This document shows positions 1-64,000 of a stretch of 64,000 nt of DNA, piece by piece (position 1 is the stretch's first letter; the number at the start of each line of letters is the position of its first letter). Source of the stretch: an uncultured Bacteriovoracaceae bacterium. Lineage in GTDB: Bacteria; Bdellovibrionota; Bacteriovoracia; Bacteriovoracales; Bacteriovoracaceae. The DNA lies in contig CAXGUD010000019.1 in the NCBI GenBank assembly GCA_964012805.1, positions 15,798-79,797 of the forward strand. The letters run 5' to 3'. A program made the translations under genes and the position numbers. The notes beneath the pieces were generated by a model. It had not been told where the DNA came from. It searched no databases and worked only from the letters and a program-made list of their open reading frames with translations.

Positions 1-663
<663 letters not shown>

Positions 664-704
664 GTTTGAGCTTTTGTTATTAATTTAAATGACTGGATTC
701 AAAA

Positions 705-1115
705 ATGAGCCATTTTAAAGTAGATATTTTAACGCCATCCAGTGTTGTTGCAAAAGGCTTGGATGCAAGTTCTGTATTAGTCCCAACGGAGAGAGGTGAA
801 ATAAATCTTTTGCCTCAACATACTCATTTAATGGCTAAGCTAGATACCGGAGCTTTACGGTTGGAGGACAATGGTGGAAAAGGGAAGTTGTTTTTTATAA
901 CCAAGGGTGTATGTAAGGTTTTGAAGGATAAAATAACTATTCTTACAGCAGCTGGAGAAGAAGACTGCGATATAAACTTCTCGAGAGCACAAAAGTCTCT
1001 TGAAGAAAGCAAGCTTAAGCTTGAGTCAACTGAAGTTTTTCAGGACGGCGAAAGAGAAGAGCTTGAGGAAAAAAATCGGAGAGCTAGAACTCGATTAGAA
1101 ATAATTAAAAAATAA
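705..1115 (+). CDS. atpC: F0F1 ATP synthase epsilon subunit
   Basis: Follows atpD; GEINLLPQH motif, beta-sandwich plus C-terminal helical hairpin. Confidence 0.93.
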   Translation: MSHFKVDILTPSSVVAKGLDASSVLVPTERGEINLLPQHTHLMAKLDTGALRLEDNGGKGKLFFITKGVCKVLKDKITILTAAGEEDCDINFSRAQKSLEESKLKLESTEVFQDGEREELEEKNRRARTRLEIIKK

Positions 1116-1122
1116 CGATTTC

Positions 1123-1158
1123 TAAGCAGGCTTTAATTTCCAAGGCCTGCTTACTTTT
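1123..1158 (+). terminator. Intrinsic terminator of atp operon
   Basis: TAAGCAGGC (1123-1131) / GCCTGCTTA (1145-1153) inverted repeat followed by CTTTT. Confidence 0.75.
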
Positions 1159-1216
1159 GTCCCTTTTTATTTCATTGGTACTTGAAATTACAACAAATTA
1201 AGCGAAAATTAAATTC

Positions 1217-3061
1217 ATGTGGATCAATATAGTTTTAAAAAAACTAATTATCGCTTTTACCTCTTTATTAATCTTTTCCTTAAAAGGTTATGGCTCTGTC
1301 TCTTTATATAGCAGTCAGTTTGAACCCTTGAAAGAGTTGCTGACTAACATTAATAAAGCAGAAGAAAATCTGTTTTTTCACTTCAATAAATTTAAAAAGG
1401 AAAACATACAACCTCTTGATTTAGATTTTCAAGATGAAGCTTATTTTGTTAGTAAAGAAATCAATGAATTGGAGTCTTACTTAGATGAGCAATTAGAAAA
1501 TGAAAACGCAGTTTTTCATTTAAATAAAATAAATCCAATTGACGACAAAAGTTTGGAAAATTTTGTAAATGATGAAGACGAGGAGATTAATAAAATTCTA
1601 AACACAGAAGCTAAAAACAATAAAGCAATCGATCAAGATGAGTTAATGTTTTATGATTTTTCAAAGGAAAAAAAAACCGATTTTAAAAAATATAAAGATA
1701 AAAAGAAAATCAGGAAAAAAGACTTTTCGTCTGCCTCAGATGAAAAAATATCTAATGTCGTTAAAATGGCCATAAAGAGAGAGCTAAGTGAACCAATACG
1801 TAAGGATAGGGTTACTTTAAGAGCATCAAAGAATATAAAAAAACTTATAGCAGATAACAAAATTTTTACTAGAAAAAAGATTTTAAAAAGTTTAGATGAA
1901 AGATTTCCTGAATCTTATTTTGATTTAAATTTTTATAGATTAGAGATAGGTAAAGGTAAAAATGAAAAATTATTTAATTTAGAGTTTAGACCTCATTATA
2001 ATAAGTCAAAAAGAGTTTCTGATTTGGGAACTGGAAAGTTAGAGTTTAGGGAATATCCATTTAATAAGTTCTCTAGGCTGGCTGGTTCTATCTTTCATCA
2101 TGGTTCAATGATTACTAGGATATCTTTGCCAATAAGCGAAGGTATTAAAAAACAAAAAATACCACTAATTGATATTTCAAGTTTTGAAAATTATTTAAGC
2201 AAACATAATTTAAAAGGAGTAGGTGGATCGATCTTGATTGACTTCAAAGATGAAGACCCCATAAGAATTTTAATTGATTCTTCTTTTGAAAAGAAAATAT
2301 ACTTAGATGAAGATTTCAAAATTTCAGAATATTTTGGGAATCATCGATATACTTTATTCATTGGAGTTAATCCAGGTAATATTCTTTTGACTTTTATGAA
2401 ATCAAAAGACAAATATTCTGAAAAAATTATTTTTGTAGAGAGATCTGAAGTTACATACGAATATCCTGAAATTAAAGTAGGTTCAATTAGAAAGGTAAGT
2501 TTGTTAAAAAAGAATATTATGGGAAATAGGAAATCTGCTTTTTCCATAGATGAAGATAAAGTAAAGCTTTTTAACCAGCCTAAGATATCGGTTAGGAAAA
2601 TAGGTTTAAATCTATATGAATTTAAGACAAAGTTAACAGAAGTTGGAAAAAGAGAGTATTTAAGGCTAGATAACTTCGAAAAAAGCCTTTATTTAGGGTT
2701 TGGGAATGAAAAAAAATTAACAGTGCCAAGTAAAGGTTTTATGGATATGGTTTTAGACTCTTTTAATTTAGAGAATTTAGATAAAAGATGCATGATACAG
2801 GTTAATTTGAAAAATGCTCCATCTGAGGTTTTTATAGATGGTGATAGCTCATTAGGTCCTATAGATTTAGAAACTAGGTTCTTGGATAAGGAAGGAGTTT
2901 TTGAATCAGAGGTTGAAAACTTAAATGAACTTACAGATCAAATTTTTATCTTAGGAGACCACCAAGGTACAATTAATATAAGAATCAATTATATAAATGG
3001 ACAAACAGATACTTTACAAACAATATGTTCGGCAGATGACTATTTAATAGAACAATTATAA
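1217..3061 (+). CDS. Hypothetical exported protein, 614 aa
   Basis: Long ORF with N-terminal signal-like hydrophobic stretch; no recognised motif. Confidence 0.8.
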   Translation: MWINIVLKKLIIAFTSLLIFSLKGYGSVSLYSSQFEPLKELLTNINKAEENLFFHFNKFKKENIQPLDLDFQDEAYFVSKEINELESYLDEQLENENAVFHLNKINPIDDKSLENFVNDEDEEINKILNTEAKNNKAIDQDELMFYDFSKEKKTDFKKYKDKKKIRKKDFSSASDEKISNVVKMAIKRELSEPIRKDRVTLRASKNIKKLIADNKIFTRKKILKSLDERFPESYFDLNFYRLEIGKGKNEKLFNLEFRPHYNKSKRVSDLGTGKLEFREYPFNKFSRLAGSIFHHGSMITRISLPISEGIKKQKIPLIDISSFENYLSKHNLKGVGGSILIDFKDEDPIRILIDSSFEKKIYLDEDFKISEYFGNHRYTLFIGVNPGNILLTFMKSKDKYSEKIIFVERSEVTYEYPEIKVGSIRKVSLLKKNIMGNRKSAFSIDEDKVKLFNQPKISVRKIGLNLYEFKTKLTEVGKREYLRLDNFEKSLYLGFGNEKKLTVPSKGFMDMVLDSFNLENLDKRCMIQVNLKNAPSEVFIDGDSSLGPIDLETRFLDKEGVFESEVENLNELTDQIFILGDHQGTINIRINYINGQTDTLQTICSADDYLIEQL

Positions 3062-4243
3062 TTAACTTTCATATTCATGGTTTTTAAAGATATCAATTGT
3101 TCTTTTATATCCTAAGGAAATAAGTTCAGACATTTTATCAGGATCTAATGAAAAAGGGTTTTTAAAAAACATCTTAAAGCTATCACTTTTAGGATAAATA
3201 TCAATAAAGTGAATTCTTGGGTTAAAATCTAATTTTCTTTCTAGGATATTACATATTTTTTTTCTGTGATGATTTGAAAAATTATTATTTCTCATGTAAT
3301 CGCTTACTGTATTTATAATATCGCTTGCGGTACTTCGATTGGCCCTCGATGATATTATTTTCTTTTGGATAGCTAAATGAATAGTTTGCAATAGGATTGT
3401 TGGAATTCCATAATTGACTAAAGATCCAATTTCATCATGATAATGGTAAGGAGTATGTGTCCAAGAGCTAATTATAAATTCACATGAATTATCTACTGCC
3501 ACATGATTAGAAAGAGTTTCTCTAATTTCTCCATCAATATAATAGTCAACTTTATTTGTTTCCTCGTTTTTAATGGGGAAAGGTTTATAAATGGGAGGAA
3601 CACTCATGCTTGCTGCAACTGAATCGGCAACAGGGGTATTTGTATAATAAACTGAAGTTGAATCGTGAGATGGATTGGGATAATTATATTTATTAAAAAT
3701 TACTTTTCTTGAATGATCTAATTGTGTTGCTACAATAAAAAGATCAGCTTTATAATCTTCAAATTTATCCGAAATTAAAACATTTTCTTTGATGTAATTA
3801 TAAAGCCCATATGTACTAAAAAAACCATCTATTTTTTCAATTGGACTAATTAGAGCTCTTACAATTGGAGGGAAGTTATCAAATTGATTAAAGAACATTG
3901 GTTTTTTAGGTTTTTTGGAAATAGATTTTAAAGAAAGCATGTCAGTATATGTTATTGGCTTAATAACTGATTTATTTGATTTCTCTAAATAGGCTTCTAT
4001 TACTTCCATTGGTTTATATCCACAAGCAAAGTATAGATTTACAAGAGCTCCTACACTAGACCCAACATATGTTGATATTTCTAAGTTAGAGTCATTAGGA
4101 GATAGGTTGCATTTAAATGTAAAACCTAGTTCTTCCAAAGCTAGGGCTACACCCATATGCCAAGCAGCAGCTTTGACGACACCCCCGCTTAAAACTAAAC
4201 CGACCTTTTTATTTTTAAAATTTGAAATATCTACTCTTTGCAT
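3062..4243 (-). CDS. Patatin-like phospholipase
   Basis: LVLSGGVVKA glycine loop, GSSVG nucleophile elbow, ASMSVP, YIDGE (DGG variant). Confidence 0.9.
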   Translation of the reverse strand: MQRVDISNFKNKKVGLVLSGGVVKAAAWHMGVALALEELGFTFKCNLSPNDSNLEISTYVGSSVGALVNLYFACGYKPMEVIEAYLEKSNKSVIKPITYTDMLSLKSISKKPKKPMFFNQFDNFPPIVRALISPIEKIDGFFSTYGLYNYIKENVLISDKFEDYKADLFIVATQLDHSRKVIFNKYNYPNPSHDSTSVYYTNTPVADSVAASMSVPPIYKPFPIKNEETNKVDYYIDGEIRETLSNHVAVDNSCEFIISSWTHTPYHYHDEIGSLVNYGIPTILLQTIHLAIQKKIISSRANRSTASDIINTVSDYMRNNNFSNHHRKKICNILERKLDFNPRIHFIDIYPKSDSFKMFFKNPFSLDPDKMSELISLGYKRTIDIFKNHEYES

Positions 4244-4371
4244 TTAAAGATTATAATAAAATATTGAACCAATTTTAAGGTCGAATATATTGTCTATTAT
4301 ATGGCTTTGCTAATATCTAACTTTTTTTGTGAAGACTATTAGGTTAAAATAGAAATGTATTATCATTTAAC

Positions 4372-4698
4372 ATGAATGGAGATGTTTTGAATAAAGGAGC
4401 TTGGTTATCAATTATTGAATATGCTGATTTTAGAAATATATCAATTGCTGGTGCTAGAAGCTTTATTAAAACAGGAAAAGTAAAGTCTGAGTTACATGAG
4501 GGGAAATACTATATTTTAGTAAATGAGGAAGATTTTAAAATTTACTCAAGAGAAAGAGAAAAAAAATATATGGCAATTAAACTGGAACTTGATAATTTAA
4601 GAAAAGAGGTAACAGAGTTAAATGTTAAAAATAAAGAACTGCAAAATATAATCCATCATTTTAAAGTAAATAAAGACGATATGACTTTAACAGTTTAA
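4372..4698 (+). CDS. Small putative DNA-binding protein (MerR/Xis-like HTH plus coiled coil)
   Basis: WLSIIEYA...ISIAGARSFIKTGKV pattern followed by heptad-rich C-terminus. Confidence 0.6.
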   Translation: MNGDVLNKGAWLSIIEYADFRNISIAGARSFIKTGKVKSELHEGKYYILVNEEDFKIYSREREKKYMAIKLELDNLRKEVTELNVKNKELQNIIHHFKVNKDDMTLTV

Positions 4699-4706
4699 TA
4701 ATTTCT

Positions 4707-6212
4707 ATGAAAAATAAAACTATTAAATTATTTAAACCCTTCTTCTTTTTATCCTTATTTTTTGCACTTACTTGCACTATTTATTCCAAAGAAAATAATT
4801 TAAGAAATTGTATGTTACTTCCGGTAGAAGATTCATTCAAAGATACTATATCATTCAAGGTTTTTTTAGAAATAGAGAATTATCTTAAAGAAAGCAACTG
4901 GTGCTATTATAAATATAATTCAGAGATTTTGAATATACTTGGGAATTATAAAAATAATCTGTCTACACATTTAAGAAATAAAAATGTCTTAAAATTAGTT
5001 TCTGATAAAACTAAATCAGGTTCTCTAATTAAAATTAATATTTTTAAAAAAAATAAAGGAGTTCGACTCAGATTAATAGTTTATGGAAGTAATGGGACTG
5101 ATATATTATTTGATGAAACTGAAGATACTAATGAATTAGATATTAATAAAATAAATCTTATATTAAAAAATTGGTTAAATTTATATTCAAAAGAAATCCC
5201 TTATGATGGAAAGATTATTGGAGTTCTAGGTGATCAATTTACAATCGATATGGGAAATGAAATTGGTTTAATTGAAGGCAGTTTAGTGAAAATAATAAGA
5301 CCAACTATTAAAAGAAAACATCCACTTTTAAAAAGAATAGTAGATTGGGAAACAAAAGAAATTGGATCTGCAAAAATTTTTCTATCAAATGACTTATCCT
5401 CGCAAGGAAAAGTTTATGATTATGAACCTAAACAAAGGTTGAAAATTGGTGATTGGATAATTATAGATAAAAAAAAGGATTTTTCAAAAACAAGAATAGA
5501 TAACGATTTTAATATAAGACCAAAGAGAGAAAACTTCAACTTCGGTAGACTAGGACAATTTGGCATTTTATTAAGTTTTGGAGCTGGAAGTGGAACATCA
5601 AACGAAAGCTCACAAAATCTTAAAAAGATTGGAGGGGCACTATTAGGTATAGACTCTAATTTGGAGTTATGGTTTACAAGAAATTTCTGGTTTGAACTTA
5701 ATTATGGAAAAAGCTTTGGTAGTTTTGAAAAGGAAGAAGGAAGTTTTTCGCCCATCACTTCTAATAGTTCGTTTAGTCAATTCAAATTAAAATTTGGCTA
5801 TAAGTATTTACCTTTAGGATTTTATTATGGTCCTCAAATCGATGGTTACCTAGGGTTCGGAAATTATAGTTACTCTATTGATCATTTGCCTACGGTAGGT
5901 TTAACTCCTGTTACTTCTTCTGGTTTTCTTATGGGGCTAAGAGGTAATATGCCTATTATTGAAGATTTGCGTGGATTTATTGCATTTGATTTTCTTTTAG
6001 GTTCAAGCTTCACTGAAGAAACTAGTTTAAATGGTAAAGTCAAATCATCTTCTCACTTTCATCTATCTATAGGTGGGGATTACAAATTTGCTAAAAATAT
6101 AAAATTATTAGCTGCATTCTCTATGGACTCAAGTAATGGTACCTATTCAGAAACTACGAACGCTAAATTTAAACAGAGCGCATTAAAATTTGGAGTAAAT
6201 TTTAGCTTTTAG
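4707..6212 (+). CDS. Hypothetical outer-membrane protein with periplasmic N-domains and C-terminal beta-barrel
   Basis: Signal peptide; alternating Gly/aromatic strands in C-terminal half; ends LKFGVNFSF. Confidence 0.75.
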   Translation: MKNKTIKLFKPFFFLSLFFALTCTIYSKENNLRNCMLLPVEDSFKDTISFKVFLEIENYLKESNWCYYKYNSEILNILGNYKNNLSTHLRNKNVLKLVSDKTKSGSLIKINIFKKNKGVRLRLIVYGSNGTDILFDETEDTNELDINKINLILKNWLNLYSKEIPYDGKIIGVLGDQFTIDMGNEIGLIEGSLVKIIRPTIKRKHPLLKRIVDWETKEIGSAKIFLSNDLSSQGKVYDYEPKQRLKIGDWIIIDKKKDFSKTRIDNDFNIRPKRENFNFGRLGQFGILLSFGAGSGTSNESSQNLKKIGGALLGIDSNLELWFTRNFWFELNYGKSFGSFEKEEGSFSPITSNSSFSQFKLKFGYKYLPLGFYYGPQIDGYLGFGNYSYSIDHLPTVGLTPVTSSGFLMGLRGNMPIIEDLRGFIAFDFLLGSSFTEETSLNGKVKSSSHFHLSIGGDYKFAKNIKLLAAFSMDSSNGTYSETTNAKFKQSALKFGVNFSF

Positions 6213-7702
6213 ACTTTGAATAGAGTCTTAATTGTTTCTTTCCATTCATTATGTTTCTTTTTGTAAAAAGAGGTATTTTCATCAATACCTTCAATAACTT
6301 TATCTTTTTTCCAAAATAATTGAATATCATCTACTTTTATTAAGTTGTTCCCGATAGCCGAAGCTAAACCGGCACCATAAGCGGTTGTTTCTATAATTTT
6401 TGGCTTAAGAATCTTTAATTCAGAAATTGTTGCTTGAATTTCCATGAGTAGGTCATTATTTACAGCACCACCATCAACTTTAAGTTCTTTTAAATTCAGA
6501 TTTGTATCATCTATCATTGCTTCTATTAAGTCTTGAATAGACAATGCTATTCCATCCAAGCACGCCCTTGCTATATGTGAATCTTGAGTATCTCTTGTCA
6601 TTCCTAGTATTGCAGCTTTGGCATCTGATTTCCAATAAGGTGATCCTATCCCGGTAAAAAAAGGAAGGAAAAGAAGGTTTTCCATTTCTTCTAGCCTTGT
6701 AACGTTCTTAGCTAATTTTTCTACATCGGGGCTGGTATTAATTATTTTTAATTGATCTCTTAGCCATCCAACTGCTGCACCAGCTATATAACAACTTCCT
6801 TCTAATGCATAAACGGTTTGGTTTTTATATCTAAAAGCAATAGTAGAAAGAAGTCCATTTTTAGAAAAGTGAATTTTTTCACCAGTGTTTAGAAGCATAA
6901 AAGCACCAGTACCATAAGTGCATTTAATATCGCCTTCTTTAATGCCTGCTTGTCCAAAAAGAGCCGCCTGTTGATCACCTAATATTCCTGTTATGGGAAT
7001 TCCATCCGGAAGAAATGACAAGTCTTTTGTTGTTCCAAAAAGGCTGAAAGAATCAACTATTTCGGGTAATGAATCATCAGATATTTCAAAAATTTCTAGA
7101 AGTTCTTCAGACCACTTTGTCGTTTTTAAATCCATTAATAAGGTTCTTGAAGCATTGGATGGTTCTGTTTTAAATGACTTTAGACCAGATAGCTTGTAAA
7201 GAAGAAAAGTATCTATTGTTCCAAATTTAAGATTTCCTTTTTCTCTGGCTTCTTCTATTCTTTTATTATTTTTCAAAAGCCAGTTCATCTTTGAGCCTGA
7301 AAAGTAAGGATCTAAAGTAAGGCCTGTCTTTTGTTTGAATTTTTCTTCAAGTCCTCTATTTTTTAATTCTTCACAGAAATGGAACGTTCTTCGGTCTTGC
7401 CAGACGATAGCATTTGATAGGGGGACGCCATTATTGTCAAATGCGCATGTCGTTTCTCTCTGATTTGTAATACCTATGCAGGATATTGATTTGGTATCTA
7501 CTTTATTTTTTTTTATCAGCTCTCCTACAGTCTCTTCTACAGTACTCCAAATATCGTTTAGGTTATGTTCAACAAGTCCTGGAGAGGGAAAAATTTGAGG
7601 AAATTCTTTGTTTATTTTATCTATTACATCAAAAGATTCGGAATCTATTAAAAGGCTTGTGGTGCCAGTTGTCCCTTGATCAATAGAAATTATATAGTTC
7701 AT
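6209..7702 (-). CDS. glpK: Glycerol kinase
   Basis: IDQGTTGT, GITNQRETT, WQDRRT, GDQQAALFGQ, TYGTGAF, VDGG, ETTA motifs. Confidence 0.98.
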   Translation of the reverse strand: MNYIISIDQGTTGTTSLLIDSESFDVIDKINKEFPQIFPSPGLVEHNLNDIWSTVEETVGELIKKNKVDTKSISCIGITNQRETTCAFDNNGVPLSNAIVWQDRRTFHFCEELKNRGLEEKFKQKTGLTLDPYFSGSKMNWLLKNNKRIEEAREKGNLKFGTIDTFLLYKLSGLKSFKTEPSNASRTLLMDLKTTKWSEELLEIFEISDDSLPEIVDSFSLFGTTKDLSFLPDGIPITGILGDQQAALFGQAGIKEGDIKCTYGTGAFMLLNTGEKIHFSKNGLLSTIAFRYKNQTVYALEGSCYIAGAAVGWLRDQLKIINTSPDVEKLAKNVTRLEEMENLLFLPFFTGIGSPYWKSDAKAAILGMTRDTQDSHIARACLDGIALSIQDLIEAMIDDTNLNLKELKVDGGAVNNDLLMEIQATISELKILKPKIIETTAYGAGLASAIGNNLIKVDDIQLFWKKDKVIEGIDENTSFYKKKHNEWKETIKTLFKV

Positions 7703-7764
7703 GTAAATTTCTCCAGCTAGTTTAATTTCCTTTATCTTATAAAAAGGTTAACTAAAAAAAAACA

Positions 7765-7989
7765 TTAAAGAAGTATTATATCAGTTGAAGTTGGCTTGGA
7801 AATTAGTTTTATGAGGGCTTCCCACCTGTTACCTATTCCAGTATTAAATAGTTTGATACAAGCTAAGGAAAGAATTACGATTGTTAAAAGAAGGAGGATA
7901 AACTCAATAAGTGTCTGTCCTCTTTTGTCTAGGAGGGCTTCGGAGATAGGGTTGCTTTTTTTGCTATGCGTTTTTTTTGAAAAATTTAT
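7765..7989 (-). CDS. Type IV pilin-like protein with class III signal peptide; apparent ATA start; not in ORF track
   Basis: Manual translation ...DKRG|QTLIEFILLLLTIVILSLACIKLFNTGIGNRWEALIKLISKPTSTDIILL*; AAGGA 8 nt upstream of ATA; TATAAT at 8026-8021. Confidence 0.7.
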   Translation of the reverse strand: MNFSKKTHSKKSNPISEALLDKRGQTLIEFILLLLTIVILSLACIKLFNTGIGNRWEALIKLISKPTSTDIILL

Positions 7990-8056
7990 TGCTTGTTTCC
8001 TTATAACTTTGTATTTAATGATTATAGTTTAGACCAATCTTCCTTTTAGGGATTCA

Positions 8057-8608
8057 ATGAAGAAATATTTTCCAATCCTTATTTTTCTTTTAGTTTTTTT
8101 TATGTTCCTAGGTGGACAGGTTTCTTATGATTTAGCTTATTCAAAAAAAGGTTCCTTGAGCGATGACTCCTACCTTCATTACCAAAAGCTATTTGATGAA
8201 TTTGACTTCGATTCCATATCAGGGCATAGGGTCGAATTGATAAATATAAAAGCCCCAATTGTCATTTTAAACTTTTGGGCTTCGTGGTGTTTACCATGTA
8301 TTGAAGAACTTCCTTCCTTAGTTGCCCTCAGAAAATTATATTCAGAACAAGAGGTTTTTATACTTGGGGTCAACTCAGACCAAGACAATCAATACTTCAA
8401 AATAAAGAAAATAGTAAGGAAGCTAAAGCTAAACTTTCCTCAAGTTGCAGATTCTACAGGAGAAATTTTAGCAAACTTTAATGTTGAAGCCCTTCCACTA
8501 ACTCTATTTTTTTATAGAGGAAAAGTTTTAAAAGTAAACTATGGAGCAATTGATTTTATGTCTAAGCCCATCCTCAGTAAATTAGAAGGGATTTTGGAAA
8601 ATGGTTAA
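8057..8608 (+). CDS. TlpA/ResA-family thiol-disulfide oxidoreductase
   Basis: N-terminal membrane anchor, LNFWASWCLPC, VEALP cis-Pro loop. Confidence 0.92.
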   Translation: MKKYFPILIFLLVFFMFLGGQVSYDLAYSKKGSLSDDSYLHYQKLFDEFDFDSISGHRVELINIKAPIVILNFWASWCLPCIEELPSLVALRKLYSEQEVFILGVNSDQDNQYFKIKKIVRKLKLNFPQVADSTGEILANFNVEALPLTLFFYRGKVLKVNYGAIDFMSKPILSKLEGILENG

Positions 8609-9843
8609 ATTTCAGTTGTAATTGTTCCTGAGGAAAGTTGACGCCCCCAGTTGTAAGTAATCGAGTTAATATTTGATACATCGAACATTGTAAATCTTGG
8701 TCTTAAGCTTTGAACTATAGCTCCTTGGTTTTTAAGGCCAAGTGCGTGTGCGGCATTTAGCGTAATAGAAGACCAAAGTTCTGCCATATTCATTTGGTAG
8801 GCAGGAGCGGCGAGTGATGCAACAAGTATTACGTTATCACAATGGCAAGAACCTGGGTTATAATCTGAGGCGATGGCTACTTTCGCGCCTTGGTCTAGGA
8901 AGCGTCTAGCATTAGCTTGTGGTTTACCCAAAAAGAAGCCTGTACCAGGTAAAAGCGTTGCAACGGTATTAGAATCCGCCAACGCTTTAATTCCATCTTG
9001 CCCAGTTTGTAAAAGGTGATCAGTGCTTAAAGCATCGTATTTAGAAGCTAGAAGAGCGCCTTGGTTGTCAAAAAACTCATCAGCATGACTTTTTCTATTT
9101 ATTCCTAAAGACTGAGCTTTTTTAAAAAGCAGCTTCGTATCTTCTTGGTCAAAGTAATTTTTTTCATGAAAAATATCAACAGCATCTACAATATTTTTAT
9201 CTGATAACTCTTCTAAAAGTGGAATAACTACAGCATCCATAAATTCCTTAGAGTTTTTGTACTCTTTTGGGACGGCATGAGCTGCCATATAGGTATTTTT
9301 AATTTGAATTCTTGGATAAAAATGCTTTTTAAGTTTATCTATAACTTTGGTAAGCTCCAACTCTTTTGAATAAGTTAAGCCATAGCCACTTTTGATTTCA
9401 ATAGTTCCTATGCCATAAGAATGTATTCTATTTATTCTTTCAACACTAATATCAAAAAGCTCCTCGCTTGATAGTATTTGGGTGCCTCTCATGGTATTTA
9501 AAATCCCACCGCCTGACTTTGCGATTTCTTGATAATCAGCACCATTTAGTCTCATGGAATATTCATCAGCTCTATCCCCTCCAAAAATAAGGTGTGTATG
9601 AGAATCAACGATTTCTGGAGTAAGAACTTTTCCATCAAAATAGGAGTGTTCTGCTGTTTCTTCATATTTTTTTGGAAAATCTTTTTCCAAGCCGACCCAT
9701 AAAATTTCGGTGGGTGAACAAACCACACTTGCTTTTTGAAGTACATTCATATCCTCGGGTTTAAGACTCCTACCATCTTTTTTGTATGAGCCCTCTAAGG
9801 TAAGGATTTGATCAAAGTTTCTAAAAGCTTTTAGTGACTTCAT
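8605..9843 (-). CDS. hutI: Imidazolonepropionase (start trimmed to ATG 9843)
   Basis: DSHTHLIFGGDRADE, GGGI, EIKSGYGL, HADE, DHL, ASDYNPGS; longer ORF start overlaps hutU. Confidence 0.96.
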   Translation of the reverse strand: MKSLKAFRNFDQILTLEGSYKKDGRSLKPEDMNVLQKASVVCSPTEILWVGLEKDFPKKYEETAEHSYFDGKVLTPEIVDSHTHLIFGGDRADEYSMRLNGADYQEIAKSGGGILNTMRGTQILSSEELFDISVERINRIHSYGIGTIEIKSGYGLTYSKELELTKVIDKLKKHFYPRIQIKNTYMAAHAVPKEYKNSKEFMDAVVIPLLEELSDKNIVDAVDIFHEKNYFDQEDTKLLFKKAQSLGINRKSHADEFFDNQGALLASKYDALSTDHLLQTGQDGIKALADSNTVATLLPGTGFFLGKPQANARRFLDQGAKVAIASDYNPGSCHCDNVILVASLAAPAYQMNMAELWSSITLNAAHALGLKNQGAIVQSLRPRFTMFDVSNINSITYNWGRQLSSGTITTEI

Positions 9844-9859
9844 TTTTGTTTTTCCTGAC

Positions 9860-11524
9860 TTAATCCCATTCAGAAGGAAACTCCATATTTGTTTTTGTTG
9901 ATTCCTCTTTGGCCAGTTCATAACCTGCATCCAGATGTCTAATTATGCCCATCCCAGGGTCTGAATTTAGAACCCTTGAAAGTCTTTTATCCATATCTTC
10001 AGAACCGTCTGCTAGAATAACCATACCAGCGTGTTGAGAGAATCCCATTCCAACACCTCCACCATGATGGAAACTAGTCCAGGAGGCACCGTTCATCGTA
10101 TTTATCATCAGGTTAAGCAATGGCCAGTCTGAAACTGCGTCTGTTCCATCTTTCATGGATTCTGTTTCCCTGTTTGGAGAAGCAACTGATCCACAATCAA
10201 GGTGATCTCTTCCAATTACAATAGGAGCTTTAACTTTCTTTTCTCTCACTAGCTTATTGAAAAGAAGACCTGCTTTCTCTCTTTCTCCGTATTTTAGCCA
10301 ACATATTCTTGAAGGTAAGCCTTGGAATTGGATCATATTTTGAGCTTTATCAAGCCAATTAATAAGCTTTGAATTTTCTGGAAATAATTCTTTCAAAGCC
10401 TCATCTGTGACTTTTATGTCTTCAGGATCTCCACTTAAGGCAACCCAGCGAAAAGGGCCGGAACCTTGGCAAAAAAGAGGCCTAATATAGGCAGGTACAA
10501 AACCTGGAAAGTTAAAGGCATTATTAACACCTACCCTTTCAGCACCAGCTCTTAAGTTATTTCCGTAATCAAAAACATGCGAACCTCTTTTTTGAAACTC
10601 TAGCATCGCTTTTACGTGATCACCCATCGTCTCATAACTTTTCTTAGTGTATTCTTCAGGGTTGTTTTTTCTAAGGTCTAAAGCTTCATTTATTTTCATG
10701 CCTCTTGGGACGTAGCCTTCAAGTGGGTCATGAGCTGACGTTTGGTCTGTAACGAGGTCAGGAGTTATACCCTTTTCAAGAATGAACTCAAAAAAGTCAG
10801 CAGCATTACCTAAAACACCTATTGAGATTGCTTTTCCTTCTTCCTTAAACTTTAATCCCTGCTCTAGGGCCTCTTCAAAAGTGTTAACTTTAATGTCGAG
10901 ATAACCTGTTTCGATTCTTTTATCGATTCTTTTTTCTTCAACATCACATCCTATAAAAACTCCGTTGGCCATTTTTACAGCTAATGGTTGCGCTCCACCC
11001 ATGCCACCTATTCCTGCGGTTAAAACAAGCTTTTTTCTTAAGTCACTGCCAACGCCGTAATGTTTTTCAGCAGCGGCCATAAATGTTTCGTAAGTTCCTT
11101 GCAGTATCCCTTGAGAGCCTATGTAGATCCAAGATCCCGCTGTCATTTGTCCATACATAAATTTGTCTTGATCACGGAGAAGTTTAAAATGATCCCAGTT
11201 AGACCAATTTGGAACAAGGTTGGAGTTGGCAATAAGGACTCTTGGGCCGTGTTCGTGGCTAGGAATAATGGCTACTGGTTTTCCAGATTGAATTAAGAGG
11301 GTCTGGTTATTTTCTAATTTTTTTAAAGCCTGAATTATATTTCGAAGGGCTTTGTGGTTTCTAGCAGCTTTCCCATTTCCTCCATAGACAATGAGGCTAT
11401 CTCTATCTTCAGCTACATCTGGATGAAGGTTATTTAAAAGGCATCTAAGAGCTGCTTCTTGGTGCCAACCTTTACAGTTAAGTTCAGTACCTGTTGGTGG
11501 GAGGGGAATTTGATTTGATTTCAT
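9860..11524 (-). CDS. hutU: Urocanate hydratase
   Basis: [56 protein letters not shown]. Confidence 0.99.
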
Positions 11525-13080
11525 TACTTTAATTCTCCTATATTATTTTCAACTGCTTCAATTATATTATTCTTTTCAACTAGTTCTAAGATATTTTTAA
11601 TATCATCATAAAATACACGATCTTCCTCGATAGGAGGAACGACTTTACGAACTAAATCATATACACTTTCTAGACATGGTGTTGATTTGTATGGTCTTTG
11701 AAATTCAAGGGCTTGAGTGTTACAAAGAATCTCAATGGCAAGGCATGCTTTGACATTCTCTAGGACTTTCCAAAGTTTAAGGCCTGCTGTGACTCCCATA
11801 GAGACATGATCTTCTTTATCTGTAGAAGTGGGTATACTATCAACACTGGCTGGGTGGCAAAAGACCTTATTTTCTGAGGTTAAAGCAGCTGCGCTAACAT
11901 GTGCAATCATAAGGCCACTATTTAAACCGGAGTTTTTTGTTAGGAAAGCTGGCAACTCTGAAAAGCTAGGGTTCATCATCTTTTCCACCCTTCTTTCCGA
12001 GATGTTGCAAATTTCTGCTAAACCAATCGCTAAATAGTCCATACAGAAGGAAAGAGCTTGCCCATGGAAATTACCCCCTGAAATAACTTTGTCTTTGTCG
12101 CAGAAAATTAGGGGATTATCTGTTATGGAGTTCAACTCTGTTTGAACGACCTCCTCTGCATGTCTAATTGTTTGTCTAATTGCTCCATGTACTTGAGGAG
12201 CGCATCTTAGAGAATAAGGGTCTTGAACTCTCTCACAATCTGAGTGAGAGACCATTAGCTCTGAATCTTTTAAAAGTTTTTCAAGGTTTGCTGCACTTTC
12301 TTTTTGACCAAGGTGTGGCTTAAGGCTTGAAATATCTAAGTCAAAAGCTTTAGACGTTCCTCTTATTCCATCTACAGTTAAAGCACATGCAATATCTGAA
12401 AGTTTGATTAAGTTTTTTGACTCGTAGACCGCCATTGCACCTAGTGCAGCCATAATAGCAGTGCCATTTATTAGGGCAAGCCCATCTTTAGGTCCAAGAA
12501 CTGCAGGTCTTAAGTTAACCTCTTTTAAAACTTCAGAAGACTTTCTTTTTTGACCTTTGTAAATAACTTCTCCTTCACCTATAAGTGCTAATGCTAAGTG
12601 AGCTAGAGGAGCTAAGTCACCGGAAGCTCCTACTGATCCCTTTTGAGGAATAATTGGAACAATACCATGGTTTATAAAGTCTTTTAGCAGATTAACTATT
12701 TCTGGGTTTATTCCAGAAAAGCCTGAGCAGAGGCAATTTGTTCTAAGAATCATAATTGCTCTTACAAATTTTTCAGAAAAGGGTTCGCCAATCCCTGTGC
12801 AATGAGATCTTATTAGGTTTACTTGGAGGGTAGCAAGATCTTCTTCAGGGATAAACTTGCTTGATAAAGCTCCAAAGCCTGTATTGATTCCATATACAGG
12901 CTTACCTTTTTTTACAACTTCATGAACGTACTTTCTAGATCGGGCCATTTTCTCTTGTGCGAGATCTGAGATTTCAATTTTCACTTCAGTATGAGGAGAA
13001 AGACTTGCTTCATATAAACTTTTAATTGTAAGGTTTTCACCAGTTAATATAAGTTCTTTATTTTGTTTTGAATTTCCCAT
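11524..13080 (-). CDS. hutH: Histidine ammonia-lyase
   Basis: [20 protein letters not shown] (MIO-forming ASG), [22 protein letters not shown]. Confidence 0.98.
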
Positions 13081-13096
13081 TTTATTGACCTTTTTC

Positions 13097-13753
13097 TTAC
13101 GACCTTAGTGAAGCAACTTTTGCAGGATAATCTTCCCTTGGATTTTTAAATATATAAGAGCCAGCAACAAGATTGTTTGCACCCTTTTGAATGAGTAAGG
13201 GCGCATTTTGTTGATTAATACCACCGTCAACTTGAATCATATAATTAAAACCTTTTTTAGTTTTTAAATCATTAAAAAATTTAACTTTTTCAAAAGAGTC
13301 CTCCATAAATTTTTGGCCACCAAAGCCAGGCTCAACAGACATGATTAAGATAAGATCCAAACTTTTTAGGATATCATCTGTAAGGTAGCTTACTGTAGAG
13401 TTTGGTTTGAGAGAAATTCCTACACTTGGGAAGTTCTCTTTGGCTTTCTCTATGAGGTAAGAAGTATCTTTAGCGGCTTCGAAATGGAAGGTAAAATTAT
13501 GAAGGTTAAACCCCTTAAAAGTCTCTATATAAAACTCGGGATTATTAACCATTAAATGAGCATCAAGAGGATAATCGGAGACTTTACTTATCTTTTCAAT
13601 AATAGGATGACCAAATGTTAAATTAGGGACAAAGTGTCCATCCATAATATCCAAATGGAACCATAAATCTTTCTGATTAGGGAATGATTTAATTTCTTTT
13701 TCAATATTGAGAAAGTCACACGCTAAAAGGCTTGGTGAAATTATAGTGTTCAT
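13097..13753 (-). CDS. rpe: Ribulose-phosphate 3-epimerase
   Basis: HLDIMDGHFVPNLTFG, DAHLMV, MSVEPGFGGQKF, VDGGI. Confidence 0.98.
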   Translation of the reverse strand: MNTIISPSLLACDFLNIEKEIKSFPNQKDLWFHLDIMDGHFVPNLTFGHPIIEKISKVSDYPLDAHLMVNNPEFYIETFKGFNLHNFTFHFEAAKDTSYLIEKAKENFPSVGISLKPNSTVSYLTDDILKSLDLILIMSVEPGFGGQKFMEDSFEKVKFFNDLKTKKGFNYMIQVDGGINQQNAPLLIQKGANNLVAGSYIFKNPREDYPAKVASLRS

Positions 13754-13757
13754 TGTT

Positions 13758-14717
13758 TTAGACCTCTTCTCTTTTTGGGTTCACTTCAATGGATTCTTTT
13801 GAATTTTTTAATCCATTTAGAAGGTCAATGTCTGAGCTGCGTTTTTTTCCCTCTAGCTGAATTTCTGAGAGCCTCAAAGTTGCATCTAAGCAACCAATTA
13901 AAAGCTCGTTTGAGTCTATTTGAGTTTGACCAGGAGAAATGGTTTCTTGACTTTGCTTTATTGAGAATATTTTAAGCCTTTTTTTACCTAGAAAGCAGTA
14001 AGTTCCTGGCCAAGGGTCAAAAGCCTTCATTTTATTTTTTATTTCAGCAAATCTCATTTTTGAAAAATCAATATGACCATCTTCTCTTTTTAAAGAAGGA
14101 GCAAAGGAAACTTTGGATTCATCTTGGCTTATATAAGTAAGAGTATTATTAATTAGGTTATTTAAAAAAGTGTTGGTTGATAATGCAGCTTGGAACTTTA
14201 ACCTTGTATAGAGTTGACCAAAGTTTTCATTTTTTGAAATCGCAATTTCATTAGAAAGAGCAACGTCTCCAGCATCCATTTTTTTTACCATTTTTTGTAT
14301 AGAGACACCTGTAATACTGTCTCCATTTAATAGTGCGTGCTGAATGGGAGCAGCCCCTCGATAGGAGGGAAGCAGGGATGTATGAATATTAAAACAACCA
14401 TTTTTAGGAATATTTAATACCTTACTTCCTAGAAACTGGGCAAAGGCAAGGACAATAATAGCATCGAGCTTTTTATTTTGGTAAAAGATGTGAGTACTCT
14501 CCTCCTTATTAATATTCTCAGTTTGGAGGAGTGGAATTTTATTGGCTTTAGCAAATTCAGCAACTGGAGGACTTTGAAATTTTTGTCCTCTTCCAGACTT
14601 TCTATCTGGCATCGAAACTACTTGAACGAGATCTACTTGCGGATGATTGTGAAGCATCTCTATTGTTGGCACTGCAAAATCAGGTGTGCCAAAAAAGGCT
14701 ATTTTAAGCTTTTCCAT
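13758..14717 (-). CDS. fmt: Methionyl-tRNA formyltransferase
   Basis: FFGTPDFAV, PDRKSGRG, NIHTSLLPSYRGAAPIQ, MDAGD, PWPG. Confidence 0.98.
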   Translation of the reverse strand: MEKLKIAFFGTPDFAVPTIEMLHNHPQVDLVQVVSMPDRKSGRGQKFQSPPVAEFAKANKIPLLQTENINKEESTHIFYQNKKLDAIIVLAFAQFLGSKVLNIPKNGCFNIHTSLLPSYRGAAPIQHALLNGDSITGVSIQKMVKKMDAGDVALSNEIAISKNENFGQLYTRLKFQAALSTNTFLNNLINNTLTYISQDESKVSFAPSLKREDGHIDFSKMRFAEIKNKMKAFDPWPGTYCFLGKKRLKIFSIKQSQETISPGQTQIDSNELLIGCLDATLRLSEIQLEGKKRSSDIDLLNGLKNSKESIEVNPKREEV

Positions 14718-14748
14718 ATTAAAAGGCCTTATAGTTAAAAGGTTAAGC

Positions 14749-15378
14749 TCAAGAATGAGAAGAGTTTTTCTTCCTTTTTTGCCCTTTGAGGTACTTTTTG
14801 GTCAAGAAGTTTCTTTTGATAAAGCTAAGTCTTTCTAAAAAAACTACGCCATCAAGGTGGTCATTTTCATGTTGAATGCAGACAGAAAGAAGCTCAGTGG
14901 CATCCATTGTCTGACTTTGACCTTCAACATCTTGGAATTCAACAGAGATTTTTTCAAATCTTTTAACTTCTTCGTAAAGACCAGGAAGACTAAGACATCC
15001 TTCCTCGTAGGTCATTTCACCTTCTTTACTCTTTATGACTGGGTTTATGAAGATTAAAGGATTAAGGTTTTCATATGTATAACTTTTTTCTGATGAAGGT
15101 CCAATAGATTCTGCTCTATTATAATCCACATCTAAAACAAATATTCTTAAAGGTTTGCCTACTTGTGGAGCAGCTAAACCTATGCCAGGTGTTTGATACA
15201 TAGTGTATAACATGTTTTGGCAGAGCTTTTTGATTGTTTCGTCAAATACCTTAACTGGCTTTGCAACCTTTTTAAGAATTGGTGATGGGTAAGTAATTAT
15301 AGGAAGCAATTCACCCTTTTCGTGCGAATAAATTTCTCTTTTCGTTTCTAATTCCATAAGTAGCTTCTTAACATGCAT
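14749..15378 (-). CDS. def: Peptide deformylase
   Basis: GIGLAAPQVG, EGCLS, QHENDHLDG. Confidence 0.98.
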   Translation of the reverse strand: MHVKKLLMELETKREIYSHEKGELLPIITYPSPILKKVAKPVKVFDETIKKLCQNMLYTMYQTPGIGLAAPQVGKPLRIFVLDVDYNRAESIGPSSEKSYTYENLNPLIFINPVIKSKEGEMTYEEGCLSLPGLYEEVKRFEKISVEFQDVEGQSQTMDATELLSVCIQHENDHLDGVVFLERLSFIKRNFLTKKYLKGQKRKKNSSHS

Positions 15379-15447
15379 ATTCTAATGTGGTCTAGTCTAT
15401 TTAGGCTTACTCTAAATCTTTACAGGATATTTTTAAATAAATTTAGT

Positions 15448-16365
15448 TTAAAACCTGTATGACAGAGAGAAGGAGTTTTCCTTAATATCGGTAGGTTGGG
15501 TGTTTTTAGTTGTTAAATTGGTAGACTCTGTATTTTTCATTGCGAAGTCTATTGAAAGTTTAGGTTGTACCCAGCCTATTCCAATACCATTAGTTTTTTC
15601 ATCTTTCATGTTGTCTAAGTTCGTACCCAGTCGCAAAAAGAAGTCTTCAAAAACTTTAATTTGAGCGGCAAATTTATACATTGATTCTCCTTCGAAATCC
15701 AAATTATAATTGCCACCGATATCAGCCATTAGCGTTATGAGCCTTTTATAAGAGTATTGCATACCCAGGAGAGTGGGATAATATTCGACTCCTTTTTTGA
15801 AAGGATCTTTGATTGTAAAGCCAAATGAGAAAGACTCGTCGAGAATATGACTAAGTCCCAAAACAAAATGAGAGCTTTCGGAATTGTTATTAGCTTTTCT
15901 TTTTTTTGTAGTTGAGTAAGTAAGGCCTATTGCTGAGCTTTCTCCAAATGGAGAGGATATAGCAAAAGCCCAGCGTTTGCTCTGAGAATCTTTTTCTTTA
16001 TATTTATGATAGCTTGCAGAGCCTTTAAATTTGCCTTTAGAATCTGATGCAATGAATCCTATGTGGCTAGAGTCATCCATTAGCTTTTTTATTCCGTTTT
16101 CTGTAGTTGACGTTTTCTGGTCTGATCGTTGTATATAAAAGGAAGCTAGATTAAAAAATGCCATGGGTGCAGGGTTTAGAATTGTTGACTCATCGATTAA
16201 AAGCGATGCTACACCTGCACCTGCAGTTGACTTAAGTCGAGTTGTTTCAAAGTTGTAGGGGAGACTCCAGCTATTTTTACAAGCAATGCAAAGCAAAAAG
16301 GCGAGGTAGATTTTGATAGTTTGTAAGTTACGGGCTATATTTGAATAGTTTGTTATGCAATCCAA
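15448..16365 (-). CDS. Putative outer-membrane beta-barrel (PorV/FadL-like N-terminal pattern)
   Basis: Signal peptide, RLKSTAGAGVA...NPA pattern, amphipathic strands, ends FSLSYRF. Confidence 0.7.
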   Translation of the reverse strand: MDCITNYSNIARNLQTIKIYLAFLLCIACKNSWSLPYNFETTRLKSTAGAGVASLLIDESTILNPAPMAFFNLASFYIQRSDQKTSTTENGIKKLMDDSSHIGFIASDSKGKFKGSASYHKYKEKDSQSKRWAFAISSPFGESSAIGLTYSTTKKRKANNNSESSHFVLGLSHILDESFSFGFTIKDPFKKGVEYYPTLLGMQYSYKRLITLMADIGGNYNLDFEGESMYKFAAQIKVFEDFFLRLGTNLDNMKDEKTNGIGIGWVQPKLSIDFAMKNTESTNLTTKNTQPTDIKENSFSLSYRF

Positions 16366-16418
16366 GAATCTTATCCTATTTATAAGCTAGCATTTCTTAA
16401 AATTAAGAGGAAAGTATA

Positions 16419-17309
16419 ATGGAAATAAAGAAGGTCGTCATCCCTGTTGCTGGAAAAGGTACCAGGTTTTTGCCAGCAACGAAGGAATTACCAAAAGAGA
16501 TGATTCCTATTATTAATAAGCCCATGATCCAATATGTTGTTGAAGAAGCTATTAACTCTGGAGTTGAAGAGGTTATTTTTGTAACTTCTAGGGGAAAAGA
16601 AGCTATTGAGGATTACTTTTCTAGAAATAAAACCTTAGAAAAGTTTTTGGAAGAAAAACAGAAGTTTCCAGAATTAGAAATGTGTAAAAAAATAGGAGAG
16701 ATGGTAACCTATAGAACGGTAATCCAAAACGAGCAACTTGGTTTAGGACACGCGATATTGTGTGCAGAGGATTTGATTGGAAGTGAAAACTTTGGAGTTA
16801 TTTTAGGAGATGACCTAATTTTAAGCAGAGAACCTGTTCTTAAGCAGCTTATGGAGGTTTCAAAAATCAATAACGATAAATCTGTTATTGGTGTTATGGA
16901 AATAGATCCAAGTGATACAAAGAAGTATGGTGTTATAAGCGGAAGTACTCTTGCCAATGACCCAAGAACTTTAAAGCTGGATGCGATGGTAGAGAAGCCT
17001 GAGCCATTAAAGGCACCAAGTAATTTAGCAACGCCAGGACGCTATATTTTTACACCCAGGATATTCAAGTTTTTGAAAGAGATAAAGCGAGGAGTCGGTG
17101 GAGAGTACCAGTTAACCGATGCAATTAATCTTCTTTGCCAGGAGGAGAAGTTTTTTGCTCATAAATTTAAAGGTGATAGATTTGATACAGGCAATATTCA
17201 GGGTTATTTGGAAGCTACAATTGAATTTGCCTTGCGTGAAGAAAATACAAGAGAAACAATGATATCAATAATTAAAGAGAAAGTTTCGCACTATAATTTA
17301 AGTATTTAA
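16419..17309 (+). CDS. galU: UTP--glucose-1-phosphate uridylyltransferase
   Basis: VIPVAGKGTRFLPATK, PKEM, GLGHA, VEKP, GRY, EYQLTDA. Confidence 0.97.
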   Translation: MEIKKVVIPVAGKGTRFLPATKELPKEMIPIINKPMIQYVVEEAINSGVEEVIFVTSRGKEAIEDYFSRNKTLEKFLEEKQKFPELEMCKKIGEMVTYRTVIQNEQLGLGHAILCAEDLIGSENFGVILGDDLILSREPVLKQLMEVSKINNDKSVIGVMEIDPSDTKKYGVISGSTLANDPRTLKLDAMVEKPEPLKAPSNLATPGRYIFTPRIFKFLKEIKRGVGGEYQLTDAINLLCQEEKFFAHKFKGDRFDTGNIQGYLEATIEFALREENTRETMISIIKEKVSHYNLSI

Positions 17310-17319
17310 GGAAGATAAA

Positions 17320-18381
17320 ATGAAAAGGACTTTATTAATTATCTGTTTTACCTCTCTTTGCTGTTTTTCATCTGTCATGGGTGCTGTTCCAAACACGGAA
17401 GGTTTATTTAGAAACCCGAATAACCCAGACTTGGCCGGAAACTTTGTGGAAACAAATATTCTTTTTGAGGAGTTAGGCAATGAAGAAGATTCGAAAGGTT
17501 TAAATTTGAAAATGGAAGGAAGGGCTGGTTTAATTAAGAGATATTTAAAGCTCATTTTTTCTGTTGATAAAGATAAAAGAATAAGGACGGTTCAGATTGA
17601 GTACGATGGGAAAAAAATGAGGGATAGTGAAATAAGTCAGGTGACCTATTTTCCAAACCTTCTTTCAAAGTTAAAAAAAGATGCAAATTTATCTCGCGTA
17701 TTATTTTACTCGCAAATTTTTATGTTTGCTTTAAATGACTCTAGAGCGATATCGAACTTTTTTAAAAGAAGTAATAGTGATTATGAATTGAATAAAGAGC
17801 TTCTTAATATAGAAAAACTTGCTCTCTTTAAGAGATACAAGAGGTATTTGTCTGCGATCAGAAAAAACAAGGACCTAAAGCAGAGCATTAATTCGCCTTT
17901 ACAAAGCTCCGATGATGAAAAGAAACTTAAAATTAAAGAAATTTTATCATCTAGGACATATAGAGAGAGTAATAAGGTTAAGTTAATCCGAGAAGACGGA
18001 AAGTTTTATTGGTCTCTTGATTTAATGAGAATCAAAGCCCTTTTTGAGAATAAAAGTCATCGTATAAAGAGCTTATTTTTAGAGACCAAAATAGGCAATA
18101 TTTCCTATGAATTTGGAGAATTTATTTCTTTGAATGGTCTTCATGAACTTCCAAAATATATTCATTTTAAAGTTGCGGAAGAAAAAAAATACAAAATATC
18201 GTTCCTATCTTTTAAGAACTTTTTAAGTAAATCAAAGAAGAGAACTATTAGGCAGCGCTATAAAAAATGGAAAGAGAAATTGAAGCTATCTAGAGAAAAA
18301 AATGTAAACAGGGACTTAATGACAACAACTGACTTTGATATTATTTCTCCCTCTCTGGTAAAGAAAAAATTTATCTTCTAG
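17320..18381 (+). CDS. Hypothetical exported basic protein
   Basis: Signal peptide, AAGGA SD, tightly packed between galU and priA. Confidence 0.8.
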   Translation: MKRTLLIICFTSLCCFSSVMGAVPNTEGLFRNPNNPDLAGNFVETNILFEELGNEEDSKGLNLKMEGRAGLIKRYLKLIFSVDKDKRIRTVQIEYDGKKMRDSEISQVTYFPNLLSKLKKDANLSRVLFYSQIFMFALNDSRAISNFFKRSNSDYELNKELLNIEKLALFKRYKRYLSAIRKNKDLKQSINSPLQSSDDEKKLKIKEILSSRTYRESNKVKLIREDGKFYWSLDLMRIKALFENKSHRIKSLFLETKIGNISYEFGEFISLNGLHELPKYIHFKVAEEKKYKISFLSFKNFLSKSKKRTIRQRYKKWKEKLKLSREKNVNRDLMTTTDFDIISPSLVKKKFIF

Positions 18382-18397
18382 AGACCTTTATTATTTC

Positions 18398-20416
18398 ATG
18401 AAAAAAAAGTTTAGCCTAATCGCTGCAAACACACCTTTTAATAATTCTAAATTAATTTATGAAACTAGTTCAATATTTTCAAATTTAGAAATAGGAAAGT
18501 TTATTTTGGTACCTCTTGGGAAAAAAAATATCTCAGGGTGTGTTATTGAAAAAGACTTGCGTGATTTAGATGGCTTAGATGAAAAAAAGATTAAATCTGC
18601 AATTGCAGTAGTTGAAGATTCATATTCGTTAGATGAAGAAGAGGTGAAATTTTTAAAATGGGTTTCTATGTACTATCACTATCCTCTTGGTATGTTAATT
18701 AAAGATGTTGTCCCTAAGTTTTTAAAAAAACCGAGATCGGTAAAATCTCTTATCGGAAAAGGTAGAGAAATAACTTTTAATTTAAATAAAACTCAAGTTC
18801 AATGTGTGAATAAAATAAAGAGTTTTCTAGGGCAAGGTTTTAGTAAGTGGCTTCTTCATGGAGTGACGGGAAGTGGGAAGACAGCAGTTTATTTTGAAAT
18901 AATAAAAAAGGTTTTTGACAGTGGACAATCTGTTTTATTTCTTCTGCCAGAAATAAATTTAACACCTCAGTTTTTAAAGTTTTTTCAAGAGCATTTACCT
19001 ACAAAATTATACTGCTACAGTAGTGCTTTAAATAATTCAGAAAAACTACATATTTGGAAAGAGTTAAAAAGTGATCATGACCCAAAGGTGTTACTAGGAG
19101 TTAGAAGTTCTGTATTTCTACCTTTTAAGAGGCTTGGTCTTATTATTGTAGATGAAGAGCATGATCACTCCTATAAACAGGAAGAGAGGTGTCCATATAA
19201 TGCAAGGGATATTGCCATAAAAAAGGCGCACTCGTTGGATATACCAATTGTTTTGGGTACTGCGACTCCTTCAATGGAGACATATTATAATTTTTCAAAA
19301 AGTTTGGAAGATAAAAAATTCTATTTAAAAATGGAGGAACGTGTCGGAGGAGCTTATTTTCCAAAAATTAATATCATGAACTCTAGCTCAAAAAAGGAAC
19401 AGCTCCAATTTTTCAATTCACTTTGGCCATTCAATGAAGAAAGTATCAAGAAAATTGAAAAAGCTGTAGAGAAGGGGGAACAAGTACTAGTTTTCGTAAA
19501 TAGATTAGGTTTTGCGAAGTACATTCAATGTCACTCGTGTGGAAAACAGTTTGAGTGCCCAAACTGTTCAGTTAATTTAAAATTATTTCATTCTAAGAAT
19601 GTATTATCTTGTAGGTATTGTGAGATGTCTTTCCCAATACCAAGCAATTGTGATGTTTGCGGTAATTCTCAATTAATCCAAAGAGGCTTCGGGACTGAAA
19701 AATGTGAGCAGGTTTTAAAGAGTTGCTTTCCATCTAGAAGAGTTTCGAGGTTCGATAGAGATGAGTTGAGAACATTTTCTCAAATTGAAGGACGTCTAAG
19801 AGACTTTCATAGTGGGAATATTGATATTTTTGTAGGAACTCAAATGCTTTCTAAGGGACATAACTTTGAGAAAGTGAATTTAGTTGTTGTTTTGGGTGTT
19901 GATTCCATGCTTAGCTCATCGGACTATAGGGCCCATGAGAAAATTTATCAACAAGTTAAGCAAATTAGCGGAAGGTCAGGCAGATATAGCAAGGAAAGCG
20001 AGGTATGCATACTAACATCCAATCCTGGGCATAATATTTTTAAATTCTTAAAAGATAACTCTTTAATTGATTTTTATCGTGAGGAAATCAAGGTAAGAAA
20101 AAACTTGAGTTGTACTCCCTATTCAAAGTTTGTTAATTTATCCTTCACATCGAAAAATAGGGAGAAAGTTGTTGAAGACGTTTATTTTGCTTTAAGTATT
20201 CTTGAAAGTCTTCGCGATAATTACTTTGATTCAGTAAAAATTTTTAAACCTAGGGCTCACATCATAGAAAAGTTAGTCAATAATTATAATTGGAATATAA
20301 CTTTGAGTGGGAAAAAACCTAGTGACCTTCACAATATAATTAATAGTCTTGCACTTAATTTAAAGAAAAATAATCTTCAGTTCAAAATTGATATTGATCC
20401 AAGTTACATAAATTAA
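18398..20416 (+). CDS. priA: Primosomal protein N' (replication restart helicase)
   Basis: HGVTGSGKT, LLPEINLTPQ, DEEHD, four CxxC pairs, GTQMLSKGHNF, DIDP. Confidence 0.97.
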   Translation: MKKKFSLIAANTPFNNSKLIYETSSIFSNLEIGKFILVPLGKKNISGCVIEKDLRDLDGLDEKKIKSAIAVVEDSYSLDEEEVKFLKWVSMYYHYPLGMLIKDVVPKFLKKPRSVKSLIGKGREITFNLNKTQVQCVNKIKSFLGQGFSKWLLHGVTGSGKTAVYFEIIKKVFDSGQSVLFLLPEINLTPQFLKFFQEHLPTKLYCYSSALNNSEKLHIWKELKSDHDPKVLLGVRSSVFLPFKRLGLIIVDEEHDHSYKQEERCPYNARDIAIKKAHSLDIPIVLGTATPSMETYYNFSKSLEDKKFYLKMEERVGGAYFPKINIMNSSSKKEQLQFFNSLWPFNEESIKKIEKAVEKGEQVLVFVNRLGFAKYIQCHSCGKQFECPNCSVNLKLFHSKNVLSCRYCEMSFPIPSNCDVCGNSQLIQRGFGTEKCEQVLKSCFPSRRVSRFDRDELRTFSQIEGRLRDFHSGNIDIFVGTQMLSKGHNFEKVNLVVVLGVDSMLSSSDYRAHEKIYQQVKQISGRSGRYSKESEVCILTSNPGHNIFKFLKDNSLIDFYREEIKVRKNLSCTPYSKFVNLSFTSKNREKVVEDVYFALSILESLRDNYFDSVKIFKPRAHIIEKLVNNYNWNITLSGKKPSDLHNIINSLALNLKKNNLQFKIDIDPSYIN

Positions 20417-20440
20417 ATTTTATTTAGATAAATCCTTTTT

Positions 20441-20468
20441 TAAAATTTTTTGTAGGACATGCCGATAA
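20441..20468 (+). promoter_or_regulatory. Sigma-28 (FliA)-type promoter
   Basis: TAAA (20441) N16 GCCGATAA (20461-20468); perfect -10 element, spacer one base longer than the usual 15. Confidence 0.65.
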
Positions 20469-20488
20469 TATATATCAGGAGATATTAT

Positions 20489-23002
20489 ATGGCTGCGAGT
20501 TTTTTAAAGATTATAATTTTACTTTTTTCTGGTTTTGTTTTTATTAATGAATGCTTTTCGCAACCTAAAATTAATAGGGATGATCTATTAGATAAATTTA
20601 AAAAGACATATTGTTTAAGTGATCTTAATGACAAAAAATGTGAGGAGAAACTTGATGATAAAATGAAGGATGTAAGGCTTAGGTGTTACAGACTTACAGT
20701 AAGCCAGAAAGAATGTAACGATAGAGCTTTAGATAGTGTTGATAGCTTCTTAAAGTATTTAATTTGGAAGCGCAAAAGTAAAGGCCGAGCACCAGGTGAA
20801 GATATAAGTAAAAGGACAATAAGAAAAAACCAAGATAAAAATTGGAGTGATTTTGTAAATCATGATTTAGGAAAGCTTGATTTTGAGGGAATTGATAAAT
20901 TTCTTTATCCTGAGTTGGAAAAGAATGTAGTTACAAATCTAAAAAATGAAAAATTAAAATTGAAGAAAGATTTGGAAGATACACGTGAAAAGTTAAAAAA
21001 AGTAAAAAAATCTAAAAATAAAAATGAAAAAGAACTGGAAATAGCATTAGAAAAAGAAAAAGAAGCTTTTGATAAGGTTAATGCCATTGAAGAGGTTGAA
21101 GAGAATGCTGAAAGCTTTGTACATAATTCTTTAAATTTACCAAGAAAAAAGTCTTGTGATCAGAAAATAGCTAATTTTGTCCCACTAAAATTACTCAAAG
21201 ACTTAACCTGGAATAAAAAAGGAATTGATATCAGTGTCAAAACAGATCCTAAAACTAAAAAGAAAAGTTTATCAGTAACTATGCCGGACTATATTGAAAA
21301 ATGTTTCCACCCTAAGGTTATTGTTAAAAAGGGTGAAGGCAATAAAATTTTGATTGCTGTTCAAAACTTAAATCAATCAATAAATTCTGGTAGAGAGTCA
21401 GGAATTAAAAGAAGATTTGAGAAGTGTATATCAGATGAGTTGGTCGACCTTAAAAATCCTAGAGGGGATCATTTTCATAGACCATTTAAACTAAAAAACT
21501 ATGCAAGGGATATTGACATTTCAAACGTAGATCCGTCTAAGGATATAAGGGTTGTGTATGGCTCCCCTAATAATTGGAACAAAAGTTCCTACAAACCCGA
21601 TCCAATTTCAGATAATAATGACAAAGTAACTTTTAGAGGAGAGAAAAATAAGTGCCTGGAAGCACTTACTCAAGAAAATTTAAAAGAGGGAGGTTTAGAT
21701 CTTTTGGGTTGGAAGGAAAGGAAGAAGCAATTGTATGAACTATGCAATAAGGACCTCAGCTTTTTTTCTTTAACTAATGTAATTAAAAGTTTGTCTGATT
21801 ATCCAGATGAACTTGTTTCAGATGTCAAAGCCGTTTTAAGGTCTAAGCTAGATAAGAAGAGTTCTGAGCAGATGGAATTACTCAAAGAGTACGGTAATGA
21901 AATAGCTAACGCGGAAACTAGGGAAGAAGCAAAAGAAAGTCTTGAAAATTATCTCAATGTTCTAAGGGATTTAGATAATTTTATTTTGAGGCCCAGTCTA
22001 AAAGAGTTAGAGAAGTTAATGAGTACAAGAAGTAATTCAAAAAATAGAAAGGAAGTTGATAAAAGAATCAAGGAGCTTAATGAAATAATAGGACGGTTTT
22101 CAAAAGGTAAAATTTCAAAAAATGGTTCAGAGAAAGAGTTAAAAACTAAAGACGTTCTAAAAAAGCTTCTTTATTTTGGTCTAGAAGATGGAGCTAATGA
22201 GATCAACCTTTATAGACTTCACTCAAGTGCCTTTTCTCGAGTTTATAAGAAAGGCGGCCGTAAGAAGGATAAAGATAAAAAACAGGCCAAGAGGTTAACG
22301 CATAAAGCAGCTTCAAAATTAGTAAAAAACGGACAACTCAAGTTTGAAAAAGGTTCTTCCTTTAATTCTAAACTTTATAAGGCCATGAATGGAGAAAAAT
22401 CTTTTAGCCATATTAATAGGTCTAATATTAAAAATTATCAAAGACGAAGGCAGGGTATGTTAAAAAGTTTTTATGAAAAAGAAAAAAAATATGCCTCATA
22501 TTGTCAGAGGTCTTTTTTCGGATTTATAAAAAATGCTAATAAATGCAAACGTTTTCAGAAAGGACAAAGAAGTCGTTATAGAAGAATTCAGTCTATGGTT
22601 AGTGGAATGGATAAAAAAATTAATTCAGAGCAAAAGATTGAGGCGCAGTTTAGGGCCCTCGAAAATAAAGCTAGAGATAAAAAAAGGGAAGAGTTGGGGA
22701 GAAGCTTTAAAAATATAGAGGATAAAGCTTTTTCAGATAGGCTAATGGAAGATGACTTTATGGAAGGTATTTATAAAGAGAGGTTGTCGTTTTTTGGAGA
22801 TGTCTCTGAGGAAGATGATCCTTTAAAGCTCTTTAACGAAAACGACCAAGGGGAGGAGGGCCCTTCTGGAGTTTTGTATTATCCTCAGTTAATGAATAAC
22901 TCTTCATTAGGGTTAGGAAATCCAACGGGAGGCTACTATAATCCAGGTTGGGGAGCTTCCTACTATGGAATCCCATTAAATAGCCCTCTTTACACGAGGT
23001 GA
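20489..23002 (+). CDS. Large exported Lys-rich, Cys-containing coiled-coil hypothetical protein
   Basis: AGGAG SD before ATG 20489 (ORF-track start lies inside the promoter motif); signal peptide; spaced Cys; Gly/Tyr/Pro-rich tail. Confidence 0.8.
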   Translation: MAASFLKIIILLFSGFVFINECFSQPKINRDDLLDKFKKTYCLSDLNDKKCEEKLDDKMKDVRLRCYRLTVSQKECNDRALDSVDSFLKYLIWKRKSKGRAPGEDISKRTIRKNQDKNWSDFVNHDLGKLDFEGIDKFLYPELEKNVVTNLKNEKLKLKKDLEDTREKLKKVKKSKNKNEKELEIALEKEKEAFDKVNAIEEVEENAESFVHNSLNLPRKKSCDQKIANFVPLKLLKDLTWNKKGIDISVKTDPKTKKKSLSVTMPDYIEKCFHPKVIVKKGEGNKILIAVQNLNQSINSGRESGIKRRFEKCISDELVDLKNPRGDHFHRPFKLKNYARDIDISNVDPSKDIRVVYGSPNNWNKSSYKPDPISDNNDKVTFRGEKNKCLEALTQENLKEGGLDLLGWKERKKQLYELCNKDLSFFSLTNVIKSLSDYPDELVSDVKAVLRSKLDKKSSEQMELLKEYGNEIANAETREEAKESLENYLNVLRDLDNFILRPSLKELEKLMSTRSNSKNRKEVDKRIKELNEIIGRFSKGKISKNGSEKELKTKDVLKKLLYFGLEDGANEINLYRLHSSAFSRVYKKGGRKKDKDKKQAKRLTHKAASKLVKNGQLKFEKGSSFNSKLYKAMNGEKSFSHINRSNIKNYQRRRQGMLKSFYEKEKKYASYCQRSFFGFIKNANKCKRFQKGQRSRYRRIQSMVSGMDKKINSEQKIEAQFRALENKARDKKREELGRSFKNIEDKAFSDRLMEDDFMEGIYKERLSFFGDVSEEDDPLKLFNENDQGEEGPSGVLYYPQLMNNSSLGLGNPTGGYYNPGWGASYYGIPLNSPLYTR

Positions 23003-23019
23003 CTTCGTTACTAGTTTTT

Positions 23020-24513
23020 TTAGAAAGTAACCCCTAAATTTAGTTGCATTGAATAGGAGTTAGCTAAAGCAACAGAGTCAGATGAATTATTTGTAAAGGC
23101 GTAATAGTCGCCTGGCACACTGTACCCCAAGGAAGATCCTATTTTTATTTCGTTATTCCAGAGGTATGTGAAGCCTGCGTCAATTTCGAAGCCCATTGAC
23201 TTGTCTTGGTTTAATGAGTTTCCAGTAGTGAAAGTTCTGTGGCTGGTATGATTATAAGCAGCTTTGCCGCTTTTAGCAGTTTCTATTGCATTGGCGTAAA
23301 TAAAACCTATATCCCAAAACCAATTATCCATGGTGTAATTTGCATATAGCTTCACGAATTGCGCGTTGGTTATGTATGAATCATAAATGCTTTGAGTATC
23401 ACTATTTTTGACAGCTGAAAAATTATATCTAAATAAAATATTTGCAATTTGGTAGTTGGGGTGAAGGTAAAAAGCATTAAATTCGTCAGTATTACCATCT
23501 TCTCCGTCTATGGACCCGATTGTCGCTCCAAACGTCCATTTGTTATTATATTTATACTCTGCTTCTACAAGAATTGCTTTTGAGTTGAAGTCTGCGGAAG
23601 AGCTGGAGCTAAATATCTTTCCAATACTACCAGTAACAATAGGAACTTCTACCTCCAGTTTGAGGTTACCAAACATTTTTTTGAAATAAATATCAATCAG
23701 CTTAACGTTTGCTTCTCCGAGTGAATTGGCTGTTCCACTTATGCCAGACTTCATGGTGGCGTTTGATGATCCACTTACCTTTTTTCTATAAAGGAGGCCA
23801 AATCCGAGGTCGTTTTCTGGGTTGTCATAGAGAATTGAAAAACCATATTCTGTTGTACTGGCGGAGCTGACAAGTTTATTTCCTGAGCTAAGCCTTGCCC
23901 AAAAGGGATCTATGTAAAAATTTCCAACTTTCATCTTGATGGTGACGCCATCTCGGGAGTAGAAGTGACGATCCCATAAGTTTTTACCGTCATTTATAAC
24001 GGCGCCTAAGCCCCAGTGAGCTTTGTGTCTTCCAATAATGTATGTTGCTGTATCGGCAAAAAGCTCTAAGTATAGCTGATTTATGTTAAGAGCTTTTTCC
24101 GTTGTAGTATTGATGTTGTATAGGGCTCCTCCCATGTCCCCGACGAAGTCACCTGTGGCATCCTTTTCTCCATCTTGCTGTCCATTCTCACCAATTTTTC
24201 CGCCTCTTCCATAGCCTGTGGATAACTCTGCTTTTAGAGTAGAGGCATCATTCACTATGATAATGGGTTTTAAGCTTAACAAATAGCTTTGAAAAGAAGC
24301 CTCGGAGCTACCTGCATCAGAGACTACTTGAGAGCCACTGCCGACTGGTGATGCGATAGTACTGCCATCGGTCACTTTACGGAAGTTAGTTATAAGTGTT
24401 GTATCGACACCGAACTTACCCTGCCAGTCAATTGGAAGAGCGCTTCCAATTATAGGGGTAAAAAGAAATAATATAAATGAAAAGAGCTTGATTCCATATT
24501 TCTTTTGTGGCAC
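23020..24513 (-). CDS. Outer-membrane beta-barrel / porin-like protein
   Basis: GTG start with AGGAG SD, signal peptide, GRHKAHWGLG (delta-proteobacterial porin-like pattern), ends LNLGVTF. Confidence 0.8.
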   Translation of the reverse strand: MPQKKYGIKLFSFILFLFTPIIGSALPIDWQGKFGVDTTLITNFRKVTDGSTIASPVGSGSQVVSDAGSSEASFQSYLLSLKPIIIVNDASTLKAELSTGYGRGGKIGENGQQDGEKDATGDFVGDMGGALYNINTTTEKALNINQLYLELFADTATYIIGRHKAHWGLGAVINDGKNLWDRHFYSRDGVTIKMKVGNFYIDPFWARLSSGNKLVSSASTTEYGFSILYDNPENDLGFGLLYRKKVSGSSNATMKSGISGTANSLGEANVKLIDIYFKKMFGNLKLEVEVPIVTGSIGKIFSSSSSADFNSKAILVEAEYKYNNKWTFGATIGSIDGEDGNTDEFNAFYLHPNYQIANILFRYNFSAVKNSDTQSIYDSYITNAQFVKLYANYTMDNWFWDIGFIYANAIETAKSGKAAYNHTSHRTFTTGNSLNQDKSMGFEIDAGFTYLWNNEIKIGSSLGYSVPGDYYAFTNNSSDSVALANSYSMQLNLGVTF

Positions 24514-24577
24514 GAAATTCTCCTAAAGGTATTAATTTTTTGAGGTCAGAGCTCTTCCTCAAACTTTTAGGTTTATA

Positions 24578-24606
24578 AATATATTGAATAGACTTGGCTT
24601 AGTCAA
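24578..24606 (-). promoter_or_regulatory. Sigma-70-type promoter of porin-like gene
   Basis: Minus strand TTGACT N17 TATATT; 5' leader contains TTTGAGG/CCTCAAA hairpin (24539-24563). Confidence 0.5.
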
Positions 24607-24627
24607 AAGAATGAGAGACACAAGTTT

Positions 24628-26577
24628 ATGAAAGAGGCTTGTTTTTTAAAACAGGCTTTTTTTGAAGATTATATGAAAAAGAAATTTTTAATTTATTTTT
24701 TCTTTGTCACAGCTTTGTCTTTAGCAGGCTTTTCATTCTATTGTTTTCACTTGATAAACGATATATCAGTCAAGTTGGAAGATGTTTCAAAAAATAATGG
24801 AGATTTGCGGCAAGCTAAAAATTTTTTGGAACAAGGCTCAGTAGCTAATAAAAAGGACCTTAGTGATTATATCCTGTTTTCTGATTATAGGGGAAGTTAT
24901 AAAAATTGGCTTAAAGAAAATGCGAAAAACCTGGAACCTTTTTCAAGTAAAAGCCACCTAATACACTTAAATGATGACTCCTCTATACCCTTACTTTCTA
25001 ATAATCATTGCAGTTTGGCTTATTGTTATCAGCATAAACTACCTTTTAATGAAATTCCTGCGCTATTTTGGAAAAGCCTGATTGGTATAGAGGACATAAG
25101 ATTTATTTTTCACAATGGCGTCGATATTAAATCTATTCTTAGGGCTTTGTGGGTTGACTTGAAAGCGGGTAAGTTTGTACAGGGCGGCTCAACAATTACA
25201 CAGCAATTAGTTAAGAACCTCTATTTATCTAATGAAAAAACTATTTCAAGAAAAATTAAAGAATTTATCATTGCTTTGTATGTTGAAAGAGTTTTTTCTA
25301 AAGAAAAAATTTTGGAAAGTTATTTTAATGAATTTATTTGGGGGTCTTTACAGGGAATTAAGGTAAAGGGTGTTTATTCTGCGTCATTGTTTTATTTTGG
25401 GAAGAAAATAACCTTATTAAAGCCTTATGAGGTTGCCGTACTTATTGCGATGCTCAAGGGTCCTTATTTTTACCACCCTATTCGGAAAACAGGGCGATTA
25501 AGGGCAAGGGTTGATTATATTTTTAAAAAACTCAAAAAATTATCCCTGCTTCCTGTTGATGAACAAGCTTGGAATCAAACTAATTGGGTAGCATGGAAAA
25601 ATGAGCTTACAGACCGTGAGTCTGGCCACCCTTATAAAAGTTTGGAGAGAGCTTCTTTAGAGAGTGGAAAGGATGTGGGTGGCTTTGATGACTTTGAAAG
25701 ATATATTTTTTTCAAAAAAGCTCAAGCTTTGAGGACTCGCTTATTAAAAAAGTTAAAATTTAAAAAAGATATTACCGTTAAAGCAATTATTGGGAATCCT
25801 TCTTTAATAAAAAAAGGTGAAAACCTTTTTTACTATTATTCAAAAAGACAAAGATCTTTAAAAAGGTCTATTGAAGAAGAATATCATCAAGTTGGAAGTT
25901 TACTAAAACCTATTCTTTATTCTCTTTTCGCTAAGAAGGGCTATGGCCTGAGTTACGGTGTTAGTACAGAAAAGATGAGCTTACTTTTGAAGTCGGGTGC
26001 TTGGTCACCAAAAGATTCTCATAAAGATTTACCGGGTATTTTAAGCTTGGAACAAACCCTTTTGATGTCTCTTAACGGTCCTGTGATTCGAATGGCTTCT
26101 CAAGTGGGTTTTTCTTGGTTGGAAAGAGAGTTAACAAGCATAATTCCTCGTTTAAGGACTCCACTGGCAGAGTTTCCAGCTCAATTACTGGGCTCAGTAG
26201 AGCTAAGCTTAAAGGAAATATATTCTATTTATGAAAAGTTTATACTTGATGAGTGTCTGGTGAAAATAAATGGTGTAACTTCAAAGAGTATTGTCTCCGC
26301 TTTATCTTATCCAAATAGAGGCACTGTTCGTAGAAAGTTGGGGCCTTTTTTCAAGAATTTAAGGTACTTTGGAAAAACGGGTACTTCAAACAAGGGGCAA
26401 GACAATTGGTACCTTTTTTATACAGGTGATGAATTAGGTGTTATTTGGGTCGGTAACGAAGGAGCCCGAACCCAAAAAGATTTGAATCTTTATGGGAGCA
26501 CCACATCATTCTCTCTCTTTAAGGAGTTTTATAGTTCAAGAGGAAAGGGTTTTTCTGAATTTAATTGTATAAATTAG
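24628..26577 (+). CDS. Class A penicillin-binding protein (GT51 plus transpeptidase); start may be ATG 24673
   Basis: TM anchor; IEDIRF, QGGSTITQQLVKN, RKIKE; SxxK (SLLK), SxN (SLN), KTG. Confidence 0.9.
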   Translation: MKEACFLKQAFFEDYMKKKFLIYFFFVTALSLAGFSFYCFHLINDISVKLEDVSKNNGDLRQAKNFLEQGSVANKKDLSDYILFSDYRGSYKNWLKENAKNLEPFSSKSHLIHLNDDSSIPLLSNNHCSLAYCYQHKLPFNEIPALFWKSLIGIEDIRFIFHNGVDIKSILRALWVDLKAGKFVQGGSTITQQLVKNLYLSNEKTISRKIKEFIIALYVERVFSKEKILESYFNEFIWGSLQGIKVKGVYSASLFYFGKKITLLKPYEVAVLIAMLKGPYFYHPIRKTGRLRARVDYIFKKLKKLSLLPVDEQAWNQTNWVAWKNELTDRESGHPYKSLERASLESGKDVGGFDDFERYIFFKKAQALRTRLLKKLKFKKDITVKAIIGNPSLIKKGENLFYYYSKRQRSLKRSIEEEYHQVGSLLKPILYSLFAKKGYGLSYGVSTEKMSLLLKSGAWSPKDSHKDLPGILSLEQTLLMSLNGPVIRMASQVGFSWLERELTSIIPRLRTPLAEFPAQLLGSVELSLKEIYSIYEKFILDECLVKINGVTSKSIVSALSYPNRGTVRRKLGPFFKNLRYFGKTGTSNKGQDNWYLFYTGDELGVIWVGNEGARTQKDLNLYGSTTSFSLFKEFYSSRGKGFSEFNCIN

Positions 26578-26587
26578 AGTTCTAGCC

Positions 26588-26616
26588 TTGCAAAAGGAGG
26601 GGGCTAGTTGTATGTT
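26588..26616 (+). promoter_or_regulatory. Sigma-70 promoter for tRNA-Gln/prs
   Basis: TTGCAA N17 TATGTT followed by GC-rich GTGCGG discriminator. Confidence 0.55.
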
Positions 26617-26644
26617 GTGCGGACTCTTTTTTGCTTCATCTTAA

Positions 26645-26719
26645 TGGGGTGTCGACAAGTGGTAAGTCAACAGATTTTGATTCTGTCATGCGCAGGTTCG
26701 AGTCCTGCCACCCCAGCCA
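26645..26719 (+). tRNA. tRNA-Gln(TTG)
   Basis: TGGGGTG/CACCCCA acceptor, ACAGA-TTTTGAT-TCTGT anticodon arm, GGTTCGAGTCC, encoded CCA; classic position before prs. Confidence 0.97.
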
Positions 26720-26757
26720 CCTTCTTGGCTCTGATTTCATTTAAATTTGGGGGGTAA

Positions 26758-27702
26758 ATGAAACGCATTGTACTTGTATCAGGGACATCTAACCCAAATT
26801 TATCTCATCAAATTTCAGAACATCTCGATGTTGCTTTGGTAGATCCGCAAATTGTTAGGTTTGCTAATGGTGAAATCTTTTGTGAAATTGAAAAAAACGT
26901 CCGTGGAGCAGATGTATTTGTTATCCAGTCTCTTTGTCCTCCAGTGAACGACAACCTGATGGAGTTACTGATAACAATTGATGCACTTAAAAGAGCTTCA
27001 GCATCTTCTATAACCGCTGTGATACCTCACTATGCTTATGCTCGCCAGGACAGAAAGGTTAGTCCAAGAACACCCGTTTCAGCGAAACTTCTTGCGGACC
27101 TCATAACAGTTGCAGGAGCAACCCGTGTTATAACAATGGATTTACATGCTGGGCAAATACAAGGTTTTTTCAATATACCTTTCGACAATATTTATGCTTC
27201 ACCTATTTTGCTTAAATATATAAGAAATGAGATTTTATCAGACCACACAATTTGTATATCTCCCGATAGTGGTGGCGTTGAGAGGGTAAGGCACTACGCT
27301 AAAAAGCTTAAGTGTGATCTGGCAATGATTGATAAAAGAAGAACTGGGAAAAACGTTGCTAAAGCAATGAATATTGTGGGTGATGTGGAAGGTAAAGACT
27401 GCGTCATTATCGATGACATGATTGATACAGCTGGAACCTTAGTAGAAGCTTGCAAAGCTTTGAAAAATGGAGGAGCACTAAAAGTTTATTGTTGTGCAAC
27501 CCACCCTGTTTTTTCTGGTCCAGCGCTTAAAAGAATTGCTGAGTGTGATGAACTTGAGCAAGTTATTTGTTCTGATACAATACCTCTCACCGAGGAAGCT
27601 CAAAAGATTCAAAAAATTAAAGTTTTATCTACTTCTGAATTGTTATCAAAGGCTATCCATAGAACTTTCAACAATGATTCAGTTAGCTCTCTATTTATCT
27701 AA
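26758..27702 (+). CDS. prs: Ribose-phosphate pyrophosphokinase
   Basis: FANGE, YARQDRK, DLHAGQIQGFF, SPDSGG, IIDDMIDTAGT. Confidence 0.99.
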   Translation: MKRIVLVSGTSNPNLSHQISEHLDVALVDPQIVRFANGEIFCEIEKNVRGADVFVIQSLCPPVNDNLMELLITIDALKRASASSITAVIPHYAYARQDRKVSPRTPVSAKLLADLITVAGATRVITMDLHAGQIQGFFNIPFDNIYASPILLKYIRNEILSDHTICISPDSGGVERVRHYAKKLKCDLAMIDKRRTGKNVAKAMNIVGDVEGKDCVIIDDMIDTAGTLVEACKALKNGGALKVYCCATHPVFSGPALKRIAECDELEQVICSDTIPLTEEAQKIQKIKVLSTSELLSKAIHRTFNNDSVSSLFI

Positions 27703-28277
27703 TGGACTTCCTAATTGTAGGCTTAGGAAATCCTGGCTCTGAATACCAAAACACAAGACATAATATAGCTTGGAGTGTTTTAGAGAGTGCACCTTTCTCC
27801 TCTCATTTAGCTTGGAGGGAGAAGTATAAAGGCTTTTATGCGTCTCATGGGTTTAGGAATGTAAAAGGTCATTTTCTGAAGCCGCAGACTTATATGAATT
27901 TAAGCGGTGAAAGTGTTCAGCCTTGCGCTGACTTTTTTAAAATCAGGGTTGAAAATATTCTAGTTGTTCATGATGAGCTGGATCTTCCTTTTGGGACGTT
28001 GGCGTTTAAAAAAGGAGGAGGCTTGGCTGGGCATAATGGACTTAAATCAATCTCGCAAATATTGGGTTCTCAAGATTTTCTGAGGTTAAGGTTGGGTATT
28101 GGAAGGCCAACTCATGGTAATGTTGCTTCCTATGTTCTATCAAACTTTTCTTCTGATGAAAGAATGGTGCTTGATGACTTCCTTAAAGGGGGAGGAGAAG
28201 CCATTGATTGTTTTATGAATGAAGGCTTTCAAAAAGCAGCAAAGACTTTTAGTAAGAAGAGTTATACAGAAGTTTAA
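27702..28277 (+). CDS. pth: Peptidyl-tRNA hydrolase
   Basis: IVGLGNPG, TRHN, KPQTYMNLSG, HDELD, GHNG, RLRLGIGRP. Confidence 0.98.
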   Translation: MDFLIVGLGNPGSEYQNTRHNIAWSVLESAPFSSHLAWREKYKGFYASHGFRNVKGHFLKPQTYMNLSGESVQPCADFFKIRVENILVVHDELDLPFGTLAFKKGGGLAGHNGLKSISQILGSQDFLRLRLGIGRPTHGNVASYVLSNFSSDERMVLDDFLKGGGEAIDCFMNEGFQKAAKTFSKKSYTEV

Positions 28278-28308
28278 TTGAAAAAAGTTTTAAATTAAGG
28301 AGAAAAAG

Positions 28309-29421
28309 ATGGGGATTAATTGTGGAATTGTTGGGCTTCCTAATGTTGGAAAATCTACTATTTTCTCTGCAATAACTTCTGCCCCTGCTGAGGCTGCAAA
28401 TTATCCTTTTTGTACAATTGAGCCAAATGTTGGAATTGTAAATGTTGCAGACGGAAGATTGGAGAAGATAAGTTCTATAATAAAAACGAAGAAAGTTATA
28501 CCTGCTATCGTGGAGTTTATGGATATTGCTGGTTTAGTAAAAGGAGCTTCTAAAGGCGAAGGTTTGGGAAATCAGTTTTTGGGTCATATCAGACAAGTAG
28601 ATGCTATTGCCCATGTAGTTAGATGCTTTGATGATGAGAATGTTGTTCATGTTGGTGGTAGAGTTGATCCAATTGAGGATATTGAAATTGTTAATACTGA
28701 ATTAGCTTTGGCAGACTTAGAAGTTGTTCAGAAAAAGTTGGAAAGCATTGGGAAATTGATCAAAAGCCAGAATAAAGATGTTTCAACTAAAGCAAAAATT
28801 TTGAAACCTATTCTTGAAAAGTTAATAGTTGGGTTGGAAGAAGGCAAGCCTGCCAGAATGGTTGAATTAGACCCTGAAGACTTAGAGTCCTGCAAAGACC
28901 TCAATTTGATCACACTCAAAAAGGTTCTTTATGTTTGCAATATTGATGAGGAAAGTCTTACATCAACTTCAAATCCTTATGTTCAGAAAGTGGAGGATTT
29001 TGCGAAAAGTGATGGTGCAGAAGTTTTACTCATTTGTGGAAAACTAGAGGCTGAAATCTCTTCCTTGGAGACAGAGGAAGAAAAGAGAGAGTTTTTAAGC
29101 GAAATAGGGATCAATGAGTCTGGGCTTGATAAGTTAACCAGAATTGCATACGAAATGCTCGGACTTAGAACTTATTTTACTGCTGGAGAAAAAGAAGTAA
29201 GAGCCTGGACATTTAAAACGGGTGCTAAAGCACCTCAGGCTGCAGGAGTCATTCACAGTGATTTTGAAAGAGGGTTTATTCGAGCGGAGGTTTACCACTG
29301 CGAAGAGCTATTTGAGTTTGGGACAGAAAGTAAGTTAAAGGAGTCAGGTAAGCTAAGAGTAGAGGGAAAGGAGTACGTTGTTGAGGATGGAGATGTAATG
29401 CATTTTCGCTTTAATGTGTAG
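28309..29421 (+). CDS. ychF: Redox-regulated ATPase YchF
   Basis: GIVGLPNVGKST, NYPFCTIEPN, DIAGLVKGAS, IHSDFERGFIRAE, FRFNV. Confidence 0.99.
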   Translation: MGINCGIVGLPNVGKSTIFSAITSAPAEAANYPFCTIEPNVGIVNVADGRLEKISSIIKTKKVIPAIVEFMDIAGLVKGASKGEGLGNQFLGHIRQVDAIAHVVRCFDDENVVHVGGRVDPIEDIEIVNTELALADLEVVQKKLESIGKLIKSQNKDVSTKAKILKPILEKLIVGLEEGKPARMVELDPEDLESCKDLNLITLKKVLYVCNIDEESLTSTSNPYVQKVEDFAKSDGAEVLLICGKLEAEISSLETEEEKREFLSEIGINESGLDKLTRIAYEMLGLRTYFTAGEKEVRAWTFKTGAKAPQAAGVIHSDFERGFIRAEVYHCEELFEFGTESKLKESGKLRVEGKEYVVEDGDVMHFRFNV

Positions 29422-31498
29422 ACTTGAAGGTAATAAAAAATGAATCTTTGAGTGGCACACTCAGATTCGACTTTTTTTCTAGCCATTTGTAGAAGAAAAT
29501 ATTTCTATAAATTAATTTTACATAATTTCTAGTTTCTCTAAATGGAATTGATTCTATTATGGAGAGTGGATCATCTGAGTTGAAGATTTTTCTTTTCCAG
29601 TTTTCAATTCTTTTTTCACCAGCATTATATGCAGCCAATGTATATATAAGATTTCCTTTGTATTTATTTAGTAATTTTTTAAAATATCTAATACCTAGCT
29701 TTAGGTTAAGGTTTGGATTTTTCAATTGAAAGCTTTTTATTTGTTTTTCCATAGATCTAGCTGTACTTGGCATTATTTGCATCAGACCTCTCGCTCCAAC
29801 TCTTGAAATAGCTCGAGGATTGAATGCAGACTCTTGCCTTATCAAGGAGAGAATAACAATTGGATCTATAACTTTTTCAATTTTCTTGATTTCATTGAAG
29901 TATTCAAAAGGGAATAGAATTTTCAAATAATGATAGTTCAAAAGAAATTTTTTAAAAGTTAAAGATTTATGTATCATTTTAAAAGATCGAAGGTACTCTC
30001 TTTTGTTTGCAAAAAGTTTAACAATCTCTGTAAAAAGTAACCTTTCATGATCTTTTTTTGAAATAGCAATTTCGTTTGGATTCTTATAGACATCTTTTGG
30101 CGAAAGATTTGTCAAAAAATGAATTTCTTTTTCCTCCAATCTGTAATCTTTAAAAGAAACCCATATGAGAAGTCTTCTTAGGGAGTTTAGAAAATTTAAT
30201 TTAAACTGATTTATATTTAGCTTTTTTTCTTTTGAAAATATATTGTTATTAACTAATTGATCTTCCTTATTTTTGCTTGAAGATTTATTTAGTTCTTTTA
30301 ATGAAATGATAGAGTAAAAACTTAAAGGATTTGATGTTATTATATCTTTATACAATGTCTTTGCTAGAGCCTTTTCACCATTCTTTTTTAATGATACAGC
30401 GACCCAGAATTTAAGCTTGGTACTAATGTTGTTAAAATTCTCTATTAGGTTTTCCTTTAAAATAAAATTTTGAGCACCTCTGTAATCTTTTCTTAAGAGG
30501 TGAGTCCAAAGAATTAGAAACAGAGATTCACTTTCATCTTTTATAGGATTAAAGATGTTAGAGGTTTGAAAAATTGATGTGGCAAAATCGTAGTGACTTT
30601 CGTATAGGAACTTTTTACCAATTCCTGTGAATTTTTTCCAAGCATATTTATTGCTTATTAAATCTCTATTTTTTAAATAGAAACTTAATGTGTCTATAAC
30701 AAGGTTTTTGCTTTTCTCAAACTTAAATAGCTTAAAAGAATTGTCAATTTCCTTAAATGATTGTCTGAGTTGTTGCTTTTTTAACTTTTTTAAATTTATA
30801 TGGTGTTCATCTTGAGCTTGAAATTGTTTTAATGATTGAAAAGATTCTGGCTTTAAAGATTTTAATATTTGATCATTTATTTTTAACTCTTTTTTCTTTG
30901 CACTTGATACTACTAGATTTGATAATAAAGTGTATACGTTCGGCTCTTTTGACATTTTTTTTAAAAGCTTTGAAAATAATTTTTGATTTTCACCTTCTAA
31001 GTAATTTTCAAGATTCATTGATAAATAGTTAAAATTACTTTTTTTAAGAAGAAAAGAATTATCAGATGAATAAGCGATTTTAATGAATAAGTTATTACAG
31101 AATTTTTTTAATAATTTTGAAATATTATTAAAAATTGGATAGTGGTAATTTTTTTTAAGATGACAAGTTTTATGAAACTTGTCGTTTTTATTTAAAGCGG
31201 ATATTTTTTTGGCTTTTTTTAATATAAACTCGTAACTTTTAAATGAGAAAGAAATTCTTGAGAGCAATATTAACTTTTTTACTTTCTCATGGTTAAGCTT
31301 ATTTCTTTTTAAATCTTTTAAAAATACTTTAAAGTATTTGCCAAAAGTTTTGTCACTTTGTAGAGGTTTTAGTTTTTTAAAAATAAAGCTTTGATCTGAT
31401 CTTTTGAAATTGTTATTAATAATGGATTTATTGATTGATGAGTTAGCATTTTGTAGAAGAGAAATATATATGAGCAACATATAAAGTACTCTACTCAT
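29411..31498 (-). CDS. Soluble lytic transglycosylase (Slt-like)
   Basis: RQESAFNP, GARGLMQIMP, AAYNAG, ETRNYV; helical N-terminal region; signal peptide. Confidence 0.93.
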   Translation of the reverse strand: MSRVLYMLLIYISLLQNANSSINKSIINNNFKRSDQSFIFKKLKPLQSDKTFGKYFKVFLKDLKRNKLNHEKVKKLILLSRISFSFKSYEFILKKAKKISALNKNDKFHKTCHLKKNYHYPIFNNISKLLKKFCNNLFIKIAYSSDNSFLLKKSNFNYLSMNLENYLEGENQKLFSKLLKKMSKEPNVYTLLSNLVVSSAKKKELKINDQILKSLKPESFQSLKQFQAQDEHHINLKKLKKQQLRQSFKEIDNSFKLFKFEKSKNLVIDTLSFYLKNRDLISNKYAWKKFTGIGKKFLYESHYDFATSIFQTSNIFNPIKDESESLFLILWTHLLRKDYRGAQNFILKENLIENFNNISTKLKFWVAVSLKKNGEKALAKTLYKDIITSNPLSFYSIISLKELNKSSSKNKEDQLVNNNIFSKEKKLNINQFKLNFLNSLRRLLIWVSFKDYRLEEKEIHFLTNLSPKDVYKNPNEIAISKKDHERLLFTEIVKLFANKREYLRSFKMIHKSLTFKKFLLNYHYLKILFPFEYFNEIKKIEKVIDPIVILSLIRQESAFNPRAISRVGARGLMQIMPSTARSMEKQIKSFQLKNPNLNLKLGIRYFKKLLNKYKGNLIYTLAAYNAGEKRIENWKRKIFNSDDPLSIIESIPFRETRNYVKLIYRNIFFYKWLEKKSNLSVPLKDSFFITFKSTH

Positions 31499-31519
31499 TT
31501 AACTTTTTTCCTTTTGGCT

Positions 31520-32119
31520 TTAATAAATTTTTTTAAATCTAGTTTGAATTTCAGCAATCTTTTGGTTTATTTTTTCTATTTCGGACTTCTTGTTATTTGG
31601 AAATTCCTTACTTATTTTTTTTAAAAGTGAGTGTATTTCATTCAGGTAAACAACATCCCTGTTATAATTGTTTTGGATTGCAGAGAAGGTTTTATTGTAA
31701 TCCTCGGCTAAGTCTTTGAAATAATCTTCTTCTCTAAAGCTTAATTTTCCCAAACCTTTATTGTCTGATACTTTTCTCAAGTATTTTTGAGTTTTATAGA
31801 TCGGGCCTGCTATTTTATGACTGAAAAAAATAGAGATGATAAAAATGATACCAGTGAAAATAAATTGACCAAAAATTAATAGAATAATTATTTTTTCTCT
31901 TTGAGTTGATACAGCTTTAGATACTCTGGGAATTTCTTCCGTTTCTTTTTCGCAAATTTTTACTAAGTTCGATGAAATATCATTGCTGTATGATGTCATT
32001 AAGTTGTAAATGATAAACGGATAAATTAAGCTTGAAATAAAAACAACAGTTGAAATGAGTAGGCTAAATTTTAGCTGAAATTTTGGATTAATTAAAAATA
32101 TGGTTCTTTTATAAGTCAT
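31520..32119 (-). CDS. Two-TM membrane protein with HAMP-like segment
   Basis: Two hydrophobic segments followed by SHKIAGPIYK...FREEDYFKDLA. Confidence 0.7.
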   Translation of the reverse strand: MTYKRTIFLINPKFQLKFSLLISTVVFISSLIYPFIIYNLMTSYSNDISSNLVKICEKETEEIPRVSKAVSTQREKIIILLIFGQFIFTGIIFIISIFFSHKIAGPIYKTQKYLRKVSDNKGLGKLSFREEDYFKDLAEDYNKTFSAIQNNYNRDVVYLNEIHSLLKKISKEFPNNKKSEIEKINQKIAEIQTRFKKIY

Positions 32120-32317
32120 GTTGGCTTAATTTCCAGAAAATTCAACCATCGGTTCTTAGATAATAGTATTATTTAAAAACGTCTGTTGCTACCTTTCCCA
32201 AATTTGGCCCCTTTGACATTTTTCGCTGTTCTGGTAATGAAGGCTCTTTGCGTTATTTCTTGGTTTTTTCCATCTTCGAGTGTATAAGGGGCTTGAACTA
32301 ACTGAAAAGGGATAATC

Positions 32318-33490
32318 ATGATTTCTGAAATAAAAGACCTCATAAAAAGTACCGTAAATCCAGTTTCTGGAAAACCTGAAAGTGAGGAGAATAGGGTTAA
32401 GGATATTTTTGAATCGGAAGGGGATATAGTTATAAAGTACGATAGAGAAGGGCTCTCTCCAAGTCAAAAAAGGGTTTTTGAGGACAATATACTTAGTTCT
32501 GTTAAGGATAAAGTTCCCGCTGATAAAATATCCTTTTCCTCTATTTCCAAAGATTCAGGTGATGTTTATAAGAGTTTAAAAAGCTCTGATGATGATGGCC
32601 CTAAGAAAGAAACCTCTAAGCCGGTTGAAAACGCGACATTAAATGTTGGTCATGGGAAACCCGCTCCGAAAAAAGAGGTTCCAAATGTTAAAAAAGTTAT
32701 TGCAGTTGCTTCAGGGAAAGGTGGTGTAGGAAAATCGACTGTCTCTGTTAATTTAGCCCTTTCATTAAAAAAGTTAAACAAAAAGGTAGGCTTATTAGAT
32801 GCTGACATCTACGGTCCTTCACTGCCTATTTTGCTGGGTAAAAGAGACGAAAAGCCCAAGGCCAATGATCAGAAAAAAATTATTCCTTTGGAAGCCCACG
32901 GTCTTAGATTTATGAGTTTTGGCCTTTTTATTAAGGAAGGAGAGCCAGTTATTTGGCGTGGACCTATGCTAGGTGGTGTGTTGAATCAGTTTTTGTTTGA
33001 TGTTGATTGGGGCGAATTAGATTATCTTATTATTGACCTACCGCCAGGAACCGGTGATGTCCAACTTTCTATGATACAAAGTGTTTCCGTAGATGGGTCG
33101 ATTATAGTTTCCACACCGCAGGACGTGGCCCTATTAGATGCTATAAAAGGCTTTAATATGTTCACACAGGTTAAAACGCCTGTTTTAGGGATGGTTGAAA
33201 ATATGAGCTCTTTTATTTGCTCAGAATGTGGCGCATCCCACGATATCTTTGGTAATGGGGGTGTAAAAACTGAGGTTGAGAAGCTAGAGACAAATCTTCT
33301 TGGTCAAGTACCCCTAGATATCAAGTTAAGAAAGGGGTCTGATGAAGGAAAGCCTTATATGGCTTTTAATTTTGATGAGGGTGATGAAGTTTCTAAATCT
33401 TACATGGCCATTGCCAAAAATGTTGATAAAATTCTATTTGAGAGTAAAAAAGATAAGAAAGGCTTTTTTGGCAAATTTTTTGGGAAATAG
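32318..33490 (+). CDS. mrp: Mrp/ApbC (NBP35-family) Fe-S carrier ATPase
   Basis: VASGKGGVGKST, DADIYGPS, WRGPM, DLPPGTGD, ENMS, CxxC. Confidence 0.96.
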   Translation: MISEIKDLIKSTVNPVSGKPESEENRVKDIFESEGDIVIKYDREGLSPSQKRVFEDNILSSVKDKVPADKISFSSISKDSGDVYKSLKSSDDDGPKKETSKPVENATLNVGHGKPAPKKEVPNVKKVIAVASGKGGVGKSTVSVNLALSLKKLNKKVGLLDADIYGPSLPILLGKRDEKPKANDQKKIIPLEAHGLRFMSFGLFIKEGEPVIWRGPMLGGVLNQFLFDVDWGELDYLIIDLPPGTGDVQLSMIQSVSVDGSIIVSTPQDVALLDAIKGFNMFTQVKTPVLGMVENMSSFICSECGASHDIFGNGGVKTEVEKLETNLLGQVPLDIKLRKGSDEGKPYMAFNFDEGDEVSKSYMAIAKNVDKILFESKKDKKGFFGKFFGK

Positions 33491-33493
33491 TTT

Positions 33494-34054
33494 TTGAAAA
33501 ATAAAGGGTTATTAAAGGTTCTTAAAGAACAATTTGTGTTTGGTTTTACAGGCAGAATTAATGTTCTCTTGGGGCATAATGACCAATATTTAGGAGCTAT
33601 TTTTCAGAAAGATGGCAAGGTCATACACTCTGAATATGAGGGCTTCAGGAGTAAAAAGGCCCTCTACAAAATTATTTTTGACGATATCGACGACGATATT
33701 TCCCTAAAGTTCTTAATTGAACCAGAAATTATTTCAGAGAACATTCAAACCTTTGAATATTCCTTTGATAGTCTTTATGAAAAAGTCAGAGAAAGATATC
33801 CACTGTATAGTAAAACAAAAAAGTTAAAACCGCCTATAGATATTAGGTTAGGTGTTTCTTCTGCTTTCGTTATTGCTGGAGAAAAGATTTTACCTGAGGA
33901 ATTTGATGTTTTATGTAACATCGTTTTATCTCCAAAGGTAGCTGACATTTACTCAAACTCTTTGCTTTATGATTACGAAATAACAAATTATTTAGTGTCT
34001 TTGAGGAAAAAAGAGGCCCTAAAGGTATTAGGGCCTGCGGTAAATGAAGCTTAG
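33494..34054 (+). CDS. Hypothetical protein, DUF4388/PATAN-like N-terminus
   Basis: TGRINV...GAIFQKDGKVIHSEY...KKALY resembles that family; TTG start 3 nt after mrp stop. Confidence 0.6.
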   Translation: MKNKGLLKVLKEQFVFGFTGRINVLLGHNDQYLGAIFQKDGKVIHSEYEGFRSKKALYKIIFDDIDDDISLKFLIEPEIISENIQTFEYSFDSLYEKVRERYPLYSKTKKLKPPIDIRLGVSSAFVIAGEKILPEEFDVLCNIVLSPKVADIYSNSLLYDYEITNYLVSLRKKEALKVLGPAVNEA

Positions 34055-35010
34055 TTAAGCGCCTTTTTAAACTCCTCAGTCAGAAGAGGGACAATTTTAA
34101 AAAGGTCTCCAACGATGCCATAGTCCGCTTTTGTAAAAATCGGGGCATCGGGATCTGTGTTAATCGCAACAATAACCTTTGACGTTCTCATTCCTGCAAG
34201 GTGCTGGATAGCTCCGGAAATCCCACAAGCTATATAAAGGGAGGGTGAAACAGTTTTTCCCGTTTGGCCAACCTGCATATTATGTGGAGCATACCCAGAG
34301 TCGACTGCGGCTCTAGAGGCACCTACTGTAGCTCCCAAGACTTCTGCAAGTTCATCTAGGATTTTAAAGTTTTCGCTATTCTTCATTGCTCTTCCTCCAG
34401 AAACAATGATATTTGCTTCTGTAAGGTCAAGCTTCTCAGAGGCTCCTTTAATAACCTCTTTAACAAATGCTCGAATTGTTCCTGGTTTAACTTCAATTGA
34501 ATTCTTTTCCCCCGAACTAGGAGAGGGGTCTTCTGGAAGTCCAAGAGAATTAGGCCTAACCGTAACAAAATGTGGTTTTGGACCTTTAATTTCAACTTTT
34601 GCGAGGCATTTCCCCGCAAAAAGAGGTCTTGTTCCATGGAATTCATTGTTTTCGATAACAAAATTAGTCACCTCACTTGCCATGCCAGCATCGAAATGAC
34701 CAGCCAAGCGTGGAATCAGGTCTTTACCTTGAGATGTCGCACCAGCAAAGACGTAGTCGTATGAGTTGGATTTTAGGAACTCTGAGTAAGCCTGTGAATA
34801 ACCTTCAGGGGAATAGACAGATAAGTTTTCTCCACTTAGTGTGTGAACTTTTGAAGCCCCATATTTGGCAAGTTGTTCGATTGCTTCGCTGCTGAGTTCT
34901 CCTAGGGAAGCAACTTCAATATCTTGACCGTTAAGTTTTCCAAGAATCTCTAAAGTAACTGGCTTAACATTATTACCACTTGTTTCAGTTAGAACTAGTA
35001 TTTTTGCCAT
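34051..35010 (-). CDS. etfA: Electron transfer flavoprotein alpha subunit
   Basis: LTEANIIVSGGR, GASRAAVD, QVGQTGK, GISGAIQHLAGM; GGAG SD before ATG 35010. Confidence 0.98.
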   Translation of the reverse strand: MAKILVLTETSGNNVKPVTLEILGKLNGQDIEVASLGELSSEAIEQLAKYGASKVHTLSGENLSVYSPEGYSQAYSEFLKSNSYDYVFAGATSQGKDLIPRLAGHFDAGMASEVTNFVIENNEFHGTRPLFAGKCLAKVEIKGPKPHFVTVRPNSLGLPEDPSPSSGEKNSIEVKPGTIRAFVKEVIKGASEKLDLTEANIIVSGGRAMKNSENFKILDELAEVLGATVGASRAAVDSGYAPHNMQVGQTGKTVSPSLYIACGISGAIQHLAGMRTSKVIVAINTDPDAPIFTKADYGIVGDLFKIVPLLTEEFKKALN

Positions 35011-35060
35011 TCTTCGCTCCACTTTTTAATTTGTGATGTATATTCTAATTTTTAATATAT

Positions 35061-35849
35061 TTAAATGACCTTCGCTTCATTCCTCAGTAGGTTAACTACT
35101 TGCTGGACAGTTTCAAGCTCCTTCGATTCGTCTGACGCGTCAAAAGTTTTTCCAGGAGGCTTTTCTGGTGGTAAATGGAAATTTGAGTAATGGACTCTTC
35201 TGTCTTCGGCTTGGACTCCAACATCACTCAATGAATATTTGGTAAGAGGCTTTCTTTTTGCTTTCATAATGCCTGGAAGTGAAGCATATCGAGGAGTGTT
35301 TAAGCCTTTGTTGCATGCTATAAGAACAGGTTGTTCCGCCTCATAAACTTCTAAAGCCCCACCTTCAACTTCTCGTTTTAAGACTAGTTTACCATCTCTT
35401 TGTTCAAATCCTACAACGACTGAGACAGAAGGGATGTTCATCATTTGAGCAAGGAGTTGTGGAACTTGTAGGCAGTCATCATCAATAGCTTGCTTCCCAG
35501 TGAAAATAAGATCTGCTGATTTACCAGATTTATCGATAGAACCTTTAAGAGCTTTTGCAGTCATGTAAGAATCGAGATTATCTTCAGCTTCTACTAAAAT
35601 TGCATCATCTGCACCCATAGCAAGAGCTGTTCTCAGAGCTTCTGTGTCATGGACCTTTCCAACTCTCATCACTGTTACTGTCGAGCCAGGGTTGGCTGCT
35701 TTGACTTGGAGCGCTTGTTCAACAGCAAATTCATCGTAAGGGTTCATAATCCACTTTATTGAACTTGTTTCAATGAAATTGCTATCTTGATTGGGTACAA
35801 TTTTTGTTTCGGTATCTGGAACTTGTTTAATGCAAACTAAAATATTCAT
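35061..35849 (-). CDS. etfB: Electron transfer flavoprotein beta subunit
   Basis: CIKQVPD, NPYDEFAVE, ALAMGAD, GKQAID, PRYASL. Confidence 0.98.
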   Translation of the reverse strand: MNILVCIKQVPDTETKIVPNQDSNFIETSSIKWIMNPYDEFAVEQALQVKAANPGSTVTVMRVGKVHDTEALRTALAMGADDAILVEAEDNLDSYMTAKALKGSIDKSGKSADLIFTGKQAIDDDCLQVPQLLAQMMNIPSVSVVVGFEQRDGKLVLKREVEGGALEVYEAEQPVLIACNKGLNTPRYASLPGIMKAKRKPLTKYSLSDVGVQAEDRRVHYSNFHLPPEKPPGKTFDASDESKELETVQQVVNLLRNEAKVI

Positions 35850-35989
35850 AACACTCTCCTCTAAGAAAATTTAAAAGAAGGGTCAGATAAGATTTATCTC
35901 ATCTACAATTATTAGAGTATAGTGTTACTCCGAAAAAATTTGTAGTGCAATAATTAAGTTATAAAATTCGGGAAGTTATTCTTGTAAAA

Positions 35990-36448
35990 CTATAGAGGAG
36001 TAGCTGTAGGAGGAATACAGCTGGGAAATGTAAAAGATTTATCTAACTCTTTATAGAAATTTAGTTCTTTTAATGGAAGCAGGACAAAACTTCTTTCAAA
36101 GAGTCTAGGGTGTGGGACTGTTAATATAGGTGTGCTTAGCTTGTCCAACCCGATAAATAAGATATCTAGATCTATAACCCGTGGACCTTTATCAATATAT
36201 TTTTTTCTACCAAGCTCAATTTCAAGTTTAATGAGTAGCCTCATAATGGAGTTAGGGCTTAGATTGGGTTTTTTAAATTCTAAAACTTGGTTAAGAAAAG
36301 AGGGTTGGCTAGTGTAGTCAACTGCTTTTGATTTATAAATCCGACTTTCTGAAATAATTTCAAAATGTTTAAGCAAGGCAGCCTTCCCACTACTTAAGTT
36401 TTCTAATTTATTTCCAATATTTGAACCCGTAGCAATAATGAGAGACAT
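35990..36448 (-). CDS. folK: 6-hydroxymethyl-7,8-dihydropterin pyrophosphokinase
   Basis: GSNIG, FLNQV, GPRVIDLDIL, PHPRLFERSFVL. Confidence 0.96.
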   Translation of the reverse strand: MSLIIATGSNIGNKLENLSSGKAALLKHFEIISESRIYKSKAVDYTSQPSFLNQVLEFKKPNLSPNSIMRLLIKLEIELGRKKYIDKGPRVIDLDILFIGLDKLSTPILTVPHPRLFERSFVLLPLKELNFYKELDKSFTFPSCIPPTATPL

Positions 36449-36462
36449 CAGATAAATGCCTT

Positions 36463-36624
36463 TTAATTATCAAGCTTTTCTTGCTTGGTTGTTTTTTTTT
36501 TGTTTTCTTCAAGTAGCTCTTGTATTAGCGACGGAGGAGGCTCTTTTGTGGGTGAGGTTGGATTTGATTTCACTCCACACCCGGCAATGAAAATTATTAT
36601 TATAAAGCAAATTCTAAAATTCAA
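36463..36624 (-). CDS. Small lipoprotein, LptM/YifL-like (53 aa); not in ORF track
   Basis: Manual translation from TTG: MNFRICFIIIIFIAG|CGVKSNPTSPTKEPPPSLIQELLEENKKKTTKQEKLDN*; fills the gap between two co-oriented genes. Confidence 0.7.
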   Translation of the reverse strand: MNFRICFIIIIFIAGCGVKSNPTSPTKEPPPSLIQELLEENKKKTTKQEKLDN

Positions 36625-37645
36625 GTCCAAAACCTATTGAGTAAAAATCAGTTCCTACGTCTATTCTGGTGAACCAGCCTGGTACAAGGCTTTTTAGAAT
36701 AGATGCACCAAAAATGAAAGCTTTCTTTCTCAATGAATTCATTAACCTTGTTTCAGCGTCAATGTCTTGTTGAGTCATACCCGTAGAGTATACACCTTCT
36801 CCAGGACTAGATGCTTGCAACATTTGATACCCAACATAAGGAAAGAGAATTGAATTCATTGGTGCAATAAAGGCATATTTAGCTTTTAAAACGATGTTGG
36901 ATAGTTTTGTATCAAGACCTAATGCAGGGAAGTCTCTAATAATATTTTGACCATATGAAGCTTCGATAAAAATGTTGTCTTGCAATTGGTAAGTCCAGTG
37001 AGCACTTAATTGACTATACTCAACTGGATTACCTGAGGTGTTAACACCTGGAACCCTACCTATGTGTAAAGAAATAAAGTTGTCAGATTTAATTTTTCTT
37101 TTTTTATCTATATCGTCGAACTCTTTCTCTTCATCCAAGATAACAGTTTCGTTAAAGAGGTCGTCTGTTCCCTTAATAAGCGATTCAGATTTATTTTTCT
37201 TTTGTTTGTTTTTTTTGCTAAGGGCTAGTTGCGTGAGGTAATAGCTATCATCGCCTTTTAATAATTCTAATTCCCGTTGAGGCTCGAGTCTTTTCCATAA
37301 TTTTGGTTCATAAATTTTGATGATTTTTATTCCTGCCAACTGTCTTTTTGTTTTTCCAACCAAGCCTCTGGCGACAAGCTTTTTGTTTAATATGAGGGAA
37401 ATGAAATCTCCAGGCATAAGTGAGCTATTTTGATTAGAGATTAGGAAGATTTTTTTGTTTGGAGATGTTTTTTTTATTTTTTCAGAGCTTGTTTTTGGAG
37501 CGGCTAAGTGCGGTAGCGTTGTTTCAAGTGAGGTGGTGTTTGACGTGTTATTTTCTAAAAATGCAAACTCGTCAACTTCTTGAGAAAATAAATATGCTGT
37601 AAACGTACAAAAAAAAAATATTGTTAGTCTTGTTAAGTATTTCAT
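36614..37645 (-). CDS. Hypothetical outer-membrane protein with C-terminal small beta-barrel
   Basis: Signal peptide; C-terminal amphipathic strands; ends YSIGFGLEF. Confidence 0.72.
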   Translation of the reverse strand: MKYLTRLTIFFFCTFTAYLFSQEVDEFAFLENNTSNTTSLETTLPHLAAPKTSSEKIKKTSPNKKIFLISNQNSSLMPGDFISLILNKKLVARGLVGKTKRQLAGIKIIKIYEPKLWKRLEPQRELELLKGDDSYYLTQLALSKKNKQKKNKSESLIKGTDDLFNETVILDEEKEFDDIDKKRKIKSDNFISLHIGRVPGVNTSGNPVEYSQLSAHWTYQLQDNIFIEASYGQNIIRDFPALGLDTKLSNIVLKAKYAFIAPMNSILFPYVGYQMLQASSPGEGVYSTGMTQQDIDAETRLMNSLRKKAFIFGASILKSLVPGWFTRIDVGTDFYSIGFGLEF

Positions 37646-37812
37646 AAATCAATTGTATAAGTTCCCAGCAACATGGGTCATGAGAAAAAACTGCCTAATT
37701 GACAAGTGGTGTAGGTTAAGTCTTGTTGACCTTGGTGAGTATTTTGGTTACCTTTACTTAAAATTTTTTTAACAAGAAGCCTTCTTTAGTTGGCTGTTTT
37801 TGGGGAGCATTT

Positions 37813-38502
37813 ATGCAACAGGGATTTGAGGAATCTGGTAATATGAATAAAATCCAACCTACCCAGAAAATGTTTGTTGCTGTCGCAGGAAACATTGGGT
37901 CCGGCAAAACAACCCTGACTAAAAAACTGTCTCAAAGACTAAATTGGAAACCACAATACGAGCCTGTAGATAACAATCCTTATTTAGCTGACTTTTATAA
38001 GGACATGTCGAGATGGTCTTTTGAGCTACAGGTTTATTTCCTTACTCACCGGTTCAACTCACATAGGTTAATTGAGTGTTCAAACTTTAGTGCCATTCAG
38101 GACCGCTCAATTTATGAAGATGCTTATATTTTTGCTAGAAGCCTCTTTGAGAAAGGGCATATGAGTAAAAGAGAATATGAAAATTACTATAGGCTTTTTA
38201 TGACGATGACTCAGTTTATGGGATCACCAACACTAATGATTTTCTTAAAGCGTTCTGTGCATAAACTAATGGAAAGAATCAGAGAGCGTGGAAGAGAGTG
38301 TGAGAAGGAAATATCTACGGATTATATTTCTCAACTAAATGAGTATTACCATGACTGGTATGAAACTTACAATCTTGGTAAGGCCATCATAGTTGATACA
38401 GATGACTTAGACTTTTTGAACAATGAAGATCAATTCGAACGTCTTGTTCAGAAAATTCAAGATAGCATGGAGCAACAAGAACTTTTTTATTCTTATCATT
38501 AG
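37813..38502 (+). CDS. Deoxynucleoside kinase (dAK/dGK family)
   Basis: AGNIGSGKTT, EPVDNNPYL, QVYFL, DRSIYED, RIRERGR lid. Confidence 0.95.
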   Translation: MQQGFEESGNMNKIQPTQKMFVAVAGNIGSGKTTLTKKLSQRLNWKPQYEPVDNNPYLADFYKDMSRWSFELQVYFLTHRFNSHRLIECSNFSAIQDRSIYEDAYIFARSLFEKGHMSKREYENYYRLFMTMTQFMGSPTLMIFLKRSVHKLMERIRERGRECEKEISTDYISQLNEYYHDWYETYNLGKAIIVDTDDLDFLNNEDQFERLVQKIQDSMEQQELFYSYH

Positions 38503-38574
38503 ATTATTTCAACTTAACTCTAAATAAATCTTAATTTTTTTGAAAAAGCACCGAAGCCCTAAAAAGGTAATAGT

Positions 38575-39282
38575 ATGGTTAAGGGGGCTTTGATGAAAAA
38601 AATTGGAATTGTTTATTTTGTGCTAATTTCACTTTTGGCGGTTTCCTGTTCAAAAAGTTCCAAGAAGTCAGACCCAGAAAAATCCACAGAAAGTGTTGCA
38701 AAAACAGAGGACTCAAAAGAAGAAGAGTCAGATGAGCTAACCTTAAATGAGGATGACTTAGAAGAGACAAAAGAAGAAGAGTTGATTAGTGAAGATGAGC
38801 CAGAGCAAAATGATTCTGCTACAAAGGACAAAGTTCAGGATAACACCGCACCCCAGGAAACTTCCGAAGTAGCAGATGAAGGACAAAACAAAGAAATAGA
38901 TTTGAACCTTTCACCTGGTGTTTACAAAGTTCAGAAGGGTGAGACTTTAATGCTAATAGCTTTCAAATTATACGGTGATTATGGTAAGTGGAAAAAAATA
39001 CAACAAAATAATCCTCAGTTAAAAGGAAAGCCACTTAGAGCAGGTATGAAAATAGCTTATGAGGCACCATCTGAAAAGTTTGACTGGAGTCCTCAGGGAC
39101 TCCCTCACTTAATTAAAAGAGGTGACACTTTAGGAAAGATTTCTAAAAATAAGTATGGTACTTCAAAAAAGTGGAAAACAATTTGGGATAACAATAAGCC
39201 ATTAATCAAAGATCCCAACTTGATTTTTGCAGGTTTCACTTTGTATTATGTGCCCCTGGGTAAGGAGCTCGCTTCCTGGTAG
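38575..39282 (+). CDS. Lipoprotein with acidic linker and two LysM domains; start probably 38593
   Basis: LLAVSC lipobox; YKVQKGETLMLIA and HLIKRGDTLGKIS...DPNLIFAG. Confidence 0.92.
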   Translation: MVKGALMKKIGIVYFVLISLLAVSCSKSSKKSDPEKSTESVAKTEDSKEEESDELTLNEDDLEETKEEELISEDEPEQNDSATKDKVQDNTAPQETSEVADEGQNKEIDLNLSPGVYKVQKGETLMLIAFKLYGDYGKWKKIQQNNPQLKGKPLRAGMKIAYEAPSEKFDWSPQGLPHLIKRGDTLGKISKNKYGTSKKWKTIWDNNKPLIKDPNLIFAGFTLYYVPLGKELASW

Positions 39283-39341
39283 TCTTGGCGGTCTGAGGAA
39301 CCTTACCATAAGATAAGTTTTAAAACGATTGGCTTCATAAA

Positions 39342-40130
39342 GTGAGATATCTAACCCTCATTACAATTTTTTTTTTGATATGCAGCAGTTATTCTTGCAG
39401 CAGTTACACTATTTTCAGTCAGCCAGAAACCTCAGCCGAACAAGTTTTAGAAAAGACTTACTCCGAGGATTATGTAGAACACTTAAAATTTCAAGGGAAG
39501 ACCTATCTTAAAAGCCCTGAAACTAAACTTTATAAACTTTCAAAGAAAAGTAATGCCTACTTTCAGTCTATATATAATAAAATTGTTGAAAATAATGAGC
39601 TAATTCTTCATCAAAAAGACAATTTGGAGGTTAAAATTATCCAAAGTGAAGTCCCTTTCTATTTTTCTCTACCAGGAGCAAAATTTTTTTTTTCTAGAGG
39701 CCTTTTGAAGAATTATATAAAGAATGAAGGAGTTCTGGTCGCTTGTTTTTCTTATGAAATCTTAAAATCTCTTAGGTTGCTATACCCAAAAAAGGTCACG
39801 TTTCCAAAAGGTTATATTCGGACGGAGGAGATGTTATCTTTAACCCGACTCCCATTAAAAGCACGGATGGAATTACACAAATGGGCATTCAATATTTTAA
39901 AAAGGTCTAATTTTGACCCATATGGATACTTGATTTGGCTTCAAATACAAAATAAGAACCCATTAGATTTTTCTTTCCAACATGGTCATAATAGCAGGAT
40001 GATAAGAGAAGAGTATTCTTTAAAGAATTATATTCTTAAGGAAGTGGGTTATTTAAAAAAGAGACAGCTTGTTGAAAAAAACTCATCCCGCGAATTTTAT
40101 AATCTAATAAGAAGTTTAACAAAGAGTTAA
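39342..40130 (+). CDS. M48 peptidase-like (lipo)protein lacking HExxH
   Basis: FSLPGAKFFFSRGLL...NEGVLVACFSYEILK aligns by eye to M48 AFALPGG...RGLL...ELAAVLGHEIAH; FDP motif. Confidence 0.7.
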   Translation: MRYLTLITIFFLICSSYSCSSYTIFSQPETSAEQVLEKTYSEDYVEHLKFQGKTYLKSPETKLYKLSKKSNAYFQSIYNKIVENNELILHQKDNLEVKIIQSEVPFYFSLPGAKFFFSRGLLKNYIKNEGVLVACFSYEILKSLRLLYPKKVTFPKGYIRTEEMLSLTRLPLKARMELHKWAFNILKRSNFDPYGYLIWLQIQNKNPLDFSFQHGHNSRMIREEYSLKNYILKEVGYLKKRQLVEKNSSREFYNLIRSLTKS

Positions 40131-40132
40131 GA

Positions 40133-41146
40133 GTGTATAATGAAAGTGTGGATATCTCTAAATTAATTGATGACCTAAATAGTTCCCTCTTTTTAAAATT
40201 GCCAAATACTAAGCCAAAAATAGTGAAAGTGGGAGGAGATGCTTCAGCCAGAAGGTATTATAGAATAAAAACAGAAGAAAACTCATATATTTTGTGTAAG
40301 GACGAAAGCTCATCTGGCCCAGAAAATAACAGTCTTTTTTGCAATATCCAGAAAATTCTTAAATCATACAATATTCCAGTACCAGAGCTCTACGAAGCCA
40401 ACTTGAATTCAAGTATGATACTAGAGCAAGATTTAGGTGATAGAACTTTGCTGAAAGTTTTACCTGATTTTCATGGAGGTAAAGAAGAGCTTGAAACATA
40501 CAAATCGATTCTCAACATAATGATTAAAATCCATACGATTGATCCAGTTAATCATGAGGAGGAAAACTTTACAAAATTGCTCTTTGATCCAGACAAGCTA
40601 ATGAGTGAGGTCAGTTTTACTATAAAATACTTTTATGAGGGTTTTTTAAAGAGCTCTTTAGGAAGTGAAGTTTTAAACTACTTCAAAGATTTAACCAACT
40701 TTCTCTCTAAAGAAAAAATGGTCCCTACACATAGGGACTTCCACTCAAGAAATATTATGTGCTTTAAGGGAGAATTCTACATTATAGACTTTCAGGATAT
40801 AAGAATGGGATTACCTCAATATGATCTTGTCTCACTTTTAGAGGATTGTTATTACAAAATCAGTGAAAAGAATTTAGAGAAGTTGAAAACTTATTATTAT
40901 AAAAAGTTTATTCAAACTTATACGAATCAAAAAAGAGAGCACTTTGATAGGTTATACGATTTAATGACTATCCAAAGGACCTTCAAAGCTATTGGAAGTT
41001 TTTCATATCTTTTTTTAGTTAAGAAAGATCCGAGATTCTTGAAATATATTGGTTTTGGAATGGAGAAAATACGGAATAAGATTAATAAATACCCTGAGTT
41101 TTATGGGTTAAAAAAAGAGTTATTTAAAAACTATTATGAAAATTGA
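40133..41146 (+). CDS. amgK: Anomeric MurNAc/GlcNAc kinase-like phosphotransferase
   Basis: GDASARRYYR, QDLGD, HRDFHSRN, IDFQD, YDLVSLL, QRTFKAIG; overlaps a nucleotidyltransferase. Confidence 0.8.
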   Translation: MYNESVDISKLIDDLNSSLFLKLPNTKPKIVKVGGDASARRYYRIKTEENSYILCKDESSSGPENNSLFCNIQKILKSYNIPVPELYEANLNSSMILEQDLGDRTLLKVLPDFHGGKEELETYKSILNIMIKIHTIDPVNHEEENFTKLLFDPDKLMSEVSFTIKYFYEGFLKSSLGSEVLNYFKDLTNFLSKEKMVPTHRDFHSRNIMCFKGEFYIIDFQDIRMGLPQYDLVSLLEDCYYKISEKNLEKLKTYYYKKFIQTYTNQKREHFDRLYDLMTIQRTFKAIGSFSYLFLVKKDPRFLKYIGFGMEKIRNKINKYPEFYGLKKELFKNYYEN

Positions 41147-42095
41147 TTATTGCTTAATTTTGTCAGCAGGCTTAGGAACTCGTATGGGTGATATTGGAAA
41201 AATATTACCTAAGCCTATTTGGCCCATTTTTGAGTGCTCTATGCTGGAGCTTCAGTATCTTTGGGCCAAAAAAATGGGGTGTAAAAAAGTTTTTATAAAT
41301 ACTCACCACCTTCACAAAAAAGTACAGAACTTTTTAAAGCAAAATAATAATTTAGCTATAGAGGTAGTTCATGAGGAAACTTTACTTAATACAGGAGGGG
41401 CTATTTATAATCTCAAGAAAAGGATGAACTTAAAGAAAGGAACTATACTTGTTGTAGCAGGAGATCAATTCTACTTCTTTGAAAATAGCATTTGGAAAGG
41501 GGCTCTAGAAAAAGTAGAAAAAAGTCATGGTCTTCTATTTGGGTTGACTGTCGATGGATCTAAAAACTCTTATAATGAGTTGTGTATCGAAGATGATATT
41601 TTGATTAAGGTTGAGAATTACTCAAAAAAGCTTCATGGTCAAAAAACTTATATAACCTATTCAGGTCTAGGTATAATAAACCTAGAGATGTTAGAAGATG
41701 GTACAGGCTCAGTACCATTTTTTAAAAGTGTCGCGGACTTTAGAAAGAAAGATATAAATGTTGTTGTTCCAAAAAAACAGGAGTATTGGGACTTTGGCAC
41801 TAGTAAGAGATACTTTGGTAGTATAAGAAATCTATTTGAAGATCTATTACTTAGAAAAGATACAGAATTTTTGAAGTTTTGCTTAAATAATGGGGTTTTC
41901 GATCTTTCAAAGGTATCTAAAAGGTTGGAGTCTTATGGTACTTATGAAAAGGCTTCTTTTCTAAATTTTGGAAAAGTTGCTAAGTATGACTTCTTTGCGT
42001 TAATGAGAGGAAGTCATGAGGAGTCGTTTGCTAACTTAGATAGTATAGGTCTCTACTATAGGGATATTTTCGATCATATAAAAGATGGGTTATAG
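41136..42095 (+). CDS. murU: Sugar-phosphate nucleotidyltransferase, MurU-like
   Basis: LSAGLGTRM, PKP, INTHHL, LLNTGGA, YSG, WDFGT; coupled to amgK-like gene. Confidence 0.7.
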   Translation: MKIDYCLILSAGLGTRMGDIGKILPKPIWPIFECSMLELQYLWAKKMGCKKVFINTHHLHKKVQNFLKQNNNLAIEVVHEETLLNTGGAIYNLKKRMNLKKGTILVVAGDQFYFFENSIWKGALEKVEKSHGLLFGLTVDGSKNSYNELCIEDDILIKVENYSKKLHGQKTYITYSGLGIINLEMLEDGTGSVPFFKSVADFRKKDINVVVPKKQEYWDFGTSKRYFGSIRNLFEDLLLRKDTEFLKFCLNNGVFDLSKVSKRLESYGTYEKASFLNFGKVAKYDFFALMRGSHEESFANLDSIGLYYRDIFDHIKDGL

Positions 42096-42275
42096 TAGGT
42101 TTTTGATTTTAATACAATCGATGGGGCAAACTTCTATACAGATATGGCATAAAGTACAGGACCAGTTTTCTATGACATAGTTTTGATCAACTTTTAAAAT
42201 AGACTCTTCTGGGCAGATGATTCGACATGCGTCACATGATGTGCATAAAGAGGTTATTTCTAAATTAACAGTCAT
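42090..42275 (-). CDS. 2x[4Fe-4S] ferredoxin, 61 aa
   Basis: CTSCDACRIICP and CTLCHICIEVCP. Confidence 0.92.
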   Translation of the reverse strand: MTVNLEITSLCTSCDACRIICPEESILKVDQNYVIENWSCTLCHICIEVCPIDCIKIKNLL

Positions 42276-42322
42276 ATAATCTGATTATAATCAGAAACGT
42301 GGAGATCTAAAGGGAAGGAAAA

Positions 42323-43060
42323 ATGGGTTTAAAAGTTCATAAGTATAGTGAAGTGACTCAAAATTTGATTATTTTTCTTTTGCTGTCTATATTTTTTTTA
42401 CACATAAATATTTCATTTGATCGAGGCTTGTCGGCGCTTAATATAGACGCTCTTAAAGAAGTATTTTTTGAGTTTCCTATTTTAAATATTCTACTATTTG
42501 GTTCTTTTTTTTCAATAATTAGAGCAAAGAAATATTCGAAAACTCTTCTGGCACTTTTTTTTATTCATATTTCTGTTTATAGCTTTTTTCTCTTTTTTAA
42601 AAACTTCGATAAAATTATTTTAGTATTAAACTTTTTCTATATTGTTTTTTCATTTTATTTTTATATTAATTGGTCGTTTGAATTGAAAAAGGCTGTTTAT
42701 CTACCTAGCTATACACCTTATGATATTGGAAATAAAACATATTATGATTTAAGGGGAAAAGTTGTCTCTAATAAAAGTGGCCAGAAAGTAAGTGGTTATA
42801 TAGTAAACTGGGATCAAGAAGGTTGCTTTTTTTACAGCGAGGACCCAGCTCTTCAAGACTTTAGGGGAAAGTTAACAATTGAAATAGATTACGAGGGTTT
42901 AACTTTTACCCAAAAGGCAGAAATTGTAACGAGTTACTACGGGGGAAAGGGAATAAAGTTTCTTTTGGAAGGTGACTCCAAAAAAAGTAGATATACTTGG
43001 AATGACTTTTTTAAAATAATAGGGGATAGAGGCTTTTCACCGCTTTATTCAAGGAAATAA
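42323..43060 (+). CDS. Four-TM membrane protein with C-terminal PilZ-like domain
   Basis: Four hydrophobic segments; GYIVNWDQEGCFF and GKGIKF PilZ-like strands. Confidence 0.65.
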   Translation: MGLKVHKYSEVTQNLIIFLLLSIFFLHINISFDRGLSALNIDALKEVFFEFPILNILLFGSFFSIIRAKKYSKTLLALFFIHISVYSFFLFFKNFDKIILVLNFFYIVFSFYFYINWSFELKKAVYLPSYTPYDIGNKTYYDLRGKVVSNKSGQKVSGYIVNWDQEGCFFYSEDPALQDFRGKLTIEIDYEGLTFTQKAEIVTSYYGGKGIKFLLEGDSKKSRYTWNDFFKIIGDRGFSPLYSRK

Positions 43061-43066
43061 ATTTAG

Positions 43067-43519
43067 ATGTTTATTGGAAAAAAAGTGATATTTTTCGTAA
43101 CATTTATGGTCGTATTGAGCTCCTGTCTTGGGCCTGAAAATAACCCTGAAGTAGTATTAAGAGACTTTATCCAAAAACAATTTACCGGGAAGCTAACCAG
43201 GCAAGACGTATTAAAAAGGACAACTGGGGAGCTTTTTGAAGAATACTCCAAGATGACGGATGAAACCTTTAAAAATTTATTTCTTCAAAAAAAACTGGCC
43301 AAAAAAAAAGTTAAGATAAACTTTAAAAAGTGTAGTGACTTGAGGTGCTCAATAACTTTCTCTATATCTTATGATGTCTATGAGGATAAAAAGATTAAAA
43401 ATATGGTCGAAACAAAAAAGATAGCGTCTCTATTGAAAGATAATAAGAATACTTGGAAGATAGAAAAGATAGTAAATTTAAAGACCTACTTTGAAAATAG
43501 TCCCATAAAAATAAAGTAA
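43067..43519 (+). CDS. Hypothetical lipoprotein
   Basis: VLSSC lipobox; NTF2-like WKIEKI ending. Confidence 0.75.
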   Translation: MFIGKKVIFFVTFMVVLSSCLGPENNPEVVLRDFIQKQFTGKLTRQDVLKRTTGELFEEYSKMTDETFKNLFLQKKLAKKKVKINFKKCSDLRCSITFSISYDVYEDKKIKNMVETKKIASLLKDNKNTWKIEKIVNLKTYFENSPIKIK

Positions 43520-43538
43520 ATCTAGGAATAGAAAAGGT

Positions 43539-43994
43539 ATGGAAAAAACGCCCTTTGAGAATAAGTTCTTTGATCAGTTGTTAGAGGAAACCTTTGACCA
43601 CCAGAGCACGGAATCGCAATTTAAAAATGAAGTGAAAGGGGAGTTTTTGACACAAACAGAGCATTTCATAAAGAAAAACAAGTCCTCACAAATCATTATG
43701 AGCTACAGGCCAACAAGTGGTTGTTACAGAGTAACCCTAAGAAATAAGACAATCGACTTTCCAAAAAATTGGTCTATTTTTTCTGAGTTGTACCAGGCGA
43801 GAAATAACCATGGAGATTTTTTTTGCTTTCTTAGGGAAGAAGATGACAAGGATTATGTACTTGAAATTCTTAGTAACCTACTGCAATCAGATCTCTACGG
43901 AGTTATCCTTGTGAAGAAAGAAGTGACTTTCATGGTCCCAGTTTTGAGATGCGAGAGCTCTTCTTATTTTATAAAGTCAGCAATTAGAGAGTAA
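43539..43994 (+). CDS. Hypothetical protein
   Basis: 151-aa ORF with AAGG SD in co-oriented run; no motif recognised. Confidence 0.7.
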   Translation: MEKTPFENKFFDQLLEETFDHQSTESQFKNEVKGEFLTQTEHFIKKNKSSQIIMSYRPTSGCYRVTLRNKTIDFPKNWSIFSELYQARNNHGDFFCFLREEDDKDYVLEILSNLLQSDLYGVILVKKEVTFMVPVLRCESSSYFIKSAIRE

Positions 43995-44820
43995 GGTAGA
44001 AGTCCTTCATCATCTTTGCGTCAACTTCAAGGTTTGGGCTATTGCAGATGATATAACCCTTACAATCGAAGTCCTTTAATGCCCTAATAAGTTCTTGCCA
44101 ATTGAAGCTTGAACTTTCAAGGTTTAGATGCTTCAGGTCACCTTTAGAGTTTGAACTGATGCCGGAAATATGAATATGCATATTATCCAGAGCAGCTCTG
44201 CCAAGTTCTTCCTTAAGTCGCTCCAAAACGTGAGTAAACTCTTCGTATGTATTGTACTTTCCTGTTCTTGCAAATAAATGGGAGAAGTCCATACATGGAG
44301 AACATGAGTTTACTGACTTTGTCAGGCTAATTAGTTCTTGAAGAGAGCCAAATTGGCTTGTTTTTCCTGTCAGTTCAGGCCTTAGTTCAATTTCAATATC
44401 AAGCCTGCCAAGTCTTTCCTCAATGACGTTTAAGCTTTTTTCGACAAGGTCAAATACGTCATACGGGGAGTCTTTCATATAAAATGCAGCATGAAATGTC
44501 ATAGATTCAGCACCGCATAGGTCAGATATTTTTGCTGTTTGAATAATTCTTTCTACAGAAGAGTCAATCTTGTCTTGCTCTCTTGCATTTAAGTTAATGT
44601 AATAAGGGCCATGAGAGGTCAGAGGAACACCTAATTCAAATGAAGCTTTCCTGAGGCCAGAAGAGACCTCTTCTTTCATTCTTACGCCATGCGCAAACTC
44701 GAGTTGCATGCAATCAAGATCTAATGCACGAATTTGTTTAACACCTTCAATAGGGTTGTTTTTACGAGGAGTTGAGTTGGGAACTCCTGCTGTTCCAAAA
44801 AGGAGTCTGTTAAAATTCAT
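43984..44820 (-). CDS. nfo: Endonuclease IV-family TIM barrel, archaeal-type, with C-terminal Glu-to-Asn change
   Basis: FGTAGVP, HGPYYINL, FH, PELTGK..QFGS, DFSH, HIH, GDLKH, ICNSP; start trimmed to ATG 44820. Confidence 0.85.
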   Translation of the reverse strand: MNFNRLLFGTAGVPNSTPRKNNPIEGVKQIRALDLDCMQLEFAHGVRMKEEVSSGLRKASFELGVPLTSHGPYYINLNAREQDKIDSSVERIIQTAKISDLCGAESMTFHAAFYMKDSPYDVFDLVEKSLNVIEERLGRLDIEIELRPELTGKTSQFGSLQELISLTKSVNSCSPCMDFSHLFARTGKYNTYEEFTHVLERLKEELGRAALDNMHIHISGISSNSKGDLKHLNLESSSFNWQELIRALKDFDCKGYIICNSPNLEVDAKMMKDFYLTL

Positions 44821-44958
44821 GTGAAATAGCCCTTCTGAAAAGTTAGATACTATGTCCATTAATAATTCAGCCTGAATGCGTTATAGCTCTTTTACAATGT
44901 ATTGTCTATAATTTCATAGGTAAAGTGTAATAAAGTAAAGCAAGTTGGTTCATTTTTT

Positions 44959-45807
44959 ATGGTAGTTATTCAAATCTTTGTACTTGTAGTATTTTTGTGC
45001 ATAGCATTTTCTGTGCCGATTTCCATTGGCTTTTTGGCATTACCTAATGATGGAATGCTTGCGATCTTAGGGCTACTCGCCTGTTTTGTGGCCTTAGTTC
45101 TTGGGCTAGGAGACCGGATGCTGCTTTTTTTCTTGAAGGCAGAACCACTAAAAAAGGAACATTTTATTAATGATATATTGGATAGATACTCTCTTCTCTT
45201 TAGGCAGAAAGAAAAAAGAGTCTATTTAGTGGAAGGTTATAGTAATTGTTATGTATTAAAATCACTTTTTAGCGATTCAATTCTCGTCCTGGATAAAAGG
45301 TTGTTAGAAAGTTTATCGAATGAAGAATTAGAGGCAGTTCTTTTCTTAACATGTGTAAAATCTAGAGGCTCTAAAGTTGCACTTAACTTTTCTTTTCAGG
45401 CTTTGAAGAGCTTAAGTTTTCTACCTCTTCTTTTTTTGAAAAAAGGATCCAGTTTATATAAGGCTACTAATATTCTTCTAACTTTTATTCTATATCCACT
45501 TAAAATTATGGATGTTTTAATATTTAGGAGACCAACAAAAATTATTGAAGATGATTTGGAGGTTGCAAATAAAAGTTATTTAGGTAGATCATTAGCTTCA
45601 GCTATTTTTAAAATCTCTCAATTAAACTTGAGTAAGAAAAGTAAGAGGGCTGATATTTTGGAAAGGATGATAGAAGGACTTGCGATTTTAGAAGACAGTA
45701 GGTACGATGCGTTGAGATCGGTCTCAGGACCTTGTTTGCTACCTATGTCTAGGTTTAAGGCTCTTATTGATGAAGTTGATGATTCAAAAGCTCAAAAAAC
45801 ACCTTAA
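44959..45807 (+). CDS. HtpX/M48-like membrane protein lacking HExxH
   Basis: Two N-terminal TMs, LLESLSNEELEAVLFLTCVK (normally ELEAVLAHE..H), LASAIFKIS. Confidence 0.7.
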   Translation: MVVIQIFVLVVFLCIAFSVPISIGFLALPNDGMLAILGLLACFVALVLGLGDRMLLFFLKAEPLKKEHFINDILDRYSLLFRQKEKRVYLVEGYSNCYVLKSLFSDSILVLDKRLLESLSNEELEAVLFLTCVKSRGSKVALNFSFQALKSLSFLPLLFLKKGSSLYKATNILLTFILYPLKIMDVLIFRRPTKIIEDDLEVANKSYLGRSLASAIFKISQLNLSKKSKRADILERMIEGLAILEDSRYDALRSVSGPCLLPMSRFKALIDEVDDSKAQKTP

Positions 45808-47671
45808 CTTTAAGATAATTGAAACAAACTCTCTTTATCCTTTTTTATTCACTTTATTTTTTGTTTTTCTTACATTCCAATACCCATTTAGCACTCTTGA
45901 ATCGATATTTTATGATTTTAGGGTAAGGAACGACTTAGGCTTTTTTTCTAAAAGCCAGATTGTGGTTATCACCATGGATGAAGAAAGTGATGAGTTTTTG
46001 GGCGAACAATATCCCTATACTTACGCTAGTCACCATAGGCTGTTTTCCAAGTTTTTAAATGAGAAGCCTAAGATAATTAATTACTTATTAAATCCTCTTG
46101 GTCCCGAGTCAGAAATGGATGGGAAAAACTTTATTAAGTTTAAGAAGGCCATTGAGAGTTTTAAATCTGCAGGAGGTTACTTTAGGTTTGGTGTAAAAAT
46201 GGATGTTTGGGGAGAACAATATCCACCCATTGGTTTAAAAGAGTTTGGCTATTCTTTGGCAGTGTTAAATCGAGATGATCTTGAATTTTCAAAAGATAAA
46301 GTTGTAAGAAGAGCTATTCTTAATATTTCTGGAGATGATACTCTCCACATGTGGACTGCTAACAAGTATAGAAAATTTTTAGGTAAAAATAAGTTAGAAT
46401 CGCATAACTTAAAGGGAGCGTTTTACCAAAGAGACCTAGATGCTACTGTTGTTTCTTTTCGATACTCGTCTTCTCCAATGGAGAAAGATAAAAGAATTAT
46501 AAAGATTCCATTTCATAAAGTTGTGGTGGGTAATTTTCCCAAAGGCTTTTTTAAAGATAAAATAGTAATTGTTGGCCCAAGTTATATATCTAACTCTGGA
46601 GACTACTCATTTACTCCTTTTGATCGAGAAAACCTCAAAGCACCCAATATTTTTCTTCACAGTCTTATGATTCAATCTTTGGTTGAAAATAAAACTGTTA
46701 TCCCAATACCAAAGACTTTTACCTATATTTTTTCTTTATTGATAGTTTTGTTTTTGTCGATTTTTATAAACAAGGCTCAGCCGACAAGTGGACTAATAAT
46801 TACGATTTCTCTAATGTTTGGGATTCTTTTGTTTTCTTTTTGTGTATTTTCAATTTTTGGCTTCTGGGTTTATACAACCCATCTCATCATGTCCATATTT
46901 ATTGTCTACTATATCTGGGTACCTTTTAGGGCAATTGCAGAATATAAAACAAGGTTTGCAATCCAAGAAGAAGCAAAATTAATTAAAGAGGTTGAAAGCC
47001 TTAAACAAAACTTTATTTCGCTTATGAGCCATGACCTAAAAACCCCAGTAGCCAAAATATCTGGCATGGTTGACATCATTATGATGCAAGTTAGAGGTCA
47101 GGCTGAAATTGAAAATAATTTAAAAATGGTTATGGATTCAACTAAGGAGTTAAATAACTTTATTACTTCAATTCTAGACTTGACCAAAATTGAGTCTAGT
47201 AAATTGAACCTCCAAAAGACCTCAAAAGATGTTAACCAAATAGTCAGCTCTGTTGTCGAAGGTTTTAAATTTGAGGCTGAGAGAAAACAGATTAAACTTA
47301 ACACCGAGTTGGCTCCTCTTTATCCAATAAAAATAGACGTTAATTTGTTTAGGCGCATAGCGTCTAACTTGATCGAAAATGCTATAAAATACAGTGGAAA
47401 GGGTAAAGTTGTTGACATAAAAACTTGGGATGATGAAAAGTGGGTCTATATCGAAGTTATCGATAATGGAGTAGGGATAGGACAGAACGATATTAAGAGA
47501 GTTTTTGATAGATTTTATAGAGTGAAAAACGATGCTAGTCACAGTATTAAAGGAACTGGGCTAGGTTTATATCTAGTGAAATATTTTGTTGAGCTTCATG
47601 GTGGAAAAATATCTGTGGAATCTGAGTTAGGCAGAGGAACTCAATTCAAAGTTCAGCTTTTAAATGTCTGA
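45767..47671 (+). CDS. CHASE2 sensor histidine kinase
   Basis: IVVITMDEES, DKVVRR, FKDKIVIVG, TPF, three TMs, SHDLKTP, NLIENAIKYS, DNGVGI, GTGLGL. Confidence 0.95.
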   Translation: MMKLMIQKLKKHLNFKIIETNSLYPFLFTLFFVFLTFQYPFSTLESIFYDFRVRNDLGFFSKSQIVVITMDEESDEFLGEQYPYTYASHHRLFSKFLNEKPKIINYLLNPLGPESEMDGKNFIKFKKAIESFKSAGGYFRFGVKMDVWGEQYPPIGLKEFGYSLAVLNRDDLEFSKDKVVRRAILNISGDDTLHMWTANKYRKFLGKNKLESHNLKGAFYQRDLDATVVSFRYSSSPMEKDKRIIKIPFHKVVVGNFPKGFFKDKIVIVGPSYISNSGDYSFTPFDRENLKAPNIFLHSLMIQSLVENKTVIPIPKTFTYIFSLLIVLFLSIFINKAQPTSGLIITISLMFGILLFSFCVFSIFGFWVYTTHLIMSIFIVYYIWVPFRAIAEYKTRFAIQEEAKLIKEVESLKQNFISLMSHDLKTPVAKISGMVDIIMMQVRGQAEIENNLKMVMDSTKELNNFITSILDLTKIESSKLNLQKTSKDVNQIVSSVVEGFKFEAERKQIKLNTELAPLYPIKIDVNLFRRIASNLIENAIKYSGKGKVVDIKTWDDEKWVYIEVIDNGVGIGQNDIKRVFDRFYRVKNDASHSIKGTGLGLYLVKYFVELHGGKISVESELGRGTQFKVQLLNV

Positions 47672-47695
47672 TTTAAAAATTTAGGAGATAGGCAC

Positions 47696-49192
47696 ATGCA
47701 TAGGGTGTTAGTAGTTGATGATGATAAAGTTTTACAGGAGTCTGTTAAACAAGCTTTAGAGTTTCACCATTTTAAAGTAGATGTCGCAGACAATGGTAAG
47801 CAGGCCATAAGCGCTGTTTACAGAGAAAAATATGACCTTGTCGTTATGGATGTCAATATGCCTGAGATGGATGGCATAGAAGCATTAAGTGAAATAAAAA
47901 AGTATGATCCAACAATTATAGTACTTATTTTAACTGCATACTCTAATGTAGGTGATGCTGTTAAAGTTGTTAAGGAAGGTGCCTATAATTATCTTGAAAA
48001 GCCTATTAGTGCCGAAAACTTAGTTGCCTTGATCAAAAGGGCCTTAAAAGCAAGGTCCTTAGTTGAAACATCTGCCTTTTCTGCCCCAAGCTTGTCACTT
48101 GGCCAAAACACTGAAGATAAATTTGTTGGCCAGTCTGACGTAATGAAAAAAGTTTTTAATGTGATTTCTAAACTTGCTAAGGTGAATACCCCGGTTCTAA
48201 TTAGGGGTGAGTCTGGAACAGGTAAAGAGCTTGTTGCAAAAGCGATTCATTATAATGGCCCTCGTAAAGATGAAAAGTTTGTCACGATTAATTTAGCCGC
48301 GATTCCTGATGAGTTAATTGAAAGTGAGTTATTTGGTCACGAAAAAGGGGCTTTTACGGGAGCAAATGAGAGAAAGATAGGGAAGTTCCAGTATGCTGAT
48401 GGAGGAACAATTTTCTTAGATGAAATTGGGGATGTTTCGCCAAGTATGCAGGTGAAGCTCTTGAGGGTCCTCCAAGAAAGAACTTTTACCCCGGTAGGTT
48501 CAAACCGTGATATTACTGTTGATGTAAGAATTATAGCTGCTTCTCATAAAAACTTTGAAGGTATGATTGAGAAAAAGGAATTTAGAGAGGATCTATTTTA
48601 TAGGTTGAATGTACTGCCTGTTTACTTACCACCACTTCGTGAGCGGGTTTCTGATATTCCTTTTTTAGTGGACTATTATATAAAATATTTTAACAATATA
48701 CACCACTTAGAAATTAAAGGAGTTACCTCAGAAGCACGAAACTTAATTCTTAAATATGGTTGGCCTGGAAATATTAGGGAGCTCCGGAATGTCATTGAAC
48801 ACGCCTTTATAATTGAGACTAGTGATGAAATATACCCTTCAGCTCTTCCTTCAAGTTTAACAAAAACAAGTATTGAAGACCTGGCCAATCAAGAAGTCGC
48901 TCCGTCACCTGAAATTAATTTTGAAGAAATCCAAAACTCAGTTTTAGAAAGTGATAGAAAAGAGAATGAGGTCGAAGGCTACAGTTTTGTTTTTGCTACT
49001 AAAAGTGAAAGTAACGAAATTAAAATGGACTTTCAAATCGCAAAAGAAATGTTTGAAAAAGAGTTTATTGTTCATGCATTAAAACTAAATAGAGGAAAAA
49101 TTAATCAAACAGCCTTGAAGGCCAATATACCAAAGAAAACTCTATTAAGAAAAATAGAAAAGTATGAAATCACTCCTAAGGAATTTTATTAG
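47696..49192 (+). CDS. Sigma-54-dependent response regulator (NtrC family)
   Basis: REC (VVDDD, DVNMP, KP), GESGTGKE, ESELFGHEKGAFTGA, WPGNIREL, Fis-type HTH. Confidence 0.97.
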   Translation: MHRVLVVDDDKVLQESVKQALEFHHFKVDVADNGKQAISAVYREKYDLVVMDVNMPEMDGIEALSEIKKYDPTIIVLILTAYSNVGDAVKVVKEGAYNYLEKPISAENLVALIKRALKARSLVETSAFSAPSLSLGQNTEDKFVGQSDVMKKVFNVISKLAKVNTPVLIRGESGTGKELVAKAIHYNGPRKDEKFVTINLAAIPDELIESELFGHEKGAFTGANERKIGKFQYADGGTIFLDEIGDVSPSMQVKLLRVLQERTFTPVGSNRDITVDVRIIAASHKNFEGMIEKKEFREDLFYRLNVLPVYLPPLRERVSDIPFLVDYYIKYFNNIHHLEIKGVTSEARNLILKYGWPGNIRELRNVIEHAFIIETSDEIYPSALPSSLTKTSIEDLANQEVAPSPEINFEEIQNSVLESDRKENEVEGYSFVFATKSESNEIKMDFQIAKEMFEKEFIVHALKLNRGKINQTALKANIPKKTLLRKIEKYEITPKEFY

Positions 49193-49212
49193 TTCAGGTA
49201 AGAGGTGAAATT

Positions 49213-49722
49213 TTGAAAAGAATATTTACTATAAGCTTGATTGGAGCTTTAATAATTTTAGTCGATCAGTTTACCAAAGGTGCAGTACAGGACCACTTCT
49301 ACTTGGGTGAATCTAAGGTTATTATTGAAGGGTTTTTCAATTTAACTTACGTTAGAAATAAAGGCGCTGCCTTTGGAATGGGGGCGACAGCTCCTGACTG
49401 GGTAAGATCCGTCTTTTTTCTTTATCTTCCTGTTGCAGCTTGTTTTTATCTTCTTTACTTAGTTTGGGTTTCTAGAAATCTTAAAAATTGGATGCCTTGC
49501 TTTGCCTATGGTCTAATTTTTGCTGGAGCAGTTGGGAATCTAATCGATAGGTTTATGCTTAGCTATGTAGTAGACTTCTTAGACTTCTATGTAAAGCAGT
49601 CTCACTTCCCAGCTTTCAATGTAGCAGATAGTTCAATCTCAATTGCCGCAGGCTTGCTTATCTTAGATTTAATTTTAGAAAATAAAAGAAAAGAAAGCGA
49701 ACCAGAAGAAAAGAAGAGTTAG
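49213..49722 (+). CDS. lspA: Lipoprotein signal peptidase II
   Basis: DQFTK, NKGAAFG, GNLIDR, VVDF, FNVADS. Confidence 0.97.
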   Translation: MKRIFTISLIGALIILVDQFTKGAVQDHFYLGESKVIIEGFFNLTYVRNKGAAFGMGATAPDWVRSVFFLYLPVAACFYLLYLVWVSRNLKNWMPCFAYGLIFAGAVGNLIDRFMLSYVVDFLDFYVKQSHFPAFNVADSSISIAAGLLILDLILENKRKESEPEEKKS

Positions 49723-49729
49723 TAAAGTC

Positions 49730-50038
49730 CTAGAGAGGAATTGGAAAGGTTAATCCAACTGCTAAAGAATTCGAGCTATATTCTGTATATGTAGTATCTG
49801 CTGTGTAATATAAGTCATTGGGGCCCGGATAAAAAATATTTAGGGAAGATTATAAGAAACCCCAAATGAAAGTTGCGTATGTGAAGTGTGTGTGACCTAT
49901 GAATCGACTAAAGGTTGTATATATGCTAGCTGTATCAAGCTGAAGTACCACAACTGTACCAGGTTCAGCTTTCTTTTGGCGTGAAGTAATATCAATAGAA
50001 ATGAGGTTATTGCAAAAGTTTTTAGAATCATAACCCAT
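49730..50038 (-). pseudogene. Possible decayed remnant of an exported/outer-membrane protein gene
   Basis: 62-aa ORF continues past TAA (49850) in frame to ...YTEYSSNSLAVGLTFPIPL*; another frame has a signal-like MILKTFAITSFLLILLHA and QLSFGVSYNLP. Confidence 0.3.
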
Positions 50039-50211
50039 GGTCTTGTCTTAATCTTATTAGCATTAATTCAATTTTTCGAACAAAGATTAACTTGCTTTAG
50101 AATAAGAGCGTTTCCTAAACCTTAATGAATACAGGTTCATTTAAAATTAATAAAAGTGAGTGTAAGGTGCTAGGTTTTCAGTTTTTTGGAAGTTTGAGAG
50201 GGGTCCTCGGG

Positions 50212-50613
50212 TTACTTTCCAGCTTTTTCACTGATTTTTTCTACGTTCTGCTCCTCAATATAAAGATCAGAAAAAAGTGTCTCGTTTGCCCATGCGTTAT
50301 AAGCATCTTCATGATGATACATGGTAATAGTTTCCCATGGGCAGTCTTGCGAGCAATTTTGACAACCAATGCATCGTGAAAGGTCTATTTCAACAGTTTG
50401 TTGAAAAACTGGATTTTCTGGATTCGGTCCTGGAACAAGTTCAATAGAGTCAACAGGGCAGCCTGCAATGCAAACCTCGCATCCTGTACAACCACTTTGA
50501 TGGACCACAGCTAAAAGCTTTGGCGGTTTTTTTCCCTTTCTCACTGGTTTTAGCCTTGCTGTGTGGAAAGGGTTTTCTACTAATACTGGAGAGTCATCCG
50601 ACATATTTTTCAC
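50212..50613 (-). CDS. 2x[4Fe-4S] ferredoxin-like protein with N- and C-terminal extensions
   Basis: CTGCEVCIAGCP and CIGCQNCSQDCP. Confidence 0.92.
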   Translation of the reverse strand: MKNMSDDSPVLVENPFHTARLKPVRKGKKPPKLLAVVHQSGCTGCEVCIAGCPVDSIELVPGPNPENPVFQQTVEIDLSRCIGCQNCSQDCPWETITMYHHEDAYNAWANETLFSDLYIEEQNVEKISEKAGK

Positions 50614-50769
50614 CTAGATATAAGTATTTTTTGTTAAACTATATCAATAATATCTTATTTCATTATCGTAACAAAGTGAATTTGCTTCATTAGATTTATA
50701 AGCTATATTGCTTTTTGTGTAAATTCCTAAAAAAATTAAGAAATTAAATAAAATTTATAGAGATGCTTT

Positions 50770-53700
50770 ATGAAAAAATTACGATTTGTGACTGCTGCGA
50801 GCCTTTTTGATGGGCATGATGTTTCCATCAATATCATGAGACGTTTACTTCAATCTAAAGGCGTGGAAGTCATTCACTTGGGGCATAACAGGTCCGCAGG
50901 AGATGTAGTGAATGCTTGTCTTCAGGAAGATGCTCATGCAATTGCATTGAGTTCATACCAGGGAGGCCATAATGAGTATTTTACCTACGTAAGAGAGCTA
51001 CTAAATCAGGCCGGTGCTAACAAAGTAAAGATTTTTGGTGGTGGAGGTGGTGTTATTACTCCATCTGAAATAAAGGCTTTGCACAACAAGGGTATTACTC
51101 GGATATATTCTCCAGAAGATGGGATGAAGCTAGGTTTGCCTGGAATCATTGATGACATGATAACAAGAGCGACTTATTCAACTTTAGAAGATATAAATTT
51201 TGAAAAAATGTCGGCAAAAAAGAGCTTATCTAATTTAGATATTTCTAAGGTCATAACTCACATTGAAGACTTGGGAGAAATTCCTCTTCAATTTAACGGG
51301 GGAGAAGATACTCCTGTATTAGGTATAACTGGAACGGGGGGAGCAGGAAAAAGTTCTTTGGTTGATGAAATACTTTTAAGATTTCATTTATTTTATCCAA
51401 ATTTAAAGGTAGCGCTAGTTTCAGTCGATCCCACGAGAAAGAAAACGAAAGGAGCTCTTTTAGGTGATAGAATAAGGTTAGGCAGTGCGAGTTACCCAAA
51501 TTTTTATATAAGGTCTCTTGCAACAAGGAACTCAAATACTGAATTGAGTCCACAAATTGAAAAAGTAGTCTCTTTTTTAAGGTCTCAAAACTTTGATTTA
51601 ATTTTGGTAGAAACCTCTGGGATTGGTCAAGCCTCTGATGAAATTACAAAGGTAGCAAACAAGTGTGCTTATGTTATGACACCAGAGTATGGTGCTCAAA
51701 CTCAACTTGAAAAAATAGAAATGATCGATGCTGCAGACTTTGTTGTTGTTAACAAGTTTGAAAAACCTAGATCTGAAGATGCTTTAAGAGATGTTTGTAA
51801 ACAATATAGGAGAAACCATTTACTTTTTGAAGGACACGAAGGTTCACCTAAAAATGAAGACTTACCAATTTTTGGGACTATGGCTTCTCAATTTAATGAC
51901 TCTGGTGTTAATGCCCTATTTAAAGAAATTTTAAATGAGTTTAATTTTGATACAGAGAAGGTTTCCTCTCTTTTTACAAGTAAAGTGCCTGAGGTTAAAT
52001 CCAAAATTATTGGCCCAGATAGATCCCTATATCTAAGAGAAATTGCTTTAACTGTAAAAAACTATAATAAAAAACATGAAGATATAGCTAAGGCTATTGG
52101 AGAGCTTCAAGCATTAGAAAAATCACTAGAAATACTAGGGGATAGTCCTGAATTAGAAAAAGCACTGAAAAGCAAAAGACGAGAGATACCTCCTGAAGCT
52201 TTGAAGGAAATAGAATCCTTTGATGAGGCAGCTAAAAGGATTGATGATGGCGAGTTTTCTTACTCTGTAAGAGGAAAATCTATTGAAGTTAAAACAAAAT
52301 ATCAGTCAATAGCTGGTTTAAGTTTACCGAAAGTGGCTTTTCCAAGGTTTTCTTCAATGGAGGATAAGTATCTTTTTATAAAGAATCAAAACTTACCAGG
52401 CTCTTTCCCTTATGCTTCAGGGATTTTCCCTTTTAAGAGAAGTGATGAGGATCCAAAAAGAATGTTTGCAGGAGAGGGTGGACCTAGTCGTACAAATGAA
52501 AGGTTTCATTACCTTTCAAAAAACGATAAAGCCAAGCGCTTATCCACTGCTTTTGACTCTGTAACTCTCTATGGAGAGGACCCTGATAAAAGACCAGATA
52601 TTTTTGGAAAAATTGGTGAAGCGGGTGTAAGTATAGCGACCCTAGATGATATGGAAGATTTATTTAGGGGATTTAATTTATCTGACCCTTACACTTCTGT
52701 TTCTATGACAATTAATGGTCCGGCGCCAATAATATTAGCAATGTTTATGAATACTGCTATTAAGCAAAAACTATCCGGGCCTGACCTTGAAAATGTTGTG
52801 AAGAAAGTCGAAGTCATGAGAAGCATTAGAGGAACTGTTCAAGCAGATATTTTAAAAGAAGATCAAGCTCAAAACACATGTATTTTTTCTTTGGAGTTTG
52901 CCTTAAAACTAATGGGGGATGTTCAAGAGTACTTTTGTAATAATTTAATAAAAAACTATTATACTGTTTCTATTAGTGGATATCATATAGCGGAGGCTGG
53001 AGCAAACCCAATAACACAGATGGCATTTACTCTTTCAAATGGTTTTACTTTCATTGAGTATTATCTCAATAGAGGTTTGAAAATAGATGATTTTTGTAAA
53101 AACTTATCCTTCTTTTTCAGTAATGGGTTGGATCCTGAGTATACTGTTATGGGTAGGGTGGCCAGAAAGATTTGGGCAGTTGTTTTAAAAGAAAAGTATG
53201 GAGCAGATGTAAAGTCTCAAATGTTTAAATATCATGTTCAAACTTCAGGGCGGTCTCTCCATGCCCAGGAAATTGACTTTAATGATATCAGAACGACACT
53301 CCAGGCTTTCCTGGCCTTAAGTGATAACTGTAATTCTCTTCATACAAATGCTTATGATGAGGCCATAACAACTCCTACGGAGGAGAGTGTGAGAAGGGCA
53401 ATGGCCATACAAATGATTATTAATAGAGAGTTTGGTTTAAATAAGACAGACAATCCTCTTCAGGGCGCATACCTTGTTGATGAACTTGCCGAGTTAGTAG
53501 AAGATGCAGTCCTAAGTGAATTTGAAAGAATTTCTGACAAGGGAGGTGTTCTAGGAGCGATGGAAAGTATGTACCAAAGAGGTAAAATACAGGAGGAGTC
53601 CCTACACTATGAAACATTAAAAGATAATGGGTCATTACCAATAATTGGTGTAAACACTTATATTTCTGAAAATATTGAAGAACAGCTGAATACAGAAATT

Positions 53701-53931
53701 GAATTATCTCGATGCACTGATGAGGAAAAGATCAAACAGATTGAGAGGCTTAAAGCTTTCCAGGATAGAAATAAATCAACGTCAAAGCAAGCTTTAGCTG
53801 ACTTAAGAGCGGTGGCCTTAAGAGGTGACAATATTTTTGAAGAGTTATTAAATACGACAAAGTTTTGTAGCCTTGGACAAATTTCTGAAGTTCTTTATGA
53901 AGTCGGGGGACGTTATAGAAGGAATATGTAA
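50770..53931 (+). CDS. icmF: Fused isobutyryl-CoA mutase / G-protein chaperone
   Basis: B12-binding SLFDGHD, GITGTGGAGKSS, ETSGIGQ, RMFAGEG (Phe specificity position), GTVQADILKE, HTNAYDEA. Confidence 0.96.
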   Translation: MKKLRFVTAASLFDGHDVSINIMRRLLQSKGVEVIHLGHNRSAGDVVNACLQEDAHAIALSSYQGGHNEYFTYVRELLNQAGANKVKIFGGGGGVITPSEIKALHNKGITRIYSPEDGMKLGLPGIIDDMITRATYSTLEDINFEKMSAKKSLSNLDISKVITHIEDLGEIPLQFNGGEDTPVLGITGTGGAGKSSLVDEILLRFHLFYPNLKVALVSVDPTRKKTKGALLGDRIRLGSASYPNFYIRSLATRNSNTELSPQIEKVVSFLRSQNFDLILVETSGIGQASDEITKVANKCAYVMTPEYGAQTQLEKIEMIDAADFVVVNKFEKPRSEDALRDVCKQYRRNHLLFEGHEGSPKNEDLPIFGTMASQFNDSGVNALFKEILNEFNFDTEKVSSLFTSKVPEVKSKIIGPDRSLYLREIALTVKNYNKKHEDIAKAIGELQALEKSLEILGDSPELEKALKSKRREIPPEALKEIESFDEAAKRIDDGEFSYSVRGKSIEVKTKYQSIAGLSLPKVAFPRFSSMEDKYLFIKNQNLPGSFPYASGIFPFKRSDEDPKRMFAGEGGPSRTNERFHYLSKNDKAKRLSTAFDSVTLYGEDPDKRPDIFGKIGEAGVSIATLDDMEDLFRGFNLSDPYTSVSMTINGPAPIILAMFMNTAIKQKLSGPDLENVVKKVEVMRSIRGTVQADILKEDQAQNTCIFSLEFALKLMGDVQEYFCNNLIKNYYTVSISGYHIAEAGANPITQMAFTLSNGFTFIEYYLNRGLKIDDFCKNLSFFFSNGLDPEYTVMGRVARKIWAVVLKEKYGADVKSQMFKYHVQTSGRSLHAQEIDFNDIRTTLQAFLALSDNCNSLHTNAYDEAITTPTEESVRRAMAIQMIINREFGLNKTDNPLQGAYLVDELAELVEDAVLSEFERISDKGGVLGAMESMYQRGKIQEESLHYETLKDNGSLPIIGVNTYISENIEEQLNTEIELSRCTDEEKIKQIERLKAFQDRNKSTSKQALADLRAVALRGDNIFEELLNTTKFCSLGQISEVLYEVGGRYRRNM

Positions 53932-54513
53932 ATGACAAAAAAATCTTCAATTTATACGAAGTCTGGAGACAAAGGCAAAACAAGCCTTGTTGGTGGAAAA
54001 AGAGTAAGTAAATCAGATATATCACTGGCATTGTATGGAGAGGTCGATGAACTTAACTCTTGGATAGGTGTTATTTTATCTGAAATGGAAGATAAGGATT
54101 ATGTTAAAAATCAAACTTTATTACTTAAGAACATACAGTTGTCTTTATTTAGTCTAGGGTCAAACTTTGCTTGTGAGCCTGAAAAAAGAAGCACATTTAA
54201 GCTTCCTAAGCTAGTCGAGGAAGACGTAGTAAAAATTGAGCATGAGATTAACGAAATGGATAAAGAATTAAGCGAGTTGAAAAACTTTATTTTGCCCGGT
54301 GGCTCTAAGCTTTCATCATTTTTACATATTTCGAGAACTGTATGCAGAAGAGTTGAAAGAACCCTTATCGCATATAGTGAAAAAAGTGGGGGCCTTTTAC
54401 CAGACTTTTCGAATGAGTTTATAAACCGACTTTCAGATTACTTTTTTGTTTTTTCTAGGTGGATAAATTTTAGAGAAGGAAAGGAAGAGGAGTTATGGAA
54501 ACCATCATTATAA
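53932..54513 (+). CDS. PduO-type ATP:cob(I)alamin adenosyltransferase
   Basis: IYTKSGDKGKTSL, YGEVDELNS, FILPGG, RTVCRRVER, NRLSDYFF. Confidence 0.96.
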   Translation: MTKKSSIYTKSGDKGKTSLVGGKRVSKSDISLALYGEVDELNSWIGVILSEMEDKDYVKNQTLLLKNIQLSLFSLGSNFACEPEKRSTFKLPKLVEEDVVKIEHEINEMDKELSELKNFILPGGSKLSSFLHISRTVCRRVERTLIAYSEKSGGLLPDFSNEFINRLSDYFFVFSRWINFREGKEEELWKPSL

Positions 54514-54552
54514 TATATTGAAATTACTCTCTTTTTTGGGGCGTTGAATAAA

Positions 54553-54561
54553 TGTTATAAT
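54553..54561 (+). promoter_or_regulatory. Extended -10 promoter element upstream of iscA-ygfZ
   Basis: Perfect TGnTATAAT (TGTTATAAT); AT-rich background lowers certainty. Confidence 0.45.
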
Positions 54562-54632
54562 ATGGTATGTATTGTTTAGCTTAGATAAAACAAACCAGTG
54601 TTTGGAGCACATGAATTGTAATAGGTGATTAA

Positions 54633-54977
54633 ATGGAAAACTCTGAAAGCTTAATTGAATTAACTGAGAAGGCAATTGATCATATTGGACAAATTTTAAA
54701 ACAAGAGAACCAGCCAAAAAATGTTGGAATACGTTTTGGTGTAATTGGCGGTGGTTGTTCTGGGTTATCATACAAAATTGAATTTAGTGAAGAAAAAGAG
54801 AATGATAATATTCTAACTTTTGGTGACGTAAAAGTACTTATTGACCCAAAGTCTTCTATATATCTCAAAGGAATAACCATTGACTTTAGCGATGGTCTTA
54901 ATGGAAAGGGTTTTGTTTTCAAAAATCCAAATGCTACAAATACGTGTGGCTGTGGAGAATCTTTTTCAATCTCTTAG
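54633..54977 (+). CDS. iscA: A-type Fe-S carrier (IscA/ErpA/HesB family)
   Basis: GGGCSGLSY, GFVFKNPNA, CGCGESF. Confidence 0.95.
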   Translation: MENSESLIELTEKAIDHIGQILKQENQPKNVGIRFGVIGGGCSGLSYKIEFSEEKENDNILTFGDVKVLIDPKSSIYLKGITIDFSDGLNGKGFVFKNPNATNTCGCGESFSIS

Positions 54978-55029
54978 TTATTTAAACCTTTAACTCTCAT
55001 TATTTAAAAATTTTCTAAGGTCAAAAATT

Positions 55030-56637
55030 ATGGATCTGTATGAAGCACGTTATAGAGGAGGAATATTAGCCTTTAATAATTGGAGGTTTTTAAAAATCTC
55101 TGGTTCTGATTGCGATACGTATATTCAAAATCACGTTACAAATGACATTTCTTCTTGTGAGGTTAATTCTGCTCAATTAAATTCTCGTTTAGACCGTGGT
55201 GGGAAAGTTCAAAGTTACTTTTATGTTGGAAAAAAAGAAGGTTATTATCTTCTTATAGTGCCTGAGGTTATGGCCGAAACTACTATATCAGAATTAGAAA
55301 AGTTTATCATAATGGAAGATGTTAGTATTTCAGCTTTAGAAACTTCTCAAGTTTATTTTTCTATTTCTTCTGACTTTTTAAACTTATCAGTTGAAGATAA
55401 AAAGGAGGATAATAAATTTTTGTTTCTTAATTACCTTGGTGAAGAAGGGTTTTTGTTTTGGGGAGAACGTTATACGAAGACTTTTTTTAGGTCTAAAAAG
55501 CTTGTTCCTAAAAGCATTGAAAATCAAATGAGGGTTTTAAGTGGTTGGTCTGGGTTAGAGAAGGAGCAAGTTTGTGGTAAAATAATTAATGAGAATATTT
55601 TAAATGAGTTAGCCATATCTTATTCTAAAGGCTGTTTTTTAGGTCAAGAAACTGTTTCAAAAATTCAAAATAATAGAGGAGCCTCTTATTACCCTGTTAT
55701 AATTAGAGCCGACAAAGGGAAATTAAGCGGTGATATAAAGTCTTATCAAAATCAGAGCTTTAAAGTTTCGAATAGAAAAGCCGGTACTTTTATTTCTAAT
55801 ACGACTTTGGAAAATGATGTTTTATTATTAGTAAGCCTTTATCGTGAATTTCGAATTGAAGGTCGGCATATTAAAATTTTATTTGACGATGGTTTCAGCT
55901 TGGAAGGTAAGGTTTCGTTTTTACCTTTCTTTAAGGATAAATCTCTTAAAGAAAAAGCAGACAAGGCATATTATAAAGGACTTCATTTTTTTCAGAATGG
56001 AGATGATGAAAGTGCTTTAGAAAACCTTAAAGTTTGTATTAACTTATTTTCTTCTCATGCAGATGCACTTGAGTCAATTGGAGTTATCTTAGGTCGCCAG
56101 GGACACTACAAACAGGCAATTGATTATATGGATAGGCTACTTGAGATTGATAAAGATTCTGTTATGGCTCATACAAATAAATCCCTTTACTTCATGAAAA
56201 TGGGAAAAATAGAGGAGGCTGAAGAAGAAAAGAGTCAGGCTGCTGTAAAGTCTTTTGCTTTTTATGGAAGGGAAGCCAAGAAGAAAAAAGAGAAAGAAGA
56301 GCTCGAAAAACAAGTGTCAGAAAGCCTGAAGAAAAAAGAGGAGATGTTTTTACAGGTTTTGGCGCTCGATGAGGATGATGTTTTGGCCAATTTTGGGTTA
56401 GGTGAGACTTATTTAAAGAAAAACGAACTACAAAAAGCATTAATGCATTTGCAAAAGGTCTTAAACCTTAATTCAAACCATTCAATGGCTTACCTAGTTT
56501 TAGGAAAAGTTTATGAAGGACTCGGAAGGTTGAAGGAGGCTGGAGAAGTTTACACGCGAGGTGTAGATGTTGCCTCGAAAAAGGGAGAAATGAAGCCAGC
56601 GAATGAAATGCAGGCCCGCCTTTCCAAGATCCTTTAG
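55030..56637 (+). CDS. ygfZ: YgfZ folate-binding protein fused to C-terminal TPR modules
   Basis: ISGSD...QNHVTND, KGCFLGQETV signature, then about 230 aa of TPR repeats. Confidence 0.9.
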   Translation: MDLYEARYRGGILAFNNWRFLKISGSDCDTYIQNHVTNDISSCEVNSAQLNSRLDRGGKVQSYFYVGKKEGYYLLIVPEVMAETTISELEKFIIMEDVSISALETSQVYFSISSDFLNLSVEDKKEDNKFLFLNYLGEEGFLFWGERYTKTFFRSKKLVPKSIENQMRVLSGWSGLEKEQVCGKIINENILNELAISYSKGCFLGQETVSKIQNNRGASYYPVIIRADKGKLSGDIKSYQNQSFKVSNRKAGTFISNTTLENDVLLLVSLYREFRIEGRHIKILFDDGFSLEGKVSFLPFFKDKSLKEKADKAYYKGLHFFQNGDDESALENLKVCINLFSSHADALESIGVILGRQGHYKQAIDYMDRLLEIDKDSVMAHTNKSLYFMKMGKIEEAEEEKSQAAVKSFAFYGREAKKKKEKEELEKQVSESLKKKEEMFLQVLALDEDDVLANFGLGETYLKKNELQKALMHLQKVLNLNSNHSMAYLVLGKVYEGLGRLKEAGEVYTRGVDVASKKGEMKPANEMQARLSKIL

Positions 56638-56680
56638 TCCATTACTTTTTTTGATCAATAAATATAGATTATTTTTTAGA

Positions 56681-56755
56681 TGGCTGGGGTGAGGGGATTC
56701 GAACCCCTGACCAATTGATTAACAGTCAACTGCGCTACCGCTGCGCCACACCCCA
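56681..56755 (-). tRNA. tRNA-Asn(GTT)
   Basis: Reverse complement TGGGGTGTGGCGCAGCGGTAGCGCAGTTGACTGTTAATCAATTGGTCAGGGGTTCGAATCCCCTCACCCCAGCCA; loop CT-GTT-AA. Confidence 0.96.
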
Positions 56756-56877
56756 ATCGATATTGTCGAAACCTATATATGCTTGTTTTATTTCAAAATG
56801 TCTAGCGAAATAAACTTTAACAAAGAAATTTTAGAAAGGAATGTCGTATGACTTTATGCGTTTTTCAAGCGTTTTGA

Positions 56878-56904
56878 TCAAGCTTTTTAATTAAAGGACG
56901 ATAT
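56878..56904 (+). promoter_or_regulatory. Sigma-28 (FliA)-type promoter
   Basis: TCAA N15 GACGATAT with correct spacing, upstream of 56957 ORF. Confidence 0.5.
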
Positions 56905-56956
56905 AATGACTTATAAAAGGTATTTTATTAAATAATATTTATTTTAAAGTGATAAA

Positions 56957-57415
56957 GTGAAGCCATCAGAAAAAATTATAAGAAGTCTTTTAAGAATAAT
57001 TACTCCTGGTGAAATTTCAGAGTTAACAAAAATTGCGAGTTTAAGACCGAGAGAAGCTTTAACAGATATAATGTTGAGGGATTATCAAAGAGGCAGAGAG
57101 AGTATAGATAAAGACTCTTCGTCCACGGCTACTTTGGACGAAGATCTTGAAGAGACTCCTTCAGTGCAATCAGGAGATTTGGAATCGAGGCTTGTTTTAA
57201 AAGGTGGCGAGGAGCTATCAAGAGGAAGCCTCTTTATTCTTTTTCAAAAAGAAAAGTTGAGATCATCTGTTTCAAAAATTAAAGAAAAAGAAGTTTTTGA
57301 TTCCTATAAGAAGAACTCTTCTGTTGACTTAAATCAAGAAAAGCAAAATAGAAAAAGAGATGACAGAAATCTATCATCCCATGTCGGTATACTAATTAAT
57401 AAAAAGCAGTTTTAG
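56957..57415 (+). CDS. Hypothetical protein
   Basis: 152-aa GTG-start ORF; stop overlaps the convergent ALDH stop. Confidence 0.7.
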   Translation: MKPSEKIIRSLLRIITPGEISELTKIASLRPREALTDIMLRDYQRGRESIDKDSSSTATLDEDLEETPSVQSGDLESRLVLKGGEELSRGSLFILFQKEKLRSSVSKIKEKEVFDSYKKNSSVDLNQEKQNRKRDDRNLSSHVGILINKKQF

Positions 57416-58923
57416 TCTAGCCCTAAAAGCGTGCTATTTTCATCTGTATTCGTTGATTCAAAATGGGAAACTTTGTAAGCGCATGACGTAAGGGCTCCTG
57501 GGCCTGTGGGTTTTCCATTACCAGAGTTTTTGAGATTCGCAAAGGTTAGACTTAAATCCTTATTCATAGTGGATTTATTAAAATTAATATAACCGATATC
57601 TAATTCGTAAATACAGGAAGATATAGTTTTCTCATTTTTAGTGAAAACGGAAGTGGTGAAGCCGTATTGCATTTGATTGACAATATTAATTGCTTCATCA
57701 ATTGTCTCAAAGGGAATAAATGTGCAATTTGGACCCAGTATTTCTGAGTTTATAAATAAGCTTTTTGGATTGAACTTCTCTGAATAATGAATAGAAGGAG
57801 AAACATAATGACCAGAAAATTCTTTTGTCAGGATCTTTCCTCTCATTAACTCTTCAATGCCTTCTCTTTTAGCCATTCCCATATAAAGAAGATAATTGTC
57901 GACAGCTTTTTTATCGACTAAGGGACCCATAAATGGCTCTTTTTTATACTTAGTAGGGTGATCTACAATAATTCTTTTTGCTGTTTGATGAAAGGTTTTA
58001 ATAAATGAATCAATAATGCTTTTGTGTACAAGGGTTATACCAGATGATGAACAGTGTTGACCTGATGATAGAAATGAACCTTTTGTAGTTTCAGTTAGAG
58101 CATTTTCTATATTGGCATCTTCACAAATTATCGTTGTATTTTTTCCTCCAAGTTCTAAGCTAACAACTTTTCTAAGGTCATCATGGGTAGCTTGTATAAT
58201 TTTTTTTCCTGTTTCGATAGAGCCTGTAAGGAAAACTCCTTTTATGGTTTTGTTCAAGGATAGCCTTCTTCCAATTTCATCACCACCCTGAATTAAATTG
58301 ATTACCCCTTTTGGAAAACTAGCTTTAATAAAGCAGTCAATAAGAAGCTCTCCAGAGTAACAAGTTTTTTCAGATGGTTTAAAAATGATACTATTGCCTG
58401 CTAGAAGGGCAGTCGTGATCTTTGAACTTGCAATAAAACAAGGGTCGATAAAAGAGCCTAAAATGAGGTGAGGCCCCATTGGCTTTAAAATGGATCCTTT
58501 TCTAATATCCTTATTTTCATCAGAAAAAGTTGGATGTTTCAATAACTCGTCTGATTTAGATATTAGAATATCTATATAGGATATAACATTTTCTATTTCC
58601 TGAAGGCTTTCCCAAATAGGTTTACCTGTTTCAAGACTAACTGATGTCGCGAGTTCCTTTTTTCTTAAGACAACGTGCTCTTGATATCTTTTAAGTGATT
58701 GTATACGTTCTTCGTAAGATGTTTGTTTCCATAATTTAAAGCCATTTAGGGAAGATTCTATTGTGGGGTCCACATGGGAGTAGTCTACAAGGCATCTCCA
58801 TAACTTTAAATCAAGTTGAGCTGGACAGTATTTATCTATAAAAAAATCTGTTGCTTCTGGTCCAGTTGTTTTAGGAAAGGTAAAGTTACCATCAAAAAAG
58901 TTTCCTTTGAGTTCAAATTCCAT
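57412..58923 (-). CDS. astD: Aldehyde dehydrogenase, AstD-like, with degenerate motifs
   Basis: ETGKPIWES, GNSIIFKPSE, TGS, ELGGKN, GQHC, EILGP; directly downstream of astA. Confidence 0.75.
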   Translation of the reverse strand: MEFELKGNFFDGNFTFPKTTGPEATDFFIDKYCPAQLDLKLWRCLVDYSHVDPTIESSLNGFKLWKQTSYEERIQSLKRYQEHVVLRKKELATSVSLETGKPIWESLQEIENVISYIDILISKSDELLKHPTFSDENKDIRKGSILKPMGPHLILGSFIDPCFIASSKITTALLAGNSIIFKPSEKTCYSGELLIDCFIKASFPKGVINLIQGGDEIGRRLSLNKTIKGVFLTGSIETGKKIIQATHDDLRKVVSLELGGKNTTIICEDANIENALTETTKGSFLSSGQHCSSSGITLVHKSIIDSFIKTFHQTAKRIIVDHPTKYKKEPFMGPLVDKKAVDNYLLYMGMAKREGIEELMRGKILTKEFSGHYVSPSIHYSEKFNPKSLFINSEILGPNCTFIPFETIDEAINIVNQMQYGFTTSVFTKNEKTISSCIYELDIGYINFNKSTMNKDLSLTFANLKNSGNGKPTGPGALTSCAYKVSHFESTNTDENSTLLGLD

Positions 58924-58961
58924 TTTTTCCTCATTTTGACAATAAATACATGGTTTTCTAT

Positions 58962-59999
58962 CTAAAGAAAGATACCAGAAAATGTCTGATCTTTCTTTAT
59001 ATTAAAATAACGAAATTGATCTGGTTCAATTACTATTATAGCATTTTCTTTATCCAATTGATGAATATTTGCCAGAATTTTAGTTGAGTAAAACTCGTCC
59101 TCTTCGGAGGGAAGTGATATGAGTAATGATTTTGAACTTTTTTCATCATAAGGTGGATCAGTAACTATAACTCCTTTAATCATTTCTTTTATTGGTTTTA
59201 TTTGGTCTATTTTAGCTCTATAGTGGGGACCACCATCAAAGGGGTCAACTTCATTCATAAATTGAAAACCAATGCTTTCTAACATCTTTTTTACGGGTTT
59301 TGTATGGGGACCGACTTCCCCTATAACTTTTTTAGCAGAATCGGGAAGTAGGTTTTCATAAATAACTTCTGATGGATAAAGATTTAGAATAAATTCCTTA
59401 TTTGAGAGACTAAGTAAGTCTGCCTCTTTGTAGTCCATATGAAAGAACTTTTCTCCAATTGCAGCCCAAAGAGGAGAGCTACCATCATTATCAAAGGGGG
59501 GCATCAGCTCTGAATGAATTTGTTCTGTGAATCTATTGGGATTCAATCCCATGTATAAAAATCTAATAAAAGAGAGCTGTTTTCCCAATTTTTCGTTGTT
59601 TCCTCGATATTGTGGACTTAAAACCAATCCTCCTATCTCGGAGTATCCATTTTTTTCGTATCCGAGTTTAAGCGTTTTGTGGGAATAATTCTTTTTAAGG
59701 GTAGAGCTGCTTTTATCTTCTGTGCCTAACTTTAAATAAAAGTGGGGCTCTTCTTCGGTACCATGTTTTGCATGGATCATTGATACACCAATAATTTTAG
59801 AACAGTTTAAATCCTCAAGTATAAATATGTAATAGTTTTCGGATAAGTTTGAAGATGGGTTTTTAAAGGATTGGAAGGAAGATTTAATTTTTTCTTGGAG
59901 AAGATCTTTATTAGAGGGCAAATTTATAAAATTCATTAATTTGCTTAGTTCAAATAAATCATTAAGGTCCTTTTTTCTTACTGATCTCAAAATAAACAT
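58962..59999 (-). CDS. astA: Arginine N-succinyltransferase
   Basis: NLP, YIFILED, SEIGGLVL, GKQLSFIRF, SPLW, FDGGP. Confidence 0.9.
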   Translation of the reverse strand: MFILRSVRKKDLNDLFELSKLMNFINLPSNKDLLQEKIKSSFQSFKNPSSNLSENYYIFILEDLNCSKIIGVSMIHAKHGTEEEPHFYLKLGTEDKSSSTLKKNYSHKTLKLGYEKNGYSEIGGLVLSPQYRGNNEKLGKQLSFIRFLYMGLNPNRFTEQIHSELMPPFDNDGSSPLWAAIGEKFFHMDYKEADLLSLSNKEFILNLYPSEVIYENLLPDSAKKVIGEVGPHTKPVKKMLESIGFQFMNEVDPFDGGPHYRAKIDQIKPIKEMIKGVIVTDPPYDEKSSKSLLISLPSEEDEFYSTKILANIHQLDKENAIIVIEPDQFRYFNIKKDQTFSGIFL

Positions 60000-60084
60000 T
60001 AAAAATTCCTCTTAAACTCAATTATTCTGATGATAGACTTTTTTAAAGAATTGGTTTTTATCAGGTATTCTTATATTGATCAAT

Positions 60085-61449
60085 TTAAAACAAATCTAAA
60101 GTGGTTTTCTCAACAATTGAAAAAATTTCTTTGATGTGATCATCAGTTAAGCTTAGAGGGAGCAAAAATCTAACACGTGTGGGATTATTTCCAGCAATAA
60201 AAGAGATTACCCCATTTTCATAAAGCTTTTTAATAAAATAAATCGTTGATTCTTTGCTCGAGTCACCAACCTCAAATGAAATCATTGTGCCAATACCGCC
60301 ATAATAATTAATTTTTCCTTTGCAGGTCGTTTCTGAAAGTTTTTTTAGGGATGAAAGAAAAGTAGTTTCTATCTGATGTATCCTACCATTCTCTCCGTAA
60401 AATGGACCTTTTCTAAGGTAATTGACAATTTTTTGTCCTGCAATTATCGCAGATAAGGCACCATTAAATGTTCCAGCGATCAATCCAGGCTTTGGGTTCA
60501 ACTCCTCAGAGTATAAAGTTCCACAAACTTGGAGAGCTTTTCCAACAGTTACGACGTCTACGTATTCATCCAGCTCGAACATTTGGAAAGCAAAAATCTC
60601 CCTTGTTCTACCAAATGTTTGTACCTCATCAACCCAAATATAGAGACTTTTTTCTTTCGCCCATTTGAAAATCTCTTTGTAGAAACTTTTAGTTCCATAT
60701 ACAAACCCGGCTTCTCCCTGAATTAGCTCAATCATCATTGCACAAATTGAATGAGATTCTTGTTCCCATACTTTTTCTAATGCACTTAGTGTCTTATTCA
60801 GAGAGTTTTCAGGATCATTCTGATCGAAGTGAGGCACATGACAAACCTCTAAAGTTTTTGGCATGTTTTCTCTGTAGCTTGGGTTAAAAGTAATATCTTG
60901 AGTGGCAATGCTTCTTCCTGCAAAAGCTTTATTGAACGCTATGACCTTATATTTGGGAGCTTTGTTTTGCCATATCATTTTGAGTGCAGAGTCGTTAGCA
61001 AAGCTTCCACTTCCCGCAAACCAAAAATGTTTTAGCTTTGTATTTTTAACACTTTTTAATATTTCTTCTGTTAAACGCAGGGGCTCATTATAATTTAGCA
61101 AGTTTCCGCATGTGATAACATCCAAAGCAGCTGCCTCTAGGTGCGATTTTATATAGAGAGGATGGGAATGACCTAGTAGGTTTGGTCCCATTGCTCCAAT
61201 TAAGTCATATTTTACAGAGCCATCAATTAGTTGAGTAAAAGGACCATTTCCATAACCTGATGATATGTACGGAAAAAAAGACTCCCTGCCTTTGTTTCTT
61301 TCGTAAGACTTAAGTGCATTTTCCATATTTGAAAAATCTTCTTCTTTAGAATGCTTAATTTTGTTTATTTTTTTATGTTCGAGAAGAATAGAGGAAAAGA
61401 GTTCATTCATTTGGTTTCTGGTTTCAACGTTGAGCTTTTCAATATCCAT
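60085..61449 (-). CDS. Class III PLP aminotransferase (AstC/ArgD-like by context)
   Basis: LLGHSHP, ELIQGEAG, DEVQT, VGK (PLP Lys), GTF; upstream of astA. Confidence 0.85.
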   Translation of the reverse strand: MDIEKLNVETRNQMNELFSSILLEHKKINKIKHSKEEDFSNMENALKSYERNKGRESFFPYISSGYGNGPFTQLIDGSVKYDLIGAMGPNLLGHSHPLYIKSHLEAAALDVITCGNLLNYNEPLRLTEEILKSVKNTKLKHFWFAGSGSFANDSALKMIWQNKAPKYKVIAFNKAFAGRSIATQDITFNPSYRENMPKTLEVCHVPHFDQNDPENSLNKTLSALEKVWEQESHSICAMMIELIQGEAGFVYGTKSFYKEIFKWAKEKSLYIWVDEVQTFGRTREIFAFQMFELDEYVDVVTVGKALQVCGTLYSEELNPKPGLIAGTFNGALSAIIAGQKIVNYLRKGPFYGENGRIHQIETTFLSSLKKLSETTCKGKINYYGGIGTMISFEVGDSSKESTIYFIKKLYENGVISFIAGNNPTRVRFLLPLSLTDDHIKEIFSIVEKTTLDLF

Positions 61450-61560
61450 TTTAATTTTCCTAATTTCTAGGTTTTAATGGGGCACTTTTTTTAGAAGAGA
61501 TTTCCTGCCTTGCAGAAAACGCCTCTTGATTTATAGGGTACTGGTTTAGATAATTACAGT

Positions 61561-62226
61561 ATGGAAAAGGTGAAAGCAAATGAATGGGTCCAGAACTTAA
61601 AAAAGCTATATGTTGAAGCAGACTACAATGGTGTAGAAAATAAATTACGTCAGAATAAGGATGCTTACTCTGATGGGGTTTATTATTACAATGTTGGGAC
61701 AGTGCATATTAAGAAAGGTGAGGTTGGGTTGGGGCGTTACGGTCTTGAAAAGGCTTTGATCCATGGCTTTCAATCTCCTCAGGTTTTCCACAACCTTGAC
61801 CTTGTTAGGGAAAAGATCCAAGTGGAAGACATTTCTAGCTCAGGCTTTTTTAATTATAGTGGTATTGAGAGACTTAAGATGTTTTCTTTTGATAACTATT
61901 TAAGTTTTACATTACTGTGTTTGATATTTGTTGTCTGGCTAATGAGGTTTAAGTTTCTTGAACCTAAGATAAGAAGGGTTTTTTTGATCCTCCTTGTTTG
62001 TGCGCCACTTCTTTTTCAAACTTTTTATCTTAATAAAATATCATTTGCAGTTGTTTTAAGAAAATCTCAAGTTTATGAAGGTCCTTCGAAAATTTACTCC
62101 AAAGTTTTTGAGTTGGAAGAAGGATCAAAAATATTATTGAGTCAAAAAAGTGGTAAGTGGTACCTTATTTCTTCTCCATCACAAATGAGAGGCTGGGTTC
62201 ATGAGCAGGTTATTGGGAAACTTTAA
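61561..62226 (+). CDS. BatE-like TPR / TM / SH3 protein
   Basis: YYNVG...HNL TPR, two TMs, VYEGPS...GKWYLI...GWV SH3b pattern. Confidence 0.8.
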   Translation: MEKVKANEWVQNLKKLYVEADYNGVENKLRQNKDAYSDGVYYYNVGTVHIKKGEVGLGRYGLEKALIHGFQSPQVFHNLDLVREKIQVEDISSSGFFNYSGIERLKMFSFDNYLSFTLLCLIFVVWLMRFKFLEPKIRRVFLILLVCAPLLFQTFYLNKISFAVVLRKSQVYEGPSKIYSKVFELEEGSKILLSQKSGKWYLISSPSQMRGWVHEQVIGKL

Positions 62227-62245
62227 AAATGGTTAAGTTTAATAT

Positions 62246-62917
62246 ATGAAAAGTTATGAAAAAGAAGTTAAAGAAAAAATTGAGCAGGATCAGGCGTTGC
62301 CCCCAAAGCTTGACCTGTCTTTACTAAAATATTTTTGGCAGGCAGGACCTTTTTCAGGAAGAAGTAATAAAACAATTCCAAAATTTCTAAGAAAGATCGA
62401 AGTACTTAAAACTTTTACAGATAATGAATTGAGAATTCTTTCAAAGTATTTACACTTAAGACAATTTGGACCAGATGAACCTGTATTTGAGCAGGGAGAC
62501 CTAGGAGTTGGTTTTTATTTTGTTTATAGTGGACAAATAGATATTAGAGTTCAGTATGACGAATATGATGAGCAAATTGAAGATGCAAGTCGAAAGCTTG
62601 ATGGAAGAAAAGTGCTTTCTCTAGAATTGTATGATTATTTTGGTGAATTAGCTTTATTACAAGAAAATAACTTTAGGACTGCGACAGCTCTCTCAAGGGA
62701 TAATAGTCAACTTTTGGGAATTTTTAAACCTGACCTAGAGGTTCTAATTGATGAGTATCCTATCGTCGCCACAAAGTTACTTCAAAGTATTTCTGTAATT
62801 TTGGCAAATAGGTTATTTTCTATTACATCAGAGGTTCGTATCCTCAAAATGAAAATTGCTAATATGGAAGAAAATTATGAAAAACTTCGAGAAGATAAAA
62901 GCGAGGAAGAAAAGTGA
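62246..62917 (+). CDS. Stand-alone cyclic-nucleotide-binding domain protein
   Basis: VFEQGD, FYFVYSG, FGELALL...RTATA; coiled-coil tail, no HTH seen. Confidence 0.9.
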   Translation: MKSYEKEVKEKIEQDQALPPKLDLSLLKYFWQAGPFSGRSNKTIPKFLRKIEVLKTFTDNELRILSKYLHLRQFGPDEPVFEQGDLGVGFYFVYSGQIDIRVQYDEYDEQIEDASRKLDGRKVLSLELYDYFGELALLQENNFRTATALSRDNSQLLGIFKPDLEVLIDEYPIVATKLLQSISVILANRLFSITSEVRILKMKIANMEENYEKLREDKSEEEK

Positions 62918-63938
62918 AGTACTAAGGTTTGTATTTTTTTTCTCGGTTTTTATTTTTTCAGCCCTAGCATTGATGTTTTTACCACGATTAACAATTCCGT
63001 TAGTTATTGCCTACGTATTTTATTTGGTAATGAGGCCTATAATGCCTTGGTTAATGAAAAGGGGTTTAAGTAGAGCATTTTCAATTGGTATTGTTTTTTT
63101 TGGAATGATCTTTTTAACGACATATCCTGTGTATAAAATTGTCCCAACAATTACAGAAGAAACAAAAAACTTTCAATTTTTTCTTCCCAAAATTGAAAAA
63201 TATATTAGAGATAATTATAGGCAGCTTTCTGAAAAAATAAAAAATAGGACAGGGTATGAAATTGGTGATGAAGTTTTAACAAATAGCCTTAGGTATGGAA
63301 CTTTGGCTTCAAAAACGGTCTTATTGAGTGTACCCCAAATTCTTGCTTCTTTACTTGAGTGGATTATTTTAGTTCCCTTTTTTATTTTCTTCTTCTTAAA
63401 AGACGCGAGATCATTCAAGTTTAGATTACTGAGCTTGGCTCCAAATAGCATTTTTGAAAGAGCTTACTTCCTTTTCCACCAATTTAATAAGAAATTTGGA
63501 GACTATATTTTTGCTAAGTTTATAGAAGCTAGTATTGTGGGTTTTATTATAACTTCTGGTTTATTAATTATGGGCGTAAAGTTTTCATTTTTGCTTGGGT
63601 TGGTAGCAGCTGTAACAAATATAATACCCTATATAGGCCCTTTTATTGGAATGGTTCCAGCAGTTGCTTGGGGTATCGCTGAGTTTGGTTTAAGCACTAA
63701 TTTTGGGGCTATTGTCATTCTTTATCTTGTCGCTAATGCAATTGATCTGGCGATAGTATTCCCTATACTTGTGTCTAAAATAGTAGATTTGCATCCCCTC
63801 GTCGTTGTTGGAAGTGTAATACTTGGATCTCAATACCTAGGTATTTTGGGAATGGTTTTATCTATTCCTCTAGCTGCGTCATTAAAATTAGTTCTTCTGG
63901 AGGTCTACTTCGAAGTTTATGCCTTATCTCGAAAGTGA
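62877..63938 (+). CDS. AI-2E (PerM/UPF0118) family transporter
   Basis: Multi-TM, FFFLKD, NIIPYIGPFIG, LHPL, GILGMVLSIP; overlaps the cNMP gene. Confidence 0.92.
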   Translation: MKNFEKIKARKKSEVLRFVFFFSVFIFSALALMFLPRLTIPLVIAYVFYLVMRPIMPWLMKRGLSRAFSIGIVFFGMIFLTTYPVYKIVPTITEETKNFQFFLPKIEKYIRDNYRQLSEKIKNRTGYEIGDEVLTNSLRYGTLASKTVLLSVPQILASLLEWIILVPFFIFFFLKDARSFKFRLLSLAPNSIFERAYFLFHQFNKKFGDYIFAKFIEASIVGFIITSGLLIMGVKFSFLLGLVAAVTNIIPYIGPFIGMVPAVAWGIAEFGLSTNFGAIVILYLVANAIDLAIVFPILVSKIVDLHPLVVVGSVILGSQYLGILGMVLSIPLAASLKLVLLEVYFEVYALSRK

Positions 63939-64000
63939 ACCTTTGGGAATTAAGAAGAGGTTTTTGACTGAAACAAATTCGAGGTGGTAGAGTCCCCTAG

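Follow-up and report, generated by a model that had tools for sequence, protein, structure and literature searches.

Tetrahydrofolate binding has been reported for E. coli YgfZ and denied for Iba57. YgfZ/Iba57 proteins carry the signature KGC(Y/F)xGQE(L), with a surface cysteine, and the role of IBA57 is ill defined, according to the excerpted text of PMC9551070; the precise role of YgfZ is uncharacterised, and MiaB/RimO-like enzymes are the client class reported for it (PMC10002905). Both the action of YgfZ/Iba57 and the way in which late Fe-S carriers locate their clients are open questions in the field. The eukaryotic CIA2-containing targeting complex includes the HEAT-type protein MMS19. 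CIA2 itself contains DUF59 (excerpted text of PMC8593673). The late ISC system of mitochondria includes Grx5, Isa1-Isa2, Iba57, and Bol3, and a TPR component is not mentioned in the excerpted text of PMC9551070.

We analyzed a window of 64,000 nucleotides (the whole stretch of DNA under study) from an uncultured Bacteriovoracaceae bacterium. In this window, a YgfZ protein is fused to two TPR modules and its gene follows iscA. We think it probable (roughly 60%), from guilt by association, that iscA and the fusion gene form a late-stage [4Fe-4S] maturation unit, with the cysteine-free TPR modules as a candidate docking arm through which a partner protein would reach YgfZ and IscA. A literature search, judged largely by title and with most subscription papers and all supplements outside its scope, found no YgfZ-TPR fusion, YggX-TPR fusion, or DUF59 plus TPR pairing among the papers listed; no account of YgfZ in Halobacteriovorax was found either, and one COG0354 paper that was checked makes no mention of TPRs.

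The YgfZ-TPR fusion and its carrier gene

The fusion gene (P0001; 55030..56637, + strand, as are all the features within it) encodes 535 amino acids. Residues 1-300 (55030..55929) are a YgfZ/Iba57 domain of the COG0354 type, as identified by profiles, phmmer, and Foldseek. The signature KGCFLGQE (residues 200-207; 55627..55650) includes Cys202 and is the sole such motif in the six-frame ORFs of the genome; read through residue 208 it is KGCFLGQET, with T in the last position where the consensus has L. The K, G, C, G, Q, and E are retained in all 107 fused sequences in the alignment, which were themselves chosen by the motif. The domain matches PRK09559 (E = 3e-15) and scores 40.9 bits against TIGR03317, below the curated cut-off of 49; this cut-off was passed in 2 of 13 family genomes, and the fused orthologues L153 and L086 score 69. 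The only phmmer matches of the domain were to E. coli YgfZ (1nrk/1vly).

The rest of the protein consists of TPR module A (about residues 306-412; 55945..56265), a charged linker (56266..56325), and TPR module B (about residues 433-535; 56326..56634), which has a G-D/E-x-x-P-x-x-x-M cap. An AlphaFold model of the 535-residue protein (mean pLDDT 92.6, pTM 0.83) has the GcvT/YgfZ fold, with three GcvT-like domains, at residues 1-300 (the best Foldseek matches are 3ttg, 1vly, and 1nrk; Iba57, 7z3h, ranks 12th). Beyond this, it predicts helical hairpins at 306-390, a single continuous helix at 394-446 of which the linker is a stretch, and more hairpins at 451-534. The protein is like E. coli YgfZ (1nrk, 1vly; COG0354; TIGR03317) in its fold, its signature cysteine motif, and its single copy per genome. 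Unlike E. coli YgfZ, it is longer by about 235 residues at the C-terminus, which make up two TPR modules, its gene tightly adjoins an A-type carrier gene, and its TIGR03317 score is under the cut-off. The fusion is not an artefact of assembly, because at least 120 homologues of 505-547 amino acids cover 96-100% of the query.

The product of iscA (54633..54977, + strand) is an A-type Fe-S carrier (TIGR00049, 117.2 bits versus a cut-off of 58.8) that does not reach the equivalog cut-offs for IscA, ErpA, or SufA. Its Cys42, Cys105, and Cys107 are invariant in 61 aligned sequences, and the genome yielded no other three-cysteine A-type carrier (the C50 paralogue is without the CGCG motif). The host genome encodes SufB, GrxD, BolA, this one canonical A-type carrier, one YgfZ, and three MiaB/RimO-like enzymes; neither IscU nor a DUF59 domain was found in it. 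A promoter and terminator scan of the locus gave 17 and 3 sites, versus 22.2 and 4.6 in shuffled sequences. An earlier note, made from the sequence alone, had described a YgfZ with two distinct TPR modules 3' of iscA, and this anatomy was borne out, with every ORF at the position it gave and the two TPR ends that it quoted at residues 378-401 and 511-531.

Absence of the fusion from relatives would, for the earlier note, have refuted its reading; the fusion is present in 26 of 26 same-family genomes in one sample and in 21 of 24 in another. Beyond the host's phylum, fusions were seen in Hydrogenedentota, Nitrospinota, Planctomycetota, and Cyanobacteriota that are non-photosynthetic, which rules out a fusion confined to the Bacteriovoracaceae. 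Of 68 genomes from other families of the same phylum, 52 keep a YgfZ that has no such arm, and module B was found in none of 98. The gene directly 5' of the fusion is iscA in 20 of 20 relatives. A cross-phylum scan covered 80 loci, including 58 fusions and 15 A+B proteins without YgfZ; the gene 5' of the fusion was iscA at 43 of the 58, grxD at 4, and miaB at 2 (none at 9), and the families around the fusion included IscA (43), GrxD (8), BolA (7), and a Rieske ferredoxin (8). (Because kin are included, neither these counts nor those below consist of independent cases.) In other phyla, the fusion thus has around it the protein families of the mitochondrial late ISC system; unlike that system, the host uses SUF and has no IscU that we could find.

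Trees favor a single origin of the fusion. The fused A+B sequences form one side of a 99/98 branch, and a tree in which the fused YgfZ domains were held together was 37 lnL units better than a free quick search; in an AU test, grouping fused YgfZ with the YgfZ of split genomes (where A+B is apart from YgfZ) was not rejected (p = 0.151). With the fusion counted as one event, the independent links to Fe-S genes number about three, not dozens.

The B12 genes and the ferredoxin

Upstream of iscA are genes for a PduO-type cobalamin adenosyltransferase (ATR; 53932..54513, + strand; TIGR00636, 180.6 bits versus a cut-off of 108.45) and for IcmF, a fused isobutyryl-CoA mutase/GTPase (50770..53931, + strand; NF045497, 1593.7 bits versus 1500). 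Beyond them, on the - strand, is a gene for a divergent 2x[4Fe-4S] ferredoxin with two CxxCxxCxxxCP motifs (50212..50613). The earlier note had proposed that all of these belong to a joint cofactor-maintenance system. As one system, IscA and YgfZ-TPR would mature the ferredoxin, which would reduce cobalamin for ATR and IcmF. ATR requires a reductant, and conservation of the ferredoxin within the family is strong (70-96% identity, or 58% for one 76-residue fragment), with no close solved relative found. Furthermore, icmF, atr, and the ferredoxin gene are syntenic in 16, 17, and 15 of 20 relatives. However, unrelated genes in the same stretches are about as syntenic (a response regulator in 15 of the 20, a kinase in 14, astA in 14, and lspA in 13); the ferredoxin is kept in 3 relatives without icmF-atr there, and icmF without the ferredoxin in 3 (L036, L040, and L048); and in 13 of 17 relatives, atr is separated from iscA, in most cases by an FHA gene on the opposite strand. 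Across phyla, the linkage with icmF, ATR, and the ferredoxin is absent from all 80 loci, with no match to a ferredoxin or ATR in any of them, and in five other-phylum fusion genomes, no IcmF was over the cut-off and the ferredoxin matches were generic only. We therefore consider a single system very unlikely. The linkage of icmF and the ferredoxin, which the earlier note had taken as a sign of such a system, holds as synteny within the family but not across phyla. Probably, icmF, atr, and the ferredoxin gene form a unit of their own that family synteny keeps close, and we judge all three to be neighbors of the Fe-S module rather than parts of it, with ATR as the partner of icmF.

The TPR modules and their partners apart from YgfZ

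In module A, which is rich in methionine, E348, N383, S385, A397, and E398 are invariant across 102 fused sequences, and there is no conserved cysteine at the alignment positions listed. Cysteine makes up 0.4% and 0.8% of the residues of the two modules, with one column in each that has at least 20% cysteine, which rules out the modules as Fe-S scaffolds. The linker is rich in proline and alanine and is longer in the A+B proteins of Planctomycetota. The profile of module B matches the structural-genomics proteins 2kat (72.7 bits) and 3ma5/2kcl (53.9 bits) over nearly its whole length and in one stretch; unlike module B in the fusion, these stand alone, and their names say no more than "uncharacterized" or "TPR domain protein." In the ESM Atlas, look-alike clusters of A come from Verrucomicrobiota, Myxococcota, Acidobacteriota, and Binatota, and look-alikes of B come from Nitrospirota, Planctomycetota, Acidobacteriota, Pseudomonadota, Myxococcota, and Verrucomicrobiota; none has a functional name.

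Profiles of the C-terminal caps separate both modules from generic TPR proteins, with three exceptions. Among 150 long generic TPR proteins (all the matches listed when 50%-identity representatives were searched with the A profile, and used only as negatives), the maximum was 15.4 bits for A and 7.9 bits for B, while 16 A+B proteins scored 43-62 bits (A) and 25-51 bits (B). The exceptions, which score within the generic range, are the A-only protein L262 (14.6 bits) and the B-only proteins L462 and L482. The two distinct blocks of the earlier note are thus conserved families that are also found apart from YgfZ.

Without YgfZ, the A+B protein is encoded directly 3' of a sufT/DUF59 gene at 16 of 17 loci (15 of 15 in the cross-phylum scan); the exception, L259, has folD instead. 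At L257, an operon encodes HscA (over the cut-off), a 2Fe-2S ferredoxin, a stand-alone YgfZ, DUF59, A+B, and a rhodanese-domain protein. At the level of gene order, this pairing of DUF59 with a helical-repeat protein is like that in the eukaryotic CIA2-containing targeting complex. Unlike the CIA2 complex, the repeat protein is a TPR protein rather than a HEAT-type MMS19, and DUF59 is missing from the host family: PF01883 matched none of 5 near-complete genomes of the family, the host's among them, and all 5 of the fusion genomes from other phyla. Because of this absence, SufT cannot be an obligatory ligand of the TPR arm. Another fusion joins module B to YggX. An 81-genome sample has 4 genomes with YggX, and 3 of them carry this fusion, with B caps that score 16.9-21.3 bits (versus at most 7.9 for the 150 generic proteins).

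The single modules behave differently. Where A is on its own (15 loci), 1 locus has an adjoining carrier gene, 5 have HemW (from one lineage), and 9 have no Fe-S profile match. For B alone, there was no Fe-S profile match nearby at any of 80 loci of the Nitrospira type (many of them short, and all from one lineage) or at 4 loci from a Planctomycetota sample. The earlier note's placing of single A or B genes close to isc clusters is not supported by these counts (1 of 15 and 0 of 84), and its use of the fusion as a Rosetta stone is supported for the A+B pair and for B with YggX but not for A or B singly.

These single genes fit the view that the modules have a general role, in protein quality control or the oxidative-stress response, and are merely co-regulated with Fe-S genes, with the fusion as a frozen accident. 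The single origin of the fusion and the many YgfZ proteins without TPRs point the same way. But fusion or tight adjacency ties the modules to three different Fe-S partners (YgfZ, SufT, and YggX), and within the fusion, mean column conservation is higher in the TPR half (0.69-0.70) than in the YgfZ half (0.61), so we regard a general role as rather improbable.

Alternatively, the TPR pair might serve YgfZ itself, by folding, stabilising, oligomerising, or gating it, and recruit no other protein. This would suit the high inter-domain confidence of the model and the presence of YgfZ in 10 of 10 genomes with a non-fused A (versus 27 of 66 genomes without A, in the 81-genome sample). It would also suit the fusion-specific residues R56, Y198, and R275 of the YgfZ half, of which R275 is present in 99 of 107 fused and 1 of 84 non-fused YgfZ proteins. 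However, YgfZ from the split genomes is without these residues (R275 in 0 of 9), and they may be mere clade markers. Also, A+B adjoins sufT, mostly at a distance from ygfZ, and YggX carries module B by fusion. A role confined to YgfZ is therefore unlikely, in our view.

A candidate docking arm for late Fe-S maturation

In several bacterial groups that are unrelated to one another, the TPR pair is found again with genes for Fe-S assembly, so it is likely to be a docking arm for Fe-S delivery, and one that is so far undescribed. This reading also draws on the presence of a separate YgfZ in 8 of 10 sufT-AB genomes (the two misses are assemblies of 0.8 and 1.4 Mb), on the YgfZ found in every genome with a non-fused A in the 81-genome sample, and on the R275 typical of fused YgfZ. 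By analogy with the mitochondrial literature, [2Fe-2S] clusters would pass from GrxD to IscA and would be fused there to [4Fe-4S], which would require the signature cysteine of YgfZ. TPR-A might sit on the C-terminal barrel of YgfZ, and the grooves of A and B might grip a peptide of the apo-client or of the carrier. Radical SAM enzymes of the MiaB/RimO type would be the prime candidates for apo-clients. The fusion plausibly arose from a ygfZ-sufT-AB operon resembling that at L257.

More broadly, and more tentatively, TPR-A and TPR-B could be a hitherto unrecognised family of adaptors for Fe-S targeting, spread over several bacterial phyla, that recognise apo-clients and plug into YgfZ-IscA, SufT, and YggX, as a counterpart of the DUF59-plus-solenoid targeting of clients in the cytosolic Fe-S assembly of eukaryotes. 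A natural fusion of YgfZ to a conserved module that can be deleted, together with the split forms beside SufT and the fusion to YggX, offers a direct bait for the partner. Two common small TPR families, whose current names are generic or misleading (TadD, PilF), would gain their first function.

Anatomy and conservation of the YgfZ-TPR protein

The five genes that the earlier note had claimed are confirmed at their positions in the window: a ferredoxin gene (50212-50613, minus strand) and, on the plus strand, icmF (50770-53931), the adenosyltransferase (ATR) gene atr (53932-54513), iscA (54633-54977) and, directly 3' of iscA, a gene for a 535-amino-acid protein (55030..56637). In family scans of the window ORFs, curated cut-offs were exceeded by IcmF, by the adenosyltransferase (PduO-type), and by the A-type carrier, and the ferredoxin was identified as a 2x[4Fe-4S] protein. 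The long protein had been described as YgfZ joined to two TPR blocks, and this holds. Its YgfZ signature (residues 200-207) is the sole copy in the genome, and E. coli YgfZ is the only match among solved sequences to its N-terminal 300 residues. The AlphaFold model (pLDDT 92.6, pTM 0.83) predicts a YgfZ fold, a TPR block (module A, about residues 306-412), a 53-residue helix, and a distinct second TPR block (module B, about residues 433-535). The window protein scores under the TIGR03317 cut-off (40.9 versus 49), whereas fused orthologues from other phyla pass (69 bits). Its close homologues are labelled Bacteriovoracaceae or Halobacteriovoraceae. On its 3' side lie a tRNA-Asn (56681-56755, minus strand) and a 152-amino-acid ORF (56957-57415, plus strand) that matches no family and whose synteny is kept in 11 of 20 relatives.

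Of 24 genomes of the same family, 21 contain a full-length match (the other three are 66%, 87%, and 99% complete), and a profile of module A matched fusion-length frames in 26 of 26. Among 120 aligned homologues, column conservation is higher in the TPR halves (0.69 and 0.70) than in the YgfZ half (0.61). In other families of the phylum, module B was found in 0 of 98 genomes; plain YgfZ is retained in 52 of 68.

The B12 genes and the ferredoxin

The earlier note had proposed that IscA and YgfZ-TPR form one wider cofactor-maintenance system with IcmF, ATR, and the ferredoxin. We compared the fusion region from 20 of the 21 relatives. The genes upstream recur (iscA in 20, atr in 17, icmF in 16, and the ferredoxin in 15), but unrelated genes in the same stretches are about equally syntenic (a response regulator in 15, a kinase in 14, astA in 14, and lspA in 13). 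Also, other genes separate atr from iscA, by 0.6-2.6 kb, in 13 of the 17 relatives with atr, so the direct join in the window is the minority state. The gap mostly holds an FHA-domain gene on the opposite strand. This gene is conserved (for example L035:8551-9150, minus strand, with counterparts in about ten relatives) and is absent from the interval in the window's lineage. Beyond the family, the claimed linkage disappears: IcmF exceeded its cut-off in 0 of 5 fusion genomes from other phyla, which gave only generic ferredoxin matches, and there were no ferredoxin or ATR matches among the best 80 of 234 loci in a cross-phylum scan. Together with the synteny controls, these results make the wider system very unlikely.

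Within the family, the ferredoxin could yet serve ATR, given that its gene and icmF point away from each other in 12 relatives; however, the ferredoxin persists where icmF-atr is missing (loci L033, L034, and L039). Where whole, the ferredoxin is 70-96% conserved across the family, more than IscA or ATR, with near-invariant cysteine motifs; no close solved relative was found.

Fused, paired, and single TPR modules

Stand-alone proteins resembling module A or module B, about 105-115 amino acids long, came out of two homologue searches restricted by length. For the cross-phylum scan we used the A alignment, with one genome per species, and kept the best 80 of 234 relatives; these were ranked by likeness to one stand-alone A protein and are a biased sample. 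Six-frame profile mapping of these best 80 of 234 loci gave 58 YgfZ-A-B fusions, 15 proteins with both modules but without YgfZ (A+B), and 7 A-only frames, one of which ends at a contig end. By their labels, the fusions fall in Vampirovibrionales, Obscuribacterales, Sericytochromatia, Hydrogenedentota, and Nitrospinota; a few labels are discordant, and the proteins of those loci cluster with these five groups. The gene upstream of the 58 fusions is iscA in 43, grxD in 4, and MiaB (over cut-off) in 2; 9 have no profile match there, including 3 with no upstream DNA. Also encoded at these fusion loci are DUF1858 (13 loci), GrxD (8), a Rieske ferredoxin (8), and BolA (7). The phylum sample around G170 (inferred to be Cyanobacteriota) had fusion-length A matches in 11 of its 61 genomes, that around G171 had B matches in 34 of 61, and that around G173 (Planctomycetota) had 5 fusions among 81 genomes.

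In 13 loci (including L104, L127, L134, L136, L144, L149, L157, and L159), the gene directly upstream of iscA-ygfZ-TPR encodes a CxxC-containing DUF1858 (TIGR03980) protein; 8 of these loci have a divergent Rieske ferredoxin. In Hydrogenedentota, the DUF1858 protein is another candidate for an accessory factor in Fe-S metabolism. In genome G412 (L265:3242-4401, plus strand), the genes before the fusion encode a BrxA/BrxB bacilliredoxin, followed by an IscA extended N-terminally by 130 amino acids and a HEAT-repeat protein. Another fusion (L133:3814-6714, plus strand) is interrupted in frame by about 400 amino acids that include an IS200-like (Y1) transposase domain as well as repeats.

A gene for SufT, a DUF59 protein, directly precedes A+B in all 15 such loci among the best 80 of 234 (labelled Omnitrophota and Planctomycetota), and in 16 of 17 once two loci from the 81-genome sample are added. 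One of these, L257 (254-5420, plus strand, G411:C20), is a mixed ISC/SUF accessory operon encoding HscA, a 2Fe-2S ferredoxin, stand-alone YgfZ, DUF59, A+B, and a DUF1858-like protein with a rhodanese domain. In the other (L259:3837-5715, minus strand), sufT is absent, and the gene for a divergent A+B shares sequence with the beginning of folD (folate metabolism). A separate YgfZ is present in 8 of 10 genomes with the sufT-A+B pair. Across the 81-genome sample (59 candidates scored per genome; G408 left out, as its match was a generic TPR array), YgfZ is present in 10 of 10 non-fused A carriers, counting the borderline L262, versus 27 of 66 genomes without A.

In 3 of the 4 genomes of this sample with YggX (PF04362, over cut-off), namely G349, G388, and G414, module B is fused N-terminal to this Fe(2+)-trafficking protein (L460:1159-1797, L463:1162-1794, and L481:1162-1791, all minus strand), probably as one lineage. 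Cap profiles set A and B apart from 150 generic TPR proteins and assign the YggX-fused domain to family B. Existing annotation of these proteins covers the YggX part only.

For phylogenies we hand-picked subsets of loci. In the tree of the A+B region (48 rows, midpoint root), all 32 fused rows lie on one side of a 99/98 branch. In the YgfZ tree (76 rows), a quick search joined L257 to the 33 fused rows (support 77), and constraining the fused rows to stay together improved on that tree by 37 lnL units (p-AU 0.90). The best reading of these trees is that the fusion arose in one event. Because its YgfZ is near the fused clade and its A+B outside, L257 fits a pre-fusion operon type. A single fusion event would thus leave about three independent links to Fe-S metabolism: the YgfZ fusion, the sufT adjacency, and the YggX fusion.

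The suggestion that the fusion is a Rosetta stone for two TPR families near Fe-S genes is supported for A+B beside sufT and for B-YggX, but mostly not for the single genes. Among 15 distinct A-only loci, the upstream gene is sufT in 1 and HemW in 5 (one lineage), and 9 have no Fe-S profile match. Beside B-only genes, Fe-S profiles matched at 0 of 80 Nitrospira-type metagenome loci (best 80 of 344) and at 0 of 4 loci in the G173 sample; the adjacent genes at the Nitrospira-type loci encode a deacetylase-like protein, a rhodanese, and an oligopeptidase, and BFD/bacterioferritin genes lie at a greater distance. We also considered SufT as an obligatory partner of the TPR modules and rejected this, since DUF59 is absent from 5 of 5 near-complete genomes of the family.

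A putative docking arm for late Fe-S maturation

The window's own genome encodes SufB, GrxD, BolA, three MiaB/RimO-like enzymes, and one three-cysteine A-type carrier; neither IscU nor DUF59 was matched in it. A second HesB-like protein (L492:8211-8669, minus strand, G000:C50) is without the C-terminal CGCG cysteines, and the gene just downstream presumably encodes an acyl-CoA dehydrogenase. According to published work, clusters pass from Grx5 to Isa and are then reductively fused to [4Fe-4S], which needs IBA57 and its signature cysteine (PMC9551070); MiaB and RimO require YgfZ (PMC10002905); and SufT is a probable carrier, CIA2 also being a DUF59 protein (PMC8593673). In this host, IscA and the YgfZ domain would perform the late [4Fe-4S] fusion step.

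Cysteine is almost absent from the TPR modules, their methionine content is about three times that of generic TPRs, and they contain Glu, Asn, Ser, and Asp residues that do not vary. TPR grooves bind peptides, and such a groove suits these features better than a scaffold for clusters would. R275, R56, and Y198 occur almost exclusively in fused YgfZ and may be a putative seat for module A, or clade markers. We favor the view, with a probability of roughly 0.6, that the TPR arm docks a client or a carrier.

Our literature search, made largely in open-access main texts, found no description of the YgfZ-TPR fusion, the SufT-TPR pair, or the TPR-YggX fusion. We regard the unit in the window as the known late maturation module of IscA and YgfZ in a new form, one whose TPR arm is a probable new accessory family.
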